From positions 544,001-608,000 of the forward strand of contig JAXGZN010000002.1 in the NCBI GenBank assembly GCA_040776945.1: a DNA stretch of 64,000 bases. Direction: 5' to 3'. Under the pieces are notes generated by a model. The model did not search any database. It was given only the letters and a program-made list of their open reading frames with translations, and was not told the origin of the DNA. The stretch's first letter is position 1. The number at the start of each line of letters is the position of its first letter. Position numbers and translations under genes: made by a program. This DNA is from Methanomassiliicoccaceae archaeon (lineage in GTDB: Archaea; Thermoplasmatota; Thermoplasmata; Methanomassiliicoccales; Methanomassiliicoccaceae). Shown piece after piece: positions 1 to 64,000 of the stretch.

Positions 1-174
1 ATAAGGCCGAGGAGGTCCCCGATGCTCGCCATGTCGTGTTGGGAACTGCCTGCCCGTAGTTATATCTATTCGGCCACATTCAACCTGCCAGGACCATCTT
101 GCCATGGCCTTGCGGGGGCAAGTGGGTCAAAAGAGGTAAAATATGGTCCGCGGCATCTCCCGGGCGGTGCTCAA

Positions 175-1206
175 TTGATCGACACGGTCGTCCTGGTGGC
201 CGCGGTGGTGGCGGTGACGCTTTTCTTTGCCTTCACCAATGGCTTCCAGGATGCCAGCGCAACCGTCGCCACGATGATAGCTTGCCATGCGATAACCCCA
301 CGGGCCGGGGTGATGTATTCGGCCCTGTTCAGCTTTCTGGGGGCCATGCTTGGAGGGAGCGCGGTCGCCTTCACCACCGAGACGCTGGTGAGCGTAAGCG
401 ATGCCCAGCTCATGGTCCACGTGCTTCTGACCGCTACCTTGGCTGCTGCCGGATGGAACATAATAACCTGGTGGTTCGGTCTTCCATCATCATCTACCCA
501 TGCGCTCGTTGGCGGCCTGATCGGCAGCGGCATGGCCGGGGCAGGGAGAGGGAGCGTGGATTGGGGGCTGTCCGAGCTCATGGGCGGAGAATTGACCGGC
601 ATCGCCAAGGTCCTGATGTTCTTGGTCATTTCGGTCGGCATCGGCTTTATCAGCGGCCTCCTGGTAAAGAGGTTCAGCATGATATCGCTCCGCAATTCAA
701 AGCGGACCGTCAACGGGACCATACGGCACGCTCAGTATCTCACCACCGCTGTTCTGGCCTTTGCGCGCGGGGCCAACGATGGCCAGAAACAGATGGGAAT
801 AATCGCTATCGCCTTGGCCACTGGAGGCCTCATCACGATGCATCAGATCCCGATATGGGTTCGGGGAGCGGTTGCGATCGCGATCTCCGCAGGCACTATA
901 GGCGGGGGATGGAAGATAATGAGGACCTTGGGGCGGAAGATATATCCCATCAAACCCATCGATGCTCTCAGTTCACAGATCGCTTCTTCGAGTTCCATAG
1001 TGCTCTCGACCCTCGCGGGGGCCCCGGTCTCCTCGACCCAGGTGGTCGCCTCAAGCGTTATGGGGGTGGGGGCCGGCGAGCGGGTGAAGATGGTCCAATG
1101 GGCCGTCGGAAAGCATATCGTCATCTCTTGGATGCTTACGATACCTGCGTCAGCGCTCCTCTCGGCACTCTTGTTTAATATCCTCGCATATCTCTCAACG
1201 GTCTGA
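175..1206 (+). CDS. PiT-family inorganic phosphate transporter
   Basis: Hydrophobic protein with PiT motifs TNGFQDASATVAT, GLPSSSTHALVG, GANDGQK and PVSSTQ. TTG at 175 after GGCGGTG is preferred over the ORF-track start at 22. Confidence 0.92.
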   Translation: MIDTVVLVAAVVAVTLFFAFTNGFQDASATVATMIACHAITPRAGVMYSALFSFLGAMLGGSAVAFTTETLVSVSDAQLMVHVLLTATLAAAGWNIITWWFGLPSSSTHALVGGLIGSGMAGAGRGSVDWGLSELMGGELTGIAKVLMFLVISVGIGFISGLLVKRFSMISLRNSKRTVNGTIRHAQYLTTAVLAFARGANDGQKQMGIIAIALATGGLITMHQIPIWVRGAVAIAISAGTIGGGWKIMRTLGRKIYPIKPIDALSSQIASSSSIVLSTLAGAPVSSTQVVASSVMGVGAGERVKMVQWAVGKHIVISWMLTIPASALLSALLFNILAYLSTV

Positions 1207-1217
1207 GGGGCCTTAGC

Positions 1218-1862
1218 ATGGATGAAGAATGGAGAAAAGGTAAAGGAGGGCTGCTGGACTCCATATTTCCCAAGAAGTATGATTTCCACGGAATGTTATA
1301 CAGCCAGGCCTCGCTGACCGAGGCAGGGGTGGATGCCCTCAACGAATGGCTGATGCACGGGGACATCACCATGGAGCCGAGCGAGGTCAGGGACATCGAG
1401 CAGCGGGCCGACGATGCCCGAAGGTACATGGAGGGACTGCTGCTCGAGGCCTTTTCCACCCCCTTCGACCGGCAGGACATCTATTCCTTCTCCAGACAGA
1501 TCGACAACATCTTGAACTTCTGCCTAAGCACCGCTCTCGAGATGAGGGCGTTCGGGGTAAGGCCCGACGGCCCGATCATGACCATGACGGCGGCCCTTCA
1601 GCGTGGAACGGAGATGGTCAAGGATGCGGTCCTGATCTTGCCCAAGGACCCCGCCAGAGCACAGGCCATGATAAGAGATATGAGAAGGAAGGTAAGCGAT
1701 ATCGAGAGGACCTATGTCTCTGGGCTCGCTGTCCTTTTCTCTGCAGGCGAGCCGATCGAGGTGATGAAGAAGCGTGAGGTCTACCACCATCTGAAGGACG
1801 CCGGCCGAGCGCTGAGCATCACCATCGATATCCTGCACCGCATAATAGTGGAGCAGGGCTAG
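1218..1862 (+). CDS. DUF47/PhoU-like phosphate transport regulator
   Basis: EQRADDARR and FSTPFDRQDI motifs; standard partner gene of PiT. Confidence 0.88.
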   Translation: MDEEWRKGKGGLLDSIFPKKYDFHGMLYSQASLTEAGVDALNEWLMHGDITMEPSEVRDIEQRADDARRYMEGLLLEAFSTPFDRQDIYSFSRQIDNILNFCLSTALEMRAFGVRPDGPIMTMTAALQRGTEMVKDAVLILPKDPARAQAMIRDMRRKVSDIERTYVSGLAVLFSAGEPIEVMKKREVYHHLKDAGRALSITIDILHRIIVEQG

Positions 1863-2023
1863 GCCAGCCATTCGGCCTTCCGGGGCCAGGACCGCGTTTC
1901 GAAAAGTGATAATCGCTCGATCAATAACGAATAGCCAGCATCGGACCGGGCCTGGTTCGCATTTCAAGAATCAATATATAGGTGAATCCTAATTTAGCCC
2001 CAAAACCTGAAGAGGTTCTGATT

Positions 2024-4207
2024 ATGGCTATTGAAATCGACGCCTGGGTATATCTGATACCAGTTGCTGGCGTAATTGGCCTTTTAGTCGCGCTCCTCCT
2101 GACCCGTACGATATTCAGGAAGGACCAGGGCACCCCCGACATGCAAGCCATCGGAGATGCCATTCGCGAAGGGGCCATGGCCTATTTGGCCCGCCAGTAT
2201 AAAACGATCGCGATCATCAGCGTGATATTAGGAATTATCATCGCTATCGGGCTAAGGTACGAGGTCGGCATCGCCTTCCTTCTTGGAGCCTTCTTCTCCG
2301 CCCTGTCCGGCTACATCGGCATGTACGTGTCGGTGAAGAGCAACATACGGACCGCAAGCGCGGCGAGGAGGACCCTGAACGAAGCGCTCCAGATCTCTTT
2401 CCGCGGCGGCGCCGTATCCGGCATCGCCGTCGTTGCCCTCAGCCTTCTGGGCGTAGCGGGCATCTTCTTCGTGTACCTGTTCTACATAGTTGCTGAGCCG
2501 ACCTCTGCCCCGATCGGGTACAACCTGGAGTCCTGGCACGTCGTGGAGACCTTGAACCTGGCAGTGGGCTATGCCTTCGGCGCGTCCTTCGCGGCCCTGT
2601 TCGCCCAACTGGGCGGCGGTATCTACACGAAGGCCGCCGATGTGGGCGCTGACCTTGTGGGCAAGGTCGAGGCCGGTATACCCGAGGACGACCCCCGGAA
2701 CCCCGCGGTCATCGCTGATCTGGTCGGGGACAATGTCGGCGACTGCGCTGGACGTGGCGCCGACCTGTTCGAGTCAACGGCGGCCGAGAACATCGGCGCC
2801 ATGATCCTGGGCGCCGCCATCTTCGGGCTCACTGGCAACATAGACTGGGTGTTCTTCCCCCTCGTCGTCCGTGCCTTCGGCCTGCTCGCCTCCCTCATCG
2901 GCATCATGCTGGTCAAGCTGAAGAGCGAGGATGAGGAGCCGATGAAGGCCTTGAACCGCGGATACTATGTGTCGGCCATACTCGGTGCGATAGGCTTCTA
3001 CTTCATCTCCCAGGAGATGCTCGGCGCGTGGCAGTTCTTCGCCTGCGGCATCATCGGCATCGTCCTGTCGATAGCCATAGTGTACATCACCCAGTACTAT
3101 ACCGCGGGTGAGTACAGGCCCGTGCGGGAGATAGCCAAGGCGTCAGAGACCGGCCCGGCCACTAACATAATCACTGGTTTCTCCATCGGTCTGGAGACCA
3201 CTGCGATGCCCATCATCGCCATAGCGCTCTCCCTGCTGGCCGCTTATTTCCTTGGACAGGATGCCGTGCACACCGTCATGCCTGCGAGCGCTGTTGATGA
3301 CAACGCCATGTTCATCTTCGGCCTGTTCGGCACCGCCGTCGCCACCATGGGCATGCTGGCCACCGCCGCGTTCGTTCTGGCGATGGACACCTTCGGGCCC
3401 ATAACCGACAATGCGGGCGGCATCTGCGAGATGTCCCAGCAGCCTGAGGAGATACGCGAGCGGACCGACCGCCTTGACGCTGTCGGCAACACCACCAAGG
3501 CGCTTACAAAGGGTTACGCCATGGGCTCCGCGGCGCTGGCGGCCTATCTGCTGTTCGCCGCTTACTTCCAGGAGATAGCCACAAAGCTTAACCAGCCCCT
3601 CCTTGATGTCTTCAAGGTCGACATCGCCCAGCCGCCGGTGTTCGTCGCCGCTCTGATCGGTGCCATGCTGGTCTTCCTGTTCTCCTCCCTGGCCATACGT
3701 GCGGTGGGCAAGGCCGCCTATGACATGATCAACGAGGTCAGAAGGCAGTTCAGAGAGAAGCCGGGCATACTGGCGGGAACGGACAAGCCCGATTACGCGC
3801 AGTGCGTCGACATCTCGACCAAGGGCGCCCTCAAGGCCATGATCCTGCCGGCGCTGCTGCCGGTCCTGGTGCCCATAGCGCTCGGTCTGATCTGGCGCTA
3901 TGCATACCCCGACGCGGTCAACCAGATCGCGGCCCAGTCGGTCGGCGCGTTCCTGATGGTCGCGACCATCGCCGGTATCCTGATGGCCACCGTGCTCAAC
4001 AACGGGGGCGGCGCATGGGACAACGCCAAGAAGTACATCGAGACCGGGCACCACGGCGGGAAGAAGAGCCCTGCTCACGCCGCCGCGGTCGTCGGGGACA
4101 CCGTCGGAGATCCGTTCAAGGACACCGCCGGTCCGTCCCTTCACGTGCTGGTGAAGCTTCTCTCCACCATCACCCTGGTCTTCGCCGGGCTGTTCATCGT
4201 CATGTAG
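2024..4207 (+). CDS. hppA: Membrane-bound H+-translocating pyrophosphatase, K+-independent signature
   Basis: GGGIYTKAADVGADLVGKVEAGIPEDDPRNPAVIADLVGDNVGD and GDTVGDPFKD motifs. GNTTKA has Lys at the K+-dependence position. Confidence 0.97.
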   Translation: MAIEIDAWVYLIPVAGVIGLLVALLLTRTIFRKDQGTPDMQAIGDAIREGAMAYLARQYKTIAIISVILGIIIAIGLRYEVGIAFLLGAFFSALSGYIGMYVSVKSNIRTASAARRTLNEALQISFRGGAVSGIAVVALSLLGVAGIFFVYLFYIVAEPTSAPIGYNLESWHVVETLNLAVGYAFGASFAALFAQLGGGIYTKAADVGADLVGKVEAGIPEDDPRNPAVIADLVGDNVGDCAGRGADLFESTAAENIGAMILGAAIFGLTGNIDWVFFPLVVRAFGLLASLIGIMLVKLKSEDEEPMKALNRGYYVSAILGAIGFYFISQEMLGAWQFFACGIIGIVLSIAIVYITQYYTAGEYRPVREIAKASETGPATNIITGFSIGLETTAMPIIAIALSLLAAYFLGQDAVHTVMPASAVDDNAMFIFGLFGTAVATMGMLATAAFVLAMDTFGPITDNAGGICEMSQQPEEIRERTDRLDAVGNTTKALTKGYAMGSAALAAYLLFAAYFQEIATKLNQPLLDVFKVDIAQPPVFVAALIGAMLVFLFSSLAIRAVGKAAYDMINEVRRQFREKPGILAGTDKPDYAQCVDISTKGALKAMILPALLPVLVPIALGLIWRYAYPDAVNQIAAQSVGAFLMVATIAGILMATVLNNGGGAWDNAKKYIETGHHGGKKSPAHAAAVVGDTVGDPFKDTAGPSLHVLVKLLSTITLVFAGLFIVM

Positions 4208-4223
4208 GCGATGGATGCCAAAC

Positions 4224-4257
4224 TCTTTCCCTTTTCATTTCATCCAGCATCTTTTTG
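4224..4257 (+). terminator. U-rich archaeal-type terminator after hppA
   Basis: Pyrimidine/T tracts CTCTTTCCCTTTTCATTT...CTTTTTT just after the stop codon. Confidence 0.5.
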
Positions 4258-4327
4258 ATATATATCGAGAAACCTCAGCTTTATATATGAGTTGACTTAT
4301 CCCACAATCATCGTTCGAGGCCACGCT

Positions 4328-4894
4328 ATGTATCTATTGACAACGAAGGAGAAGGTCGTCCGCATTCCGCCGGAGCGTTTGGGCGAGGACCTCACTGACG
4401 TTATTAATCAATTGAGCTGGGAGTCCTTCGAGGGCAAGATCGAGGGCTCCGACTCGCTAACTCTGTTGGTTTCCCACGTCGAACCGGTAGGCCAGGGACG
4501 CATCGTCCATGGTGACGGCGCCATCTATCAAAAGGTCAAGTTCGATAGTCTCGTCTTCCGCCCGCAGCTGCAGGAGATTATTGAGGGGACCGTCGTAGAG
4601 GTGCTGAAGTTCGGCGCTTTTGTAAGGTTCGGCCCGCTTGACGGACTCCTTCACATCAGCCAGATAATGGATGACCGCATCGATATCGACGCTGACAACG
4701 GCAGGCTCCTTGGAAAGGACACCAAGCGCGATCTGAAGATCGGCGACAAGGTGCGTGCCCGCATAGTTGCCCTAAGCCTCAATGAGAGGAGCCCCCGAGA
4801 GTCCAAGATCGGCCTCACGATGAGGCAGCCCGGTCTCGGCAAGATCGAATGGATCGAAGAAGAAAGGAAGAAGACTAGCGGAGGCGCCACATGA
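4328..4894 (+). CDS. rpoE1: RNA polymerase subunit Rpo7 (E')
   Basis: VRIPP, GRIVHGDGA and S1-domain FGAFVRFGPLDGLLHISQI; ends KIGLTMRQPGLGK. TATA-like TTTATATA near 4280. Confidence 0.97.
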   Translation: MYLLTTKEKVVRIPPERLGEDLTDVINQLSWESFEGKIEGSDSLTLLVSHVEPVGQGRIVHGDGAIYQKVKFDSLVFRPQLQEIIEGTVVEVLKFGAFVRFGPLDGLLHISQIMDDRIDIDADNGRLLGKDTKRDLKIGDKVRARIVALSLNERSPRESKIGLTMRQPGLGKIEWIEEERKKTSGGAT

Positions 4895-5076
4895 AGCTCC
4901 AGAAGGCGTGCAAGCATTGCAGCTTTATCAGCGAGGGGGATACCTGCCCCCTTTGCAGCAATCCCACTTCCAGGGACTGGCAGGGCTACGTCATAATCGT
5001 GGACCATACCCGGTCGGAGATCGCGAAGCGGATGGGGATAAATGTCAACGGAAAGTTCGCCCTCAAGGTACGCTGA
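4891..5076 (+). CDS. spt4: Transcription elongation factor Spt4 (RpoE'')
   Basis: CxxC...CPxC Zn ribbon, WQGYVIIVD, SEIAKRMGI and GKFALKVR; ATGA overlap with rpoE1. Confidence 0.96.
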   Translation: MKLQKACKHCSFISEGDTCPLCSNPTSRDWQGYVIIVDHTRSEIAKRMGINVNGKFALKVR

Positions 5077-5599
5077 ACTGCGGTGCCCCCGCAGAGGTTG
5101 GCGGTTACCTGAGAGCATGAGGGAGCAGCTTGCCGCCGGTCTTGGTAAGATGATCTCGTTAGCGGACCTGATCGCCGAGCATAAGGCATGCCGTTCCCTC
5201 ATAGCCGTAGGCGACATGGTATCGTTCACTCTGCTGGACAGCGGCATCGAACCGGACCTCGTCATCTATGACCTCAAGACCGAGCGCAGGCCGTACACCT
5301 CTCTTGCGGCCAAGCTCGCTCAGATGAAAGGGATAGATGCCAAGGTCGAGAACCCGGCAGGGCAGATAACGAACGAGCTGGTGCGGGAGATCGCATCGGC
5401 ACTTGAAAGGAACGTTCCAACGAAGCTCTTTGTCGAGGGCGAGGAGGACCTGGCAGCGCTGGCCTGCGTGGCCATGGCCCCTCTGGGCTCTTGCCTGGTA
5501 TATGGCGTGCCCGGAAAGGGCATGGCCATGATCAGGGTCGATCAAGAGGCCGTACGCCAGGCCAGATCTATGATAGACTCTATGGAGGAATTGAACTGA
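5042..5599 (+). CDS. GTP-dependent dephospho-CoA kinase (DUF359)
   Basis: AVGD, DLKTER, VENPAGQIT, VEGEEDLA and YGVPGKG motifs; conserved position between spt4 and rps24e. Start is uncertain (ATG 5042 or CTG 5078). Confidence 0.9.
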   Translation: MSTESSPSRYAELRCPRRGWRLPESMREQLAAGLGKMISLADLIAEHKACRSLIAVGDMVSFTLLDSGIEPDLVIYDLKTERRPYTSLAAKLAQMKGIDAKVENPAGQITNELVREIASALERNVPTKLFVEGEEDLAALACVAMAPLGSCLVYGVPGKGMAMIRVDQEAVRQARSMIDSMEELN

Positions 5600-5925
5600 A
5601 GCTAGATATCGTCAGCAAGTACGAGAACAAGACCATGGACAGGTTCGAGGTCAAGTTCAGGACCGAGCATGCCGGAGAGGCGTCTCCAAACCGCGACGCC
5701 GTGCGCACCGCTCTGGCCGGGGCCATGGGAGTACAGAAGGAAAGGATCGTCGTCCACAGCATGGCCTCGGAGTACGGCACCGGCGCCAGCGGCGGGGAGG
5801 CCAACATATACAGCTCCGCCGAGAGCGCAAAGAAGCATGAGAAGAACTATATCCTGGTCCGCAACGGCCTGGCCGAGAAGAAGGCCAAGAAGCCTAAGAC
5901 CGTGGCCACCAAGAAGTCGAGGTGA
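5596..5925 (+). CDS. rps24e: 30S ribosomal protein S24e (probable CTG start)
   Basis: KLDIVSKYENKTMDRFEV...SPNR...SEYG...IY matches eS24. GGAGGA at 5584-5589 precedes CTG 5596, which overlaps the upstream TGA. Confidence 0.92.
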   Translation: MKLDIVSKYENKTMDRFEVKFRTEHAGEASPNRDAVRTALAGAMGVQKERIVVHSMASEYGTGASGGEANIYSSAESAKKHEKNYILVRNGLAEKKAKKPKTVATKKSR

Positions 5926-5930
5926 TCTAG

Positions 5931-6179
5931 ATGGCGAAGGATGCTGGAGACAAGAAGTCCGACGGAAAGAAGGACGCCGGCAAGGGCGCGGCCAAGAAGG
6001 GCGGGGCAGCAAAGAGCGAATCCACGTCCAAGAAGGACAAGTATTCGGTGGAGGGCGGCAAGCTCGAGCGAAAGGGCAGGAACTGTCCGAAATGCGGCCC
6101 TGGAGTGTTCCTCGGAGAGCACAAGGACCGGAACTCCTGCGGCAAGTGCGGCTATACCGAGTTCAAGGCCAAGAAGTAA
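5931..6179 (+). CDS. rps27ae: 30S ribosomal protein S27ae (eS31)
   Basis: [27 protein letters not shown] zinc finger; follows rps24e. Confidence 0.97.
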
Positions 6180-6261
6180 CCCTTTCCAATATTTTCCAAA
6201 TCCCTTATCTTTTCCCGACCGACCGGCAACCTAAATACTGGCAAGATATCGGCGGTAATGA

Positions 6262-7083
6262 ATGCGTTGCGGCTTCATTGGCTATGGGAACATGGGGAGC
6301 GCGTTGGTCAAGGCCCTAATAAGGGACGGCTCGCTCCAAGAGCGGGATGTCGTGGTCCACAATCGTACACCTGAGCGACTGGCTGACCTGGTCCGGGAGC
6401 ATCCCAGGGTTCGGGTCGCAGACTCGCTGTCCAGCATAGCCGGGAACGTCGATGTGCTGTTCATCTGCGTCCACAGCACGGCAGTGCCCGATGTTCTTTC
6501 TAAACTAGGAGGCGCCTTGCATCCGGAGACTCACCTGATCACCATCAATGGTGGGGTGAACATAGCGGACCTGGAGGCGGTGCACGGGGGTCCAGTGAGC
6601 AAGGTCATACCTTCGATCACCATCGGGACCGGCCGGGGGATCGCTCTGATGTCCCATGGAAAGAAGGTCAGCAGGTCCAAGGCCGAGGCGCTCGAGATGC
6701 TCCTTTCCCGCTCCAGCAAGGTCATGGTGCTCCCGGAGGAAAAGATCGGTGCGGCCACTGATATGACCAGCTGTGGCCCGGGCCTAATGGCGTCGATGAT
6801 CTCTCATTTCGCGAGCTCCGGCGCTAGGGCCGGAAGGCTCGATCCAAAGGAGGCCATGGCCTTGACCTTAGAGACGCTGATGGGCACCGCTCTCCTTCTC
6901 TCTGAGAAAGGGGAGACCCCGTCTGAGATCACCGGGCGGGTCGCTACCCCGGGCGGGATCACCGAGCATGGCCTGAAGGTCCTGAACGCAGAGCTGCCAG
7001 CGGTCCTCGACCGCATGTTCGAGGCCACAGGACGAAAGAGGGCGGAGGTCAAGGGCTCGCTTATGGGGGCGGGCCGCCGCTAG
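6262..7083 (+). CDS. proC: Pyrroline-5-carboxylate reductase
   Basis: GFIGYGNMG Rossmann motif, SCGPG and VATPGGITEHG. Confidence 0.9.
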   Translation: MRCGFIGYGNMGSALVKALIRDGSLQERDVVVHNRTPERLADLVREHPRVRVADSLSSIAGNVDVLFICVHSTAVPDVLSKLGGALHPETHLITINGGVNIADLEAVHGGPVSKVIPSITIGTGRGIALMSHGKKVSRSKAEALEMLLSRSSKVMVLPEEKIGAATDMTSCGPGLMASMISHFASSGARAGRLDPKEAMALTLETLMGTALLLSEKGETPSEITGRVATPGGITEHGLKVLNAELPAVLDRMFEATGRKRAEVKGSLMGAGRR

Positions 7084-7147
7084 GGCGCTCTGGAAGGGGC
7101 GTTCAAGCGAGAATATCTTTATTACCACCTTTTCCATCAGATAGCCG

Positions 7148-7243
7148 GGACTCGTAGTGTAGCTTGGATATCACTGAGGCCTCCGGTGGTCCTTTCAGGT
7201 CCAGGGAAAGCCTCGAACGGGGGTTCGAATCCCCCCGAGTCCG
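7148..7243 (+). tRNA. tRNA-Arg(CCG) with ~22-nt intron at position 37/38 (intron ~7187-7208)
   Basis: Acceptor stem GGACTCG/CGAGTCC, D-arm GTGTAGCTTGGATATCAC, anticodon stem GAGGC/GCCTC with CT-CCG-G, T-arm GGGGG-TTCGAAT-CCCCC. Upstream TATA-like CTTTATTA at 7117-7124. Confidence 0.93.
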
Positions 7244-7841
7244 CCTTTATTTGGGCGCTTTGCAGATCGTTAATGATAGGGGGTTTCTCGCAATACCTGG
7301 GTCATTTCTTAGCGAGAAGGCTCAGAGATCTCTTTCGGCCCTTCACCCTTGGCCATCGCCCCGAAAAATTGCATTATGGAAGAAAGGGAAAGGGCCGAGG
7401 GAGAAGGATGGCATTCGATTGTATTCAGGACCGGACCGATCTAATTTTCCATCATTTGAGCGCGATCGAGCCTTGCCCTCGCTATGGAACGGGGTCTGAC
7501 CGCGGCATTGGCTCTCCCGTTCCTGCCTATCCTTGACCAAAGGCGGCCCGTTCCGTGAGGTGTCTGGGCCGCGACGATCGGTGAACGAACGTCGATCATT
7601 ATCGCATCACCGATGGACAACGGACGGTTCGCAAGCCCGGGAGTGCCGACCATCTTCAGCCGGTGAAAATGAGGAGCGTTTCGCCTTGAGGTGGAGCAAG
7701 GCAAAGCCGATCAAGGCCTAAGCTCCCTATGACCAGGGAGGACGGTAGCGGGACAGACGGCCCCTGTGTTGTTCCCTGACAAGTACCGCCCACGGACAGC
7801 AGTATGCTTTATCTGACCCCCGGTCGTTGTCGGCCCCGACA

Positions 7842-8765
7842 ATGACTCCCTCTATCGTGGCGGACGGCCTCACCAAGAAGTTCGGTGACCTTCTCGCCGT
7901 GGACAACATCTCCTTTTCGGTCGAGAAGGGCGAGTTCTTCGGCCTCCTCGGTCCCAACGGGGCAGGGAAGACCACGACCATACGCATTCTCACTGGCGTG
8001 CTGAAGCCAGAGGCCGGCAAAGTTACGATCGACGGCATAGATCTGAGGAAGGACCCCCTGATTGCCAAAGAGAGGATGGGAGTGATCCCCGAGGTCGGAA
8101 CAGTATATCCAGATATTACCGCCCGGGAGAACCTGGAGCTCTTCGGACGCTTCTATGGACTTTCAAGGAGATCAAGGGAGGATAGAGCGGACCAGATGCT
8201 CAAAGACCTCGGGCTCCATGACCGGGCCGATAGTCCGGTGAAAGGCTTCTCCAAGGGGATGAAGCAGAGGATAAGCATCGGATGCGCCATGGTCCATGAG
8301 CCATCGGTCCTGTTCCTGGACGAGCCGACCGAGGGCTTGGACGTCCAGAGCCGAAGGCTGATAGTGGACAAGGTCAAGGCCATGAACGCCAAGGGCTGCA
8401 CCGTGGTCCTCACGACCCACAACATAGAGGACGCCAGCCGCCTGTGCCAGAGGGTCTGCATCATCAATAAGGGTAAGATCATCGCCATAGATACGCCGGA
8501 GCACCTGAGGTCGGCCTATGAGCGGACAAGGTCGATCGAGGTCTCGTTCGATCGCAAGGTGGACTGTTCCCTCTTCTCAGCGAGATGCGTGACCAAGGCA
8601 GAGGAGTACGGCGACAAGCTTAGGATCCACACCTCTAACGTGGACGAGGCCATCGGAGAGATAATGAGGATCAAGGAGGAGCATGGACTGAACATCATAT
8701 CCATGTCCACGCTCGGGCCGAGCCTGGAGGATGTTTTCGTTAAGCTCACGGAGGAGGCCAAATGA
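7842..8765 (+). CDS. ABC-2 (DrrA-like) exporter ATP-binding subunit
   Basis: Walker A GPNGAGKTT, signature FSKGMKQR and Walker B LFLDEPT. ATG 7842 is preferred given TATA-like CTTTATCT near 7807. Confidence 0.93.
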   Translation: MTPSIVADGLTKKFGDLLAVDNISFSVEKGEFFGLLGPNGAGKTTTIRILTGVLKPEAGKVTIDGIDLRKDPLIAKERMGVIPEVGTVYPDITARENLELFGRFYGLSRRSREDRADQMLKDLGLHDRADSPVKGFSKGMKQRISIGCAMVHEPSVLFLDEPTEGLDVQSRRLIVDKVKAMNAKGCTVVLTTHNIEDASRLCQRVCIINKGKIIAIDTPEHLRSAYERTRSIEVSFDRKVDCSLFSARCVTKAEEYGDKLRIHTSNVDEAIGEIMRIKEEHGLNIISMSTLGPSLEDVFVKLTEEAK

Positions 8766-9514
8766 GGTATTCGATATTCCTGCGGGGGGCCGTGGCCACC
8801 GCTCGCAAGGACATCAGGATCTATTACCGCAAGGCGCCGGTTTTCATCTTCGGACTCATTCTTCCGACCTTTCTGTTCTTCGCTTTCTTCGTCGGCCGCC
8901 AACTGAACATCGCCCAGTACTTCCCCGGCTTCCTGGCCATGACCATATTCTTCACCGCCTCCTCGGTCGGGCCGCTGATAATACCATGGGAGAAGCAGGC
9001 AGGCACCTTCGAAAGATTGCTGACCCTGCCGGTCAGCATACCGACCATCGTGCTCGGCGACACTATGGCGGGGATGCTGTTCGGGATAATGATAAGCCTC
9101 ATCGTCATGCTCTTTGGCGGGGCGATCCTGGCAATATCGATGCCGCTGGCCTCCATCGCGGTCTTGCTGGTCCTTTTTCTACTGGGCAACCTCTGTTTCG
9201 CCTCTCTAGGCGTGCTGCTTTCCGCTCCGGCAGGCAGGGTACCATCCAACGTGATGATGCTGTCGTCGCTGGTCAGGTTCCCCCTGATATTCATATCTGG
9301 GATCTTCACGCCCCTGACCGAGCTCACTGGGGCCGCCCGGACCATCAGCATGTTCTCTCCCCTGACCTATCTCTCGGACGGGCTCAACGCGGCCATGTCT
9401 CAGCCGTCGGTGATGCCCGTGCTCGTCGATATGGCGGTGCTGGTCTTTTTCACGGCGGTGTTCCTGGTGGCCGCAAGCGTGGTGCTGGAGAGGAAGGCCT
9501 TGAAGGGGCTGTGA
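8762..9514 (+). CDS. ABC-2 exporter permease
   Basis: About 6 TM segments; EKQAGTFERLLTLPV, FISGIFTP and SPLTY motifs; ATGA coupling to the ATPase. Confidence 0.92.
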   Translation: MRYSIFLRGAVATARKDIRIYYRKAPVFIFGLILPTFLFFAFFVGRQLNIAQYFPGFLAMTIFFTASSVGPLIIPWEKQAGTFERLLTLPVSIPTIVLGDTMAGMLFGIMISLIVMLFGGAILAISMPLASIAVLLVLFLLGNLCFASLGVLLSAPAGRVPSNVMMLSSLVRFPLIFISGIFTPLTELTGAARTISMFSPLTYLSDGLNAAMSQPSVMPVLVDMAVLVFFTAVFLVAASVVLERKALKGL

Positions 9515-9632
9515 ATCGTTCCCCCGGACCGCTACCGCTTCAGGGTCTTGGCGACCCTGCCTTCCAAAGGGTCTAATGAGGTCTACTGGCACGTTCAGAT
9601 GGTCCGGACGGACATCACAGGGCAACGGGGTT

Positions 9633-12275
9633 TCAGTTCGTTCCCAGTCCTGAGCCTTTCCCTTCTTCGCTCTCATCAAGGTCCTGAGAGTGGCGGCGAT
9701 AGAACAGCGATTTCATCAGCTCCACGAGCAAAAAGTACGATGCCACGAACACGATCAGGAAGATGTAGAAGGAAGGAGGCAGAGGGACGAACGAAAATAT
9801 GCCAGATAGCGGGGAAAAGGGGAGCATCAAGGCGAAGGACACCACCAGAACTGTCGTAACGACCAACGGCAGGCTCGGCCTGCTCCTGAAGAATGGTCTT
9901 TTTCTTGTGCGTATCGCGAAGACGATCAGGGTCTGGGTGGCGATGGATTCGACGAACCAGGCCGTTTGGAACATGGCGTCCGTGGCATGGAATAGGAAGA
10001 TCAGGGCCCCGAAGGTAAGGAAATCATATATGGAGCTGATCGGTCCGAAGAAGATCATGAACTCGCGGATATATCGAATGTTCATGCGTTTCGGTCTCTC
10101 GACATATTCCTGGTCGACATTGTCGGTGGGTATCGTTGTCTCCGATAGGTTGTAGAGCAGGTTCAACAAAAGGAGCTGCAGCGGCAGCATGGGAAGGAAG
10201 GAAAGGAAGATCGAGGCGCCTGCCGCGCTGAACATGTTGCCGAAGTTTGAGCTGATGCCCATCTGGATATACTTCATGGTATTGCCGAAGGTCTTGCGCC
10301 CCTCCATCACCCCATCGTTGAGCACGCGGAGATCGTTCTTCATCAGTATGATGTCCGCCGCCCCCTTGGCCACGTCCACGGCATTGTTGACCGATATGCC
10401 CACGTCGGCGGCACGGATGGAGGGCGCGTCGTTCACCCCGTCGCCCATGTATCCGACCACATGGCCGTTGGCCTTCAGCGCCAAGATGATGTCATCCTTC
10501 TGGGACGGGTTCACACGGGCGAAGATGTTGGCCCGCTCCACCGCGTTCCCGAGGTCCGCCTTGGACATCTTCTCGATGTCCCTGCCCGTCAAAACGCCGG
10601 TGACCTGAAGGCCGATCTCCGAGCACACCTTCTTGGTGACGAGGTCGCTGTCACCGGTGATGATCTTAAGCTCTATCCCAGATCCCTGAAGGACCTTGAT
10701 GGAATCCTTGGCGCTCTCCTTGGGAGGGTCAAGGAAGGCGACAAAGCCTACGAAAACCAGATCGACCTCATCGTCAACGCTGAACGATCTTCTTTCATGC
10801 CCCACGGGCCTGAAAGCAACGGCCAACAGCCGGAGGCCGTCCAGGCTCATGGACCGTGACAGCTCGGCGATCGATCCCAACGCTTCCTGGTCCAGCGGCC
10901 GCCGCTTGCCCTTGAGCTCGTAGGTCCGGGCATCCTTGATGACCTCCTCCGGCGCCCCCTTGGTTATCAAGATGGTCTCGGGCCCCCTTCTGACGACCAC
11001 GGTCGCCTTCTTCCTCACGAAGTCGAAGGGTATCTCGTCGATCTTCTCGATCTCGCCGGCGTCCACGCCTCCATGGGACAAGATGGCCGCGTCCAAGGGG
11101 CTCTTTATCCCCGTCCCCATGGAACTGTTGATGTAGGATAGCTGGAGCACCAGCGCATCGTCCTCCCCCCGGGCGTCAACGAACTTGACCGCCGCCACCT
11201 CGTTCTCGGTGAGCGTGCCGGTCTTGTCCGTGCACAGCACGTCCATGCTGCCGTAGTTCTGGATCGACTCCAGCCTCTTGACCACCACATCCTTCCTGCT
11301 CATGTGCAGGGCGCCCTCGGAAAGGTTGATGGTGATGATCATGGGCAGCAGTTCCGGCGTGAGGCCAACGGCCAGTGCAACGGAGAATAGGAGAGATTGC
11401 AGCAGATCACGTTCATCCAGAACATTGATCAGGAAGACGAAGACGATCAGAACGATGGTCACCCTCATGATGAGGTAGCCGAACCTGCGAGAGCCCCGCT
11501 CGAACTCCGTCAGCGGTCTTCGCTGGACAAGACGCTCAACTATGTGCGCGTACTCGGTGGAGCGCCCGGTCCGCACCACCACCGCCTTGGCCGATCCCCC
11601 GGTCACCGAGGTCCCCAGGAAGAGATAGTTGGTCCAGTTGGCGGATTCCTGCACCATGTCCTCTCTCAACGCTCCAGCGCTCTTCTCGACGGGGAACGAT
11701 TCCCCCGTCAGGACGGATTGGTCGATGTACAGGTCCTTGCTGTCAAGTATCCGGCACCCGGCGGGAACGATGTCTCCGCTGGATAGCAGAACGATATCTC
11801 CTGGGACGAGATCGGCCAAAGGGACCTCTTTTCTCTCCCCGCCCCTCATTACCGTTGCTGTTAGCGCCACCTTTCTGCTCAATTCTTCCGACGCCCTTTC
11901 CGCGCGCCGCTCCTGCACGAACTGGAGGCTGCTGGAGAGGACGACGATGGTGAAGATGACGGCCGCGGAAACGGGGTCACCGGTAAGGACGGTCAGGGAC
12001 CCTGCCGCCAAGAGGATCAGGGATAGGGGGTCCGCGAAGTACCTCCCGAACTTCACCAGCCGATTCTCTTTTTTTCGCTGGACCAGCTCGTTCTTCCCAT
12101 AGACACCGAGCCTGCGGCCGGCATCCTGCGGGTCAAGGCCGGCCTCGGAACTGTTCAATCTTTCCAATAGCTCCGCTCTCTCAAGAGTGAGGAGATCGGA
12201 TATGGAGACGAGACCTTCCTTATCGAAGGCCGGGTCGTTCCCTGCCTTTGAAGCGGCCATCTTCTCCTTCACCAT
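9633..12275 (-). CDS. mgtA: Mg2+-translocating P-type ATPase (P3B)
   Basis: TGES, AVGLTPELLPMI, DKTGTLT, GDGVNDAP and the P3B-typical SSNFGNMFS. Confidence 0.93.
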   Translation of the reverse strand: MVKEKMAASKAGNDPAFDKEGLVSISDLLTLERAELLERLNSSEAGLDPQDAGRRLGVYGKNELVQRKKENRLVKFGRYFADPLSLILLAAGSLTVLTGDPVSAAVIFTIVVLSSSLQFVQERRAERASEELSRKVALTATVMRGGERKEVPLADLVPGDIVLLSSGDIVPAGCRILDSKDLYIDQSVLTGESFPVEKSAGALREDMVQESANWTNYLFLGTSVTGGSAKAVVVRTGRSTEYAHIVERLVQRRPLTEFERGSRRFGYLIMRVTIVLIVFVFLINVLDERDLLQSLLFSVALAVGLTPELLPMIITINLSEGALHMSRKDVVVKRLESIQNYGSMDVLCTDKTGTLTENEVAAVKFVDARGEDDALVLQLSYINSSMGTGIKSPLDAAILSHGGVDAGEIEKIDEIPFDFVRKKATVVVRRGPETILITKGAPEEVIKDARTYELKGKRRPLDQEALGSIAELSRSMSLDGLRLLAVAFRPVGHERRSFSVDDEVDLVFVGFVAFLDPPKESAKDSIKVLQGSGIELKIITGDSDLVTKKVCSEIGLQVTGVLTGRDIEKMSKADLGNAVERANIFARVNPSQKDDIILALKANGHVVGYMGDGVNDAPSIRAADVGISVNNAVDVAKGAADIILMKNDLRVLNDGVMEGRKTFGNTMKYIQMGISSNFGNMFSAAGASIFLSFLPMLPLQLLLLNLLYNLSETTIPTDNVDQEYVERPKRMNIRYIREFMIFFGPISSIYDFLTFGALIFLFHATDAMFQTAWFVESIATQTLIVFAIRTRKRPFFRSRPSLPLVVTTVLVVSFALMLPFSPLSGIFSFVPLPPSFYIFLIVFVASYFLLVELMKSLFYRRHSQDLDESEEGKGSGLGTN

Positions 12276-12717
12276 GGGCTCTCTGATGCATTTTTCCAGG
12301 ACTCGCTAGATAAAGACATCGGCAATGGCATTTCGAACGAACCTTCCCCGGGAAGCGGCATCCCGGGACACGTTGCTCACGCGTTCCATATCATCTGCGG
12401 TTCTCCCGCCCACCTAGGCGGATGATCGGCGGAAGAGGGGCCGCGCTCCCGGAGGCGTCCCGCGAAGGGACAGGGCTCTCAGGCTGCCTCACGGATGTTC
12501 ACCTCCTCCCAGGGAGCTCCAGGGCTATAGGAACGCCATAATGGGGAGCGGCCTTTCTGTCCCAGGCCTACAAAAGTGCGTCGCTCCGTTGTACGCGGCT
12601 GAAAAATCCATCTAAACGTGTTGGGATTGGCGACGACTCCCTCAGGTTCTGCCAGTTTCCATCCCAGTGCCCTAGGTGGTCATGTAGTAGAACATATGTC
12701 GCGTCTGCGAGGCCCGC

Positions 12718-13851
12718 CTACCTCCGGAACTTTGTCCGGTTCCGATAGATCATCAGTGCGACCACGGTGGTCGATACTCCCACGAATACGAAGATGTAGG
12801 CCAACAGGTATGGGCCGATCTCAATGGGAGGGCCCGCGACAGGGTCAACGGTACGGTCCGTCTGCGAAAGCACAACTATGGTGATCAGGTCCCTCGCAGT
12901 GCTGCCCTCCGCGTCGGTCACCAGCAATCTGACCGTATAGGTGCCAGCCTCATGATATTCGTAGGAGAAGGATGCACTGGTGAAAACCCCGCCGTCCCCA
13001 GTGGACCATGAGTACGAATAGGGCGCGACCCCGCCGGCGACCTCTGCGGACAGGGCCGTGTTTAGCGGGGACCTTCCGTTCGTAGCGGTGGATAGGATGG
13101 TAGCGATCATCTGAGCGGCCATAACGGTAACGGTCACGCTGGCCTCGGACCTCGTTCCCACGCTGTCGGTGACCTCCAACGTGACGTTATAGCGGCCAGA
13201 TCTGGCGTATCTGTGCTCAATGTCGGGGTCCTCTGAGGTCGAACCATCTCCGAAGCTCCAAGCATAAGAATATGGTCCGATGCCGCCTGTGACGCGAGAA
13301 TTGAAGGCCACGTCCAGGGGCGCGGGGCCGCCAATGGAAGCGGCAGTGATGGCGACCGTGAGTGGCGGAGGCTCATTGATCGTGAAGTTCGCGGCCAGCT
13401 TCTTCGTGGCCTGATCAAGGATCGTGAGGGTCTGGCCTTTGACATAGATGATTCCCTCGTAGATGCCAGGAACTACGCCCGCTGTGGTGAGCGTTCCCTT
13501 AAGGGTGACCGACCCTCCCTTGGGAATGGACTTGTTCCCGATAAGTTGTATTTCATCCGTCCTGTTGTTCCATTTGATCTCGTACCTTGCTTCGACGATA
13601 TTGATCGCCGTGTTCCCTTCGTTCGTGAGATCGACCTCGAACTGCACTGTCTGGTTAGGATAAGCCGAGTCGGGACGGACAACATAGTCCTTGATCTCCC
13701 AGGCCGACGCGGTCCCGCTGGCCGCGAACAAGACGCCGCCCATTATGGCGGCGGAGATGACGATCGCTGCTGAGGTCAGTGCACCAAATCGCTTCAACTT
13801 ATCAAGAGGCGGCACGGTCTGTGGGAACTTAACATTTACTTCGCGGCCCAT
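12718..13851 (-). CDS. Cell-surface protein with an Ig-like domain and two PKD domains, C-terminal membrane anchor
   Basis: N-terminal hydrophobic signal; PKD motifs YSYAWSFGDG...YNVTLEVTD and YSYSWSTGDG...YTVRLLVTD; C-terminal TM followed by a basic tail. Confidence 0.85.
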   Translation of the reverse strand: MGREVNVKFPQTVPPLDKLKRFGALTSAAIVISAAIMGGVLFAASGTASAWEIKDYVVRPDSAYPNQTVQFEVDLTNEGNTAINIVEARYEIKWNNRTDEIQLIGNKSIPKGGSVTLKGTLTTAGVVPGIYEGIIYVKGQTLTILDQATKKLAANFTINEPPPLTVAITAASIGGPAPLDVAFNSRVTGGIGPYSYAWSFGDGSTSEDPDIEHRYARSGRYNVTLEVTDSVGTRSEASVTVTVMAAQMIATILSTATNGRSPLNTALSAEVAGGVAPYSYSWSTGDGGVFTSASFSYEYHEAGTYTVRLLVTDAEGSTARDLITIVVLSQTDRTVDPVAGPPIEIGPYLLAYIFVFVGVSTTVVALMIYRNRTKFRR

Positions 13852-13924
13852 GTCATCCCATCGAGGGCAGGCATGAGGCCGTGCAGGATGTCCCGCGAGA
13901 TCACACCTCTATATTCTTCAGCGC

Positions 13925-14374
13925 TCACTGGACATATATTTTGGTGAACGAATCGGCACTGAGCTCGGACAAGGGGACCGGCACCGTGATGATCAACTGC
14001 GACAGGCTCTCTCCCGGGCCAAGGGTCACCGTCCGTGAGTTCATGTAGGTGTTCCCGGAAGGAGTATGGACCTCGCAGACCACGGAAGCGGTCCGCTCGA
14101 AGAACGCGTTATCGTTGCGTATCTCGGCCGTGAACACGAAGCCGAGCCCGATGTTGACAGACGTGGACCTGGTGACGGATATTCCCGGCAGGAGAACATA
14201 GCCGAGCGCTAGGAGGACGACGATGGCAAGGGCTCCGAGAACGATGAGCCTGCCGCGCCTCTTCCCTGGGGGCACGTACGGAGCGCTACCGGAAGGCGTC
14301 ATTCTCGAACCACAGGAATTGCAGAAGGCCGCGCCCTCCTCGTTCGTCTTGCCACATCTGTAACATGTTGCCAA
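13925..14374 (-). CDS. Zinc-ribbon membrane protein
   Basis: CYRCG...FCNSCG, one TM, then a beta-rich domain. TTG start after GGTGA. Confidence 0.75.
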   Translation of the reverse strand: MATCYRCGKTNEEGAAFCNSCGSRMTPSGSAPYVPPGKRRGRLIVLGALAIVVLLALGYVLLPGISVTRSTSVNIGLGFVFTAEIRNDNAFFERTASVVCEVHTPSGNTYMNSRTVTLGPGESLSQLIITVPVPLSELSADSFTKIYVQ

Positions 14375-14478
14375 ACCGTCACCGGGCTCGAGAGACAATG
14401 GGCCGACAAAAAGGTTTGGCGGCAATTCTCTGCAAGGGGGCTTTCCGACGACAAAGGTCCGCGCGGGCGGTCCTCGTC

Positions 14479-14922
14479 CTAGCTTTTACTGGTCGTCCGG
14501 ATGACCATCACCGGGCAATGGGCAAACCTGACGACCTTTTCCGCCACACTGCCCAGGAGGAAATGCCTAGCTCCGGTATGGCCCCTGGTGGCCATTACCA
14601 CCAGGTCATGTTCCCTGGAAGTCTCAATGATATCGCGCGCCGGCGATCCCCTGGTGACGATGGCCTTGGCCCGCACCCCCGCCTCTTCGGCCGCCCTCAT
14701 CGCGGCCTCCGCCGCGGCCTCCGCCGCTTTCTGCTGATAGCCGTATACGTCCGGCATCCCCATGCCCTGCTGGATGCTTACGGCGGCCTGGATATCGATG
14801 ATGCTCATGATAGTTACCTCGGCCCCCATGATCTTGGCCAGTCCAATGCCTCTTAGCACAGCGGCCTGGGCGTTCATGCTCCCGTCGGTGGGTATAAGTA
14901 TCCGCTTGTACAGGGCCATCAT
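14479..14922 (-). CDS. Universal stress protein (UspA family)
   Basis: YKRILIPTDGS, DLVVMATRG and LLGSVAEKVVRFAHCPVMVI. Confidence 0.95.
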   Translation of the reverse strand: MMALYKRILIPTDGSMNAQAAVLRGIGLAKIMGAEVTIMSIIDIQAAVSIQQGMGMPDVYGYQQKAAEAAAEAAMRAAEEAGVRAKAIVTRGSPARDIIETSREHDLVVMATRGHTGARHFLLGSVAEKVVRFAHCPVMVIRTTSKS

Positions 14923-14988
14923 ATCACCATATCGGCTGCTGGAACATAGCCCGTTCGGTGCTTGCAGTGGGACACGCCTCCAGAGAGG

Positions 14989-16680
14989 TCACTTTCCAGC
15001 CTCCTTTTCCAGGCCGCACCTATCGAGCATGGGTGCGGAGGGCTCTCCCCTGTCCTTAAAGGAGGTGCTCGCCCCGGCCTCATGATACTCCTCCGAGCTC
15101 TTGAGAGGCACGCTCTTGATCATCACGCTCACCGCCAGCACTGAAAGCACGATGACCGCCCCCATGAAGAACGCGTAGGTGATGCTGTCGCTCAGGGCCA
15201 GTCTGACGATCTCCAATATATGGTCGGGTAGGGGAGGATCGGCCGGGACCAGGAGAAGCTGGCCAAGGCTGTTGGCGCCGGCAGGGAGCCGGTCCAGCTG
15301 TTCAGGGGTGAAGCTGCCAGATAGCTTGCTCACCATCCGTGAACTGACGATGCCGCCCATGACCGCGATCCCCACGGTCCCGCCTATGCTGCGGAACAGG
15401 CTCATGGAGCCGGTGGCGACCCCCATGTCTTTCTTGGGCATCACGTTCTGGGCCGCTACGATATAGTTGGACATCAGCGCCCCCAGGCCGGCGCCCGTGA
15501 CTATCAGGAAGGCCACGGCCTCCGCGGCGGTGCTGCCGGAATGAAGCGTGGAGAGAAGGTACATGCCCAATGCGCAGATCGGAGGGCCGATCACGAGCCA
15601 GATCTTGTAGCCTGTACGCCTCAGCAGGAAGCCGCTCCCTATCGAGGTCAACATGGCCCCGAACATGAGCGGGATGATCAGTTCCCCGCTGTTGCTGGCG
15701 CTCATCCCCACCACCGCCTGGAGGAAGAGCGGGAGGTAGGATATCACTCCGAACATGCCGAAGGCCATGACGAAAAGGCCCACGCTCCCAAGGCTGAAGA
15801 TCGGCTCCTTGAAAAGTCTGAGAGGGAGGATAGGGTCGGCCGCTCTCTTCTCGATTAGGACAAAGGCGGACAGGCATGCCATCGACAGCGCGGTCAGTCC
15901 CACGATCTCAAAGCTGGTCCAGGCGTATGTGCTTCCGCCCCAAGTTATCACCAGCAGGGCGGGGGCCAGCGCGCCGATAAGGGCGATCATGCCCGCGTAG
16001 TCCACCGGCAGGTTCCCGCGGTCGGTGAGCTTGGGGAACTTCATCGAGGTCACCAGTATGGCGAACAGGCCAACAGGCAAGTTGACGTAGAAGACCCACC
16101 GCCAGTCCGTATGATCGACTATGTAGCCACCCATCAGCGGTCCGACGATGGTTGAGAGGGCGAACACAGCACCCAGCATCCCCTGTATCTTTCCGCGCTC
16201 GGTCGGCGCGTAGAGGTCGGCAACGGTGGCCATGGAGATGGGCATCATCGTTCCGGCGCCAAGGCCCTGAACGAACCGGCAGGCGACCAGCATCTCCATC
16301 GAGCTGGACATCCCGGCGAGGAACGAACCGGCCATGAACACCACCATCCCTATCATGAAGATGGGCTTCCGTCCGGACCGATCGGAGAGCTTGCCCGCGA
16401 TCGGTATCACCACGGTCTCCGCCAACATGTAGGCGGTGAACAGCCACGAGTAGAGACCCATTCCGCCGAGCTCGCTCACTATCTTGGGCAGTGCTGTGCC
16501 AACGACCGTCTGGTCCAGGCTAGCCAGCAGCATGCCTAGGGCGAGGCCGAGCATGATGAAGGACCGGCTGCGGGTCCTCCTGTACTTTGCCGCCTCCTCC
16601 TCGCTCATGGTGGCCGGGCCGTCTATCGTCTTGCTCCTCCTTTTTAGCATGAGATGCTCCTTGACATGGTGATCATTCAT
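14989..16680 (-). CDS. MFS drug:H+ antiporter, DHA2/EmrB-like (14 TM)
   Basis: LDQTVVGTALP, GKLSDRSGRK and WRWVFYVNLPVG. Start overlaps the TetR stop (alternative start 16650). Confidence 0.93.
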   Translation of the reverse strand: MNDHHVKEHLMLKRRSKTIDGPATMSEEEAAKYRRTRSRSFIMLGLALGMLLASLDQTVVGTALPKIVSELGGMGLYSWLFTAYMLAETVVIPIAGKLSDRSGRKPIFMIGMVVFMAGSFLAGMSSSMEMLVACRFVQGLGAGTMMPISMATVADLYAPTERGKIQGMLGAVFALSTIVGPLMGGYIVDHTDWRWVFYVNLPVGLFAILVTSMKFPKLTDRGNLPVDYAGMIALIGALAPALLVITWGGSTYAWTSFEIVGLTALSMACLSAFVLIEKRAADPILPLRLFKEPIFSLGSVGLFVMAFGMFGVISYLPLFLQAVVGMSASNSGELIIPLMFGAMLTSIGSGFLLRRTGYKIWLVIGPPICALGMYLLSTLHSGSTAAEAVAFLIVTGAGLGALMSNYIVAAQNVMPKKDMGVATGSMSLFRSIGGTVGIAVMGGIVSSRMVSKLSGSFTPEQLDRLPAGANSLGQLLLVPADPPLPDHILEIVRLALSDSITYAFFMGAVIVLSVLAVSVMIKSVPLKSSEEYHEAGASTSFKDRGEPSAPMLDRCGLEKEAGK

Positions 16681-17317
16681 TATGGACGTCGTCAGCCGGG
16701 GGATGCCCACTGTTGGCGAGCGTCCCGGGCCTCATTCCCAGCAGCCTCTCGCTCAGCACCTGCATTGCTTGGCGTTGCTGCCGCAGCTCCGTTCCCGCAC
16801 GGGTCTCCGGCAGCTCATTGCTCAGGCCGTAGGCCATTGACAACAGCGCAATAGCGGTCTCTCTCGGCAGGTCCGTGTCGAAAAGACCTTCCTTCACACC
16901 TTGACGGACGATATCCTCCATCGGCCCGGTCATGAACGACAGTGCCCGCCTCTCCATCGACAGCCTGATCGAACGGTTCCTCTCCTGGCGGAAGTAGGAC
17001 ATGAGCGTTGAGGAGCGGGAGGCCACGTCCTGCCGAGCGTCCATCAGGGCGTTCAAGCGCTCGACGGCATTGAGCCCCTCCCTCCTCATGACCTCGGCGA
17101 TTGCCGATTCTATCTCGTCCTGAAGCATTTCCAGAAGGATTGCGAGCACTTCCTCCTTGGACCCGAAATAATAGTAGAACAGGCCTTTGGCCACCCCCAC
17201 CCGGGCAGCGACGTCATCGATGGAGGTGTTCTCGAACCCCTTTTCATTGAAGAGGCATCGCGCCGCCTGGATGAACTCATTCCTTCTATCATTGCGGGTC
17301 GCCGCAGAGTGCCCCAT
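16673..17317 (-). CDS. TetR/AcrR-family transcriptional regulator
   Basis: HTH FNEKGFENTSIDDVAARVGVAKGLFYYYFGSKEE; directly upstream of the MFS gene. Confidence 0.94.
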   Translation of the reverse strand: MGHSAATRNDRRNEFIQAARCLFNEKGFENTSIDDVAARVGVAKGLFYYYFGSKEEVLAILLEMLQDEIESAIAEVMRREGLNAVERLNALMDARQDVASRSSTLMSYFRQERNRSIRLSMERRALSFMTGPMEDIVRQGVKEGLFDTDLPRETAIALLSMAYGLSNELPETRAGTELRQQRQAMQVLSERLLGMRPGTLANSGHPPADDVHNE

Positions 17318-17327
17318 CTTGATCAGC

Positions 17328-17340
17328 TGACCGTCAGTCA
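17328..17340. promoter_or_regulatory. Putative TetR operator TGAC-N5-GTCA
   Basis: TGACCGTCAGTCA inverted repeat between a minus-strand TATA-like ATAAATA (~17353-17359) and the tetR ATG. Confidence 0.6.
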
Positions 17341-17466
17341 AATGAAAGCTCATATTTATGCGTTGCTTGCCCGGGGCCCATCATCAGCATTTGGTCAAGA
17401 AGGCCCCAAAGCATCGACCGGAAATAGGAAAAGGGTTTTATCGGCCAAGGGTCTAGAGGAGACCGC

Positions 17467-18630
17467 ATGTTCCTGACCAGGGATGAAGAGGCCATGCTGG
17501 CCGGCGAAAAGGGAGAGGGCATAAGAACAGCGATGGAGCTGCTGGTCGCTCTCGGCGACATATATGAGGCGAAGAGGCTGGTACCCATCGTTTCCGCGCA
17601 TCTTTCCGGTGTATCCTACAAGACAATCGGGGAGGGAGGGATCAGCTTCCTTCAATCTTTGGCCAAGGACGCTAAGGTGCGGGTGCCTACGACGCTGAAC
17701 CCTGCAGGCATGGACCGCGAGAAATGGAAGGAGATGGGCATATCTCCCCGTTTTGCCGACCGGCAGCACCTCATCATCGAGTGCTACGGGAAGCTGGGGG
17801 TCGATACTGATTGTTCTTGCACCCCATACCTGGGGAACAACGTGCCCAAGAAGGGCCAGACCTTGGCCTGGGCGGAATCCAGCGCTCTCTCCTTCGCCAA
17901 CTCGGCGATCGGAGCGAGGACCAACCGGGAGGGCGGCCCTGGGGCGCTCGCCGCTGCAATAATCGGAAGGACACCGGAGTACGGCCTTCACCTGGATGGC
18001 AACCGGACGCCGGGCATCGTGGTGGAGGTCGAGGTCGAGGAGGTCGATTACTCCCTGCTCGGACATGCCGTGGGCTCTTCGGTCGGGAACCGCATCCCCT
18101 ATTTCCGCGGCATCAGGCCTACTGCTGACCAGCTCAAGACATTGGCGGCGGCGATGGCCGCGGCCGGATCGGTGGCCATGTTCCACGTTGAGGGCGTTAC
18201 TCCCGAGGCCGACCCCCTATCGATCGAAGGCTTGGAGAGGCTGCATCTCGGCCGGGCCGAGGTGGAGGCGGCAAGGAACAAGCTGGACCGCGGGAGGGAC
18301 CCCGAGCTGATCGCCCTCGGCTGCCCACACCTCTCGGTCGATGAGATAAGAGGCCTGGCCGCCAAGCTCGAGGGGAGGAAGCGGAAGGGCGATGCCGAGG
18401 TGTGGTTCTGTACCTCCCGGCACACCGCGGCAAAGTGCCCCCGCGAGCTGGGGGTTCTGTCGAAGTTCGGTAAAGTGGTATGCGATACCTGCATGATAGT
18501 GACCCCTATAGAGGAGAGGTTCAGAAGCACCGCCACGAACTCTGGGAAGGCGTGCTGCTACCTGCCCAACCTGTGCTCCCAGAAGGTCGTGTACCGATCT
18601 ACCGAAGGATTGCTGGAGATGATATCCTGA
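17467..18630 (+). CDS. Aconitase X large subunit / phosphomevalonate dehydratase large subunit (DUF521)
   Basis: AHLSGVSYKTIG, TTLNPAG, CSCTPY, WAESSA, GARTNREGGP, GCPH, DTCMIVTP and TNSGKA. Confidence 0.93.
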   Translation: MFLTRDEEAMLAGEKGEGIRTAMELLVALGDIYEAKRLVPIVSAHLSGVSYKTIGEGGISFLQSLAKDAKVRVPTTLNPAGMDREKWKEMGISPRFADRQHLIIECYGKLGVDTDCSCTPYLGNNVPKKGQTLAWAESSALSFANSAIGARTNREGGPGALAAAIIGRTPEYGLHLDGNRTPGIVVEVEVEEVDYSLLGHAVGSSVGNRIPYFRGIRPTADQLKTLAAAMAAAGSVAMFHVEGVTPEADPLSIEGLERLHLGRAEVEAARNKLDRGRDPELIALGCPHLSVDEIRGLAAKLEGRKRKGDAEVWFCTSRHTAAKCPRELGVLSKFGKVVCDTCMIVTPIEERFRSTATNSGKACCYLPNLCSQKVVYRSTEGLLEMIS

Positions 18631-19394
18631 TACTCAAGGGCAGAGGCATATCCAAGGGCCGTGGGGAGGGCGAGGTCGTTCTGAGCGAGTCACCGGTATC
18701 GTTCCTCGGCGGCGTGGAGCCCTCCACCGGTAACATCGCAGGCCGGGAGGACGGCCGCTCTGTAAAAGGCAAGGTGTTCGCGTTCCCTCAAGGCAAGGGC
18801 AGCACCGTTGGCTCCTATGTCCTCTTGGAGATGAGACGGAGGGGAACACTGCCGGCGGCGATCATCAACTCCGTGGCCGAGCCGATCGTGGCCACAGGAT
18901 CGGTAATGGCCCGGGTTCCCATGGTCGACCGCATTGACCTTGGGCTGCTAAGGGAGGGCGACCTCGTGGTGGTGGACGGCGACAGCGGAACGGTTGAGCT
19001 GCCGGGTGTACGGGAGAACCATGTTGTGAGCTGCGTTCTTATGGACGGAGAGAAGATGCTCCTATTGAAGCGCAGCAGCGAGGTCGGCACCTTCCGCGGC
19101 TATTGGGCGTCGGTCAGCGGGTTTGTAGAGGAGGACGAGACGCCAGCGGAAACGGCCTGCAAGGAACTGCAGGAAGAGATCGGCCTGGACCTGATGTTCG
19201 AAAAGGAAGGCAGGACCGTCACAGTAAGGGACGGATGCACGGTATGGCATGTGCACCCTTATCTGTTCAGGGCCACCCGTCCCAGGGTGGTGATCGACTG
19301 GGAGCACACCGAGTACAGCTGGGTGCGCCCCCAGGACCTAAAGGATTTCCAGACCGTTCCAGGGCTTGCGGGGATAGTGCGGGACCTTCTCTAG
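18627..19394 (+). CDS. Aconitase X swiveling (small) subunit DUF126 fused to a Nudix hydrolase (probable CTG start)
   Basis: ILKGRGISKG, SFLGGV and GKGSTVGSYV (DUF126), then Nudix box GFVEEDETPAETACKELQEEIGL and IDWEHTEYSW. Confidence 0.9.
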   Translation: MILKGRGISKGRGEGEVVLSESPVSFLGGVEPSTGNIAGREDGRSVKGKVFAFPQGKGSTVGSYVLLEMRRRGTLPAAIINSVAEPIVATGSVMARVPMVDRIDLGLLREGDLVVVDGDSGTVELPGVRENHVVSCVLMDGEKMLLLKRSSEVGTFRGYWASVSGFVEEDETPAETACKELQEEIGLDLMFEKEGRTVTVRDGCTVWHVHPYLFRATRPRVVIDWEHTEYSWVRPQDLKDFQTVPGLAGIVRDLL

Positions 19395-22300
19395 AAGGTC
19401 ACGTCCACTTCCTTCTCCAGCAGGTTCATCTCATGAGGGTCCAGTGTCGACGGGTTCATCGCAAGCATCAGGATCGAGTGATGTATGGCAACCTGGTCCC
19501 GCAGGGACTGGACGAACCTCAGCACTGTAAGGAAGTTGTTGTTGGTGATGAGGTACTCCAATCCGTCCAGCAAGATGATGCCTCCGTTCTTGGACAGGAA
19601 CTGCTCAAGCGAGAAGCTGAGCTTCTCCAGGTCCTTTGGCCGGAGACTGTCATCCTTGCCTATGTTGGTCAGCCATATAACCGGGGTATCTCCGAGGTTG
19701 TACTTTGAGCGGACCTTCAGTGGGTAGTCCCGGGTCACGCAAAAGCCTTTCACCCCCTTCTCGATGGCCTCGACGAACAGCGAATAGGACCGCACGCCCT
19801 TCTCCTCCTTGATCAGGTATGTGAACCCCGGTTCCAGAGCGGAAGTGCTCTTTGTCGCATTCTTTTCCTCGGGCTCATCCTCGACCTTGATCATCGCCAC
19901 GGGGCTATGGCATGCCGGGCACTCGTTCTCGTACGGCTGCACCGGCTTCTTGCAATTGCAGCATTCGGTGACCCTTGTGAAACCTCCGGAAGCTGCATGC
20001 TCCATAATGGAGTCCACGGTCTTGCTCCCCAGCCCCTTCACTTCACGGAGGTCCTCTTTGCTGGCCATGGTTATCTTGTCCACCGAGTCATATCCGGCGT
20101 CATAGATCATCTCGGCCTTGAGATGGTTCATACGCGGCACCCGCATCAGGTACGCGAGCATGCGGCCCTTGTCTTCCCGCACAGGCGGGGCCTCGACCTT
20201 TGCCGGCGCGGCCTCCTGTCTAGATAGATAGTGCACTATGTTCCTCGCGTCGTTGCGTGACACCCCCTCGATGGCCGCGAGGCTTGCCTCGTCCGCACCC
20301 CTCATCTCCTCGAGGGAGGCCTTGCCCGCCCTTATCAGCGCGAGCGCGGTCTCCTGGGACATCCCGGGCACCCTGGAGAGGTCCTTGATCCTTTCCTTCA
20401 TGCGAAGCGAGGACAGGGCAATGTCCACCTTGTGCTTCTCAATGTCCCAGCTGGCAGCGTGCTCGCCCTTCGGTTCACTGACGAGCTCCAGCTGTAAGGA
20501 CCTGGTCTCCTTCATGACGTGGTCCTTCCAGGTCTTGAAGTACCCCTCCAGCTGGGCAGGGGCCTTGACCTCGGTTCGGACGAACTCCTCGACATCCAGC
20601 TTCATGTCCTTCCGCATCTGCTGGATGCGGCGGATCAGCTCTCGAGTATATCCTTCCGCCTCGATCTCAGGGGTGACCTCGAAATCTATGAACAGAGTGC
20701 CATCGGCGAACTCCACGGCCACGATGTTATCTGGCAGGGAGGTCGAGAACGACACCATCCCCGGCTCGATGCGAACGGCCTGGCCTTCGATGCCCAGCGA
20801 GTACTCGCCCCTTTCGATGGCCTCTTTGACCTTTTCGGCCGGTCGGTTCTTGAGCATGACAGCGATCTTGGCCGACCACTGCCGATAGACCTTGCCGATG
20901 GCGTTTGGATTGGGGATGACCTCCAGACGGAGCTCATGCCAGGTGTGGCCCGGTGCGACATATTCTACGCTCTTAACGTTCGCCTGGGAGAGGAGCACCT
21001 CCTCCATCGGCCTAAGAAGGTCAAGTACCTCTTGGGACCGGGATTGGATGATGATGCGCTTCAGCGGCCAGCGTAGCTTGATGTTCTTCTTCTGCCTTTC
21101 CTTGGTGATCTCGTCCACCAGTTCCTGCATGGTCCGCATGGACGCTTCCAGGCGGTCATCCACCGCCGTGGGGTCGGACATCGGCCAGTCGCACATATGC
21201 ACCGAGGTGAGCTTGCCGTCCAGTGCCTGATAGATCTCCTCGGATATGTGCGGACAGAACGGCGCCAGCAGCTTTACGGTGGTCATCAGCGCCTCGTAAA
21301 GGGTCACGTACGCCGCTATCTTGTCCATGTCCGCGGATTCGGTCCACATGCGGTCCCTGATGAGCCGCACGTACCATCGCGACATGTCCTCCAGGATGAA
21401 CTCCTCGAGGGAGCGGCATGCGCGGTGCAGGTCCAAGGAGTCAAGGTTCCTGGTGACCTCGAGCTTCAGCTTCTCCGTCCGGGAGGCCAACCAGCGGTCC
21501 TCGGGCCTCATGGCCGCGCGGGCCGCCGCCAGGTCGATATTCGATGGCTCGAACTTGTCTATTGACATGTAGGTAGAGGCGAAGTTCACCACGTTCCACA
21601 GGATGTTGAGCATCTTGCGCGCGTTCTTCACCCCCTCGTGCTGGAAGGAGATATCCTCCCATGGGGCCGACACTCGCATGAAGTAGAACCGGACAGCGTC
21701 CGCGCCGAACTCGGCGATGACCTTGGCAGGCTCAATGACATTCCCTTTGCTCTTGGACATCGGCTGGCCCTGAGGATCGAGCATCCATCCATGCATGAGG
21801 ACGCTCTTGTATGGCGCACGGCCGAAGGAGATGCACGAGGAACCGAGCTGGGAGTAGAACCATCCGCGTGTCTGATCATGGGCCTCGGTGATGAACTTGG
21901 CAGGCCACCAGCGTTCGAACTCCGAACGGTTGCGCGGGTAGCCTAGCTGAGCCCAGGAGCACACGCCGGCATCGAACCATACGTCGAGCACGTCATTGAC
22001 GCGCTTCATCTTGCCGCCGCACTTGTCGCACTTGAGCAAAACCCCGTCGATCCACGGCCGATGGAGGTCCATTCCCTTCTGGTAGCCCTCCGCTCCCTCA
22101 AGGTCATCGGTGGTGCCGACCACCTTCATGTGCCCGCAGCCGCAGGTCCAGACCGGCAGGGGGATCCCCCAGTACCGCTGCCTCGAGATGCACCAATCAC
22201 GGGCGTTCATCGTCCAGTCGTACTCCCTTGATGATCCGGCCCACTCCGGGGTCCACTGGACCTTGGCGATCTCGTCCAGCATGAGGTCCTTGACCTCGGT

Positions 22301-23560
22301 GACCCTGAGGTACCACTGGCTCGTGTTGCGGTAGATGATCCCGGAACGGCATCTCCAGCAGTGTCCGTAGCGGTGGTCTATCATGCCCCGATGGAACATC
22401 AGGCCCTTGTCCTGAAGATCGTCCATGATCAGCGCGTTGGCCTTCTTGACCGGCATGCCGTAATATCGGTTTCCGACGTCCTTTGTGAACCTCCCGCTCT
22501 CATCCACTGGGCAGTAAGGCTCCAGGCCGAACTCCCTGCCCAGTTCGAAGTCCTCGGGACCGTGGCCGGGGGCGATATGGACCAGGCCGGTCATGTCCGC
22601 CTCGACCGTCTGTGAAGGTATGACGCGATGCACCCACTTTCCGCTCATGCCCCTTTGTGATTCGATCTCATCGTAAAGGGGAGGGACGTACTCAAGGCCG
22701 ACCAGGTCGTCGCCTTCGATTAGCTGCAGCACCTCGATCTCTTCCCATCCTTCCAGCTGACCTATGGCGTCGACCAGGCCCTCCAGCACGATAACGGTGT
22801 CCGCCTCGCCGCCCCGATGGTAACGCACCTTGGCATATTGGAAGTCAGGGTGCGCAGCGACGGCCATGTTGGCCGGCAGGGTCCAGGGGGTGGTCGTCCA
22901 TATCAGCAGCGACACTCCTGGCTCGTTCTTGACAGGGAATCGCACATAGATGGAAGGGTCCTTCTCGTCAGAGTACTCGATCTCCGCCTCCGCCAGAGCC
23001 GTCTCGCACCTAGGGCACCATGAGATAACGCGATTGGAGGCGGCGAGAAGGCCGCGGTCGAACGCCCGCTTCAGCGTCCACCATGCGGCCTCTATGTAGC
23101 TGGGGGTGATGGTCATATAGGGTTTTTCCCAGTCCAGCCACACTCCCAGCTCCTTGAACTGCTCGGTCATCTTGGCCTGATGGTTCAGAGCGAACTCCTT
23201 GCAGGTGTTGACGAACTTGTCAATGCCGAAGGCCTCTATGTCCTTCTTGCTCTTGATGCCGATGGCCTGCTCGACCTTGACCTCGATGGGCAGGCCGTGC
23301 ATGTCGTAGCCCGGCTGGTCCCTTACATTGAGCCTCTGCATCCGCTTATATCTGACAACGGCGTCCTTGATGGTCTTGTTCCAGGCAGTGCCTAGGTGGA
23401 TATAACCAGTGGTGTATGGAGGCCCATCGACGAAGTAGTAGTCGGCCCCGCTGGCGCGAAGCTCCTTGGTCTTCTTGTAGGCATCGTTGTCTTTCCAGAA
23501 CTTCTGCACCCGCCTTTCCAGGTCGGGGGGGTTATAATTAGCTTGAACCTGCTTTATCAT
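19391..23560 (-). CDS. ileS: Isoleucine-tRNA ligase with C-terminal HhH, Zn-ribbon and DUF835 domains
   Basis: DGPPYTTGYIHLGT, WTTTPWTLPAN, DWCISRQRYWG, DQTRGWFY and PMSKSKGN; ~335-aa extra C-terminal region. Confidence 0.97.
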   Translation of the reverse strand: MIKQVQANYNPPDLERRVQKFWKDNDAYKKTKELRASGADYYFVDGPPYTTGYIHLGTAWNKTIKDAVVRYKRMQRLNVRDQPGYDMHGLPIEVKVEQAIGIKSKKDIEAFGIDKFVNTCKEFALNHQAKMTEQFKELGVWLDWEKPYMTITPSYIEAAWWTLKRAFDRGLLAASNRVISWCPRCETALAEAEIEYSDEKDPSIYVRFPVKNEPGVSLLIWTTTPWTLPANMAVAAHPDFQYAKVRYHRGGEADTVIVLEGLVDAIGQLEGWEEIEVLQLIEGDDLVGLEYVPPLYDEIESQRGMSGKWVHRVIPSQTVEADMTGLVHIAPGHGPEDFELGREFGLEPYCPVDESGRFTKDVGNRYYGMPVKKANALIMDDLQDKGLMFHRGMIDHRYGHCWRCRSGIIYRNTSQWYLRVTEVKDLMLDEIAKVQWTPEWAGSSREYDWTMNARDWCISRQRYWGIPLPVWTCGCGHMKVVGTTDDLEGAEGYQKGMDLHRPWIDGVLLKCDKCGGKMKRVNDVLDVWFDAGVCSWAQLGYPRNRSEFERWWPAKFITEAHDQTRGWFYSQLGSSCISFGRAPYKSVLMHGWMLDPQGQPMSKSKGNVIEPAKVIAEFGADAVRFYFMRVSAPWEDISFQHEGVKNARKMLNILWNVVNFASTYMSIDKFEPSNIDLAAARAAMRPEDRWLASRTEKLKLEVTRNLDSLDLHRACRSLEEFILEDMSRWYVRLIRDRMWTESADMDKIAAYVTLYEALMTTVKLLAPFCPHISEEIYQALDGKLTSVHMCDWPMSDPTAVDDRLEASMRTMQELVDEITKERQKKNIKLRWPLKRIIIQSRSQEVLDLLRPMEEVLLSQANVKSVEYVAPGHTWHELRLEVIPNPNAIGKVYRQWSAKIAVMLKNRPAEKVKEAIERGEYSLGIEGQAVRIEPGMVSFSTSLPDNIVAVEFADGTLFIDFEVTPEIEAEGYTRELIRRIQQMRKDMKLDVEEFVRTEVKAPAQLEGYFKTWKDHVMKETRSLQLELVSEPKGEHAASWDIEKHKVDIALSSLRMKERIKDLSRVPGMSQETALALIRAGKASLEEMRGADEASLAAIEGVSRNDARNIVHYLSRQEAAPAKVEAPPVREDKGRMLAYLMRVPRMNHLKAEMIYDAGYDSVDKITMASKEDLREVKGLGSKTVDSIMEHAASGGFTRVTECCNCKKPVQPYENECPACHSPVAMIKVEDEPEEKNATKSTSALEPGFTYLIKEEKGVRSYSLFVEAIEKGVKGFCVTRDYPLKVRSKYNLGDTPVIWLTNIGKDDSLRPKDLEKLSFSLEQFLSKNGGIILLDGLEYLITNNNFLTVLRFVQSLRDQVAIHHSILMLAMNPSTLDPHEMNLLEKEVDVTF

Positions 23561-23659
23561 CGCAGTCCCTTAAGGCCGGGTAAAGTCCTTTCCTATAATA
23601 ATGCTGATGGTCCCCTAGGCCATGCTGGATAACAGGATTATTTTTCCATGGAATGTCCC

Positions 23660-24703
23660 CTAGCCCCACCGGTCTAGACTGGACTGCGACCTCGGCATGA
23701 CCTCGACCTTCCTTGCCGGCCTCCGCTTATCCACTCGATCGAGGGCGGCAGTGACCCTGGCCTCGGAGAACCCATGGCCCTCGCACAAGAACTCTACGAT
23801 CCGGTCCCTCTCCGGCGGCCTCCATTCGAGCTTGTACTCATCGATGTGCTCCGTCCGCAGGAAGATCTCCCTGACCACCTCGACGTCCGGGATGCTGGCA
23901 TCGATGGACCCGAGCGCTTTCCCGATGGTACCGTGCTCCTTGATGAGCTTCAGCCCCTTCTTGGGCCCGATACCCCGGATGCCCTGGTTATAATCGGTCC
24001 CCATGAGGATGCATAGATCGATGAGCTGCTCCCGGTCCTTCAGCCCGTTCGCCTCCAGGACCTTGTCGAGTTCGATGACCTCGATGTGGATGTCGCGGTA
24101 TTCCTTGCTGCCGGGCATCTTCCGCCGGCCGGTGATGTTAAGGTTGCGAACTAGCCGTGGAGCGCCGAAAAGGAGCGAGTCGTAGTCCTGGGACGAGGCG
24201 GCCCATACATCTCCACGAGCGGCCATATATGCCGCCTGGGCCTCGCCCTCCTCAGGCGCCTGCACCACCGGTATCCCCATGTGGGTAAGGAGTATCCGGG
24301 ACGATCCGACAATGTCGTTGCTGATCCTTGAGGACTGAGCGGCCTTCGTCCTTGCTCTCTCGATGTCTCCCTCGGACACCGCCTCCCTCCACTCCTCATG
24401 GGCCTTGGTCCGGCGTTCCGACCTTTCCGCGAGGGTCTGGGCCTTCATCAAGTGCGGATGCCCATCGAAGATGTATGCTGGCCGGACCCCGGCCTCCAAC
24501 AGGTTGACGTTGCGGTAAAGCAGACCGGCCAGATGGGACGTGACCCTGCCCCGGTCATCCTTGAGGGGCGTGCCGTCAGGTCCGCGGATGATGGAGAGGA
24601 ACTGGTATATGGCGTTGTACGCATCGATGGCCAAGGTGTGCCCGCTTAGATCATCCAGGCTCTTCCGCTCCGCAGGCACTATGTCCGAGAGATTAACTCC
24701 CAT
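23660..24703 (-). CDS. fen: Flap endonuclease 1
   Basis: MGVNL, IDAYNAIYQFLSIIR, EGEAQAA, SQDYDSLLFG, GTDYN and C-terminal PIP box QSSLDRW. Confidence 0.98.
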   Translation of the reverse strand: MGVNLSDIVPAERKSLDDLSGHTLAIDAYNAIYQFLSIIRGPDGTPLKDDRGRVTSHLAGLLYRNVNLLEAGVRPAYIFDGHPHLMKAQTLAERSERRTKAHEEWREAVSEGDIERARTKAAQSSRISNDIVGSSRILLTHMGIPVVQAPEEGEAQAAYMAARGDVWAASSQDYDSLLFGAPRLVRNLNITGRRKMPGSKEYRDIHIEVIELDKVLEANGLKDREQLIDLCILMGTDYNQGIRGIGPKKGLKLIKEHGTIGKALGSIDASIPDVEVVREIFLRTEHIDEYKLEWRPPERDRIVEFLCEGHGFSEARVTAALDRVDKRRPARKVEVMPRSQSSLDRWG

Positions 24704-24746
24704 TGTGAAAAAAGAAGGGTGGGGCCGGTTATAACGCTTTTCCCGC

Positions 24747-24923
24747 CTAATCCTTCCTGTTCGGGAGGTATAGGACCATCAGCCCCATGGCCATCCACAC
24801 GATCATCACCAGGACCCAGCAGATGTTGATGCTGAGCGCTAGGACCACGATCATGAGCAGCATGGGCAGTACGATGGCGATGAACGGGATGAACCATTTG
24901 GAACTGGTGAGGTCATAGATCAT
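24747..24923 (-). CDS. Small 2-TM membrane protein (58 aa, not in the ORF track)
   Basis: Hand translation MIYDLTSSKWFIPFIAIVLPMLLMIVVLALSINICWVLVMIVWMAMGLMVLYLPNRKD*; fills the rpe-fen gap on the same strand. Confidence 0.7.
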   Translation of the reverse strand: MIYDLTSSKWFIPFIAIVLPMLLMIVVLALSINICWVLVMIVWMAMGLMVLYLPNRKD

Positions 24924-24975
24924 GGGAACGATGGATGATTATGTGGCCCGTTTATGAATGTTTGGTGCCTCGTTC

Positions 24976-25635
24976 CTAGGCAGGATATTTGAACCGCCTC
25001 CACTCCTCCATTTCCGACCTCATGTCCGCGCTTTTAAAGAGCGAGCTCCCTGCGGCGAGCACGCTTGCCCCCGCCTCCACGCACTGCCGGGCGGTGCGGC
25101 CGTTGATGCCGCCGTCGACCTCGATCTCGGCGCAGGAGCCGACGGAGTCGAAGTACTCCCTTGCCTTGGCGATCTTGGGGACGCAATCGGCGATGAACGT
25201 CTGGCCTCCAAATCCCGGGTGGACGGTCATGACCAGAAGGAGATCGATATCATCTAGGTACGGAAGCACGTCCTCGAACGGCGTTTCCGGGTTCAGCGAC
25301 AGACCCGCCTTCTTTCCAAGCCTATGGACCTTGTCTATGCTGGACCGTACGTTGTCGGTCGCCTCCACATGCAAGGTGATGATGTCAGCGCCGGCCTTGG
25401 CGAACTCCTCGATGTATCTTTCAGGTTCAACGATCATCAGGTGCACATCGAAGGGCAGGCGGCAATGGGGCCTCAGAGCGCTCACGACCGCAGGCCCGAT
25501 GGTCAGGTTGGGAACGAACACCCCGTCCATTACATCCACGTGCACCCAATCGGCACCTTCTCTCTCAAGGCGGCGGACCTCCTCGCCCAGGCGGCTGAAG
25601 TCGGCGGACAGGATGGACGGGGCTATCTTCGTCAT
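24976..25635 (-). CDS. rpe: Ribulose-phosphate 3-epimerase
   Basis: IAPSILSADF, HVDVMDGVFVPNLTIG, DVHLM, MTVHPGFGGQ and EVDGGI. Confidence 0.97.
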   Translation of the reverse strand: MTKIAPSILSADFSRLGEEVRRLEREGADWVHVDVMDGVFVPNLTIGPAVVSALRPHCRLPFDVHLMIVEPERYIEEFAKAGADIITLHVEATDNVRSSIDKVHRLGKKAGLSLNPETPFEDVLPYLDDIDLLLVMTVHPGFGGQTFIADCVPKIAKAREYFDSVGSCAEIEVDGGINGRTARQCVEAGASVLAAGSSLFKSADMRSEMEEWRRFKYPA

Positions 25636-25660
25636 GGTCCGGCGAAACGCCTGAGCCCTA

Positions 25661-26086
25661 TTAATCCTTAGGGACCACCAGCACCGGGACCTTGGAGTTC
25701 TGGACGATCTTCTGGGAAACGCTACCCATCACCATCTCGCGGAAGCCGCTGAGGCCTCTTGTCCCCACCACTATGGCGTCATATCCCTCGGACGCTACGC
25801 TCAGGATCATTCCCGCGGGGTCCCCCATCTCCACCCTTGTGTCGAAGCGCACGCCCCTGTCCTGGAGGAGCTTCTTGGGCCGATCGAACCTATCCCCCAC
25901 TAGGATGTTCTCCCCGCTGGTGTACGTCGGCTTGGCGATGAAGCCATCAGTGTACTTGTCGGAGACCACATAGATCAGGGTGACCGACGCCTCCAGTCTC
26001 TCCGCCAGCGCCGCCGCGAAGCCGGCGGCGTGATAGGAATCCTCTGAACCGTCTATGCCCAACAGAATCTTCTTGATCGCGCTCAT
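25661..26086 (-). CDS. Universal stress protein (UspA family)
   Basis: KKILLGIDGS, IVVGTRG and MGSVSQKIVQNSKVPVLVV. Confidence 0.94.
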   Translation of the reverse strand: MSAIKKILLGIDGSEDSYHAAGFAAALAERLEASVTLIYVVSDKYTDGFIAKPTYTSGENILVGDRFDRPKKLLQDRGVRFDTRVEMGDPAGMILSVASEGYDAIVVGTRGLSGFREMVMGSVSQKIVQNSKVPVLVVPKD

Positions 26087-26179
26087 TTTCTCCCATTATT
26101 AATTCCAAGCTCATGGAGATAAGGATGACGATGAGGGCCACTGACAAACCTTTTTACATGGCAGGTCGGATTCGGGACC

Positions 26180-26374
26180 ATGGCCGAGGACAAGTGCGGA
26201 GTGGCCGGATGCAATGGGCAGGCGATCAAGTCCTATTCGCGAGAGGCGGTGGAGAAGGCCGGTCTGAGGGCGGCGGACGAGAAGGGCAAGCGCATGCATC
26301 TGTGCAAGGAGCACAACAAGCAGTACAAGAAGGCTACCAAGGAGGACCGGAAGCTGGAGAGCCTAGGCCGCTGA
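26180..26374 (+). CDS. Small basic putative Zn-binding protein
   Basis: CGVAGC...LCKEHNKQYKK pattern; TATA-like CCTTTTTA near 26150. Confidence 0.8.
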   Translation: MAEDKCGVAGCNGQAIKSYSREAVEKAGLRAADEKGKRMHLCKEHNKQYKKATKEDRKLESLGR

Positions 26375-26432
26375 GACCTCCTGCCTTCTTCTGGAGGCAT
26401 GCCGAGGCTCTGTGCCTGTGAAGGGGCAGAAC

Positions 26433-27437
26433 ATGTCGAATGACGTCCGGATGGTCTTCCTGGGGACCGGGGGCGGAATGCCGTCCCCGTCCCGGGGGGT
26501 CAGCGCCACCGCCCTTCAGGTCGGCGGGGACGTTCTGCTGTTCGATTGCGGAGAGGGCACCCAGCGTCAGTTCATGCGATCCTCGGTCTCCTTTATGAAG
26601 ATCACCGCCGTTTTCATCTCCCACTTTCACGGAGACCATTTTCTAGGCCGGCCCGGCCTTGTTCAATCGATGAACTTCTCTGGAAGGAGCGCTCCCCTCG
26701 AGATCTACGGCCCCCGGGGGGCCATCGATCTCGTGAAGGCCATGCTGTCGCTTGGCCACTTCAGCCTGGCCTTCCCGGTGACCGTCGGGGAGATGGACGA
26801 CGAGGACGTCGTGGACCTGGGACAGGTCACCGTGACCGCGGTCGCCGGAGAGCACTCAGTGCCCTCATTGTCATTCGTGATCGAGGAAAAGGCGCGCCGG
26901 GGCAGGTTCCATCCAGAAAGGGCGAGGGAGCTCGGCGTGCCCCCCGGTCCGATGTTCGGAGAACTTCAATCGGGCAGGGAGGTGACGGTCGGCGGCCGCG
27001 TCGTGTCGCCCGCGATGGTCATGGGGCCTCCCCGAAAAGGGATCAAGATAGTCATCTCCGGCGATACCCGACCCACCGAGAGACTGGTGAGAGCGGCCAA
27101 GCGCGCCACCGTGCTGGTCCATGAGGCCACCTTGGACTCCTCTCTTCTGGAGGGCGCCAAGAATTACGGCCACTCCACCGCCCGGGAGGCCGGTGAGGTC
27201 GCGAGTGCCGCCGAGGTCGACCTCCTGGTGCTGACCCACATCTCCAACCGCTATGATGACGTGTCCGTTCTCTTGGACGAGGCCAAGGAAGCGTTCACCA
27301 ACGTTGTGGCGGCCCATGACCTAATGTCCATTCAGGTAAGGACGGCAATGGACCTGCCGGCGGACGAGGGATCGGAGGGGCGAGCGGAGGGGGCCGGGGA
27401 CCTTTCCGGCCAAGAAGAGAGGCGGAGCGGGAGCTGA
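26433..27437 (+). CDS. rnz: Ribonuclease Z
   Basis: FLGTGG, FDCGEGTQRQ, HFHGDH, exosite GVPPGP, SGDTRP, HEAT, HST and THISNRY. Confidence 0.95.
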   Translation: MSNDVRMVFLGTGGGMPSPSRGVSATALQVGGDVLLFDCGEGTQRQFMRSSVSFMKITAVFISHFHGDHFLGRPGLVQSMNFSGRSAPLEIYGPRGAIDLVKAMLSLGHFSLAFPVTVGEMDDEDVVDLGQVTVTAVAGEHSVPSLSFVIEEKARRGRFHPERARELGVPPGPMFGELQSGREVTVGGRVVSPAMVMGPPRKGIKIVISGDTRPTERLVRAAKRATVLVHEATLDSSLLEGAKNYGHSTAREAGEVASAAEVDLLVLTHISNRYDDVSVLLDEAKEAFTNVVAAHDLMSIQVRTAMDLPADEGSEGRAEGAGDLSGQEERRSGS

Positions 27438-27476
27438 AGGCAAATTGTATATGGGGAGGTCGCAGTATTCAGGGTC

Positions 27477-28061
27477 GTGAAGCTCATCGATCGCCCGAAG
27501 TACGGTCCTTTGTTCCGCTTCGGAGATTATCATGTGTACAAGACCTTGTCGGTCCTCACCGATGGCAGGCGTAAAGGGCGAAAGCAGCTGGCCGATAGGA
27601 TCGGGGTCGGAGAGGGGAGCATGAGGACCATAGTCGACCATCTCCGGGAGGAGGGCCTGATCGATGTTAAGCAGACCGGCATCAAGATCAACAAGAAAGG
27701 TCAGGAGTTCATAGGCAGGCTGCCTCTGCAGGTCTACGTGCTCGACGTTCCCGAGATCACCCTGGGCCTCAGGTCGGTAGCGGTGCAGGTCAAGGGGGCA
27801 GCGCCCAAGATAAGCTCGGGGATGAAACAGCGTGACCAGGCCATAAAGGCCGGGGCCGACGGGGCCACGACCATAATAGTCCGGGGGGACCGGCTCACAG
27901 TGCCTGTGGACTATGACCTCGACAAGGAGCGTCCGGAGGTGGCGGCGGCCATCAGGCGGCTGTTCGACCTCTCCGATGATGATGTCATAATCATAGGCAC
28001 CTCCACCGAACTGCAGCGTGCCGAAGAGGGTGCCATGGCCGCCGCCTTCGACCTTATCTAA
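27477..28061 (+). CDS. Archaeal wHTH transcriptional regulator (DUF4443-like)
   Basis: [23 protein letters not shown] and [15 protein letters not shown]; GTG start. Confidence 0.8.
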
Positions 28062-30127
28062 GGCCGCTTCAGCAGCTCAGGTAGGCCCAGAGGGTCAGCG
28101 GTCTCCGGCAGGCAGGCCGTCTCGGTGCATACGTGGGCCATTTCCTTCCCGTCCCTCATTCCCTGTCCCTGCGTCAAGGGGGAAAGGGCTCGCAGCCTTT
28201 CCCCCGCCCGGCCCGGCTCGTTTAGCAGGACCACCTTGTTGGGGACGAAGCGCGAGGAGAGCTGGTTATAGAACGCCCGGGTGCCCTCGGAGCCTCTAGG
28301 TCCGGAGATCACGATGGAGTATGACGGCCCCAGACGCATGTCCACGGCGTTCATCAGATGGGCGTGGTTCTCGGGGGAACCGAACACGGTCCCGGAGAAC
28401 GCGGCCATGGCGGCATCGGCCCTCTCCAAGTATTCCGGCTCCTCGGTGATGCGATATAGGACCAGAAGGTCCATTATCGAGACCGAGTTCCCCGATGGGA
28501 GAGCCCCGTCGTACACCTCCTTCCGCCGAGGCATCGGTCCGCTAGCTTCCCTTGCCTGCATGAATCCGCCCTCTTCAGCGTCCCAGAAGGCCGCCGTCGC
28601 CGTCCTCATGATGCTCATCGCCTCCTCCAGCCATCTAACGTCATGGTCCGCCTGGAACAGCTCTATCAATCCCCAGGCCATGAACGCATGGTCGTCCAGG
28701 AAACCCGGGACATCGGCCGGACCCTCCCGGTACATGTGCAGCAGAGAACCGTCAGGAGCGCGCATCCTGCCGAGGACATGCTCGGCTGCCCGTCTGGCGG
28801 CCTCCAAGTATCTTTCCTCCAGAAATGCGGCGTGCGCTCGGGCCAAGGCCGCTATCATCAGCCCGTTCCAGTCGGCCATTATCTTATCGTCAAGGGCCGG
28901 CCGGACCCTCTCCTCCCTGGCTGCCAGCAGCTTGCTTCTGATCGCTGGGTACATGGGGTCCGAGAGAGCGTCTGCCTGCGCTAGATGCAGAACACAATTG
29001 CCGCTCGGCCGCCCCTGGGGCGGCTCGCGTACATTGCCCTCTTTGCTGAGGCCGAAGAGCCTCCGTGCGGGATCAAGCTCTTCGGGGTCGAGGACCGATG
29101 CGGCCTGTTCCTCCGTCCACACGTAGTATCTCCCCTCCTCTCCTTCGCTGTCAGCATCCTCAGCAGAGTAGAACCCTCCCTCCGGGGAGGTCAGGCGGTC
29201 CAGCACATACCCGAGCACCTCATGCGCAGTCCGGGCATGCTCATCCTTGCCTGTGGCCTGCCATCCCTCGATATATGCAATGGCCAGGAGCGCTTGGTCG
29301 TACAGCATCTTCTCGAAATGGGGGACCATCCAGATCTGGTCGGTGGAGTATCGATGGAACCCCCCTCCGAGCTGGTCGTAAAGCCCTCCCCGCCTCATGG
29401 CGTCCAAGGTCCGATCGACCATCGACAGCGCCTTGGGGTCCCCGGTACGGTTCCAGTATCTCAGCAGGAAGGTCAAGCGGTGCGGGGTTGGGAACTTGGG
29501 AGCCCGTCCAAAGCCGCCATGCCGCTCGTCGAAGGCCCGCATGAGGTTCTGGAAGGCGGTCATCAGGTTTTCCTCCCCTAGGCTGAACCCCGCAGTGCTT
29601 CCCAGCCCTTCCCTTATTGCCTCGATGACCTTATCAGAGGATTCCTCCACCTCCTTCTTTCGCTCCTTCCATAACTGGGCGATCGCAGGCAGTATGGTGG
29701 TAAGCCCGGTCATCCCGCCCTTGTTCTCCTTCGGGAGGTAGGTAGCGGCAAAGAAAGGCTTCAACCCCGGCGTGAGCACCACGGTGAGAGGCCAGCCACC
29801 GCTCCCAAAGAGCATCTGGGCGGCGATCATGTACATCGAATCGACATCCGGCCTCTCCTCCCGGTCTACCTTCACCGGTACGAAGCTATCGTTCAACAGC
29901 CTGGCGATCTCCTCGTCCTCGAACGACTCCTCCTCCATTACATGGCACCAATGGCATGCCGAGTAGCCGATGGAAAGGAAGATCGGGCGGTCCAGGTCCA
30001 AAGCCCGCCTAAATGCCTCCTCCCCCCAAGGATACCAATCCACTGGATTGTGAGCATGCTGCCTGAGATATGGGCTCTTCTCGCCTATCAGCCGGTTAGG
30101 TCTCCTTTCGGCGACGCGGGGTTCCAT
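28058..30127 (-). CDS. Thioredoxin-domain protein, YyaL/SPATA20 family (DUF255)
   Basis: [44 protein letters not shown] and [11 protein letters not shown]. Confidence 0.95.
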
Positions 30128-30182
30128 GCGGGGGATATGGGACCATCAGGTAAGTAAAGGGAGGCGCTCAGGAAAATGATGC

Positions 30183-30286
30183 AAAATGGGTTGGGGGGAG
30201 GATCGCAATAGCGTGCTGTCCTCCCCCGGTCTTTCTCCTCCTCTCTCGCGTGCGGAAAGGCAGGCCTTCCGCAACGAACTCTCCTC
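30183..30286 (-). ncRNA. Candidate small RNA with two hairpins
   Basis: Minus-strand BRE/TATA CGGATACCC-TTATATAT (TATA 30315-30308); stems 30251-30257/30267-30273 and 30194-30202/30219-30227; U-tracts at the 3' end. Confidence 0.45.
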
Positions 30287-30375
30287 GTAACAAGATTTTA
30301 TGCAACGATATATAAGGGTATCCGACCGTCGTATAAAATGGGGGAGTAAAAGGTTTGGGCGTTCGAATGCTCAGA

Positions 30376-31986
30376 TCAGGCCTGCAGAATGGCGGCCATG
30401 GTCCGGTTGGCCATCTGATCGAAGGTCTCTATCCCGGTTACCTTTCCGGCGTATTCTGAAAGGGCGGCGATGTCGTCCCTCCTAAGATATTCCAGCTTGA
30501 ACTTCCTTGAGCCGGCCATAAGCTGCTTGAGGCCCTCGCCTATCCTATCTTCCATATAGGTGTTCAGACCGACAGCTCCCCACGGAATGCTCTTTCCAAG
30601 CTTCTGGCCAGGGAACCTCCGTTGAAGCTCCGGTGCCTTGACGAAGAAGGTCTCAGGCTCGAAGGTGTACTGGTCGGAGAAGGACTTTGGCAGCTTGCGT
30701 GATTCGGCCAGGCGCGCGAAGTACTCGGACTTCATGACCGCCAGGATGGGAGCGCGGGCCATTCCGATGGCCTTGATCAGGGGGCCATCCCCAAGGTTGC
30801 TCATGGCCATGGACTTGTAGATCTGGGTCTCGTTGGTGAACCCTCCGGCGAACACCAGGTCCGGGACGAAGCGTCCCTGGTCCTTTAAGATCTTGGCGCA
30901 CGCGAGCACCTGGGCCTCCAGATGCACAGTGGGCGTGGACATCTCGTTCATCATGGGGACCGGGGACATCCCGGTGCCGCCGCCCGCGCCGTCGAACGTG
31001 AGCATGTCGATCTTGGCCTCCGACGCCGCCTTCATGGTGAAGGCCACGACCTCGGGGCGATACGCCCCGGTCTTCAGGAACACATGCCTGGCGCCGCTCT
31101 CTCTCAGACCTTCAACGTCCTCAACGAAAGAGCGGTGGTCGGGGAACCCGACCCGGCTGTGCCTTTCGAAGGTCTTGAAACCACCGGACCTGAAGGCCTC
31201 CTGGACCGATGGGTCCTCAGGATCGGGAAGGACGAGATAGCCGCGGCTCTTGAGTTCGATGGCCCGCTCGAGGGAGGAGATCCTTACCTCACCGCCGATG
31301 GCCTTGGCCCCTTGGCCCCACTTGCGCTCGATGATGTTGACCTCGAGCTTGGAGAGAGCATATTGGTCGACGCCCGCGCGGGTGTCCTCCACGTTGGTCT
31401 GGACAGCGATGTCTCCGAACTTCCCGTCCCATAAGGCTCGGAACGAAGAGATCCTGAACTCCAGGTCTGGGGACCGAACGACCTTACCGTCGGAATAGAT
31501 GGAATCGCGGTCCATGCCGCAAACGTTCTCGCCGACGGTCTCGATGATGCCGGAAAGGGCAGAGCCCTTGGCAAGACCGTCCCAGTTCCTTTTCGCCACG
31601 TCAGTGGAGCCTAGGCCTGGAATGACCAAAGGGACCTTTAGCTTGATGGGCCTCTTTGAGCGGCTGGCAACAGTGGTGGTAATGTCGGCGTTCTCGAAGA
31701 ACGCCTTGTCGGGGACCGGCTCGATGCCATGCGCCCCTATGAGCTCAGCAAGGATCTGGAAGTCAGACCAGTCCAGGTGGAAGTCCTTGTTGGAGGCGGC
31801 AGTGCTCTGGCCGAAGTACTCGGTGCTGGGGTAAAGGACCTCCCTTCCCCGGAAGGCGGACTTGCCGACCTCGCACACAGCGGGGCATTCCTCGACACAA
31901 AGAGGGCACATTCCCGACACGGGGCTGATGTCCTCCACTCGCGTTCTTGTTCCGGTCGTTGACCTTGCGTTCTCGATAGATTTCAT
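30376..31986 (-). CDS. FMN-binding glutamate synthase family protein (archaeal stand-alone GltB-like)
   Basis: N-terminal CPLCxxxCxxxCEVG, GLGST, KWGQGAKAIGGEV, DGAGGGTGMSP, AGGF and GMARAP. Confidence 0.88.
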   Translation of the reverse strand: MKSIENARSTTGTRTRVEDISPVSGMCPLCVEECPAVCEVGKSAFRGREVLYPSTEYFGQSTAASNKDFHLDWSDFQILAELIGAHGIEPVPDKAFFENADITTTVASRSKRPIKLKVPLVIPGLGSTDVAKRNWDGLAKGSALSGIIETVGENVCGMDRDSIYSDGKVVRSPDLEFRISSFRALWDGKFGDIAVQTNVEDTRAGVDQYALSKLEVNIIERKWGQGAKAIGGEVRISSLERAIELKSRGYLVLPDPEDPSVQEAFRSGGFKTFERHSRVGFPDHRSFVEDVEGLRESGARHVFLKTGAYRPEVVAFTMKAASEAKIDMLTFDGAGGGTGMSPVPMMNEMSTPTVHLEAQVLACAKILKDQGRFVPDLVFAGGFTNETQIYKSMAMSNLGDGPLIKAIGMARAPILAVMKSEYFARLAESRKLPKSFSDQYTFEPETFFVKAPELQRRFPGQKLGKSIPWGAVGLNTYMEDRIGEGLKQLMAGSRKFKLEYLRRDDIAALSEYAGKVTGIETFDQMANRTMAAILQA

Positions 31987-32049
31987 AGCTTCATCCCCGA
32001 ATCGGAAGTAATCCGTGAGCTGCTATTGTTCGGGAGGTAAGACGGTCGC

Positions 32050-32290
32050 ATTAATAATCATTATCATATTGGCATTATGTTTTATTTGTCTAGTGATATG
32101 CTCTTCATAACAATATATGATTTGTCATAATGTGTTATAGATGTTTGTTCATATCTATTTTCTTTATTTTGATAGACAATAAGCTTATTTTCGGAGTCGA
32201 GACATTCTCTAGACATACCGATGTATAATAAACTAATAAATCGAGAAATGGTCAATATTCTTTGATTTTTTGAACGAATGACGATTGGAC
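32050..32290. promoter_or_regulatory. AT-rich divergent regulatory region with repeated TCATA half-sites
   Basis: Much lower GC than the flanks; minus-strand TATA-like TTATTAAT at 32057-32050; inverted repeats TATG-N5/6-CATA. Confidence 0.55.
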
Positions 32291-32372
32291 CCAAACCATC
32301 GATCGGAAAGCCTAGCCAAAATATTTACGGACGGACGCCATTTTGCGATAAAGGTCCGACTGGGAGCGCAAG

Positions 32373-33302
32373 ATGAAAGAGATCGAGATACAGGACCTAT
32401 GCAAATCCTTCGAGGGACGCGAAGTTCTCAGTCACGTCAGCTTCACAGTGGAAAAGGGCGAGGTGTTTGGATACCTGGGCCCTAACGGGGCAGGTAAGAC
32501 GACCACCATGAGAGTATTGCTCGGCCTATTGCGGCCGACCTCGGGCAAGGCCCTCGTACGTGGTTCCGACCTTGCGGTGGACGATGCGGCGCGTGGTTCC
32601 GTGGGCGTGCTCATGGAGAACGATGGGCTCTACGACAAGCTTACCGCCTGGCAGAACCTCGACTACTATGGAAGGCTATACGGGGTCCGGGAGCGGAGCG
32701 AAAGGACCTCCCAACTGCTCTCTGCGTTCGGATTGGCCGATCGCCGGCATGAGAAGGTGTTCAACCTCTCTAAGGGAATGAGGAGAAAGTTGGGGATCGC
32801 CAGGGCGATCATCCACGATCCAGAGATCCTGTTGCTGGATGAACCGACCTCGGGACTTGACCCCGAGGCCCAGAGGATGGTCAGGGACGTTCTGAAGGAC
32901 CTCTCGCGCCGAGAGAGGATGACAGTGCTGCTGAGCTCTCATAATCTGGACGAGGTCGAGAGGGTCTGCTCAAAGGTCGCGGTAATTAAGCAAGGGAGGT
33001 TGAGGGCCTTTGATACGGTCGAGAACCTTCGGGTGGGCAGAGGGGGCCATGCTTTGACGCTGGTCCTAACCAAGGAGCAGGACGCGACCATGGTCGCCGA
33101 GCTACTGAGGCACGATCCCTCGGTGACCGGAACATCCGTGGATGGTGCTAGAGTGATCATCGACCACGACAATGAGAGCACCTCAGGCATTCTGGCCTCG
33201 GTCGTGCGGGCAGGGGTCGGGATCGAGGAGGCCCTTAAGGCATCGAGGTCCCTGGAAGATGTCTACATGGACCTGGTCAGAGAGCAGGGGACGGGCGCAT
33301 GA
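32373..33302 (+). CDS. ABC-2 exporter ATP-binding subunit
   Basis: GPNGAGKTT, LSKGMRRK, LLLDEPTSGLDP and SSHNL. Confidence 0.93.
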   Translation: MKEIEIQDLCKSFEGREVLSHVSFTVEKGEVFGYLGPNGAGKTTTMRVLLGLLRPTSGKALVRGSDLAVDDAARGSVGVLMENDGLYDKLTAWQNLDYYGRLYGVRERSERTSQLLSAFGLADRRHEKVFNLSKGMRRKLGIARAIIHDPEILLLDEPTSGLDPEAQRMVRDVLKDLSRRERMTVLLSSHNLDEVERVCSKVAVIKQGRLRAFDTVENLRVGRGGHALTLVLTKEQDATMVAELLRHDPSVTGTSVDGARVIIDHDNESTSGILASVVRAGVGIEEALKASRSLEDVYMDLVREQGTGA

Positions 33303-34009
33303 AATTGGAACAAGTTATGATAGTGGCCAGGAAGGAGCTACGAGAGCTTGCCACGAACAAGGGCGCCCTGCTATCGGTCCTTGTGTTCGGAGGACTGTTC
33401 ACCATTACAAGCCTTGGTTCGATCACTGCGTCGGCCGGGAGCGGCGGTTCGTCGATAGAATGGTCCATGATCTATCTTTCCATGTTCATCGGCGTGTTCT
33501 CTGGATTCACCCTATGCGGAACGGTGTTCTTCCGCGAGAAGCAGAGCGGCGTCATCGAGACCTTATTATGTTCACCTTTGGACCTGAGGGCCATATGGCT
33601 CGGGAAGGTGGTGGGCGTCGCGATACCCTCCTACCTCCTCGGCCTGCTCTCCGCCGGCATAATGGCGATGCTGTCATATGCGGCCTTGGGCATTGCGGCC
33701 GCCCCCTCACTGTTGGTGCCGTTCCACCTTTTCATCGTTGCCCCCGCCTTCATAGCATCCGCCATCGGGCTGGTGGGATACGTTCAACTGGCGATGGGCA
33801 TGAGGGAGAACCGAATGGTCAGCATGGGCGTGTTCATCCTGCTCGTGTTCGGCCTCTCCTTGTCCTCGGGAGTGGTCCAGGAGGATTCGACCCTTATGGG
33901 GCAGGTCGTCGTCTCCCTGCTCGTAGGGGCCATGGTGCTGCTGGCATTGTCCTTCGCCCTATCGAAGAGGTTGGACAAGGAGAAGATAATCACATCCATT
34001 CCAGATTGA
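33299..34009 (+). CDS. ABC-2 exporter permease
   Basis: About 6 TM segments; REKQSGVIETLLCSPL...GKV motif; ATGA coupling. Confidence 0.88.
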   Translation: MKLEQVMIVARKELRELATNKGALLSVLVFGGLFTITSLGSITASAGSGGSSIEWSMIYLSMFIGVFSGFTLCGTVFFREKQSGVIETLLCSPLDLRAIWLGKVVGVAIPSYLLGLLSAGIMAMLSYAALGIAAAPSLLVPFHLFIVAPAFIASAIGLVGYVQLAMGMRENRMVSMGVFILLVFGLSLSSGVVQEDSTLMGQVVVSLLVGAMVLLALSFALSKRLDKEKIITSIPD

Positions 34010-34064
34010 TTATTTTTGACGACAATATTATTTATGAATAATCCTTCTGGGTAATGGGAATATT

Positions 34065-34346
34065 ATGGTAGACATCAAGGAGGAAGAAGGCAAGAGCACT
34101 ATGGTCCTCGTGATCGAGACCATAGCAGCGCTGATGACGGCAGCTTTCGGTTTCGTGGCCGCCCTGGCATGGAACCAGGCGATCCAGACCGCTTTGGCAC
34201 AGGTGTTCACGAACCCGGAGGACCCGACAGGGATGTTCATCTATGCCATAGTGATAACCATCGTTGCGGTCATCGCCATCATCCTGATCGGGCGTGTTCT
34301 TGCCAAGTACAAGGCATTGGGGAACAAGAAATCCGGATCGAAGTGA
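34065..34346 (+). CDS. DUF5654-family small membrane protein
   Basis: LMTAAFGFVAALAWNQAI...YAIVITIVAV. Confidence 0.85.
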   Translation: MVDIKEEEGKSTMVLVIETIAALMTAAFGFVAALAWNQAIQTALAQVFTNPEDPTGMFIYAIVITIVAVIAIILIGRVLAKYKALGNKKSGSK

Positions 34347-34452
34347 GTTCGGACCGCAATAAACCGTTTATCCATTTTTTTATTATGTCGCAATGGGCCT
34401 GGCAAAAAGATTATACTCGGCCTTCCGGATAGGGGGCCACTTCGGTGACCCC

Positions 34453-35415
34453 ATGGAGGACAGCTCAAGATTGACCAGCTGGCAGAAGGCCAAGGAGGTC
34501 CTAAGGATCGCTTACACCCTGCCGTTCGTGCTAGCATCCATCGTTGGCGTGGTGTTCGCCCTGACGACCAGGACGGAGCCTCTGATATCGATCCTCATAC
34601 CGATCACCGTCCTGTTCCTTGCCCTGTTCGTTAACTTTTCCAATGATTATTTCGACCACAAGAGCGGGGTGGACAAGCTCCGGTTCAGCTATTATGATGA
34701 TGACCCCGGGCTCAAAGAGGAGATCACAAAGCTGTTCAATCAGAAGGTGTTCTGGTCTGGAAATTCCCTAGATCGAGGCATAATCACCGAGGCTCAAGGG
34801 AAGGTGCTAATGGCCCTACTGGCGATAGGGGCGGTCCTCTTGTCCATACCCATCGTGCTTTACGCCGGATGGCTCGCGGTCGTGCTTGGCCTCATCGGCC
34901 TGGCCCTGGCGTTCTTCTATACCGCTCCCCCCGTCAACCTGGGGGCCAGAGGGCTCGGTGAGGTTGACGTGATGCTGTCGTTCACCATGATTGCCTTCTT
35001 CTCCTATTTCGTGATCGTACAGGAATTCAGCTGGCCCATGCTCTTCCTTTCCATGGCCATCGGCTTCGGGGCGATGCTGATGCGCCTCTCCGACGAAGCG
35101 CCGGGCCATCCATCCCACGTGGCCAAGGGCGAGAAGAACCTTCTGGTACGGTTCGGGATAGAGAATATCATGAGGATAGAGATCGCGATGGTCATCGCCA
35201 TCTACGCCTGCGTCCTGTGCGCCGTGGTGTTCGAGCCGTTCCTGATGGTCCTGTTCCTTGCTCTCCCGATCCCGGTCCGGACACTTAAGGTGATGAAGGG
35301 CGACACCTCTCGCATCCGTCTATGGAGGCCTATCCCCCAGTTCCTCAAGCAGACGATATCCATCGAACTGCTGGCGATCATCGCGTTGATAGCGCGAATC
35401 GCCTTGACATCCTAG
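34453..35415 (+). CDS. UbiA-superfamily prenyltransferase (MenA-like)
   Basis: NDYFDHKSGVD first Asp-rich motif, YTAPP..LGARGLGE and multiple TM segments; ATG after GGTGA. Confidence 0.85.
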   Translation: MEDSSRLTSWQKAKEVLRIAYTLPFVLASIVGVVFALTTRTEPLISILIPITVLFLALFVNFSNDYFDHKSGVDKLRFSYYDDDPGLKEEITKLFNQKVFWSGNSLDRGIITEAQGKVLMALLAIGAVLLSIPIVLYAGWLAVVLGLIGLALAFFYTAPPVNLGARGLGEVDVMLSFTMIAFFSYFVIVQEFSWPMLFLSMAIGFGAMLMRLSDEAPGHPSHVAKGEKNLLVRFGIENIMRIEIAMVIAIYACVLCAVVFEPFLMVLFLALPIPVRTLKVMKGDTSRIRLWRPIPQFLKQTISIELLAIIALIARIALTS

Positions 35416-36310
35416 TGATGGTCTGGACGTTCCCCGCGAGTATGAGACGGTACTCCCGCACCGCGTCGAACCCGCAATGCTTGCAGGACTCGGTCCCTTG
35501 CATGGGACATCCGTAGTGCTTGGAGCCATCGGGCAGGGTGAACGATGATACCCAGTAAGGGCACTTTTTCGAGTAGTCCTCTATGAGAAGCTCTTTCAAC
35601 GCCCGCTCCGTGTTCAGAATGGGCAGCTTCTCCTTTCTTAGCTGCAGCGCCTCATTGACGACCTGGGCCTTCTCCTCCAAGGTGAGGGAGATATCATAAG
35701 GCGGCGGCGTGAGGAAGTTGAGCATCAGCCCCCGAATGCGAGGGTTCGCCTTCACCACCTCCGCGGTCTCTCTCACCTTGTCGAGGTTAGGTCTCATGAC
35801 CACCATGTTTGCGAAAATGTTCGGATGGTCCGTCATTTCCAGGTTGGCCATGAGCTTGTCGTACACACCAGGCCCTCGGATGCGGTCATGCACCTCCCGG
35901 GGGCCGTCAAGGCTGATGGACAGCACATCGCTCTCTTCGAATATCCTCCCGGTCCCGTTGGTGGTATATCCTATCACATAGTAGCCGATTCGGCGCCCCT
36001 CGGCGATGAGGTCCCCGAGCCCCTTGTCCCCATCCCTCCATATCGTGGGCTCTCCACCTTCGAAGAAAAGTATCTTCGCCCCCTTTTCGTACTCCGCCCT
36101 CATCTCCCTCGAGGCAGCGTCGAAGCTCATGGTGCTCCCCTCCTTCGGAATATCCTCCGTGCTCGAGGAGATGGCGCAGTGCTGGCACCTCAGGTTGCAC
36201 GCATAATGGATGATCATGGTGTTGACCAGGGGATGCTTCATCCCGAGCTTGGACCTGAGGAACCAGGACGCATAATAGGTATACTGGCGAAAGGAGCTTG
36301 CTGGAGGCAT
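35378..36310 (-). CDS. Radical SAM protein with C-terminal Cys-rich (DUF3463/HpnH-like) domain
   Basis: CNLRCQHC, EGGEP, TTNG, SISLDG..HDRIRG and C-terminal C..CP..CKHCG. Confidence 0.88.
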   Translation of the reverse strand: MPPASSFRQYTYYASWFLRSKLGMKHPLVNTMIIHYACNLRCQHCAISSSTEDIPKEGSTMSFDAASREMRAEYEKGAKILFFEGGEPTIWRDGDKGLGDLIAEGRRIGYYVIGYTTNGTGRIFEESDVLSISLDGPREVHDRIRGPGVYDKLMANLEMTDHPNIFANMVVMRPNLDKVRETAEVVKANPRIRGLMLNFLTPPPYDISLTLEEKAQVVNEALQLRKEKLPILNTERALKELLIEDYSKKCPYWVSSFTLPDGSKHYGCPMQGTESCKHCGFDAVREYRLILAGNVQTITRMSRRFALSTR

Positions 36311-36640
36311 GCTCGAATGAACGGCCGGGGCGTATTTATGCTTAGCGCGCTCCAATGCGGTTGCCTGGCATGGTCCAGCTTTTAAAGCAAGGGCCGGGAC
36401 GGGAGATATGATCCCATGAGGTCGACCTTCGAGCCCAATGGAGCGCTCCGGGGGGCAAGGGGCTACTCTAGCCATCCTTCCTGGTCGGTCGCCCGATCAT
36501 TAATGAGGCTATGGCCGGCAAGGGAAGGGCCCTGCTCGAGATGGCTTGACAGCGTTCGCCATTCGCTCGATGCGCACAGCGGAAGAACGATCAATGTGAT
36601 GGTCCCTGGAAGCGGAGCTCAAAGTTAGAGGGCATGGAGG

Positions 36641-37786
36641 TCATACCCAGTCAGTGTCTCCCAGCACCAAGTGGCATTGCAGGCCACCTTTCAAAGAGGA
36701 CATGATCTCCTCGGAATCGTCCAATGGCCGGAAAAGGAGCTTCATGGTCCTCTCTTCCGACCCGGTCTGGCGGTGGAGGAACCCGGCCCGGCCGAGGTCC
36801 GGCAGGTAGGGATGATCGCTCGGAAGCCACATCTGCATGATGGTGGACCCTATCTCCCGGCAGACCCTGGCCGCGGACGAGACAAGGGCGCCGATCGCGC
36901 CTTCGTCGCCGACCTCGGCCACCAGGTCCACGATGTCCATGTAGGTCCGCCCCTCGACCGAGTACGGCCTCAGGACGATGAGGCCGGCCGTAGATGGTCC
37001 GCGGCGTGCGAACAAGATGCGGAACTTGCCTCCCCGAGGATCGGAATATCTCCATCGCAAATATTCAACGTCCCTTCGCAGAACGAAAGTGAACGCCTTC
37101 TCGAACCGGAGGACCATCCTCTCGATGTCATCAGGGAAGACCACGCTCTCATAGACCTCCACATCGGGGTCCCTCCTCGCTCGGTCCCCCTTGAGCGTCC
37201 TGAGGCCTCTGTAGGCCATCTTCTTAAGGCCCCCATACCTGACATCGCGGAAGAACCTGTCAGGGTCGGCGATGAGCTCGTAATGTCCCATATTAACCGG
37301 CAGGTCGACGAAACCGGCCTTGCGCAAGACCTTCTCTCCCGCCGCGGATGGGAAGGCGAACTCGACCTCTATCCCCCTGGATTTATTGAGCTGGCGGAGC
37401 ATGAGGACAGCACGGTCCATCAGTCCTTTGTTTCGCATGTCCTCTCGGGTGAGAAGGTCCGAGCATTGCGCCCCCCGGTGGACAGCGCCGCCGATGATAA
37501 GGTCAGTAGGAAGGCTCGCCGCATGCGCGCAGACCCGGCCGCCGCAATCTGCGATCACCTCATTGGTGAAGCCCCGCGGGTTGCGGCCATATCTCCATTG
37601 CCAGAAATCCATTTTGCTCCCCTCATGGGGGAAACCGGGCCATGGCATGGCCCCGGTCATGAGCTCGATGATCCCGGTCACATCTCCCCGGTCCGCGGAC
37701 CTGATCGCCGTATCGGTCAAAGGAACCCCTGCCAGCGCGGACAGGTACGGTCGAAGTTCGTAATAATATGGTCGCTCGACCGCCAT
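36641..37786 (-). CDS. Tandem-GNAT-fold acyltransferase
   Basis: WQWRYGRNP, MRNKGL (acyl-CoA motif A), FAFPS, YLRWRYSDP and GDTDWV C-terminus. Confidence 0.75.
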   Translation of the reverse strand: MAVERPYYYELRPYLSALAGVPLTDTAIRSADRGDVTGIIELMTGAMPWPGFPHEGSKMDFWQWRYGRNPRGFTNEVIADCGGRVCAHAASLPTDLIIGGAVHRGAQCSDLLTREDMRNKGLMDRAVLMLRQLNKSRGIEVEFAFPSAAGEKVLRKAGFVDLPVNMGHYELIADPDRFFRDVRYGGLKKMAYRGLRTLKGDRARRDPDVEVYESVVFPDDIERMVLRFEKAFTFVLRRDVEYLRWRYSDPRGGKFRILFARRGPSTAGLIVLRPYSVEGRTYMDIVDLVAEVGDEGAIGALVSSAARVCREIGSTIMQMWLPSDHPYLPDLGRAGFLHRQTGSEERTMKLLFRPLDDSEEIMSSLKGGLQCHLVLGDTDWV

Positions 37787-37863
37787 GAACGATAGATTGA
37801 TGACCACTCCGATACTATTATACCTTCATCCAGTGTTTTTACAAAAAAACGGGGGTTCACACG

Positions 37864-38394
37864 ATGCCGGACATACGTCAGAGAGTGAGCGAGGACCAAG
37901 GGGTCCTGAAAAAGATCCAGATGTTCATCCCTGGCTTCCGGGGATACCGTCAGAAGGAGGACCTCAGGGACGCCGACCGCATGCTGCGGGACCAACTGGT
38001 AAAAAAGCTATCTCTGCAGCGCAAGCAGGTCGAAGGGGCCAGGAGGCTGGTGAAGAACGCCTACAATTCCAAGGAATTGGAGATGATGGGCGGGATAATC
38101 AGCGCTTACAAGAAGGTGGAAGGCCTGGCATCGCATTCCTCGATGGGGTACTCTGGGATATCCGCCGACATCCAGTTCAAGCAGGACGAGATATTCCGTC
38201 TGTACGATTATGACGCCTCTATGATAGACGGCCTTGCGTTCATGCAGCAGGCCATAGATCAGTTGAAGGCCGCCCTCACTGCAGAGGACGGCCCGAAGGC
38301 GGAGGCGGAGGCCGGACAGCTCCGCGCGCTCATCGACAACTTCGAGGAGCAGTTCAAGCGACGCATGAACGTCATCCAAGGAACGGAGGTCTAG
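37864..38394 (+). CDS. Conserved all-helical hypothetical protein, first gene of the SPFH operon
   Basis: IPGFRGY...DLRDAD..LR, GYSG and LYDYD motifs; amphipathic helices; tightly coupled to the next gene. Confidence 0.8.
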   Translation: MPDIRQRVSEDQGVLKKIQMFIPGFRGYRQKEDLRDADRMLRDQLVKKLSLQRKQVEGARRLVKNAYNSKELEMMGGIISAYKKVEGLASHSSMGYSGISADIQFKQDEIFRLYDYDASMIDGLAFMQQAIDQLKAALTAEDGPKAEAEAGQLRALIDNFEEQFKRRMNVIQGTEV

Positions 38395-38396
38395 AC

Positions 38397-39575
38397 ATGG
38401 TTAAGGTAACGCCGGATAAGGGCGGGGCGCTGAAGGACAGCCTAATCGGTTCGGCCACCTTCAGCTGGGGCGACAGTTCCAACGATATCGAGAAGCGCAA
38501 CAACATCATGTACCGCGTCCCGCGGCTCATCAGGTTCAACGATAACATCGTCGTCCGGGAGGACGAGATAGCGGTGTTCTACCGCGACGGCAAGGCCCTC
38601 GCCTACCTCGACAGGCCCGACCGGTATGCTCTCACCAGCATCAATGCCCCCATCGTGGGCACGATCGTAAAGGCCCTCTCCGGCGTTGTCCAGCAGGCCG
38701 AGGTCGTGTATCTCCAGAAACGCGCCTTCGACGGCAAGTTCGGCTCCAAGCAGCCCTACCAGTTCAGGGACAATGATTTCGGAGTCGTCAATCTCCGGGT
38801 CTTCGGAGAGTTCCGTTACAGGGTCGGTCAGCCCGAGAACTTCGTCAACCAGTTCGTCGGCACGCTCAACTATGCGACCTCCTCGCAGGTGGAGGAACGC
38901 ATCAAAGAGCAGATGGTCATCCTCATCTACAATGTTGTGGGCGAGCTAAAGAACCAGGGCATGGGCGTAGCGGACCTTGCATCCAGCCTCATGAACATCG
39001 AGCAGGGCGTGCTGGAGAAGGCCAAGGACCACTTCGATCTGTACGGCGTCCTGATCGACAAGGTCTCCGGACTGTACATCTCCCTGCCTGAAGAGGTGCA
39101 GAAGGCTGTGGACACCCGTGCCTCGATGCAGGTGCTGGGCACCAACTATATGGGTTATCAGACCGGGCAGGCCATGCGCGAAGCGGCCCAGAACCCTTCG
39201 GGAGGCGCCGCGGGCATCGGCGTTGGGCTGGGAGCGGGAGTTGGAATGGGCTACACCATGATCGATCAGATGAGGCAGCAGCCCGTGAGCGGACCGGCCC
39301 AGCAGCAGGGCGGAGGGACGGCACCCTTCGGCAACACTGTGAAGTGTCCCAAGTGCGGCGCCATGAACCCTCCCAGCAACAAGTTCTGCGCGGAGTGCGG
39401 TACCAAGTTCGAGGCGGACAAGAAGTGTCCCAAGTGCGGCTCCAACGTGCCGGGGGGCTCGAAGTTCTGCCCCGAGTGCGGCAACCCGATGGGGAACAAG
39501 AAGTGTTCCAGCTGCGGAGCGGAGGTGAGCGGAGCTACGAAGTTCTGCCCCGAGTGCGGTAAGCCGATCCAGTGA
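38397..39575 (+). CDS. SPFH (Band_7_1/YdjI-like) protein with three C-terminal Zn ribbons
   Basis: IVVREDEIAVFYRDG, KFGS.QPYQFRD, LRVFGEF, ISLPEEVQKAVD, Gly-rich GIGVGLGAGVGMG and three CxxC..FCxECG repeats. Confidence 0.9.
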   Translation: MVKVTPDKGGALKDSLIGSATFSWGDSSNDIEKRNNIMYRVPRLIRFNDNIVVREDEIAVFYRDGKALAYLDRPDRYALTSINAPIVGTIVKALSGVVQQAEVVYLQKRAFDGKFGSKQPYQFRDNDFGVVNLRVFGEFRYRVGQPENFVNQFVGTLNYATSSQVEERIKEQMVILIYNVVGELKNQGMGVADLASSLMNIEQGVLEKAKDHFDLYGVLIDKVSGLYISLPEEVQKAVDTRASMQVLGTNYMGYQTGQAMREAAQNPSGGAAGIGVGLGAGVGMGYTMIDQMRQQPVSGPAQQQGGGTAPFGNTVKCPKCGAMNPPSNKFCAECGTKFEADKKCPKCGSNVPGGSKFCPECGNPMGNKKCSSCGAEVSGATKFCPECGKPIQ

Positions 39576-39584
39576 GGTCCCCGG

Positions 39585-40328
39585 ATGGCTCAGGTAAACT
39601 GTCCCAAGTGCGCGGCACCCATGGAGCTGGACGCCGGCGTGAAGTTCGCCAAGTGCAGCTACTGCAGCTCCATGGTCTTCTTCGACCGGACCGGGGCGGG
39701 GTTCTACTACGCCATCCCCTTCACGCTCGGGCAGAACGAGGCCGTCGGCACGTTCCGGCGCTGGGCTGGAGGCTCCACCAAGGCCAAGGATCTTGATCGT
39801 CTCGCCAATATCACCGAGATCAAGAAAAAATACTTCCCGGTCTACCTCTTCCGAAGAGAGGTCAACGGAAGGGAGGAGGTCATCGTGGAGCCGGCCGGCT
39901 CGACCATATTGCCAGGCCTCCATCAGCTCAAGGTCCCTGGAGGCGACCTGAAGGTATTTGATGATAAGTTCGATACTGGCGGAGCGGAGATGGTCAGGCC
40001 GGACATCGAGATGCTGCACTATTTGGACAAGCTGCCTGGCAAGGGAAAGGAGCAGGCCCTGGTCTACTTCCCGATCTGGACCATTGAATATACCTTCAAC
40101 GGGAGCAAGTACCAAGTGGTGGTGGACGCCTCCTCTTCCGAGGTCTTCGCCTCCACGTTCCCAGCGCGAGGTTCGGCGGCCTATCTCCTGGTGGCCTTGG
40201 TGGGCTTCATCATCTTCCTGGTGCTCGGCTTTGTGGCCACGGTCATGCTGGTGCCGGCCTTGGTCCTGATGGCCCTGACGGTGGTAGGGGTGTTCTTCCT
40301 TTCCCTCACCGTTGCGAGGAGGATGTAA
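39585..40328 (+). CDS. YdjG-like Zn-ribbon membrane protein
   Basis: CPKC..CSYC, IPFTL...A...F.RW, YFPVY, YFPIW..EY.FNG..YQVVVDA and two C-terminal TMs. Confidence 0.75.
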   Translation: MAQVNCPKCAAPMELDAGVKFAKCSYCSSMVFFDRTGAGFYYAIPFTLGQNEAVGTFRRWAGGSTKAKDLDRLANITEIKKKYFPVYLFRREVNGREEVIVEPAGSTILPGLHQLKVPGGDLKVFDDKFDTGGAEMVRPDIEMLHYLDKLPGKGKEQALVYFPIWTIEYTFNGSKYQVVVDASSSEVFASTFPARGSAAYLLVALVGFIIFLVLGFVATVMLVPALVLMALTVVGVFFLSLTVARRM

Positions 40329-40329
40329 G

Positions 40330-41331
40330 ATGGGAGATATCACCGTCGGATTGAACTGTCCAGCTTGTGGAGGGGCCATATCCATCACCGAGGGGGAGAG
40401 CGTTGTCAATTGCCAATATTGCGGCTCGACGCTCTATGCGGAAGGGGACAAGGGCGTTTTCACGATAGCCTTCAAGAACAAGCTCAACGAGCAGACTGCC
40501 GTGACCGCCGCGCAAGGATGGTGGAAGAAAGGCTTCAAGGCCCGTGACCTGCGCAAGATCGGCGCGATCACCGAGGTATATCCGATATATATCCCGTTCT
40601 GGAACATAGGGAGCCGGGTGGCCGGATGGGTGTGCGGGTACGAGGAGAGGACCCGATCGGACAGCAAGGGCAACACCCACACCGAGAGGGTCTACAAGGA
40701 GGAAATGGTCCTCATGGACCTGGTGTTCTCGGAGATCGCCTGCGATCCCGGGGACCTTGGACTGCGGTCCATGCGCAACTTCTCCGGAGAGTCGTCCTTC
40801 GAGGACCTCGGTATGATCCCGACCTTCGAATCGACCACCAGCCGCGACGACGCTCATGTCCACGCACGGCAGGACGCTCTGTCCAGGGGCCGGAGCTCGG
40901 CGCGCGTCCCGCACATCACCTTCGAGAACCTCCACGCGGTGGTGAAGAGCACCTCGATGATTTACTATCCGATATGGGTAGTTCGCTACACGTATCAGGA
41001 GCGGATGTACCTGCTAACGGTGGACGGCGTTACCGGCGGAGTGCTCTCCGGAAGAGCGCCGGGAGACCCTCTGTTCCAAAGCCTGGCGGTCACCGCTGGG
41101 ACGTCCATAGGGGGCCTGGCAGCGGCCGGGGGCATACTGTTCGCGATAGGGAACAGCTCCGAAATGGGCATCGCCGGAGTGATATTCGGCCTGATCGTCC
41201 TAGGGCTGACCTATTCCTTCTTCCGACACGGCTCGGAGATAATCGAGGGTGATTTCATCGACCGCAGGAAGGGAATGGACCTCGCCCAGATCGGCCAGGT
41301 CGGCAAGATGCTGGGAGGTGCATACCGGTGA
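40330..41331 (+). CDS. YdjG-like Zn-ribbon membrane protein
   Basis: CPACGG..CQYCG, YIPFW, YYPIWVVRYTY..RMY.LTVDGVTG.VLSG.AP and two C-terminal TMs. Confidence 0.78.
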   Translation: MGDITVGLNCPACGGAISITEGESVVNCQYCGSTLYAEGDKGVFTIAFKNKLNEQTAVTAAQGWWKKGFKARDLRKIGAITEVYPIYIPFWNIGSRVAGWVCGYEERTRSDSKGNTHTERVYKEEMVLMDLVFSEIACDPGDLGLRSMRNFSGESSFEDLGMIPTFESTTSRDDAHVHARQDALSRGRSSARVPHITFENLHAVVKSTSMIYYPIWVVRYTYQERMYLLTVDGVTGGVLSGRAPGDPLFQSLAVTAGTSIGGLAAAGGILFAIGNSSEMGIAGVIFGLIVLGLTYSFFRHGSEIIEGDFIDRRKGMDLAQIGQVGKMLGGAYR

Positions 41332-41918
41332 AGATCGTCCAGGTCAAGTGCCCGGGCTGCGGGCAGGCCATCTATCAAAAGACGAAGGACCAGATGTTCC
41401 TCTGCCAGAACTGCGGTAAGATCCACTACCGCGACGACCAGGGGCCGCACAATGTCCCCTTCGAGATCGCCGATCCGAACCCCAGAGCTGCCGGGCAGCG
41501 GTTCTATATGCCGTTCTGGCGGCTTCGCTGCAACTTCATGATACGCTCAAGGAACGTTCAAGGCGGCATGCTGCACAAGCTAGCAACTTCATTGAAAGGA
41601 GGGGACAACGGCGGGGTGCTTTACATCTTCGTTCCCGCGGCTAGCATCGACACCGCGACCTTCAGGAGATTGGCGGTCACCCTGACCACCTCTCCCCCTA
41701 TGTACGCCGTCCGCCAGGACTTCAACGGAATAGAGCGTGTCCCGACCACGGTTATGCAAGACGAGGCCATCGAGATGGCCGATTTCGTCGCCGTGACCCT
41801 CGAAGCGGAAAAGCCAGGCACCCTGCAGTATCTCGACTATGACCTAAAGGTGCTGGAGGCGAAGCTGCTCTACCTTCCCATGGTGTCCACACCCAACGGT
41901 CCTTGGCTCGCGCTTTAG
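41328..41918 (+). CDS. Soluble YdjG-like Zn-ribbon protein
   Basis: CPGCG..CQNCG, FYMPFW and LLYLP; no TM; GTGA overlap. Confidence 0.7.
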   Translation: MKIVQVKCPGCGQAIYQKTKDQMFLCQNCGKIHYRDDQGPHNVPFEIADPNPRAAGQRFYMPFWRLRCNFMIRSRNVQGGMLHKLATSLKGGDNGGVLYIFVPAASIDTATFRRLAVTLTTSPPMYAVRQDFNGIERVPTTVMQDEAIEMADFVAVTLEAEKPGTLQYLDYDLKVLEAKLLYLPMVSTPNGPWLAL

Positions 41919-42029
41919 CCTCCCGACTGGACAAAGTTCATACTATCCGGTCAAGACCAGGGCGTATTTGCCCGGCAGGGACGCTGAAGAATGCATAGCT
42001 TTTAGTTGCAGCTCGGTATTTTAATCACC

Positions 42030-42500
42030 ATGACCGGAGCGGACCTAGGGCTGATGTTCATCATCATTGGAGTGATCATGTTGCTGGCCGAGGCCGTGAC
42101 CCCCGGCGTGTTCCTGGTGGTGCCGGCAACGGTCCTGATAGTTCTCGGAGCCATCGGATTGATCGCGCCAGGTCTGTTGCTGAGCATGTGGTCGCCGATA
42201 ATTGCCTTAGTGATAGGGGTACCGGTCTTCATGGTCACGGTTAGGGCATATCAGAAGCTCTCGCCCCCCATGCCTCCAACCACCACAGTGGCGACGTCGC
42301 TGATCGGAATGGAGGGTGTAGTGGTCACCGAGGTCTGCCCCAACAACATCAGGGGCAAGGTGAAGATCCAGAACGATATCTGGAGCGCAACGTCCACCCG
42401 CCCCATAGAGGTCGGCTACAGGGTCAGGGTGGTCCACAGCGAGGGGGTTCATGTCAAGGTCGAGCCCATCGGAGCCGTTCCCGAGGCCGAGTGCAAGTGA
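42030..42500 (+). CDS. NfeD-like (YbbJ-type) membrane protein
   Basis: Three TMs with AEAVTPG, then OB-fold LIGMEGVV..GKVKI..DIWSA..G.RVRVV..EG. Confidence 0.9.
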   Translation: MTGADLGLMFIIIGVIMLLAEAVTPGVFLVVPATVLIVLGAIGLIAPGLLLSMWSPIIALVIGVPVFMVTVRAYQKLSPPMPPTTTVATSLIGMEGVVVTEVCPNNIRGKVKIQNDIWSATSTRPIEVGYRVRVVHSEGVHVKVEPIGAVPEAECK

Positions 42501-42512
42501 AGAGGAGATGTT

Positions 42513-43619
42513 ATGGTCGATGTCGTAACGATCGGACTGTTGGTGCTGGCCATCGTGGCCGCGGTATTGATCCTCGTGACCGGTATACGGATCGTTAAGC
42601 CGTACGAGCAGGCGATATACATACTGCTGGGCACGTACAAGCGTACTTTGAACCCGGGCTTCAACTATGTGTTCCCGCTGATCAGCGAGGTGGTGAAGAT
42701 CGACCTCCGTACCCAAGTGCTCGAGGTCCCCCGTCAGGAGGTCATCACCAAGGACAACTCGCCCACCAATGTGGACGCCATCATCTACATCAAGGTCATC
42801 GATCCCAAGAACGCGTATTTCCAGGTCACCAACTATCGGGCGGCGACGGTTTACCTGGCACAGACCACCCTCCGTGCCATCATCGGCGACATGGAGCTTG
42901 ACGAGATACTGTCCTCCAGGGAGAAGATCAACCTGAGGCTCAGGGACATTCTGGACGAGGCAACCGACAAGTGGGGCGTCCGTGCCGAGGCCGTCGAGAT
43001 CCGGGAGGTCGACCCCGCTCCCAAGGTCAAGCAGGCCATGGAGGAGCAGACATCCTCCGAGCGTCTCAGGCGGGCGGCGATCCTTCGCGCCGACGGCGAA
43101 AAGCGCGCCGCCATTCTCAGCGCGGAAGGTTCCAAGAGGTCCCGCATCCTGCAGGCCGAGGGCGTACGGCAGTCCAAGATCCTGGAGGCTGAAGGCGAAA
43201 GGCTTGCCATCATCCTGCAGAGCCAGGGCGAGGCCCAGAAGCTGCGCATCCTTTCAGTAGGGGCCAGTCCGCTGGACTCCAAAGCGCTGGCGGTCCTGTC
43301 GATGCAGACCATGCAGAGCCTGGGGGCCTCCCAGTCCACCAAGTGGATCCTTCCGTTCGAGGTGTCAAAGGTTCTCGAGGGCATGTCCGAGTTCTTGGGC
43401 GTCTCCAGGCAGACCCCTGCAAGAGAGGTGTCCGATCAGGCGGCAGTGGAGAAGGCTGTAGGGAAGCCCGATGACGTTCTCGGCCCCATTCCCTCCCAGG
43501 CCGAACTCCGCTCGGAGCTGAAGGCATTGGAGGACGCCATGGCCAAGGAGAAGGAGGAGGCCGAGGCCCTCGGAGCCCTGGGGCAAGGGAAACCGGACAA
43601 GGACATGCTGAGCCAGTGA
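42513..43619 (+). CDS. Stomatin/QmcA-like SPFH protein
   Basis: N-terminal TM, DLRTQVLEVPRQEVITKDN, AQTTLRAIIGDMELDE, KWGV and an AEG-repeat coiled coil. Confidence 0.94.
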   Translation: MVDVVTIGLLVLAIVAAVLILVTGIRIVKPYEQAIYILLGTYKRTLNPGFNYVFPLISEVVKIDLRTQVLEVPRQEVITKDNSPTNVDAIIYIKVIDPKNAYFQVTNYRAATVYLAQTTLRAIIGDMELDEILSSREKINLRLRDILDEATDKWGVRAEAVEIREVDPAPKVKQAMEEQTSSERLRRAAILRADGEKRAAILSAEGSKRSRILQAEGVRQSKILEAEGERLAIILQSQGEAQKLRILSVGASPLDSKALAVLSMQTMQSLGASQSTKWILPFEVSKVLEGMSEFLGVSRQTPAREVSDQAAVEKAVGKPDDVLGPIPSQAELRSELKALEDAMAKEKEEAEALGALGQGKPDKDMLSQ

Positions 43620-43639
43620 ACCGTACACCCGAAATGGAT

Positions 43640-43672
43640 GAGGCCTCTTGGCCTCACCTTTCCTCATTTTTT
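43640..43672 (+). terminator. Hairpin plus T-tract terminator after the stomatin gene
   Basis: GAGGCC-TCTT-GGCCTC followed by CTTTCCTCATTTTTT. Confidence 0.55.
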
Positions 43673-43840
43673 ATCCATCGGCCACGGCGGCCAGACCTGA
43701 CCCAGGGCCATTGACCTTGCCGTTCTCAAGATGCACCTCCCGGTCGTCCGGCCCATCACTGTTCGCGGTTCCTGCTTTCTATCCATCATGCTTGATAAGG
43801 GGGTCGTGATTATCCGGCCATAGATCAGGGGAGACCTTAG

Positions 43841-44560
43841 GTGCCGATCATACGCTGTGAGAACGTCACAAAGACATATGTAACTGGCGATGTCCGGGTG
43901 GAAGCGCTCAGAGGCATAACCATGGATATCGAGAGAGGGGAGATGGTCGCCGTTATGGGGCCGTCCGGATGCGGTAAGACTACGCTGCTGAACTGTTTGT
44001 CCGGCATAGATGACGCGACCTCGGGGCGGATAATCATAGAGGGCAACGAAATCACGACCATGGACGACGATTCCAAGACCGACTTCCGTGCCAAGCGGAT
44101 GGGATTCGTCTTTCAGTTCTACAATCTGCTGCCAGTGCTCACGGCCACGGAGAACGTCGAGCTTCCATTGCTCATCGCCGGGGTCGATCCCCAGAGTTCA
44201 AGGAGGAGGGCGACGGAACTTCTGGACGCGGTAGGGCTCTCGAATAGGGCCACTTTGCGCCCCAACTCCCTGTCCGGCGGAGAAAGGCAGAGGGTGACCA
44301 TCGCCAGAGCTCTGAGCAACGATCCGGCCATCGTTTGGGCGGACGAGCCTACCGGAGACCTGGACGTCAAGACCTCGGAGGAGGTCGTCTCCCTCATGCG
44401 CCGCCTCAATCGAGAGAACGGGCAAACCTTCGTCATCGTGACCCACGACCCGGAGGTAGGGGGCAGGTGCGACCGCATCATTCACATGCGGGACGGCTCA
44501 ATAGTCTCGATGGACGGGAACATCGACCACATCTCCGATGAGATCAGGCAGATGGGGTGA
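43841..44560 (+). CDS. ABC ATPase, LolD/MacB-like
   Basis: [35 protein letters not shown] and VTHD. Confidence 0.94.
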
Positions 44561-44564
44561 CGAC

Positions 44565-47540
44565 ATGGGTCTTAAGGGCGTCCTGCTCACGGTCACGACG
44601 ATAGCGCTGATGGCCGTGGCGCTGATCACGCTCCCCCTCACTTTGGCCGTCCTCGGCGTCATCGCACTGATGGTGATCTACATCCTGGCGGACGCCCTGG
44701 GCTATCGAGTCCTGTTCAAGATGGCCTTGCGCAATTTCACGAGGCGGCCGGCCACCACCGCCATGGTGCTGGCCGGCCTTATGGTCGGGACAGCGATAAT
44801 ATCTGCCTCCCTGGTTGTGGGAGATACCTTTGACAACATGGTAGTGGGGGAGACCTCCAAGACCTTCGGCAGCATCGATTTCGTGGTCACCGGCGCCGGC
44901 GACGGCTCGGGCAGAGGCCTGTACTCAGCTTCCAACGTATCATCCGTGAGGACGGATGTGCTCGGCCTCGAGGAGGCGGCGAGGGCGGAATGGGTCCTGG
45001 AGACAACGATCAGCATCAGGTCCCTGGCATCGGGCCTCACCCAGCCCAGAGTGGGCATGCTGGGCATAACCGCGTCCACCGCCGAAGGGTTCGGCGGGTT
45101 CATGGACGCAGGAGGCAAGCACATAACCTCCATCCCGGCCGAAGGGCATGCATATATCACCAAAAGGACGGCCGACCGTTTGGACATCAAGGACGGCAGC
45201 GAGATAATGCTGGCAAAGGACCAGGCCCATGTCATCACCAAGGTCGCCGATGTGGTTCTCGACGAGGGCCTTGCCACCTTGGGGCCGGGCATTTTCGTCG
45301 ACATTGAGACCGCTCAATGGCTGAGCGGCAATGAGGGAGCCGTCAGCCATCTGATCATATCTATGGGGCCGGAGGGGCGGGACCGGGTGAACACCTCACG
45401 GGAAGAAGTGAGCTCGATCCTGTCCATGTACCCTGGCCTGGACCTAAAGACGACCGGCGACCGGGCCATAGCGATCGAGGAGGGCCGTTCCCGCATCTCT
45501 ACGCTCTCATCGATGTTCTTCGTTTTCGGATCGTTCTCCATAATAGCCGGCATCGCTCTCATAATCAACATCTTCACCATGCTAGGGGAGGAACGGAAGG
45601 GCGAGATGGGAGTGGCCCGGGCAGTAGGGATGAAAAGAGCGCACCTCCGCAGGCTGTTCACCTATGAAGGGCTGGCCTACGCCATGCTGGCCGCGGCCAT
45701 AGGGACCGTGGCCGGCCTCGCTCTCGCCTACGCCTTGATCATTGCCGTCGGTTCGATGATATCTGCCGGCGGAGTGAACATCGGAAGGTACTTCGCGTTC
45801 ACGCCGCTCTCGCTGGCCGCCGCGTACTTGGCAGGATTCTCCCTTACCTTGATCACGATCTACTTGGTCACCTTCAGGATATCCAAGATGAACATCGTCC
45901 GCGCGGTCAGGAACATCCCTGAACCGCTCAGGGCCAGGGACGACAAGGGGTCGTTCCGAATCGGACTTCTTATGCTGGCATCCGGCACAGCGGTAATGGT
46001 CCTGGGCATGACGCAGGAAAGCCTGGCCCTGGCGTCCGGCGGCCTGTCCCTAGCAACGCTCTCCGCCGGCCTGCTTCTCCGGCGCTTCAGCAGCGACCGC
46101 GTGGCCTGGAGCTTCGCCGGTCTGGCGACCCTGTTCGTGTGGGTACCCAAGGGCTTCGCGATATTTCCCTATTCTGGCAACATCGAGATGTTCGTGATCT
46201 CTGGCGTTTTCATGGTTTCTTCTCTGCTAATAGTGGTCATCTTCAATTCCGACAGCATCGTTCGCGCCTTCACCGCGGTAATGAGGGCCAAGGGGAGCTA
46301 TCGAGCGGTCATCAAGACCGCCATATCCTATCCTCTCAGGGCCAGGATGCGCACTGCTCTGAGCATATTCATCTTTGGACTGGTCATCTTCACCGTCACC
46401 ACGCTCTCGATGATCTCTGGCATGCTGTCGGTCGGCATCCCGCATATGGTGGAGGAGACCTCCGGAGGGTTCGACATTGTGGCCTTCTCTGCCGCTCCGG
46501 TGGACATGTGGGGGACGATCAACGGCGCCCCCGGGCTGGTAGATGCGAGGAACGTGACCAGCATCATACAGCTCAGCCAAGGCTCGGCACTTGTCACCAT
46601 GAACCGCACCGATCCCCGGACCGGCCTTACGGAACAGGTGAGCTTCAGGTACATGGCGGTCGGCATCGACGACATGGGGCGTTTCTACACCGAAGGAACA
46701 TATCCGCTCAAGGAGTGGGACTCCTCGAGGTTCAGCAGCGAGCGGGAAGTATGGGACGCGGCCAGGAACAACGCGTCGGTCGTCGTTCTCGACGGCTCGG
46801 CAGGGGAGCCCGCCGGAGGTTTCGGTCTGTCCATGGGGAGCAGCGGTTTCACCGGCATCAAGATCGGAGACGACGTTCAGATGACCGATGTCCATGGCTC
46901 GAACATCACAATGACCGTCATCGGGATCACCGAGCAGAGCGCGTTCTCGGGCATGTTCATGAGCGCCGAAAATGTGCGTTCTAGGCTGGGGATCGCCGGC
47001 ACGAACCTTTTCTTGGTCAAACTGGCCGATGGCGCCGACCCCGACAAGCAGGCCACTCTGATCCAGAACCAGTTCTGGGAGACGGGGATGAGCACAATAT
47101 CCCTTAGAACGATGGCCCAGAGCGCGGTCAGCCAGATCGACGGCATGTTCAACCTGATAAAGGCCTTCCTGGCCCTCGGGCTCATCATCGGGATCACCGG
47201 CCTGGGCATCATCACCATAAGGTCCATACGCGAGAGGACGATCGAGATAGGGATGATGCGGGCCATAGGGTACACGAAGCGCATGGTGGTGGTCAACTTT
47301 GCCCTGGAATCAGCGTTCATCTCCGTGCTTGGAATACTGATCGGTTCGGTCCTTGGCGTCGTGGTGGGCTACCAGCTGTGGGAGTCCGTGTTCCAGGACA
47401 TGGGCATAGGATTCCTCGTGCCCTGGTGGCCGGTCCTCACGGTCGGCGGCATGGCATTCGTCGCCACCTTGCTCTGCGTGTATCCCGCGGCAAGGGGGGC
47501 GAGCAAGGTCTCGCCGGCATCGGTCCTGAGGTTCGAGTGA
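44565..47540 (+). CDS. Duplicated FtsX/MacB-type ABC permease
   Basis: Two repeats with ERKGEMGVARAVG and ERTIEIGMMRAIG; ends PARGASKVSPASVLRFE. Confidence 0.92.
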   Translation: MGLKGVLLTVTTIALMAVALITLPLTLAVLGVIALMVIYILADALGYRVLFKMALRNFTRRPATTAMVLAGLMVGTAIISASLVVGDTFDNMVVGETSKTFGSIDFVVTGAGDGSGRGLYSASNVSSVRTDVLGLEEAARAEWVLETTISIRSLASGLTQPRVGMLGITASTAEGFGGFMDAGGKHITSIPAEGHAYITKRTADRLDIKDGSEIMLAKDQAHVITKVADVVLDEGLATLGPGIFVDIETAQWLSGNEGAVSHLIISMGPEGRDRVNTSREEVSSILSMYPGLDLKTTGDRAIAIEEGRSRISTLSSMFFVFGSFSIIAGIALIINIFTMLGEERKGEMGVARAVGMKRAHLRRLFTYEGLAYAMLAAAIGTVAGLALAYALIIAVGSMISAGGVNIGRYFAFTPLSLAAAYLAGFSLTLITIYLVTFRISKMNIVRAVRNIPEPLRARDDKGSFRIGLLMLASGTAVMVLGMTQESLALASGGLSLATLSAGLLLRRFSSDRVAWSFAGLATLFVWVPKGFAIFPYSGNIEMFVISGVFMVSSLLIVVIFNSDSIVRAFTAVMRAKGSYRAVIKTAISYPLRARMRTALSIFIFGLVIFTVTTLSMISGMLSVGIPHMVEETSGGFDIVAFSAAPVDMWGTINGAPGLVDARNVTSIIQLSQGSALVTMNRTDPRTGLTEQVSFRYMAVGIDDMGRFYTEGTYPLKEWDSSRFSSEREVWDAARNNASVVVLDGSAGEPAGGFGLSMGSSGFTGIKIGDDVQMTDVHGSNITMTVIGITEQSAFSGMFMSAENVRSRLGIAGTNLFLVKLADGADPDKQATLIQNQFWETGMSTISLRTMAQSAVSQIDGMFNLIKAFLALGLIIGITGLGIITIRSIRERTIEIGMMRAIGYTKRMVVVNFALESAFISVLGILIGSVLGVVVGYQLWESVFQDMGIGFLVPWWPVLTVGGMAFVATLLCVYPAARGASKVSPASVLRFE

Positions 47541-47770
47541 GCCCCCTCAGGCCGCGGCCTCCGGCCAGGAGGCGGCTATGACCTATCCAGGCCAGCCGGG
47601 CCGGCTGTGAGATAGGCGCAGCTCCCTCTAAAGGCCGGGGGCGCAGGCCGGTTCTCGGGTCCGATCATGGCAATAGTATATGTCGATGGGCCTTTCTATT
47701 CTGTCGGGGTGACAGATTGTCCGGGCTGGGGGCATCAGGGGATGTCAGGCCGTCGGAGGAAACGGTCAGG

Positions 47771-48187
47771 ATGATGGATGGCCTGATGGAGGGCATCGCC
47801 GAGAACGCCGGGGAGCAGGCCGCGGTCAGAGCGCGCCTGCTGCTCGACCGCGCTGCGGCCAGAGGACCGGAGGAGGCCCTCAGGGACCCAGCGAAGTTCA
47901 GGTCGCTCCTGCTGGAGCAGGCCAAGGCCTTCATAGAAAGCTCAGGAGGAGAGCTTGAGAACCACTTCCGCCTCATCGCTGCCTGCCATTTGCTGGTCAA
48001 TATGCTCAGGCCGTTGGTGGAGGACACCGACGATGAGTACATAACCACCGAGTACGAGGAGCTAAGCGAAGGGCTGAACGACCTGGAAAGGCTGGAAACA
48101 TTCAATCTGTCTCTTTACAACCGCCTCAGGACGATATTCGAAGGGACCCTAGAGCTCTCTGTTGCCTTGGGCATCGCTGAACCCTAG
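47771..48187 (+). CDS. Hypothetical acidic helical protein
   Basis: Typical codon usage and protein-like composition; no motif recognised; start uncertain. Confidence 0.6.
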   Translation: MMDGLMEGIAENAGEQAAVRARLLLDRAAARGPEEALRDPAKFRSLLLEQAKAFIESSGGELENHFRLIAACHLLVNMLRPLVEDTDDEYITTEYEELSEGLNDLERLETFNLSLYNRLRTIFEGTLELSVALGIAEP

Positions 48188-48274
48188 GAGCTAACGGGAC
48201 GACAGTAAAAGGTATGACCAACCGGCTCCCATTGTTCGGTCATGGAAGGTCAATTCATTTTATCCGGTCCGACG

Positions 48275-49456
48275 ATGAAAGAACGTGTGCTCGATCTAGT
48301 GAACAAGATAAGGGACGGGGAGGGAGAACTGACCGAAGAGGTCAGGAACGCCCTTCTTGATACCGATCCGTTCCTCATCGAGAGCGCGGAAGCGGAGCTG
48401 ATCGAGGAGGGGGTGTCCCGAGAGGACATCATGCTGCTGTGCGATGCCAGGAGCGAAGTGTTCATCGCGGCCGATGAGATCGATGAGACGATCCTAGAGC
48501 GGCCTGGGCACCCCATCCACACCTTGATGGAGGAGCACCGGCAGATCTTGCTGTTCATGACCGAGGTCCGCGCTGCCGCGAGAGAGATGCGCGCCGGCGG
48601 TACGGGGACAGACAGGACGAGGTCGTGCCTTGACGAGGTCGAACCCTTCATCAAAGAGGCCAGGAAGCATTTCGATCGGGAAGAGAACGTCCTGTTCCCC
48701 TATCTCGAGAAGCATGGCATAGAGGGCCCTCCTAAGGCGATGTGGTCAGAGCACGAGGTGCTGAGGGCCAACGAACAGGAGCTGATCTCCCTGATCGCCC
48801 GGCAACGGTACATGGACCCGGACGAGTTCATCAACGAGCTGGAATGTCACGCCTCCACCTTGCTGGCATTGCTCAACGCTCACTTCCACAAGGAGAACCA
48901 CGTGTTGTTCCCGATGGCCGTCCGCGCGCTGGACGTGCATGAGTGGAACGAGGCCCGCCGCCAGTTCCAGGATATCGGGCCATGCGGCTTCGCAGAGCCG
49001 CATGCACCGCTCGAGCTCAGCATGACCGAGGTGGGGAGCATATCGCCAACCCAAGAGATCATTCTGCAAACCGGTCGGCTCACCGCCGCAGAGCTGGAAA
49101 TGGTGCTCGGAAAGCTGCCGGTCGACTTCACGTTCGTGGACGAGAACGATCAGGTGCGTTTCTTCTCCAATTCGCCCGACAGGATATTCATCCGGACCCC
49201 GGCGGTTGTGGGCCGCAAGGTCCAGAACTGCCACCCAGAGAGCAGCGTCCAGGTGGTGCAGCGCATACTCGAGGAGTTCAAGGCCGGGACGAGGGACAAG
49301 GCAGAGTTCTGGCTGGAGACCGGCGGGAGGTTCATCCATATACGCTATTTCCCGCTGAGGAGCGTCACCGGCAAATACAAAGGCGTGCTGGAGATGGTCC
49401 AGGACGTCACTGACATAAGGGGACTGAAAGGCGAGAAGAGGCTCCTGGACGATTGA
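48275..49456 (+). CDS. DUF438 / hemerythrin-like / PAS domain protein
   Basis: GHPIHTLMEEH, HFDREENVLFPYLEKHG, MWSEHE, HFHKENHVLFP and PAS LPVDFTFVDENDQVRFFS...GRKVQNCHP. Confidence 0.9.
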   Translation: MKERVLDLVNKIRDGEGELTEEVRNALLDTDPFLIESAEAELIEEGVSREDIMLLCDARSEVFIAADEIDETILERPGHPIHTLMEEHRQILLFMTEVRAAAREMRAGGTGTDRTRSCLDEVEPFIKEARKHFDREENVLFPYLEKHGIEGPPKAMWSEHEVLRANEQELISLIARQRYMDPDEFINELECHASTLLALLNAHFHKENHVLFPMAVRALDVHEWNEARRQFQDIGPCGFAEPHAPLELSMTEVGSISPTQEIILQTGRLTAAELEMVLGKLPVDFTFVDENDQVRFFSNSPDRIFIRTPAVVGRKVQNCHPESSVQVVQRILEEFKAGTRDKAEFWLETGGRFIHIRYFPLRSVTGKYKGVLEMVQDVTDIRGLKGEKRLLDD

Positions 49457-50051
49457 CGGCGTCCGTCATCACCAGGGACCGCTCTCCAGTTCTTCGGGAT
49501 TGGGGCGGGGTCTTGGCGCCGAGATAAATGGGAACGGCCGAGGCCGCGGTGTCCAGCCGGTCACCGGCGGGCTTTCACCGGAACCTCCTGCCTCCATGCT
49601 TCAGGCCGTTCTCCCAGGTCCAAGGAGACCTTTCTCCGCCTCGCGGGAACCGCTTGACGGAAAGGACGAAGGGGCGTTCTCGTCAACTACCAATGTCCGC
49701 CCTTTGTCAGGCCCCTGTGACCGGTCCCGCATTTTCGTTCCGTTCAGTTGCCGGCGCCAATGCCCCCTTGGAACGTCCTTAAGCTCCGGGAAGGCCTGCA
49801 ATGGCCTGTTACCTATGGCCGCTGAGGATGGCAGGGAAACGGTCCGTCATCCGTTGACAGCAGGCCTCAGCGTCCTTGCATACTTCTTATCCCCGACCTA
49901 TCGGTCAGGTCAGTGGGAAAGCCCCGGACGATCATGTGCTTGGAACGCGGACCAGATGACCCATAGAAGGCCAAAACGCTTGATACATGAAGGCCGTACA
50001 CGCCATGCATGACCTCTCGTTCTAATACTCGCGCATGCTGTCCCTGTACCG

Positions 50052-50405
50052 ATGGACGAGGTCGAGGCCATAGGGAAGAGGAGACTCGAGCTCCTCAGGG
50101 ACAGACACCGGGACATGACCTTTGACGACGACTACATGGACACCGAGGTCGGGACCCGGGGGCTCGTTCGGGCCATCGACGCGAGAGGCGAGGTGGCGGG
50201 GTTGGAGTTCATAGAACCTGAAGGGGTTTGGGCCGACCCTGATGCGGTGGAGGAATACGCAGAGACCATGGAGGACGGGATCGGGGTCACGGTGATCGTC
50301 CCCGACAAGGAGAGGCTGGAGGCCGAGGCCTTGCTCCGCGAGGAAGCTGGCAAGGAGATCAGAGTGCTCTCTTACAAGGAGAGCACCGATGCCGGGTGGC
50401 ACTGA
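50052..50405 (+). CDS. Hypothetical very acidic protein
   Basis: Clean ORF with typical codon usage; Asp/Glu-rich alpha/beta pattern. Confidence 0.65.
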   Translation: MDEVEAIGKRRLELLRDRHRDMTFDDDYMDTEVGTRGLVRAIDARGEVAGLEFIEPEGVWADPDAVEEYAETMEDGIGVTVIVPDKERLEAEALLREEAGKEIRVLSYKESTDAGWH

Positions 50406-50502
50406 GGCTTCCCTGCCGGGGAACAACGTCGGGAAGGCACCAACGGCATAATCGTCCTATCCAGGGGCATCTTTTTATCCCCCATTGGTGCTCTTTCGCG
50501 GC

Positions 50503-51933
50503 ATGAGCGGCGATTGGACCGAGATCTACCGGCCCCATGGGCTAGCCGAGGTCGTAGGCAACCCCAAGGCGGTAGAGGACCTGAAGGCCTGGGCCGACGC
50601 ATGGGTGAGCGGGAGGCCGGTCAAGCGGGCAGCGGTCCTGATAGGCACCCCGGGCACTGGCAAGACGAGCGCAGCGCTCGCTCTGGCCGCCGACTACGGT
50701 TGGGACGTGATAGAGATGAACGCCTCGGACCAGCGGAACGCGGACGCCATAAGGAGCATAGCCATGCGGGGAGCTCTCGGGCAGACCTTCACCCCTGACG
50801 GCGATTATCACTCCACCAAGGAGGGGAAGCTGAAGCTCATAATCCTCGACGAAGCGGACAACATCAGCGGGAGGGAGGACCGCGGGGGCGTCCCCGCGAT
50901 CGTGGAAGTGGTGCGCACGACCAAGCAGCCCATCATCCTCATCGTCAATGATTGGTACGCGCTGTCAAAGAAGAGCTCTGTGTTGAAATCACAGACCGAA
51001 CAGATCAAGTTCTCTCGCATAAAGACCGTAACTGTAAGAGGGGTGCTCAGGAAGATCGCCAGGGACCAAGGGGTAGCGGTATCCGACAGGGCGCTGGAGC
51101 TCTTGGCTGAGAACTCGGGAGGGGACCTGCGCTCGGCCGTCCGTGACCTGCAGGCGGTCGCCACCGGCAGGAAGGAGGTCACCGACCTGGACACCGCTGT
51201 GGTCTCGGCGCGCGAGGTGGAGAAGACCATGTATCAGGCCATGGATGCGGTCTTCAAGGCCCGTGATCCCAGGGAGGCCAGGGCCAGGATGGCGGAGGTC
51301 GAGGAAACGCCGGAGACCAAGCTGCTTTGGATCGAGGAGAACCTGCCGATCGCGTACCGCGATCATCTTGACCTCTACCGCGGCATGCGTGAGGTAGCGA
51401 AGGCCAGCTCCTACCTCGGGCGGGTCTACCGCCGGCAGCATTATGGGTTCTGGAGCTATGCCGGGGACCTCCTGTCGTTCGGCGTCTGCGCGGCGAAGAG
51501 GCGAGAGGTCCACGGCTACATCCGCTACCAGTTCCCAAGCTATCTGATGAAGATGTCCCGCAGCAAGAGCGTGCGGATGCTGCAAGCGCAGGTATGCTCC
51601 AAGATCGGGGAGATGGTCCACATGTCCTCGGCCGAGGTCCGCCAAGAGGTGCTGCCATACTTCCGGCTCCTCTTCAAGACGAACAAGACGTTCCAGCTGA
51701 GCATGGCCGCGGAACTGGAGCTTGAGGACGAGGAGGCGGCGTTCATCCTGGAGGAGAAGATCGACTCCAGTGCGGTCAAGAACTTGATGAACGCTCTGAA
51801 GAAGGGCCTTGACGCCAATGTCAAGCGGGCTGTTAGACCGAACGACCGGGGGAAGCCGCCGGAAGCGCTGGAGGGACCGTCAGCGACGGCATCCAAGCCT
51901 CAGCCGGCACCCTCACAGCGCACTCTGTTCTGA
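50503..51933 (+). CDS. rfcL: Replication factor C large subunit
   Basis: WTEIYRP, GTPGTGKT, EMNASDQR, LDEAD, GDLRSAVRDLQ, WIEEN and C-terminal PIP box QRTLF. Confidence 0.96.
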   Translation: MSGDWTEIYRPHGLAEVVGNPKAVEDLKAWADAWVSGRPVKRAAVLIGTPGTGKTSAALALAADYGWDVIEMNASDQRNADAIRSIAMRGALGQTFTPDGDYHSTKEGKLKLIILDEADNISGREDRGGVPAIVEVVRTTKQPIILIVNDWYALSKKSSVLKSQTEQIKFSRIKTVTVRGVLRKIARDQGVAVSDRALELLAENSGGDLRSAVRDLQAVATGRKEVTDLDTAVVSAREVEKTMYQAMDAVFKARDPREARARMAEVEETPETKLLWIEENLPIAYRDHLDLYRGMREVAKASSYLGRVYRRQHYGFWSYAGDLLSFGVCAAKRREVHGYIRYQFPSYLMKMSRSKSVRMLQAQVCSKIGEMVHMSSAEVRQEVLPYFRLLFKTNKTFQLSMAAELELEDEEAAFILEEKIDSSAVKNLMNALKKGLDANVKRAVRPNDRGKPPEALEGPSATASKPQPAPSQRTLF

Positions 51934-51939
51934 GGCCCC

Positions 51940-52875
51940 ATGACCACTGATCTTAGCAGGACGAGAGAAAAGCAACAGTACAAGATGCACGGTGGGCACG
52001 CGGCGGTCAAGCTATGCCACTGGATGCAGCAATCGCTCCTCAAGGACAGGCCGTGCTACAAGCAGGAGTTCTACGGGATCCGATCCCACCGGTGCCTCCA
52101 GATGACCCCCGTGGTAGACCAGTGCACGCACAATTGCCTGTTCTGTTGGCGCGTTCAGGGCTTCGACCGCAAGGAGGAGAAATGGAGGGAGCCGGAGGAA
52201 GTTCTCGAAGCATGCATCGCCGAGCAGCGCAAGCTCGTTTCCGGCTTCAAGGGCGATCCCCGATGCAAGCAGGAGATGTGGAACGAGTCCCGCGAGCCCA
52301 AGCAGGTAGCGATATCCCTCTCCGGCGAACCGACGATGTACCCTTACCTCGGGGACCTCATAGCATTATGCCACCGAAGGGGCATGACCACCTTCCTGGT
52401 GACCAACGGCACGCTGCCGGAGGCTCTGGAAAAGCTCGATCCTCTTCCGACTCAGCTGTATGTCACGCTCGCCGCCCCGAATCCTGAGGTTTATAAAAGA
52501 TTGTGCGTCCCCCGCATACCCGATGGATGGGAGCGCCTTATGCGAACTCTCGAGCTCATGCCGTCCCTCAGCACCAGGACGGTGATCAGGCACACCCTGG
52601 TCAAGGAATGGAACATCGGATGGGAGGACGAATATGCACGCCTGGACGCCCTGGCCGACCCCACCTTCATCGAGCCCAAGGGCTACGTTTTCGTTGGCGA
52701 TTCTCGCCGCCGGATGAGAATGGCCAATATGCCATCCCATGCTGAGATCAGGGAGTTCTCCGCCAAGCTGGGTGAGCGGGTGGGAATGAACATCCTGAAG
52801 GAGAGGAAGGACAGCAGGGTCCTGGTGCTAGGCGAGAACGAGTCTAGACTAAAGATCCCCGGGATCGAGGATTGA
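51940..52875 (+). CDS. taw1: 4-demethylwyosine synthase (radical SAM TYW1/Taw1)
   Basis: HAAVKLCHW, CYKQEFYGIRSHRCLQMTP, CTHNCLFCWR, AISLSGEPT and EPKGYVFVG. Confidence 0.97.
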   Translation: MTTDLSRTREKQQYKMHGGHAAVKLCHWMQQSLLKDRPCYKQEFYGIRSHRCLQMTPVVDQCTHNCLFCWRVQGFDRKEEKWREPEEVLEACIAEQRKLVSGFKGDPRCKQEMWNESREPKQVAISLSGEPTMYPYLGDLIALCHRRGMTTFLVTNGTLPEALEKLDPLPTQLYVTLAAPNPEVYKRLCVPRIPDGWERLMRTLELMPSLSTRTVIRHTLVKEWNIGWEDEYARLDALADPTFIEPKGYVFVGDSRRRMRMANMPSHAEIREFSAKLGERVGMNILKERKDSRVLVLGENESRLKIPGIED

Positions 52876-52910
52876 ACCAGGGAACGCGCCTATCTGCGGC
52901 GGGGCAGCGG

Positions 52911-53396
52911 TCATAACCGCTTGCTCAGATGCATGGTCTCCATGGCATAGCCTTGAGAACGGTAAAGGCCGAGGGCGCAGACATTCCCACCACCGACATT
53001 GAGCCACATGGCCGCGGCTCCATTCTCCCGGGCCCATCGCTCGGCTCGGTCCAAGAGCTCGCGGGCAAGACCCTGCCGCCGATACCGAGGATCCACGAAT
53101 ACCTCCAGCAGCCACGCCTCCCCCGGGCCCTGGTGCAGCCTTTCCATGGTGGCCCACACGAGCCCGATCCTTTCGCCGTCGCGCAAGGCCACGATGAGCT
53201 TGTCTGCCCCTCCGCTCCGATAGTGATATCTTTCGAGATCGGAGCGGGCCTCCTCGATCATTTCCCGGTCATCGGCGGCGGCCAAGCGTTCGGAAGCCTT
53301 GGTCTCGCGCATGCCAGCGACCATTGCCTGCAGCGTCCAGTCCAGGTCGTTCTCTTCGAAGTCCCGGTAGTGGACGGCGTCCATCGTGACGGTCAT
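52911..53396 (-). CDS. GNAT-family acetyltransferase
   Basis: VFVDPRYRRQGLA, LNV..GN..ALGLYRSQGY; ATGA-coupled to aCPSF1. Confidence 0.92.
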   Translation of the reverse strand: MTVTMDAVHYRDFEENDLDWTLQAMVAGMRETKASERLAAADDREMIEEARSDLERYHYRSGGADKLIVALRDGERIGLVWATMERLHQGPGEAWLLEVFVDPRYRRQGLARELLDRAERWARENGAAAMWLNVGGGNVCALGLYRSQGYAMETMHLSKRL

Positions 53397-55303
53397 TTCA
53401 TCCTTATGGTCTCAAGGTTCATCGGCGCCCTGGTCTCGATGTTGAACTTCTTGTATATCGACGAGGCTAGATCGGCGCACTTGTGCTCGTCCCCGTGGCC
53501 GATGATGATCCTTTCAGGCTTGGGGTCCAGGGAGGCGATGTAGGCCATAAGCTGCCTGCGGTCGCTATGTCCCGAGAAGCCCTCCGCGTTCTCCACGTTG
53601 AGCTTGATCTTGACGTTGATGGGCTTCCCCCGCTCACTGAGCTGCAGCTCGTTCCATCCTTTCTGGATCCTGTTCCCCATGGTCCCCTCGGCCTGATAGC
53701 CGACGAACACCAGCGAGTTCTTAGGATCGTCCGCCCAGGCCTTGAAGTACTCGAGGACCGGACCGCCGTTCATCATGCCGCTCGTCGCGAGCACGATGCA
53801 AGGTTCGATATCATGGCAGATGCGCTCCCTCATCTCCGAGGTCTCCACCCGCTTGAATATCTGCGACAGGAAGGGGTTCTGCCCCATCTGGAAGATCTGA
53901 GTTCGCAGCTGCGAATTAAGGTACTCAGGGTAAGCCGTATGGATAGCTGTCGCTTCCCATATCATCCCATCAAGGTACACCGGCACGTTCGGCAGCTTTC
54001 CTGTCCGCATAAGTTCTTCGAGAACGAGCATGACCTCCTGCGAACGGCCGACCGCGAAGACGGGTATGAGCACCTTTCCGTTCTTGGCCAATGTCCTTTC
54101 CACCACTGCTTTCAGCGTGTTGCCGGCCTCAGCCCTGGACGGCTGCATGTCCCGATATCCGCCGTAGGTGGCCTCGATGACCAGGGTCTCCAGCCTGGGG
54201 AACTTGTTGGCCGTCGGGTTGAACAGCCAGGTCCTTTCGAACTTCATGTCCCCAGTGAACGCGACGTTGTACAGGCCGTCGCCAACATGGAAGTGGCACA
54301 CCGCAGAGCCGAGGATATGGCCGGCGTTCTGGAATGTGAGCCGGATGTCGGGAGCGATGTCCGTGGTCTCCCCGTACTTAAGGGGAATGCAGTGGGCGAC
54401 CATCTCCCTCACATGGGATGATTCATAAGGTGCCCGCCTTGCCTCGCCGAAGGACACCTTGATGTAGTCCAGCTGCATGAGGGACATGAGGTCCCTGGTC
54501 GGCGGAGTGCAATAGACAGGCCCATCGTAACCGTACTTGTATAGGGCGGGAAGCAGGGCGCAATGGTCCAGGTGAGCGTGGGTGATCACAACCGCGTCGA
54601 GGTTCTCCAGGGGCTGTATCTCCGGAGCGTTGAAGTAGGGAGTGGCGCCCTCCTTGTCCGAAGGGTCCACGCCGCAATCGATCAGCACCTTGCTCTCCCT
54701 TGTGCTCAATAGAGTGGCGCTCCTTCCCACCTCTCGATATCCCCCCAAGGCGGTCATCCGAACCCAGGACTCGCCGTCGATCCTCGGTCTGGCGAGCTTA
54801 CGGCCGACCTTCTTCAAAAAGATCTTTCTCTCATCGGAGATCTGCCGGAGGTAGTTGCGGATATCTGAAACGGTCTTGGAAGAGAGGGGAGGCGCTCGCA
54901 CAACCTTGGGTGCCCAGCCTACCTCTTTCTTGATCTCGTTGAGGATGCTTCCATGCTTTCCGATGACCAGTCCGGGCGCCAGAGCCTCGATCGTTACCTC
55001 CCCGGTGTCGTCCTCGAAATAGATGTCAGTGATCTGGGCCTCCGGCGGGATGATCTCCCTTATCCTCTTTTCAACTACGGCGGGGTCCGCGAGAGTGGAC
55101 GGGTCGGGCCTGATGGCAACCCTCCGCCGCAGCCCCTGGGCCAACTGCCTCACGATGTCGTTGTTGGAGGCGAACTTCTCCATGTCCTTTGTATAGATCA
55201 CGACGACCGGCCCCTCGAACTCGATGGCCGTAATATTAACGTCGGAAGGAGCGATCTTCCTAATCTGTTCCCTCGCATCCTCTAGAACTCTCTCTGCGCT
55301 CAT
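53393..55303 (-). CDS. fttA: Archaeal beta-CASP ribonuclease aCPSF1 / transcription termination factor FttA
   Basis: N-terminal KH domains, LGGYREVGRS, THAHLDH, NAGHILGS, FAVGRSQE and FSGHSD; directly downstream of psmB. Confidence 0.97.
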   Translation of the reverse strand: MSAERVLEDAREQIRKIAPSDVNITAIEFEGPVVVIYTKDMEKFASNNDIVRQLAQGLRRRVAIRPDPSTLADPAVVEKRIREIIPPEAQITDIYFEDDTGEVTIEALAPGLVIGKHGSILNEIKKEVGWAPKVVRAPPLSSKTVSDIRNYLRQISDERKIFLKKVGRKLARPRIDGESWVRMTALGGYREVGRSATLLSTRESKVLIDCGVDPSDKEGATPYFNAPEIQPLENLDAVVITHAHLDHCALLPALYKYGYDGPVYCTPPTRDLMSLMQLDYIKVSFGEARRAPYESSHVREMVAHCIPLKYGETTDIAPDIRLTFQNAGHILGSAVCHFHVGDGLYNVAFTGDMKFERTWLFNPTANKFPRLETLVIEATYGGYRDMQPSRAEAGNTLKAVVERTLAKNGKVLIPVFAVGRSQEVMLVLEELMRTGKLPNVPVYLDGMIWEATAIHTAYPEYLNSQLRTQIFQMGQNPFLSQIFKRVETSEMRERICHDIEPCIVLATSGMMNGGPVLEYFKAWADDPKNSLVFVGYQAEGTMGNRIQKGWNELQLSERGKPINVKIKLNVENAEGFSGHSDRRQLMAYIASLDPKPERIIIGHGDEHKCADLASSIYKKFNIETRAPMNLETIRMK

Positions 55304-55357
55304 ACAATGCTCCAGCTTTACGTTTCAATACAATATAATAGGAAATTTGGAAGTGGT

Positions 55358-56020
55358 TTAAACGTGTTTGGCGTAGCCGACCATGAGCTTCATGGCCTTG
55401 GCACGCTCCAAGGCTTCCTCGGCGCTAAGCTCCCTGAAGCCTTCCTTATTGATGACCGCGACAGCGTAGCCGTCTCCGCTAGCGGAGTCCCGCCTCATGG
55501 CCGCGTTAAGTGCACGGATGGCCAGGTCGATGGCCTCGTCCTCGGTCATGTTAAGCTCATAATGGTCCTCCAATACGCCATAGGCGAAGGTGGAGCCGGA
55601 GCCGACGGAAACATATTCGTCCCTTATTGAGCCGCCTGCCGCATCCAATGAATAGACATGCCCGCCGGTGGAATCGAGTCCGCCCATTATCAGACCGACA
55701 TAGTAATAGCCATAGGCGCCCCCGCCCCCCCTCATGATGTTGGAGAGCAACGTGGACGCCGCCTTTACCGACATCGGGGTGCCCTTCTTGAGCTTGTACA
55801 GCTCCACCTCCGCCTTGATGTACCTGGCGAGGATCTGGGCGTCTCCGACCAATCCCGCAACGGTTAGCCCTAGGTTGTCATCGACCTTGAAGAGCTTGCG
55901 GACGTCCTTGTGGGCGATAATATTGCCCATGGTGGCCCGGTGTTCGGTTGCTATTATAACGCCATCCTTGAATACGATGCCGATGGTGGTAGTTCCCGTC
56001 TTCAATTGATTATCAGTCAT
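55358..56020 (-). CDS. psmB: Proteasome beta subunit
   Basis: Propeptide MTDNQLKTG followed by TTT catalytic Thr; AGLVGDAQ, GSGS and RDSASGDG. TATA TTTTATATAT at 56100-56091. Confidence 0.97.
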   Translation of the reverse strand: MTDNQLKTGTTTIGIVFKDGVIIATEHRATMGNIIAHKDVRKLFKVDDNLGLTVAGLVGDAQILARYIKAEVELYKLKKGTPMSVKAASTLLSNIMRGGGGAYGYYYVGLIMGGLDSTGGHVYSLDAAGGSIRDEYVSVGSGSTFAYGVLEDHYELNMTEDEAIDLAIRALNAAMRRDSASGDGYAVAVINKEGFRELSAEEALERAKAMKLMVGYAKHV

Positions 56021-56527
56021 TGACCATCAACCCATAAAATCGGTTAAAAGATGGATTTTAATGTTTCTGAACTCTCCAATGAAGACTGGGATATATAAAA
56101 CTTATCCAAATCAGCAATCTGGACGGTCAAAATATGGTCCGGTTCAAACGCCATAATGGGCTGGCTTCCGATGCTTCTCGCATCTCGGGAAGGACCGCGT
56201 TGCAGGCCTTGATCGGCACAGATAGATGGCAGGGAAGAAAGGGATCTGCGGTGAAGGGACAGAGGCGCCCCGACCGTCCCCAACGCAGGACCCGCTCCCC
56301 TGGATTCCGATGATGCTCTGACGGGGGATGTTCGAAGAGGTCGTTCGAACTTCGCAATTCCCTCTTAACACCCCTAGGCCAGTCAATCGCAATAGTGAAA
56401 TTCTAATCCATATGTTTATATCGTGTTAGATTGGTTCAATAAACGGGACAGGTAGCGTGTAAGACCACTCCTGTACACGCACTACATGACACGTGTGCTC
56501 CAAACCGGAAATTAGGATGGCTTCGCG

Positions 56528-57094
56528 TCAGGACTTCCCGTGCCTGCCTGTCTCACTCATTTTTCTCCCGAGCAGAAATGGAGCAGATCCACCGCTGCGT
56601 ACCCAATCCGCAAAGTGTCCGAGGAAGTAAGAGGCCCCGGCACCTCCCAGGACCCCGGTGATTACCCTAAGGGCGTTGTTCGATTCATACCATCCTGTCA
56701 ATTGTACGGTCCCGTCGATCATTATAGGCAGCACCATGACCAAGAGGGCGGTAAGGGCGAACCTTGGGGTAAGCGCTAGGACAGCGAGCATCCCGGCGGC
56801 AAGGCCTATGAAGATGCCCACATCACGGGCGCAGAAAGGCATCTGGTTGCCGTTGAGGTAGAGAGATCTCTCTGCCATCTGGTGGCAGTTCAGGTCCCCC
56901 AGAAGATATATGGCTCGAGGCATAGGGGCCATTCGGTCGGTGGTGGCCGAGTTATCGATCACGCTCGCCCGCCCGCTGAGATCGCTCACGCTTCCCGGCG
57001 GTAGGGACAGTGGAGCGGCGACGACCAGGGCAAGCCAAGCCGTGAAGGTCACAAGCAGCATGAGCTTCGCTCTGCGCACGGGGTCCTTGTTCAC
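56528..57094 (-). CDS. DUF2085 membrane protein
   Basis: CHQMAERS...NQMPFCARDVGI, DGTVQ and ESNNALRVITG; GTG start after GGAG. Confidence 0.85.
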   Translation of the reverse strand: MNKDPVRRAKLMLLVTFTAWLALVVAAPLSLPPGSVSDLSGRASVIDNSATTDRMAPMPRAIYLLGDLNCHQMAERSLYLNGNQMPFCARDVGIFIGLAAGMLAVLALTPRFALTALLVMVLPIMIDGTVQLTGWYESNNALRVITGVLGGAGASYFLGHFADWVRSGGSAPFLLGRKMSETGRHGKS

Positions 57095-57183
57095 ACAACT
57101 CCATCCCTCTTCCGCAGATAATCGTTTCTCAAGCCCCTTCAGCGTGGGAAGGGAAAAATACCATCTAATGCTCTGGTCCCGCG

Positions 57184-57606
57184 ATGACGTCCCTTCCTGA
57201 TGAAATGGTCGCATTGAAGAGGTTCCACGGGCACCTCGGCCCGTACGCCGTCCTCGGATATAGGATGGGCCTGGCAGCCCGCTCGAGGTTCCCGGAACGC
57301 ATCTACGCTAGGGTCCACAGCGGGACCAGGCGGCCATTGTCCTGCCTGGCCGACGGGGTCCAGATGTCCTCTTGTTGCACACTGGGCAAGAACAACATCA
57401 CTGTGCTCGAGGATGCCGAGGCCAGGGTCGAGTTCTCCGACGGCGCCGCACACCTGGAGATGACGGCGCTCATGGAGGTGGTGGACGACATCAACGCCAG
57501 GTGCGACCATCATAACGAGGAGGAGATGGCGATGCGCATCTACTCTATGAAGGACGAGGAGCTTTGGACGGTCAGATCAGAGAGCTCAGCCCCGTTCGGC
57601 AGATAA
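57184..57606 (+). CDS. FmdE-family protein
   Basis: FHGHLGPYAVLGYRMG and SCLADGVQMSSCCTLGK. Confidence 0.9.
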   Translation: MTSLPDEMVALKRFHGHLGPYAVLGYRMGLAARSRFPERIYARVHSGTRRPLSCLADGVQMSSCCTLGKNNITVLEDAEARVEFSDGAAHLEMTALMEVVDDINARCDHHNEEEMAMRIYSMKDEELWTVRSESSAPFGR

Positions 57607-59344
57607 GGGAGACGGAGACAAAGACCAGGAATGCCACCGGTGTACGGGTGGCATAGGAATGAAGGACCCCTCTCCAGCTCCTATCCCCCATCACTAGCAC
57701 AGTGAAGAATGAGACGAGCAGCGACAGTTCCCCAATATATATTCCGGTCATAAGCGCTATATCGTCGGCCGTAGAGCCCGCCGCCGAGGCCTGCGAGCCT
57801 ATGAGCGTGAAAAGGGCACCGGTCACCCCCAGGACTATGGGGGCGAACAGAACGCTGGTGGACCTCATCATCTCCACCACGCCTCGCAGCTTTTCCTCGA
57901 TCTTTACCTGGCAGGAGCCGACCTCCGAGAGCATGTGTGCTAGATTCAGCGCGATCTGGCCTGCGTACCGCGGGTCACGAGCAGCGCATTGCACCACTGT
58001 GATGTAGGCGTTCTCCATCATCCTCGATGCGGACCCCAGGCTCCCTTCTTCCAGGATGATCTCCTCAAGAGGCCGGCCATAGAGCCGGGCCCGGTAAAGC
58101 AGGGACCTTCCGAACGTCTGGAAGGGAGAGCCGCTCATCCCCTCGGCGGCCTCCTCCAACGCCTTTTCGAAGGTCGCCCCTGACACCATGCGGTTCCCGA
58201 TCTGGAACAGGGCGGTTATCGCTTCTTTCTCCAGCTTTCTTCTCAGCCGGCGTGACGGCACATGGCCCCTGAGCCTCCATCCCAGGAAGGCGCATGGCAC
58301 GAGGACGGCGGCGCCCGATATCAGGTACGGCCGCAGTTCTCCAAGTTCCAAGACGGCCGTGGCCACGATCATCGCGGCCCATACGATTGCCATGTCCATA
58401 GTGAGTAGGGACATGACCTCATCGTCACTGCCTCGGGCCAGGCCCAGAGGGTTCTTGATCAATATCGTCCATGCGTAGATCAATGAGGACAAGGGGATGA
58501 GGAAGAGGAGCAGAAAGGCCAAGTGAGGAAGTGGGACCGCCGGTCCAGTACCCTGCCCCATAGAGGTCCCGAGGGACAGGAGCGGCAAGATGGAGAAGAG
58601 CATGATCGGCAGCAGGGTACCTAGCGAGAACAGCATCATGGCCGGCATGGAGAGAGAGGCCGCGTAAGAGTCCACAGCGTCCTTCACCCCTCCCATCGCT
58701 ACCGAGTTGGCCTTGTCCAGGAGACGGTCCATGCCTTGCTTGGAGCGCTCGCAGGTCGCCGATATCACCAGGTGGATGGATTGCTTAAGCGAGAAATTAG
58801 CCTCCGACAACGACGATGTCAGTTCGTCCAGGGCCTCCGGCAACGAGCTCCTCCTCATCAGGTTCGACCATAACGCCTCTCTCAGGCGGACGGAGAGGAC
58901 ACCGTCCCCTCTCTCAGAGGCAAATATCACGGCCTGCTCCAGTGAAGGCCGTACCTGCATGCTCATGGTCATGCAGCCAATGATGGACGGGGCTTCACCC
59001 AGCATTCGCCGCTCCTCCGCCCGGCCTAATCCATCTGGAGCTGCTAGATAGAGGGAAGATGCGATAACAGGGACCAACAGGCCGGGGACGATGCCGTAAA
59101 CTAAGGCCATGAGGCCAAAGGCCGCGGTCAAGGCCGCGAGGGCTACGATCATGATCGCCGCGGACACGATCATCGTGTTCCACGAGCCCTTGAGCACAGC
59201 GGACCCTTCAATATCATTACGAAGCAGCCAACGCTCACCGGTCGGGCTGCGTTTGCAACGCATCGCTCTTTCGTATCCAGAGGGCACGGCCAGTTTAGGC
59301 AGGAAGGACGGCCATCTGACGAAAAGCTCGTCGACCCACTGCAA
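57572..59344 (-). CDS. TadB/TadC-like (T2SS F family) pilus platform membrane protein, two-domain
   Basis: Two repeats of a cytoplasmic domain (RPSLEQA; GATFEKA) plus TMs; directly follows the ATPase. TTG start after AGGTGA. Confidence 0.75.
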   Translation of the reverse strand: MQWVDELFVRWPSFLPKLAVPSGYERAMRCKRSPTGERWLLRNDIEGSAVLKGSWNTMIVSAAIMIVALAALTAAFGLMALVYGIVPGLLVPVIASSLYLAAPDGLGRAEERRMLGEAPSIIGCMTMSMQVRPSLEQAVIFASERGDGVLSVRLREALWSNLMRRSSLPEALDELTSSLSEANFSLKQSIHLVISATCERSKQGMDRLLDKANSVAMGGVKDAVDSYAASLSMPAMMLFSLGTLLPIMLFSILPLLSLGTSMGQGTGPAVPLPHLAFLLLFLIPLSSLIYAWTILIKNPLGLARGSDDEVMSLLTMDMAIVWAAMIVATAVLELGELRPYLISGAAVLVPCAFLGWRLRGHVPSRRLRRKLEKEAITALFQIGNRMVSGATFEKALEEAAEGMSGSPFQTFGRSLLYRARLYGRPLEEIILEEGSLGSASRMMENAYITVVQCAARDPRYAGQIALNLAHMLSEVGSCQVKIEEKLRGVVEMMRSTSVLFAPIVLGVTGALFTLIGSQASAAGSTADDIALMTGIYIGELSLLVSFFTVLVMGDRSWRGVLHSYATRTPVAFLVFVSVSLICRTGLSSLI

Positions 59345-59348
59345 TTGA

Positions 59349-61058
59349 TCACCTGCCTTGGACCAAACGGCGGAAGTCATCAACTATGCGGCGATAGTCG
59401 CGGTCCCCCGCGTCAAGCCTGCTCCAAAGGTGCTCATTGCAACGGCAAACCCACTCCGGCTCCAAGTATCGAGGGCCGTGGACGGCCGCCATGTCCAGCA
59501 GCACACCCCTCATCTCCGTCCGCGCACTGATGTTCGATAAGGCCTCCTTGACGGTCATTCCCCAAGACCCTGCGATCCGAGAGACCACCCTGGAACCGGA
59601 AAGGCCCTCATCTCCATGGCCCAGGAGCTGATGGAACCGCACCCTGCCGTCCTCCTCCCGGCACTCCGCCACCTCGATCAGGCGCCGGACCGGCCGCGAC
59701 CCTCCGCCCGGTCGAGACAGCCCCATCGTTAGCACGAGGTCGGTGGCCATGAACGCTTCCTTGGGGATCCCCATGTCATGCACCACCCGCTCATAGACAG
59801 AGCTTGCCGATTCACCATGGATGGTTCCCAGTACCGAGGAACCGGCCCTTCCAGCCCTCATGCTCTGATATAAGGTCTGAGCCTCCTTGCCCCGCACCTC
59901 GCCCAGGACAATGGCCGACTCGCCCAGACGGAGGGAGACCCTGAGGGCTTGGTCCGCAGCGTCCTCGTTGCTTTGGTCCATCCTTGTCTCTACGAACATC
60001 GATTGGACCTTGTATCCCAAAGATTGCATCCTCCTTGTAGGAAGCTCGAGCGTGTCCTCGATGGACAGGATGCGTTGGGACATAGGGAATTCGAACATCA
60101 TTGCCGACAACAAGGAGGATTTCCCGGAGCCCCTGGCGCCACAGATCAGAATGGTGCTGCGGCCGTCCATGAGGAAGGAGAGAAGCCCTGCGGTCGAGAC
60201 GTCCATTGAGCCGTTAGAGACGAGCTTGAGCAGCGTCCAAGAGCTCCTCGAATGCCTTCTGAGGGCGACAGCGGTACCGCTAGGGGAGAGAGGCGGCCCG
60301 ATGATCGTGGCCCTGGACCCCATTCCCTCCACATCGGTCTCCATGACTGGATAGGCCTCAGAGAAGGGTCGGCCGCTGGACTGCCGGAGGCGGGAGGCGA
60401 GCTTGGCGACCTCATCCTCGGAGACCGTGATGTTGGTAAGGCAACGACATACCGCATTAATGCCTGAGATCCCATTGACCGTTACGTGAACAGGGTTCTC
60501 CTCGGCCGGAGCGTCCACATAGACATCCTCGATCCGGTCATCGGACAGGAGCACCTCGAAAAAGCCCAGCCCGACGGTGTAACGGGCCACGACCTCCGAG
60601 AGCTTCTTTATCGCGCATTCCCGCTCCTCTATGCTACCTCCCAGATCGAGCCCGTTTCCAGAGCATAGGCCGCGGAACAGACGGGCGGAGGACGAGGTCA
60701 CGTGGGACCTGAGCTCTTCCCTTGATACGCTCAAGGACTGAGGCGGAAGGAAGGAGATCCTCCGAATAACCTTGGACAGTGCCGATATCCAGCTGTCTGG
60801 AAGGCCATATTCCCAAGGGACGGCGTGGTAGAGCATGCCTCCGCCGTCAGCGGCAGATGCGATGGTTACTCTGGCACCCGCTACATCGTAGTTGTCTATC
60901 GCCGCATATCCGCCAGGAAGAGATGTTGCGGCCCAGCATCCCGAGAAGCCCGGCCTGCGTGCCGCCCGCTCGCGGAGAAGCTTCGCCAATGCCCGTTCGG
61001 CCCCGCTCTCTTGGCTGACCGGAGCCCTTGGCCCCCTGACGATGACCCTAGTGGTCAT
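59349..61058 (-). CDS. Type IV pilus / type II secretion ATPase (VirB11/CpaF family)
   Basis: LLSDDRIEDVYV, Walker A GARGSGKS, IEDTLEL, Walker B LGEVRG and His-box GTIHG. Confidence 0.92.
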   Translation of the reverse strand: MTTRVIVRGPRAPVSQESGAERALAKLLRERAARRPGFSGCWAATSLPGGYAAIDNYDVAGARVTIASAADGGGMLYHAVPWEYGLPDSWISALSKVIRRISFLPPQSLSVSREELRSHVTSSSARLFRGLCSGNGLDLGGSIEERECAIKKLSEVVARYTVGLGFFEVLLSDDRIEDVYVDAPAEENPVHVTVNGISGINAVCRCLTNITVSEDEVAKLASRLRQSSGRPFSEAYPVMETDVEGMGSRATIIGPPLSPSGTAVALRRHSRSSWTLLKLVSNGSMDVSTAGLLSFLMDGRSTILICGARGSGKSSLLSAMMFEFPMSQRILSIEDTLELPTRRMQSLGYKVQSMFVETRMDQSNEDAADQALRVSLRLGESAIVLGEVRGKEAQTLYQSMRAGRAGSSVLGTIHGESASSVYERVVHDMGIPKEAFMATDLVLTMGLSRPGGGSRPVRRLIEVAECREEDGRVRFHQLLGHGDEGLSGSRVVSRIAGSWGMTVKEALSNISARTEMRGVLLDMAAVHGPRYLEPEWVCRCNEHLWSRLDAGDRDYRRIVDDFRRLVQGR

Positions 61059-61611
61059 TGGAGCTCACCACCTTGAACGCGGCCTTATTGATGCGCGTCT
61101 CGGCAAGATCCAGCAAGTGCCTGGCATGGTCCATGTTGGACCGCAGGGTTCGTATGCATTGTTCGCAGGCTCGCCCATGACCGCCCGAGGGGCGGGCGAA
61201 ACTGGCATCCATCTCAGGAGCGGCGCGGGGGAGGCCGTCGACCATTCTGGCGATTACCGTCCTTGGGTTGGAGAGGCAGGTCGCACAATCCTCAAAGGGC
61301 TGATGGAACTGTATGCTGTTCGCGAACCTGACGATATCGCTTATGGCCGACAGAGCGTCAACGCAATCTTGATCGTAAATTATCTCCCAATCTCTGGAAA
61401 GAATTATCTCGCGGATGCCCGGCGCTTCCGAGGCCATTATCCTGATGATCCCCTTCAGGCATCTTGGGTCGGCCAGGTCCTGTTTCTGACGGCAGCCTCG
61501 GCAATCTATGATCAGAGCTCCCCGCTCTCTTTTACCGATGCAGCTCGGCCGGACGGCTCTCCGTTCTGCCGGCCCAGCCGCCTTTCTCAGTTGGATAGGT
61601 CCGATCTTCAT
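61048..61611 (-). CDS. Cys-rich hypothetical protein upstream of the pilus ATPase
   Basis: Three CxxC pairs (CRGC, CATC, CEQC) plus additional Cys; overlaps the ATPase start by 11 nt. Confidence 0.75.
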   Translation of the reverse strand: MKIGPIQLRKAAGPAERRAVRPSCIGKRERGALIIDCRGCRQKQDLADPRCLKGIIRIMASEAPGIREIILSRDWEIIYDQDCVDALSAISDIVRFANSIQFHQPFEDCATCLSNPRTVIARMVDGLPRAAPEMDASFARPSGGHGRACEQCIRTLRSNMDHARHLLDLAETRINKAAFKVVSSNDH

Positions 61612-61753
61612 GGTCCCAGCCTCCTCATGGAAGGGAGGGTCATTCTGATTGACGCTACAGTGACGCTACGTACCTTTGCCCTGTTATCTCAAGGAGGCCT
61701 CATGCCAAAGTGCATCACAAGATGTTTTATCCGGGCCATCATAATGTCCGAGC

Positions 61754-63676
61754 ATGGAAGTGCTAGCTCCCGCCGGTTCCAAGGAAGCGTTCAAGGCGGC
61801 TCTGGCAGGTGGCGCCGACGCCATCTATCTGGGAGGCAAGCTTTTCGGAGCTAGACGATTCGCCCAGAACTTCTCCGATCAGGAGCTCAAGAGCGCCGTC
61901 GCACTGGCCCGCTCCCGTGATGTAAAGGTGTATGTGACGGTGAACACCCTGATCAAAGAGAAGGAGCTTCCCCTGGCGTTCGATTACCTGGACCTGCTGG
62001 ACCGAATAGATGTGGACGCGGTGATAGTGCAGGACCGAGGATTGGCCCGACTCATCATCGAAAACTTCGGCATTCCAGTCCATGCCTCCACCCAGATGGG
62101 GATCCACTCACCTGAGGACGCCCGATGGGCCAGAGAGCTGGGGATAGAGAGGGCCATTCTCGCCCGGGAGCTTAGCATCAAGGAGGTGGAGCGGATAGCC
62201 AAGGGCGCCGACATCGGCATAGAGGTGTTCGTCCATGGAGCGTTGTGCTACTGCTTCTCAGGGCAGTGCCTGTTCTCATCCATCCTTGGCGGACGGTCGG
62301 GCAATCGCGGCATGTGCGCCCAGCCCTGCCGTAAAAGGTATACCTTGGGCAAGGGAACGGCATACCTGCTGTCCACGGCCGACCTGTTCTCCATCGACGC
62401 CCTTCCCGATCTTATGCGCATCGGTGTGGACGCGATTAAGATCGAGGGACGTCTGCGTTCTCCAATATATGTATATCTGGCATCCAAGGTGTACAAGGCT
62501 GCGGTGGAACGCGCCGAGCGCGGGGACGAGGTCTTGATCACGGACAGGGAAAGGGAACTGTTGTCTGTGGCGTTCAACCGGGGCTTTAGTTCAGGGTACC
62601 TGCTTACGGACAAGGTCATGCAGCGCGCCTATCCCGAATCCCGAGGCCTTCCGTTAGGGAAGGCCATCTCAGAGGGACGAACGGTGAAGGTCCCTGGCAT
62701 GCTGGAGGAGGGGGACGGGATAACCTTCTACCGTGAAGGCGAGAAGGTCGGAGGGTTCGAGGTCCGATCCCCGGTCCATCAGGACGGCCTCACCGCTGTG
62801 AGCTCACCCTTCCGTCTGGAGATGGGCGATTATGATGTCTACAAGACAAAGGACCGCCAGTTCGCGGTGATTGAGAAGGAGATAAGCGCCATCCAATTCC
62901 CAATGAGCCAGGTCAAACGTCGTTTCGCCCGGTTCGAGCGTCCGGCCGTTGACCGAGGAACGCGTCGAGGGGATCTCTCGTTCTACATTTCCTCGATCCC
63001 TTCGCTGGTCGCGGTCATGCCTTATGCCGATCGAGTGTACTTTGATGCTGGCCCCCATCTCGAGGAAGCGATCGAGCGCTGCCGCGCGGATGGGATTGAG
63101 ATCGTCGCCAGGCTTCCGAGGATAACGACCTCGATGCCCCGGCTGCCCGACATACCGCTGATGATAAGCTCTCCCGGCCAGATGTTGGCATATTCCGAGC
63201 GACGCCTTTATGGATCGTACTTCTTGAACATGTTCAACTCCATAAACGTCCCTGAACTTTACCAGAGCACCCTGTCGGTAGAGCTCTCCAGAGATGATAT
63301 ACGAGACATAACCGCCCACTATCTCGGCAGGCTAGAGGTGATGGTCTTCGGCCGAGTGGAACTGATGGTGGCCCGCGATCCCACCCTAGAGGAAGGTACC
63401 TTGATAGATGAGAGAGGAGCAAGGTTCCCGGTTTTCCGTGACCGCTGCGGATATGTCCATATACTGAACTCATCGGACCTCTTCCTCTTGGACTTCCTCG
63501 GCGAGATGGACCGCATGGGGATCGACTCCTATGGCATCGACCTTCGGAACCGTCCTCCTGACGTCTGTTCGATCGTGGCCAAGGCATTCGATCGCCGGGA
63601 CCTCCGTTCAAAGGACAGGATAAAGCGCAGGGCCGGGCCGATCACGGCTGGCCACTACCTCCGAGGAGTGCAGTAA
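61754..63676 (+). CDS. Peptidase U32 family Fe-S protein (RlhA/TrhP-like hydroxylase)
   Basis: EVLAPAGS, GADAIYLG, HASTQ, FVHGALCYCFSGQC..S...GGRSGNRGMCAQPCR and KIEGR. Confidence 0.92.
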   Translation: MEVLAPAGSKEAFKAALAGGADAIYLGGKLFGARRFAQNFSDQELKSAVALARSRDVKVYVTVNTLIKEKELPLAFDYLDLLDRIDVDAVIVQDRGLARLIIENFGIPVHASTQMGIHSPEDARWARELGIERAILARELSIKEVERIAKGADIGIEVFVHGALCYCFSGQCLFSSILGGRSGNRGMCAQPCRKRYTLGKGTAYLLSTADLFSIDALPDLMRIGVDAIKIEGRLRSPIYVYLASKVYKAAVERAERGDEVLITDRERELLSVAFNRGFSSGYLLTDKVMQRAYPESRGLPLGKAISEGRTVKVPGMLEEGDGITFYREGEKVGGFEVRSPVHQDGLTAVSSPFRLEMGDYDVYKTKDRQFAVIEKEISAIQFPMSQVKRRFARFERPAVDRGTRRGDLSFYISSIPSLVAVMPYADRVYFDAGPHLEEAIERCRADGIEIVARLPRITTSMPRLPDIPLMISSPGQMLAYSERRLYGSYFLNMFNSINVPELYQSTLSVELSRDDIRDITAHYLGRLEVMVFGRVELMVARDPTLEEGTLIDERGARFPVFRDRCGYVHILNSSDLFLLDFLGEMDRMGIDSYGIDLRNRPPDVCSIVAKAFDRRDLRSKDRIKRRAGPITAGHYLRGVQ

Positions 63677-63785
63677 TAGTAACTGTAGCCTCAAACAAGA
63701 TGGCTCGGGGTTCGTCTCCCGCATCATGGACCGGGAGAAGGGCAGTGCCGCCGAGCGATACCAAGCCTCGACCAGTCATTGGGAC

Positions 63786-64000
63786 ATGGTCAAGGACCGC
63801 AGGGGGTGGGGAGGCTTCTACGAATCGATCATGGCGATGATGATAGTAACCGCGGGAATCGTCCTCATTACAGCCTCCCTCACCTTCATGGCCGCTCATG
63901 AGGACAGAGGGAGAGGAGGCGGTCCGGAATGCCGGGAGGTGATAAGAGCGGTCCTGACCGATAGGACGCTGGCCCCATCGGATAGGATGCTCGACCTGCG
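63786..64000 (+). CDS. Pilin-like protein with class III signal peptide (runs off the window end)
   Basis: Hand translation MVKDRRG|WGGFYESIMAMMIVTAGIVLITASLTFM..., open to 64000. In-frame upstream ATG at 63726 is an alternative start. Confidence 0.6.
   Translation, partial: MVKDRRGWGGFYESIMAMMIVTAGIVLITASLTFMAAHEDRGRGGGPECREVIRAVLTDRTLAPSDRMLDL

Follow-up and report, generated by a model that had tools for sequence, protein, structure and literature searches.

Within the 64,000-nucleotide stretch of Methanomassiliicoccaceae DNA analysed here (the window), an isoleucyl-tRNA synthetase (IleRS) continues past its canonical end into a tail that carries two (HhH)2 units, a four-Cys ribbon-like unit and a KaiC/FlaH-like DUF835 domain (Table 1). 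An essential synthetase bears a signalling-type domain that is conserved above the enzyme itself, and that persists in several lineages whose enzyme part has died. It is in our view an even call whether this is a two-function protein, i.e., an IleRS whose tail would act as a docking or output module fed by tRNA-Ile occupancy. No description of an IleRS–DUF835 fusion was found in the literature searched on DUF835, KaiC-like proteins, archaeal synthetases and appended domains.

Table 1. Features of the tailed IleRS gene; positions are those of the window, residue ranges (aa) those of the protein.
Feature	Positions	Strand	Evidence
Whole gene, IleRS-HhH-HhH-Zn ribbon-DUF835	19391..23560	-	ORF; TIGR00392, 960.8 bits vs cut-off 621.4
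Class I catalytic domain with CP1 editing insert (aa 18-639)	21644..23509	-	PF00133 (tRNA-synt_1), E 1.5e-125; motif alignment
Anticodon-binding helical domain, Anticodon_1 (aa 688-836)	21053..21499	-	PF08264, E 2.5e-36
DUF5915, C-terminal domain of archaeal/eukaryote-type IleRS (aa 856-1050)	20411..20995	-	PF19302, E 2.8e-23
First (HhH)2 unit (aa 1055-1116)	20213..20398	-	HHH_5, two stretches; helices at tail residues 2-63, pLDDT 91-97
Pro/Ala-rich flexible linker (aa 1117-1130)	20171..20212	-	pLDDT <50 at tail residues 65-70; 26% mean ortholog identity
Second (HhH)2 unit (aa 1131-1190)	19991..20170	-	HHH_5, best stretch 1137-1189; matches 2zj2, 1pzn
Putative four-Cys ribbon, CCNC...CPAC (about aa 1198-1223)	19892..19969	-	Sequence; short strands, pLDDT 90-95
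Acidic disordered linker (aa 1224-1243)	19832..19891	-	pLDDT <50 at tail residues 174-186; net charge -3
DUF835, P-loop-less KaiC/FlaH-like alpha/beta domain (aa 1244-1389)	19394..19831	-	PF05763, E 2.6e-32; structure alignment; conservation

The gene is a single uninterrupted ORF of 1389 aa plus stop, and the fusion that it encodes is real. An independent DNA contig (X10) spans positions 19300–21300 with zero differences from the window, and the junction at 20401 is bridged, with zero differences or indels, by contigs from the RNA libraries of three separate studies (X16 record 8, X17 record 13 and X15 record 4), which are not proof of transcription. As the fusion also recurs in other genomes, an assembly artefact is ruled out as its source. 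The sequence-only reading that preceded this analysis had named two grounds for abandoning the fusion, namely relatives in which the tail has a gene of its own, and a stop or frameshift near position 20400. The frame is intact; two same-genus genomes do have broken frames, but the breaks lie off the junction, being a run of N in one (G007) and a frameshift within the synthetase core in the other (G008), instead of a gene split at the junction. Short "tail-only" proteins occur, most of them on contigs of 1–3 kb; P0139, P0156 and P0169, which lie on long contigs, may be true stand-alone relatives.

The host genome is 99.8% complete, and of its eight matches to the ileS profile only the window protein scores above the cut-off, passing the curated threshold of the equivalog TIGR00392 (isoleucine--tRNA ligase). 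Variants of the two class I signatures are present, with HLGT (aa 55–58) for HIGH and PMSKS (near aa 600) for KMSKS; the CP1 editing motifs WTTTPWT and GHGPED align with those of canonical IleRS copies. As judged from this motif alignment, catalysis and editing are intact at the level of their motifs. Given that HLGT and PMSKS are variants, we infer IleRS activity because the protein is the only IleRS of its genome. It resembles canonical archaeal/eukaryote-type IleRS (tRNA-synt_1, Anticodon_1 and DUF5915) in its full-length match to TIGR00392, its motifs and its status as sole copy, and departs from it in the two signature variants and in 336 extra C-terminal residues. The core had been read as ending at about aa 1054, in agreement with the end of DUF5915 at aa 1050.

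Pfam and an AF2 model of the tail (mean pLDDT 89.9) also bear out the anatomy first described for the tail, i.e., two (HhH)2 units, a four-Cys Zn-ribbon-like unit and a DUF835 of KaiC/RecA fold. HHH_5 (PF14520) reaches 65.2 bits against a cut-off of 27 in two stretches, with paired helices in the model, and the second HhH unit matches by sequence the HhH domain of a Hel308-type helicase (2zj2) and the N-terminal domain of Rad51/RadA (1pzn). The CCNC and CPAC motifs (tail residues 147–150 and 161–164; aa 1200–1217) fall in a confidently modelled small beta unit. The zinc-ribbon Pfam families gave no match in the window protein, and orthologs carry PF13240, PF13248 or PF12773; at least four Cys are present in this region of 19 of the 39 orthologs, with 0–1 Cys in the other 20. 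The unit is a putative Zn ribbon. The identity of the last domain is clear, as PF05763 matches aa 1260–1384 over profile positions 10–135 of 136, with 111.9 bits against a cut-off of 33.1. It hangs on a flexible tether made up of the HhH units and the four-Cys unit.

DUF835 has the RecA-like alpha/beta core of KaiC/RecA ATPases, without their Walker A motif (GxxxxGK[ST]). The absence of this motif had already been noticed; strand 1 and helix 1 are linked by a loop that reads KEEKGVRS here, differs in all nine DUF835 paralogs of the genome and conserves neither a G nor a K. Structure alignment with VIA-align matched the domain to FlaH 4yds (Z 16.4, rmsd 3.2 Å over 149 residues), with further matches to FlaH (Z 14.9), PH0284 (Z 14.2) and KaiC 8dba (Z 13.6). 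Single-domain ATPases of the FlaH/ArlH and KaiC families (4yds, 4wia, 2dr3, 8dba) are the best fold matches to the tail (Z 13.6–16.4 over 137–151 residues); DUF835 differs from them in lacking Walker A, in a sequence identity of 8–18%, and in the absence of PF06745 from the 17 Pfam families found at E≤1 in the window protein. Profile alignment places the GKT of the genome's own KaiC-like proteins on the KEEKGVRS loop, at an hhalign probability of 3.3%, too weak to establish DUF835–KaiC homology by sequence. The link of DUF835 to KaiC rests on its modelled fold, not on its sequence.

RadA/Rad51 share with the tail an HhH region followed by a RecA core. Foldseek aligned full-length RadA/Rad51 over 270–310 columns at E about 2e-6 (FlaH, TM 0.51), and RadA models match the HhH part only, below their cut-offs. 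Across the whole, the modules match but not their arrangement (overall rmsd 10.6–21 Å), the number of HhH units varies and the tail has no P-loop; its identity as a RadA/Rad51 recombinase was rejected. A PDB sequence search with the tail returned HhH matches only and no solved DUF835 structure, and complex prediction for two DUF835 copies (tail residues 186–336) scored 0.00, without controls and with no verdict either way.

The fusion is spread class-wide in Thermoplasmata, for which its phylogenetic distribution was examined. Its DUF835 part was matched at E≤1e-30 in 122 of 201 genomes of the class; by hand count, an IleRS-like frame of at least 1200 aa occurs in 80 of 141 sampled genomes, and long and short IleRS copies occur together in at least 28 of these 141. 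At E≤0.001, 325 long proteins were recovered, and all 120 of those listed carry both PF00133 and PF05763. Long DUF835 frames from outside the class proved not to be IleRS but proteins with N-terminal DUF835 (giants), a HerA-DUF835-SAP protein and an Ig-rich protein of 2291 aa. Mean pairwise identity among 39 orthologs is 0.74 for DUF835, 0.64 for the core, 0.38 for the Zn unit, 0.36 for HhH and 0.25 for the linkers; by this measure, DUF835 is the best-conserved part of the tailed IleRS. IleRS-borne DUF835 domains are 50–73% identical across the class and 30–40% identical to paralogs, and constitute a separate, far better conserved orthologous group. The tail is nonetheless dispensable in some lineages, since tail-less IleRS of 1059–1076 aa are found in three relatives (G012, G017 and G023), the last two of which still hold 3–5 other DUF835 proteins.

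Certain tailed copies have lost the HIGH motif and the KMSKS loop, in families f21 (L036, L034, L032, L103), f15 (L100, L102) and f14 (L031). The editing motifs are gone as well from the f21 and f15 copies, whereas L031 retains WTTTPWT, not GHGPED. In the short copies examined from f21 and f15 genomes, PHIGH, KMSKS and WTTTPWT are all present. Against the TIGR00392 cut-off, the tailed copies score 293–355 bits (f21) and 430–443 bits (f15) and their short counterparts 922–952 bits, and the f14 genomes additionally carry an IleRS of 992–1002 aa at 911–914 bits. The f21, f15 and f14 copies, unlike the window protein, are pseudo-synthetases in the sense of having lost their catalytic motifs and retained the scaffold. 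DUF5915 and DUF835 are the best-kept parts of these dead relatives: identity within the f21 group is 0.25–0.30 for the catalytic and editing parts, 0.45 for DUF5915 and 0.54 for DUF835. DUF5915 persists in the dead tailed copies, as does DUF835 in all examined but one. The exception, L102 from f15, has no DUF835 but retains three HhH units, so DUF835 is not the sole tail element to be retained. A quick tree of IleRS cores, with long branches and the careful search unfinished, leaves unsettled whether the dead groups derive from the live tailed lineage; a common origin is suggested by the shared tail.

The tail probably serves a function independent of aminoacylation, because tailed copies that lose HIGH and KMSKS keep DUF5915 and, bar one, DUF835, and because no part of the protein is as well conserved as DUF835. 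The company that DUF835 keeps elsewhere hints at what this function may be. In this genome it is fused to REC, V4R, membrane and DnaA-ATPase partners, and in other genomes to PAS/GAF, 7TM and TPR; the closest paralog of the tail in the genome is a REC-DUF835 protein (35% identity). REC-DUF835 is listed among output domains as "iKaiC" in Galperin 2018 (PMC5847659), and such regulators share with the tail the Pfam family, the C-terminal position and the missing P-loop. By contrast, what stands N-terminal to DUF835 in the window protein is an essential enzyme of translation, not a receiver or ligand-binding domain.

Model: As at the end of REC, PAS/GAF, V4R and membrane sensors, DUF835 would be a protein–protein docking or output module, with the IleRS body in the input position and DUF835 and a putative partner downstream. 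What is relayed to DUF835 partners would then be whether tRNA-Ile occupies the enzyme, and not the activation of isoleucine; alternatively, DUF835 may place the enzyme within an assembly of such partners. Binding of tRNA is the more plausible input than isoleucine, because the tRNA-side domain DUF5915 stays conserved in dead copies. The signalling-type role first proposed for the fusion survives in part. A non-catalytic role gains from the conservation of DUF835, its commonness in sensors and the persistence of the tail beyond the catalytic motifs; reporting of Ile through the active site is less likely, since it is precisely the motifs for activation and editing that disappear from the dead copies.

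Both appended domains on synthetases and sensors built from pseudo-synthetases are known mainly from eukaryotes. In the HisRS-like domain of GCN2 and in other pseudo-synthetase sensors, as in the window protein, a signalling module is attached to a synthetase-type scaffold. Relatives from f21, f15 and f14 resemble the GCN2 domain in that they are synthetase-like, lack catalytic motifs and persist beside a working enzyme; the window synthetase differs in being the genome's only IleRS, presumably active, and its output would be a dead KaiC-like domain and not a kinase. To our knowledge, these archaea lack RelA and GCN2, and how archaea sense their amino-acid or tRNA-charging state is largely open. 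A more ambitious reading, which we hold to be unlikely, is that tailed IleRS and its dead descendants constitute an archaeal sensor of tRNA-Ile status, a counterpart of the GCN2 HisRS-like domain, in which the IleRS body would bind tRNA-Ile and DUF835 would signal to the downstream hub that also serves REC-, PAS/GAF- and V4R-DUF835 proteins; candidate members of such a hub are KaiC-like ATPases or the Ras-like GTPases whose genes neighbour those of DUF835 proteins. Live tailed, dead tailed and live tail-less forms amount to natural "separation-of-function" alleles and, with defined candidate partners in small genomes, offer a testable entry into the uncharacterised DUF835; in this genome, the candidates are REC-DUF835, four short DUF835 proteins, the KaiC-like proteins and one Ras-like GTPase.

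A doubtful alternative is that the tail is a tether to tRNA or the ribosome that only aids aminoacylation, with HhH binding nucleic acid non-specifically and DUF835 holding tRNA in the manner of the P-loop-poor Elp4/5/6 ring. Appended tRNA-binding domains are frequent in synthetases (for a review, PMC4394549), and the HhH units resemble the nucleic-acid-binding HhH of the Hel308-type helicase and Rad51/RadA. The fold matches also include subunits of Elp456 (4a8j, Z 13.0; 4ejs, Z 11.6), but these score no higher than RecA-fold proteins generally. The tail also persists in copies that have lost the catalytic motifs, in which aminoacylation could no longer benefit from it. Of the folded parts, the HhH units are conserved least; they number from 0 to 3 among orthologs and are absent from the f13 forms of 1230–1254 aa and from the M. 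luminyensis form of 1301 aa. Their charge across orthologs is near neutral or acidic (median -1 and -2), a point against the tether from an otherwise uninformative analysis.

Decidedly doubtful is the tail as an assembly handle for a multi-synthetase or translation-factor complex. RecA/KaiC-fold domains often form rings, which would suit such a handle. Assembly of human IleRS into the complex depends on the domains appended to its C-terminus, and archaea too have synthetase complexes (PMC4394549). The metazoan appended repeats are, as the tail would be, a non-catalytic C-terminal appendage of IleRS for protein interaction; in fold and lineage the two are unrelated. Against a handle, a scan of 39 long DUF835 proteins showed no synthetase-type domains other than those of IleRS, and the remaining DUF835 carriers are sensors or regulators and not translation proteins. 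Finally, a neutral accident, i.e., a functionless read-through or assembly error, could appeal to the loss of the tail in some lineages with no obvious replacement, but is barely credible, being already contradicted by conservation (DUF835 above the synthetase core, frame intact in the 80 hand-counted genomes) and by the identity of independent DNA and RNA-library contigs over the junction.

Against the preferred two-function reading, the gene neighbourhood shows no signalling link within the window, where FEN1 lies upstream and a convergent AcnX downstream. A ketopantoate reductase gene follows the dead gene in 9 of 10 f21 loci; as a general neighbour it was rejected, being found at 0 of 12 loci of other families and absent beside the window gene. 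The dead copies also raise an annotation issue, as those examined from f21 and f15 score under the ileS cut-off and one dead form (P0103) is labelled "isoleucine--tRNA ligase" by its source.

Pfam places the synthetase domains, the HhH units and DUF835 in a single frame of 1389 aa, as proposed in the sequence-only reading of this gene as an IleRS with a fused C-terminal tail (see table). NCBIfam assigns the protein to ileS (960.8 bits; cut-off 621.4). Across the assembly (2.17 Mb, 2 contigs, 99.84% complete), the ileS model has eight matches, of which this gene alone lies above the cut-off; the other seven are open frames of 478-1063 aa, below it. Its motifs are HLGT for HIGH, PMSKS for KMSKS, and WTTTPWT and GHGPED for editing. 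Being the sole above-cut-off match in the genome, with motifs present, the gene is, as judged from its sequence, the working, housekeeping IleRS.

Coordinates of the tailed IleRS gene, its parts and its convergent neighbours
Feature	Position	Source or detail
Tailed IleRS gene	19391..23560 (-)	one open frame
tRNA-synt_1	aa 18-639	Pfam
Anticodon_1	aa 688-836	Pfam
DUF5915	aa 856-1050	Pfam
HHH_5	two stretches	Pfam
DUF835	aa 1260-1384	Pfam, E 2.6e-32, 111.9 bits (cut-off 33.1)
First HhH unit, helical	tail residues 2-63	AlphaFold2 model
Pro/Ala linker, disordered	tail residues 65-70	AlphaFold2 model
Second HhH unit	tail residues 78-137	AlphaFold2 model
Small strand-rich unit with CCNC and CPAC	tail residues 145-170	AlphaFold2 model
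Acidic linker, disordered	tail residues 174-186	AlphaFold2 model
Alpha/beta domain (DUF835)	tail residues 191-336	AlphaFold2 model
AcnX large-subunit gene, then AcnX-swivel/NUDIX gene	17467-19394 (+)	

The fusion is not an artefact. A separate DNA contig spans 19300-21300 with zero differences, and contigs of three RNA libraries (which are not proof of transcription) bridge the junction at 20401 with no difference or indel; a stop or frameshift near 20400, named beforehand as fatal to the fusion, is absent from the DNA and RNA-library contigs across the junction. The tail is matched in 38 of 41 relatives, mostly within 1365-1470-aa frames, and its DUF835 part in 122 of 201 genomes of a class-wide sample (E<=1e-30). 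Querying with the C-terminal half of IleRS gave matches at E<=1e-40 in 112 of 141 genomes; frames of at least 1200 aa occur in 80 of these 141 genomes (hand count of the matches listed). In the protein database, 325 long proteins match the tail at E<=0.001, and all 120 of those listed contain both PF00133 and PF05763. Pfam also confirmed the fusion in ten frames of other families of the class Thermoplasmata (f numbers), including f13 proteins of 1230-1254 aa with tails free of HhH units, one 2335-aa form, and a divergent fusion in f7, a family otherwise poor in DUF835. Three genomes of the window's own family (G012, G017, G023) have a tail-less IleRS of 1059-1076 aa. IleRS was not found in three long DUF835 frames checked outside the class, and a literature search found no paper describing an IleRS-DUF835 fusion.

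The tail was modelled with AlphaFold2 from 40 aligned sequences (mean pLDDT 89.9). A structure search with the modelled DUF835 domain over 48,161 solved chains gave FlaH as the best match (4yds; Z 16.4, rmsd 3.2 Å over 149 residues), followed by FlaH 4wia (Z 14.9), KaiC-like PH0284 (Z 14.2) and KaiC (Z 13.6), with RecA-fold proteins generally ranking below. Pfam, model and fold search together match the two HhH units, Cys-motif unit and KaiC/RecA-fold domain first read from the sequence. Foldseek aligns entire RadA/Rad51 chains to the modelled tail (E ~2e-6) at an rmsd of 10.6-21 Å, so the tail is like RadA in module order, not in arrangement. At the P-loop position, each of the genome's nine DUF835 domains has a different short loop, in keeping with the lack of a Walker A motif noted from the sequence; in a weak profile alignment (probability 3.3%), this loop pairs with the GKT of KaiC-like proteins encoded by the same genome, and ILLDGLE with their Walker B. 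DUF835 is better conserved among 39 full-length orthologs (mean pairwise identity 0.74) than the synthetase core (0.64), the Cys unit (0.38; found in 19 of the 39), either HhH unit (0.36 each) or the linkers (~0.25).

Long and short (~1030-1075 aa) IleRS-like genes occur together in at least 28 of 141 genomes (hand count), and example copies were fetched and aligned. In f21 and f15, the tailed copy has lost HIGH and the editing motifs, with the KMSKS loop deleted, and the short copy has PHIGH, KMSKS and WTTTPWT; on TIGR00392 (cut-off 621.4), tailed copies score 293-355 bits (f21) and 430-443 bits (f15), and the short copies 922-952 bits. The f14 tailed copy has lost HIGH and KMSKS, retains WTTTPWT and has a degenerate GHGPED, alongside a second IleRS of 992-1002 aa (911-914 bits on the ileS model). 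In f10 the tailed copy keeps its motifs, and the short copy has KITKD or KISRA where KMSKS is expected; these tail-less copies (loci L097, L105) still score 806-837 bits. The window genome, f13 and genome G446 have one motif-intact tailed copy and no short copy. A screen of 140 long DUF835-bearing sequences flagged 26 as motif-lost, of which 5 were truncation or alignment-window artefacts or non-IleRS and 2 probably duplicated proteins of loci counted before. Dead f21 copies share an identity of 0.25-0.30 with one another across the former catalytic and editing regions, against 0.45 in DUF5915 and 0.54 in DUF835; among dead f15 copies, one has three HhH units plus DUF835 and another HhH units alone. 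In a quick tree, short IleRS form their own strongly supported group; the dead groups are long-branched, and the tree does not settle their placement.

The tail probably confers a job independent of aminoacylation, one that most likely works via protein-protein contacts of DUF835. The genome encodes eight further DUF835 proteins (REC-DUF835, V4R-DUF835, a membrane protein, a DnaA-type ATPase fusion and four short proteins), and the KaiC-type ATPase family is matched 15 times in it. A library-wide search returned 2879 DUF835 representatives (E<=0.001); among 39 long ones scanned, every one with synthetase domains had the IleRS set, the others carrying PAS/GAF, 7TM, TPR, tandem DUF835 or a remainder without a family match. 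DUF835 is listed as an 'iKaiC' output domain of response regulators (Galperin et al. 2018, PMC5847659). In a reduced f7 genome, DUF835 occurs in only two proteins: one is the tailed IleRS, the other a REC-DUF835 44% identical to that of the window genome. The IleRS body would fill the slot held by receiver or ligand-binding domains in other DUF835 proteins. In IleRS-tRNA structures, DUF5915 is found on the anticodon side of the tRNA. Because DUF5915 and DUF835 are the parts surviving in dead copies, the input would more likely be tRNA-Ile binding than isoleucine activation.

The DnaA-type fusion (L005:1486-3375 (-), G000:C1 near 799483; 630 aa) ends in DUF835, with a CCDC...CPRC motif and a bacterial DnaA-type ATPase domain (E 1.8e-41) ahead of it. 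Proteins of 1603-1739 aa in f10 and f30 (L038, L039, L040) have an N-terminal DUF835 and a long remainder with weak coiled-coil-type Pfam matches only; in f10 this giant gene and the tailed IleRS gene are ~28 kb apart. DUF835 also occurs alongside the fused form as stand-alone proteins of 164-218 aa (L057, L059, L060, L061, L062) that share ~50% identity with the IleRS tail domain; the f6 gene sits between mevalonate-3-kinase-like and PfkB kinase genes, and the f26 gene adjoins a Ras/Roc GTPase gene. The window genome's sole Ras-family small GTPase match (G000:C1:266353-266826, outside the window) is directly upstream of the V4R-DUF835 gene. Thirty loci centred on top-scoring Ras-family matches, one per genome of the class (L063-L092), include 14 with DUF835 within 1.5 kb (8 domains complete, 6 cut by the locus edge), one neighbour carrying V4R.

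Two CARDB-domain proteins of 2388-2426 aa (L106:7401-14678 (-), L107:7514-14677 (-)) share 30-35% identity with IleRS aa 800-1030 (DUF5915) in their C-terminal region, and have neither synthetase core nor DUF835. At the f21 loci (L108-L117), a 2-dehydropantoate 2-reductase gene (best PDB match 5hws, E 1e-44) lies 5-84 bases downstream of the dead tailed IleRS on the same strand in 9 of 10, and a MiaB/RimO-type methylthiotransferase gene is convergent in 5 of 10; neither gene was found in the window or at 12 loci from other families. In the window, a gene for the aconitase X large subunit precedes one that fuses an AcnX swivel domain with a NUDIX domain and is convergent with the IleRS gene, their ends overlapping at 19391-19394; of 13 loci sampled from different families, 5 have an AcnX-like ORF next to the tailed IleRS gene.

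Follow-up and report, generated by a model that had tools for sequence, protein, structure and literature searches.

The five genes g1 to g5 of this locus are a variant of the SamGHI-type membrane module with a new partner family, g1, for whose part in the module we make a proposal here. We give a probability of roughly 0.6 to the reading that they represent a module related to PspA-SamGHI (YdjGHI) of Bacillus subtilis but lacking PspA. Under this reading g2 would act as a YdjI/SamI-type SPFH scaffold in the cytosol; SPFH proteins as a class self-assemble. It would be tethered to the membrane by g3 and g4, each of which would combine a Zn ribbon on the cytoplasmic side, a domain resembling PepSY and a membrane hairpin, with the soluble paralogue g5 adapting or modulating that tether. 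The product of g1 would accompany the SPFH subunit as an obligate partner in roughly stoichiometric amounts and would reach the membrane via that subunit, as PspA does via SamI; it would not be a PspA homologue. Domain content, paralogy, conserved order, co-occurrence and RNA-library contigs over the gene junctions are observed; the physical contacts, the tethering to the membrane and a part in membrane upkeep or stress are inferred.

Layout and expression of the locus

The features below lie in a window of 64,000 nucleotides, the whole stretch of DNA that was analysed.

37808..37863, + strand: divergent intergenic region upstream of g1, sequence read directly
37864..38394, + strand: g1, 176 aa, soluble helical protein (large unnamed family) whose gene is conserved just upstream of Band_7_1 SPFH genes
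38397..39575, + strand: g2, 392 aa, soluble YdjI/SamI-type SPFH protein, in which a linker rich in Gly, Ala and Gln leads to three C-terminal Zn ribbons
39585..40328, + strand: g3, 247 aa, Zn ribbon, alpha/beta domain with two long beta-hairpins, two-helix membrane hairpin
40330..41331, + strand: g4, 333 aa, larger g3 paralogue: inserted segment, hydrophobic segments near the C terminus, short tail
41328..41918, + strand: g5, 196 aa, soluble third paralogue with a Zn ribbon and one YMPFW motif
42006..42500, + strand: g6, 164 aa, NfeD membrane protein (Pfam NfeD 50.8 bits, cut-off 29.1, E 1.9e-13)
42513..43619, + strand: g7, 368 aa, stomatin/HflK-like SPFH protein with a membrane anchor, paired with g6 (Pfam Band_7 142.2 bits, cut-off 23.6, E 2.3e-41)
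43640..43673, + strand: terminator-like hairpin GAGGCC-tctt-GGCCTC and, after it, a T-rich run, 3' of g7, read directly from the sequence

Seven + strand ORFs fill 37864-43619, and an ORF check agrees with all the gene coordinates listed. The tight coupling of the first five genes noted in the preliminary description shows in the spacing: 2, 9 and 1 nt separate the first four genes in turn, g4 and g5 overlap by 4 nt, and 87 nt lie between g5 and g6 and 12 nt between g6 and g7. Counted from its ATG, g4 has 333 aa, or 339 aa from a TTG further upstream at 40312; an ATG start right behind g3 is also seen in orthologues. Upstream of g1 an A/T-rich TATA-like stretch, TATTATAC, lies at about 37816-37823, and 8 nt ahead of the ATG there is a G-rich stretch. 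RNA-library contigs of three runs start at 37852, 37858 and 37869, a weak hint at a transcript start by g1. One metatranscriptome contig (run X1) extends over 37852-42012, exactly g1 through g5, with zero differences, and contigs of run X2 bridge g2/g3, g4/g5, g5/g6 and g6/g7. RNA-library contigs bridge every gene junction, in keeping with the co-transcription expected earlier, although such contigs may include DNA and one that spans several genes is not proof of a single transcript.

The SPFH protein and the Zn-ribbon paralogues

The g2 protein matches Pfam Band_7_1 over residues 44-246 (111.6 bits, cut-off 24, E 5.4e-32) and DZR/Zn_Ribbon_1 three times within residues 314-391; of 72 g2 sequences counted, 68 have six CxxC motifs. 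The protein has no hydrophobic window and no membrane anchor. Band_7_1, a low-complexity linker, one or more C-terminal zinc fingers and the lack of a membrane anchor make up the SamI architecture as described in the available parts of PMC13713150 and PMC8581546; g2 shares it, and its earlier designation as YdjI-like holds.

The paralogy proposed for g3, g4 and g5 is borne out by BLASTP (g3/g4 E 1e-14, g5/g4 E 9e-7, g5/g3 E 1e-3). All three share the motif [YF]xP[FIV][WY], as noted earlier; it occurs twice in g3, twice in g4 and once in g5, where a second site, YLPMV, does not fit; CxxC...CxxC is invariant in all three. Two C-terminal membrane helices (198-217 and 222-246) are seen in the g3 model, one strong hydrophobic window (276-299) with a weaker Gly/Ala-rich stretch just before it in g4, and neither a hydrophobic window nor a membrane segment in g5. 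Sub-threshold matches to Zn_Ribbon_TF were found in 21 of 35 members of the g3 family and to PepSY in 3 of the 35, and in a second count sub-threshold PepSY appears in 9 of 26 family members; the best PepSY E is 0.0014. As a lead only, the Atlas model of g4 matches a Bacillota cluster of 343 aa named 'TFIIB-type zinc ribbon-containing protein' (TM 0.70 over 216 residues). YdjG is described as Zn ribbons, a YpeB-related domain and a TM segment (Ravi et al., PMC11237479, seen in part), and it is from this description that it enters the comparison here. Because of their N-terminal Zn ribbon and weak PepSY-like signal, g3-g5 look YdjG/SamG-like, as had been suggested.

The helical protein g1

The earlier description of g1 as all-helical agrees with its AF2 model (pLDDT 83, pTM 0.80), in which five helices are predicted, forming a compact four-helix bundle (bundle helices of 22-33 residues) plus an extra N-terminal helix. 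Its family comprises 706 clusters at 50% identity (E<=0.001), and no Pfam family matches it in a profile search. Against NCBIfam NF047596 (LIMLP_15305) g1 scores 43.8 bits, under the equivalog cut-off of 210, with residues 9-170 aligned end to end to model positions 12-172 of 175; because this end-to-end alignment has an E of 2.4e-11, g1 and LIMLP_15305 belong to the same superfamily. The preliminary description had allowed that g1 might fall into a characterised but unrelated family, and profile searches of Pfam, NCBIfam and PADLOC match it to no characterised family. The g1 domain also occurs in fusions or chimeras with Zn ribbons, Band_7_1 and DUF4178.

The invariant residues of g1 are polar or aromatic (P23, Y28, D38, R42, D117 and R167), and G24, G27, E32, R35, G95 and Y96 are nearly invariant. 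In the model the conserved residues are found in the linker between helices 1 and 2, at the start of helix 2, in the loop 92-106, at the start of helix 4 and at the end of helix 5, a topology that may place them at one pole of the bundle like a pocket or docking face; the C-terminal helices are freely variable. A TM segment is lacking, and within residues 1-26 the hydrophobic moment stays below 0.45 in every 18-residue window, so that no strongly amphipathic N-terminal helix is seen. Intrinsic membrane activity of g1 is therefore unsupported.

It is possible, though we think it rather unlikely, that g1 regulates the SPFH oligomer or helps it to assemble (for instance as a cap, as a chaperone keeping g2 in solution, or as a sensor of a small ligand or lipid headgroup that gates assembly) and is not a recruited effector. 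Both the polar or aromatic invariant residues at the predicted pocket or docking face and the free variation of the C-terminal helices would suit such a role, as would the report that in B. subtilis SamI loss deregulates SamH and that PspA is dispensable for this phenotype (PMC13713150, in the part available).

Conservation and distribution

The gene order is kept well beyond close relatives, as the preliminary description would have it. The g2 gene directly follows g1 in 80 of 80 Thermoplasmata loci, and in 61 of the 62 loci that are informative, with at least 3700 nt downstream, g1-g5 are colinear, g5 following g4 in the same 61; such an arrangement is therefore far beyond chance. In a sample of 151 genomes from the class, g1 occurs in 110 and Band_7_1 in 111; 108 genomes have both, 2 have g1 alone and 3 have Band_7_1 alone. 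In one of the two genomes with g1 alone it lies at a contig end, and a complete-looking genome, G121, has g1 without Band_7_1. A comparison of coordinates by eye in 14 genomes found g1 and Band_7_1 side by side on the same contig in 13. In a distant subfamily on metagenome contigs, whose named members are Chloroflexota, a Band_7_1-like ORF lies directly downstream on the same strand in 50 of 77 g1-family loci. Pfam finds Band_7_1 in 44 of 56 scanned ORFs downstream of g1-like genes in metagenome loci, eight of which also have g3/g4 homologues nearby (nine ORFs, E 2e-7 to 2e-23). The g1/Band_7_1 core pair is thus common in contigs of this subfamily, and the earlier label 'archaeal' is too narrow. 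In 11 metagenome loci with downstream room a g1-like gene without an SPFH neighbour stands beside xanthine-dehydrogenase-type genes, and these loci together with G121 indicate that the partnership is not universal.

The 44 Band_7_1 neighbours end in HTH_17 (19), Zn ribbons (18) or SHOCT (1), or are cut by a contig end (6). This variety might suggest signalling from the membrane to gene expression, in which the SPFH C-terminal module would bind nucleic acid and g1 or the anchors would control its release. Three loci carry an upstream partner with a TM segment, a Zn ribbon and, as read by eye, a winged-helix-like stretch, and SamGHI loss is reported to alter B. subtilis transcription globally (PMC13713150, in the part available). 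However, Zn ribbons and HTH_17 are also common as protein-protein modules, and the Thermoplasmata operon has no transcription-factor neighbour, so we regard this explanation as improbable.

Still less credible is that g1 is a true PspA/ESCRT-III homologue diverged past recognition. Its place upstream of a YdjI-type gene, its helical nature and its extra N-terminal helix would fit, and none of the 151 genomes sampled from the class has a PspA_IM30 match above its cut-off. On the other hand, neither PspA_IM30 nor Snf7 was found in g1 at E<=0.1 in the Pfam search, two g1-family profiles retrieved no PspA, Vipp1 or ESCRT-III chain at E<=10 from PDB sequences, and the model is a compact bundle rather than a long hairpin. 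With no sequence or fold sign of kinship to PspA, Vipp1 or Snf7, the 'PspA analogue' of the preliminary description was therefore a guess from gene position alone. A mobile defence or toxin-antitoxin-like island can hardly be entertained: SPFH and Zn-ribbon proteins are found in some conflict systems, and the distant locus L107 has nucleotidyltransferase and TIR-domain genes downstream, but PADLOC gave no significant match (ribbons alone, E 0.0004-0.007), and the cluster is single-copy, all-or-none by taxonomic family like vertically inherited housekeeping genes, flanked by variable housekeeping genes and without composition anomaly.

The NfeD-stomatin pair g6-g7, in which g7 has an N-terminal hydrophobic window (1-31), follows g5 in only 12 of 55 loci with room for it and is therefore accessory, outside the conserved core. 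The 'two SPFH scaffolds' proposed earlier are present here, yet they describe this genus only; in the PspA-less SamGHI-type reading the pair would be a separate, ordinary SPFH module that adjoins by happenstance.

Comparison with known systems

The g1 model resembles the four-helix bundles of the Chlamydia IncA soluble domain, Rx-CC and SPECT at 6-10% sequence identity, from which no functional inference is possible. The Leptospira hypothetical protein LIMLP_15305 is matched along its whole length, yet far under the equivalog cut-off, and in the only paper found its gene is listed as an sRNA flank (PMC7567364, in the part available). NfeD-stomatin (SPFH1) pairs, of which g6-g7 is a genuine example next door, likewise encode a small dedicated partner immediately upstream of the SPFH gene, but g2 has no membrane anchor, g1 lacks a TM segment and the NfeD OB-fold domain, and the pairing of g1 is family-specific to Band_7_1.

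The parallel drawn earlier with B. subtilis pspA-ydjGHI (pspA-samGHI) stands for the YdjI-like g2 and the YdjG-like g3-g5 but fails for YdjH, the TPM protein proposed as the anchor in Bacillus (PMC8581546, in the part available), since a TPM gene here lies elsewhere, adjoining LemA, outside the g1-g7 cluster. Where Bacillus has one YdjG, this locus has three YdjG-like paralogues, including a soluble one; the SPFH protein has three ribbons and its gene is second rather than last; and the upstream protein belongs to an unrelated four-helix-bundle family in place of PspA. Both have a Band_7_1 SPFH protein that is soluble and carries C-terminal zinc finger(s) behind a low-complexity linker, one or more YdjG-type Zn-ribbon membrane proteins, tight packing and a helical protein encoded upstream. 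The parallel in position remains as first described, with g1, like pspA, ahead of the SPFH gene, and g1 emerges as a regular gene neighbour of the YdjI-type scaffold in many archaea and bacteria.

Gene organization and transcription

Seven ORFs lie on the + strand between 37864 and 43619, at exactly the coordinates of the preliminary description, which had proposed a Psp-like membrane-stress cluster with a helical protein in place of PspA and two SPFH scaffolds. In order, they encode the helical protein (g1), an SPFH protein (g2), three Zn-ribbon proteins (g3, g4 and g5), an NfeD protein (g6) and a Band_7 protein (g7). The spacings from g1 to g5 are 2, 9 and 1 nt, followed by a 4-nt overlap, and gaps of 87 nt and 12 nt separate g5 from g6 and g6 from g7. 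The sequence composition of the region is ordinary; a TATA-like stretch is found 5' of g1 and a hairpin with a T-run 3' of g7. The flanking genes are:

35378-36475, - strand, radical-SAM gene
36641-37807, - strand, GNAT acetyltransferase-like gene, divergent from g1
43841-47540, + strand, ABC ATPase gene and 1000-aa permease-like ORF, 3' of the cluster

RNA evidence was taken from contigs of four metatranscriptome runs from four studies. In one run (X1), a single 4161-nt contig covers 37852-42012 with zero differences, reaching from 12 nt 5' of the ATG of g1 as far as the beginning of g6, and the contigs of a second run (X2) join g2 with g3, and g4 through g7. These contigs are consistent with one g1-g5 transcription unit and make read-through into g6-g7 possible, bearing in mind that RNA libraries may include DNA and that a contig across genes does not prove a single transcript. 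Contigs start at 37852, 37858 and 37869 in three runs, and 37758-37851 (X1) and 37745-37868 (X2) are devoid of RNA contigs; the contig starts give a weak hint of a transcript start near 37852-37869.

A soluble SPFH protein

Residues 44-246 of g2 match Pfam Band_7_1 (PF13421) at 111.6 bits, the cut-off being 24 (E = 5.4e-32), and the same model also finds a match in the control genome of Bacillus subtilis. No hydrophobic window was found in g2. A Gly/Ala/Gln-rich linker (residues ~255-312) leads to the three C-terminal Zn ribbons that had been recognized before, which are confirmed at residues 314-391; six CxxC motifs are present in 68 of 72 g2 sequences.

The helical protein g1 and its family

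No family in Pfam or PADLOC matches g1, and PADLOC returned weak ribbon matches only. Its sole family match is NCBIfam LIMLP_15305, which aligns end to end (E = 2.4e-11) and scores 43.8 bits, where the cut-off is 210; judging from this alignment, g1 is a homologue and not an equivalog of LIMLP_15305. That model has matches in 0 of 14 control genomes, no paper was found on the function of LIMLP_15305, and the one paper retrieved (PMC7567364) names the gene as the flank of an sRNA. The nearest named relatives of g1 are proteins of Methanomassiliicoccus and Thermoplasmata MAGs, every one labelled 'hypothetical'. An exhaustive search at E ≤ 0.001 recovered 706 clusters at 50% identity, and the g1 family is therefore large. 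The AF2 model of g1 (pLDDT 83, pTM 0.80) consists of helices at 4-21, 31-62, 70-91, 107-139 and 143-172. Among 59 diverse members, P23, Y28, D38, R42, D117 and R167 are invariant and G24, G27, E32, R35, G95 and Y96 nearly so; given the up-and-down topology of the model, the conserved residues should cluster at one pole of the bundle.

The idea that g1 is a relative of PspA did not hold up in profile searches of Pfam and PDB sequences. Neither PspA_IM30 nor Snf7 matches g1 at E ≤ 0.1, and with two profiles of the g1 family (A1 and A3) no PspA, Vipp1 or ESCRT-III chain was found among PDB sequences at E ≤ 10. Because neither profile finds these proteins, membership of g1 in the PspA/ESCRT-III superfamily is not detectable, and g1 is unlikely to be a hidden PspA. 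With the g1 model, Foldseek retrieved nothing from the PDB at E ≤ 0.001. LemA kinship was also considered and rejected, as a profile comparison of the g1 family with the LemA of this genome found nothing at E = 0.28.

The g1 domain is fused to DUF4178 in three proteins and to Zn ribbons in three, and it is joined to Band_7_1 in one chimera; one search dedicated to longer fused versions of g1 came back empty, which is weak evidence. DUF4178 is reported from PspA and polyamine operons (PMC11237479) and is absent from the genome of the window.

In some Thermoplasmata genomes there is a further, divergent g1 paralogue (27-32% identity), either a few kb away from the operon or at another site (L043:13280-13828 and L051:5828-6376 among the compared loci; likewise in the sampled genomes G063, G100, G018 and G045). 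The copy at L043 is solitary and adjoins DUF2240 and Na+/H+ exchanger genes, which is uninformative.

Putative YdjG-like Zn-ribbon proteins

The paralogy of g3, g4 and g5 noted previously is borne out by BLASTP (E = 1e-14, 9e-7 and 1e-3), and each protein has one N-terminal CxxC...CxxC ribbon with an invariant motif. No Pfam family reaches its cut-off in g3-g5. Below the cut-off, Zn_Ribbon_TF appears in 21 of 35 members of the g3 family and in 6 of 26 members (best E ~0.001), and PepSY in 3 of the 35 and 9 of the 26 (best E 0.0014). In the AF2 model of g3 (pLDDT 77), the ribbon is followed by two units of a helix plus a long beta-hairpin and then by a two-helix membrane hairpin, with transmembrane helices at 198-217 and 222-246. 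The hydrophobic window at 276-299 of g4 constitutes a transmembrane segment, and a hydrophobic-window scan found none in g5. Moreover, the ESM Atlas model of g4 resembles a Bacillota cluster of 343 aa named 'TFIIB-type zinc ribbon-containing protein' (TM 0.70 over 216 residues). YdjG (SamG), encoded with PspA in the B. subtilis pspA-ydjGHI (pspA-samGHI) operon, is described by Ravi et al. (PMC11237479) as combining Zn ribbons with a YpeB-related domain and a TM segment, and by Popp et al. as carrying TF_Zn_Ribbon (PMC9239133). Taken together, the ribbons, the sub-threshold matches, the g3 model, the Atlas neighbor and these descriptions make g3-g5 candidate YdjG-like proteins in predicted architecture, as judged against the published description of YdjG.

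Foldseek found no counterpart of the g3 model in the PDB at E ≤ 0.001; in a VIA-wide structure search the matches were taken up by the membrane hairpin and not by the globular domain; and, among PDB sequences, the g3 profile matched only subunit P of RNA polymerase and S27e, both over ribbon-sized stretches. A profile comparison of the g3 family with the g1-DUF4178 fusion proteins found nothing (E = 0.71).

Across the class, the three ribbons of g2 coincide with three one-ribbon paralogues (g3-g5), and distant lineages have two SPFH ribbons and one ribbon-protein partner. That the ribbons of g2 pair one-to-one with those of g3-g5 is only a thought.

Conservation within Thermoplasmata

The gene order extends beyond close relatives. 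A genome scan recovered 80 Thermoplasmata/Methanomassiliicoccales loci with g1, and the g2 orthologue is directly next in 80 of 80. Where at least 3700 nt were available downstream, 61 of 62 loci are colinear for g1-g2-g3-g4-g5; in the exception (L024), g2 is immediately followed by the NfeD-stomatin genes. The pair g6-g7 is real, as had been proposed (NfeD, 50.8 bits against a cut-off of 29.1; Band_7, 142.2 bits against 23.6), and comprises an NfeD C-terminal domain protein and a membrane-anchored Band_7 protein, with hydrophobic windows found. Of 55 loci long enough to show an NfeD-stomatin pair, 12 have it next, and it is therefore a local neighbor.

The g1 family is present in 110 of 151 sampled genomes of the class and Band_7_1 in 111 (109 and 110 of 150 if the unpublished genome G089, which has both, is excluded). 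According to the per-genome tables, the two occur together in 108 of the 151; g1 is found without Band_7_1 in G121 and in G116, where it lies at the end of a contig, and Band_7_1 without g1 in G027, G080 and G035. PspA_IM30 above its cut-off was found in 0 of the 151 genomes. In the genome from which the window comes (99.84% complete), neither PspA_IM30 nor Snf7 (PF03357) finds a match, and as Sulfolobus was the only control matched by Snf7, below the cut-off, the Snf7 result does not show absence of ESCRT-III.

Conservation beyond the class

A pattern scan with a motif of a distant g1 subfamily led to 80 metagenome loci, 77 of which have a g1-family ORF. Its named members belong to Anaerolineae/Chloroflexota, with which the Atlas concurs. 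A Band_7_1-like ORF lies directly 3' on the same strand in 50 of the 77, and in 2 it overlaps the g1-like ORF or is cut by the contig end; 14 loci are too short downstream to tell, and 11 have room and no SPFH gene. Pfam Band_7_1 was confirmed in 44 of 56 downstream ORFs scanned; the C-termini of these 44 carry HTH_17 (19), Zn ribbons (18) or SHOCT (1, at L125) or are cut (6). Homologues of g3/g4 were found at eight distant loci (nine ORFs, E = 2e-7 to 2e-23), in most cases as an upstream gene with a soluble product of ~250 aa. The remaining neighbors are varied housekeeping genes, and none of 117 neighbor ORFs matched PspA_IM30 at the thresholds used.

The loci lacking an SPFH gene form a g1 clade (L091, L095, L105, L120, L132, L143, L150, L152, L154, L155 and L157), and in 11 of 11 the next gene is of xanthine/CO-dehydrogenase type (FAD_binding_5, CO_deh_flav_C, 2Fe-2S). 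It is unusual for an SPFH protein to carry a fused helix-turn-helix; HTH_17-ended SPFH genes lie directly downstream of the g1-like gene at L097, L102, L106-L109, L112, L116, L118, L122, L123, L127, L128, L130, L131, L139-L141 and L146. Another kind of upstream partner (L097:278-1063, L104:4402-5070(-) and L087:300-971) has a TM segment at its N-terminus and a stretch that looks winged-helix-like by eye, and its weak match to the g3/g4 profiles runs through a C-terminal Zn ribbon. At L107:8409-10154, a nucleotidyltransferase gene and a CAP12/Pycsar-type TIR-domain gene lie 3' of the g1-SPFH pair and are probably an unrelated defence island.

Interpretation and comparison with the PspA-SamGHI module

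The link between g1 and Band_7_1 is strong because adjacency, co-occurrence and fusions or chimeras are seen in two domains of life, and these genomic patterns make a physical partnership of g1 with the Band_7_1 protein likely. On the best-supported interpretation, g1-g5 would form a relative of the SamGHI module that lacks PspA, in which g2 would be a soluble SPFH scaffold, g3 and g4 would be YdjG-like tethers accompanied by soluble g5, and g1 would be a family-specific partner of the scaffold; it may act as cargo, regulator or sensor. PspA in Bacillus serves in membrane protection or remodelling. The g1 family might be an unrecognized effector class, widespread among Thermoplasmata, Chloroflexota and other bacteria, delivered to the membrane by soluble YdjI-type SPFH scaffolds and doing the job of PspA where PspA is not found, an unlikely reading to which we would give about one chance in seven; if true, it would be a non-homologous swap of an ESCRT-III-superfamily protein inside a conserved SPFH/Zn-ribbon machine.

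To our knowledge, the YdjI/SamI type is the least understood class of bacterial SPFH proteins, and the Bacillus PspA operon is its sole studied context; in the literature searched, YdjI appears only alongside PspA. Soluble SPFH subfamilies are described in PMC2636767 as lacking documented members or partners, and PMC10936438 reports an SPFH protein with a coiled coil and a ribbon in ESCRT loci of Methanobacteriales. The literature searched does not mention the g1 helical family, a neighbor that may already be listed by Ravi et al. (2024), in their supplements or web app, or by Popp et al. (2022), in their data sets. What is new is the coupling of a YdjI-type scaffold, in many archaea and bacteria, to an uncharacterized helical-bundle family, which offers a concrete partner for probing what soluble SPFH scaffolds do and an annotation target for thousands of 'hypothetical' genes. 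It also opens the question of whether the SPFH/Zn-ribbon platform serves generally to deliver cargo that can be exchanged.

The PspA-SamGHI module has a PspA gene in its operon, whereas the g1-g5 operon has none, and PspA_IM30 matches none of the seven proteins g1-g7 at E ≤ 0.1; PspA and Band_7_1 are both present in the B. subtilis control genome. The PspA-SamGHI operon also encodes the TPM-domain protein YdjH/SamH, whereas TPM_phosphatase has no match in g1-g7. The sole TPM gene of the window's genome directly follows a LemA-family gene, away from the SPFH operon, on another contig:

L204:1258-2007 and 2014-2562, - strand, LemA-TPM pair

Acting in trans, this TPM protein may provide the YdjH-like component that the operon lacks, or it may be unrelated. 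The likeness to the known module is seen in the scaffold: YdjI/SamI of B. subtilis is described as an SPFH domain, a stretch of low complexity and a zinc finger, lacking a membrane anchor (PMC13713150, PMC8581546), and g2 shows the same architecture, with Band_7_1, a linker and C-terminal ribbons and likewise no anchor.
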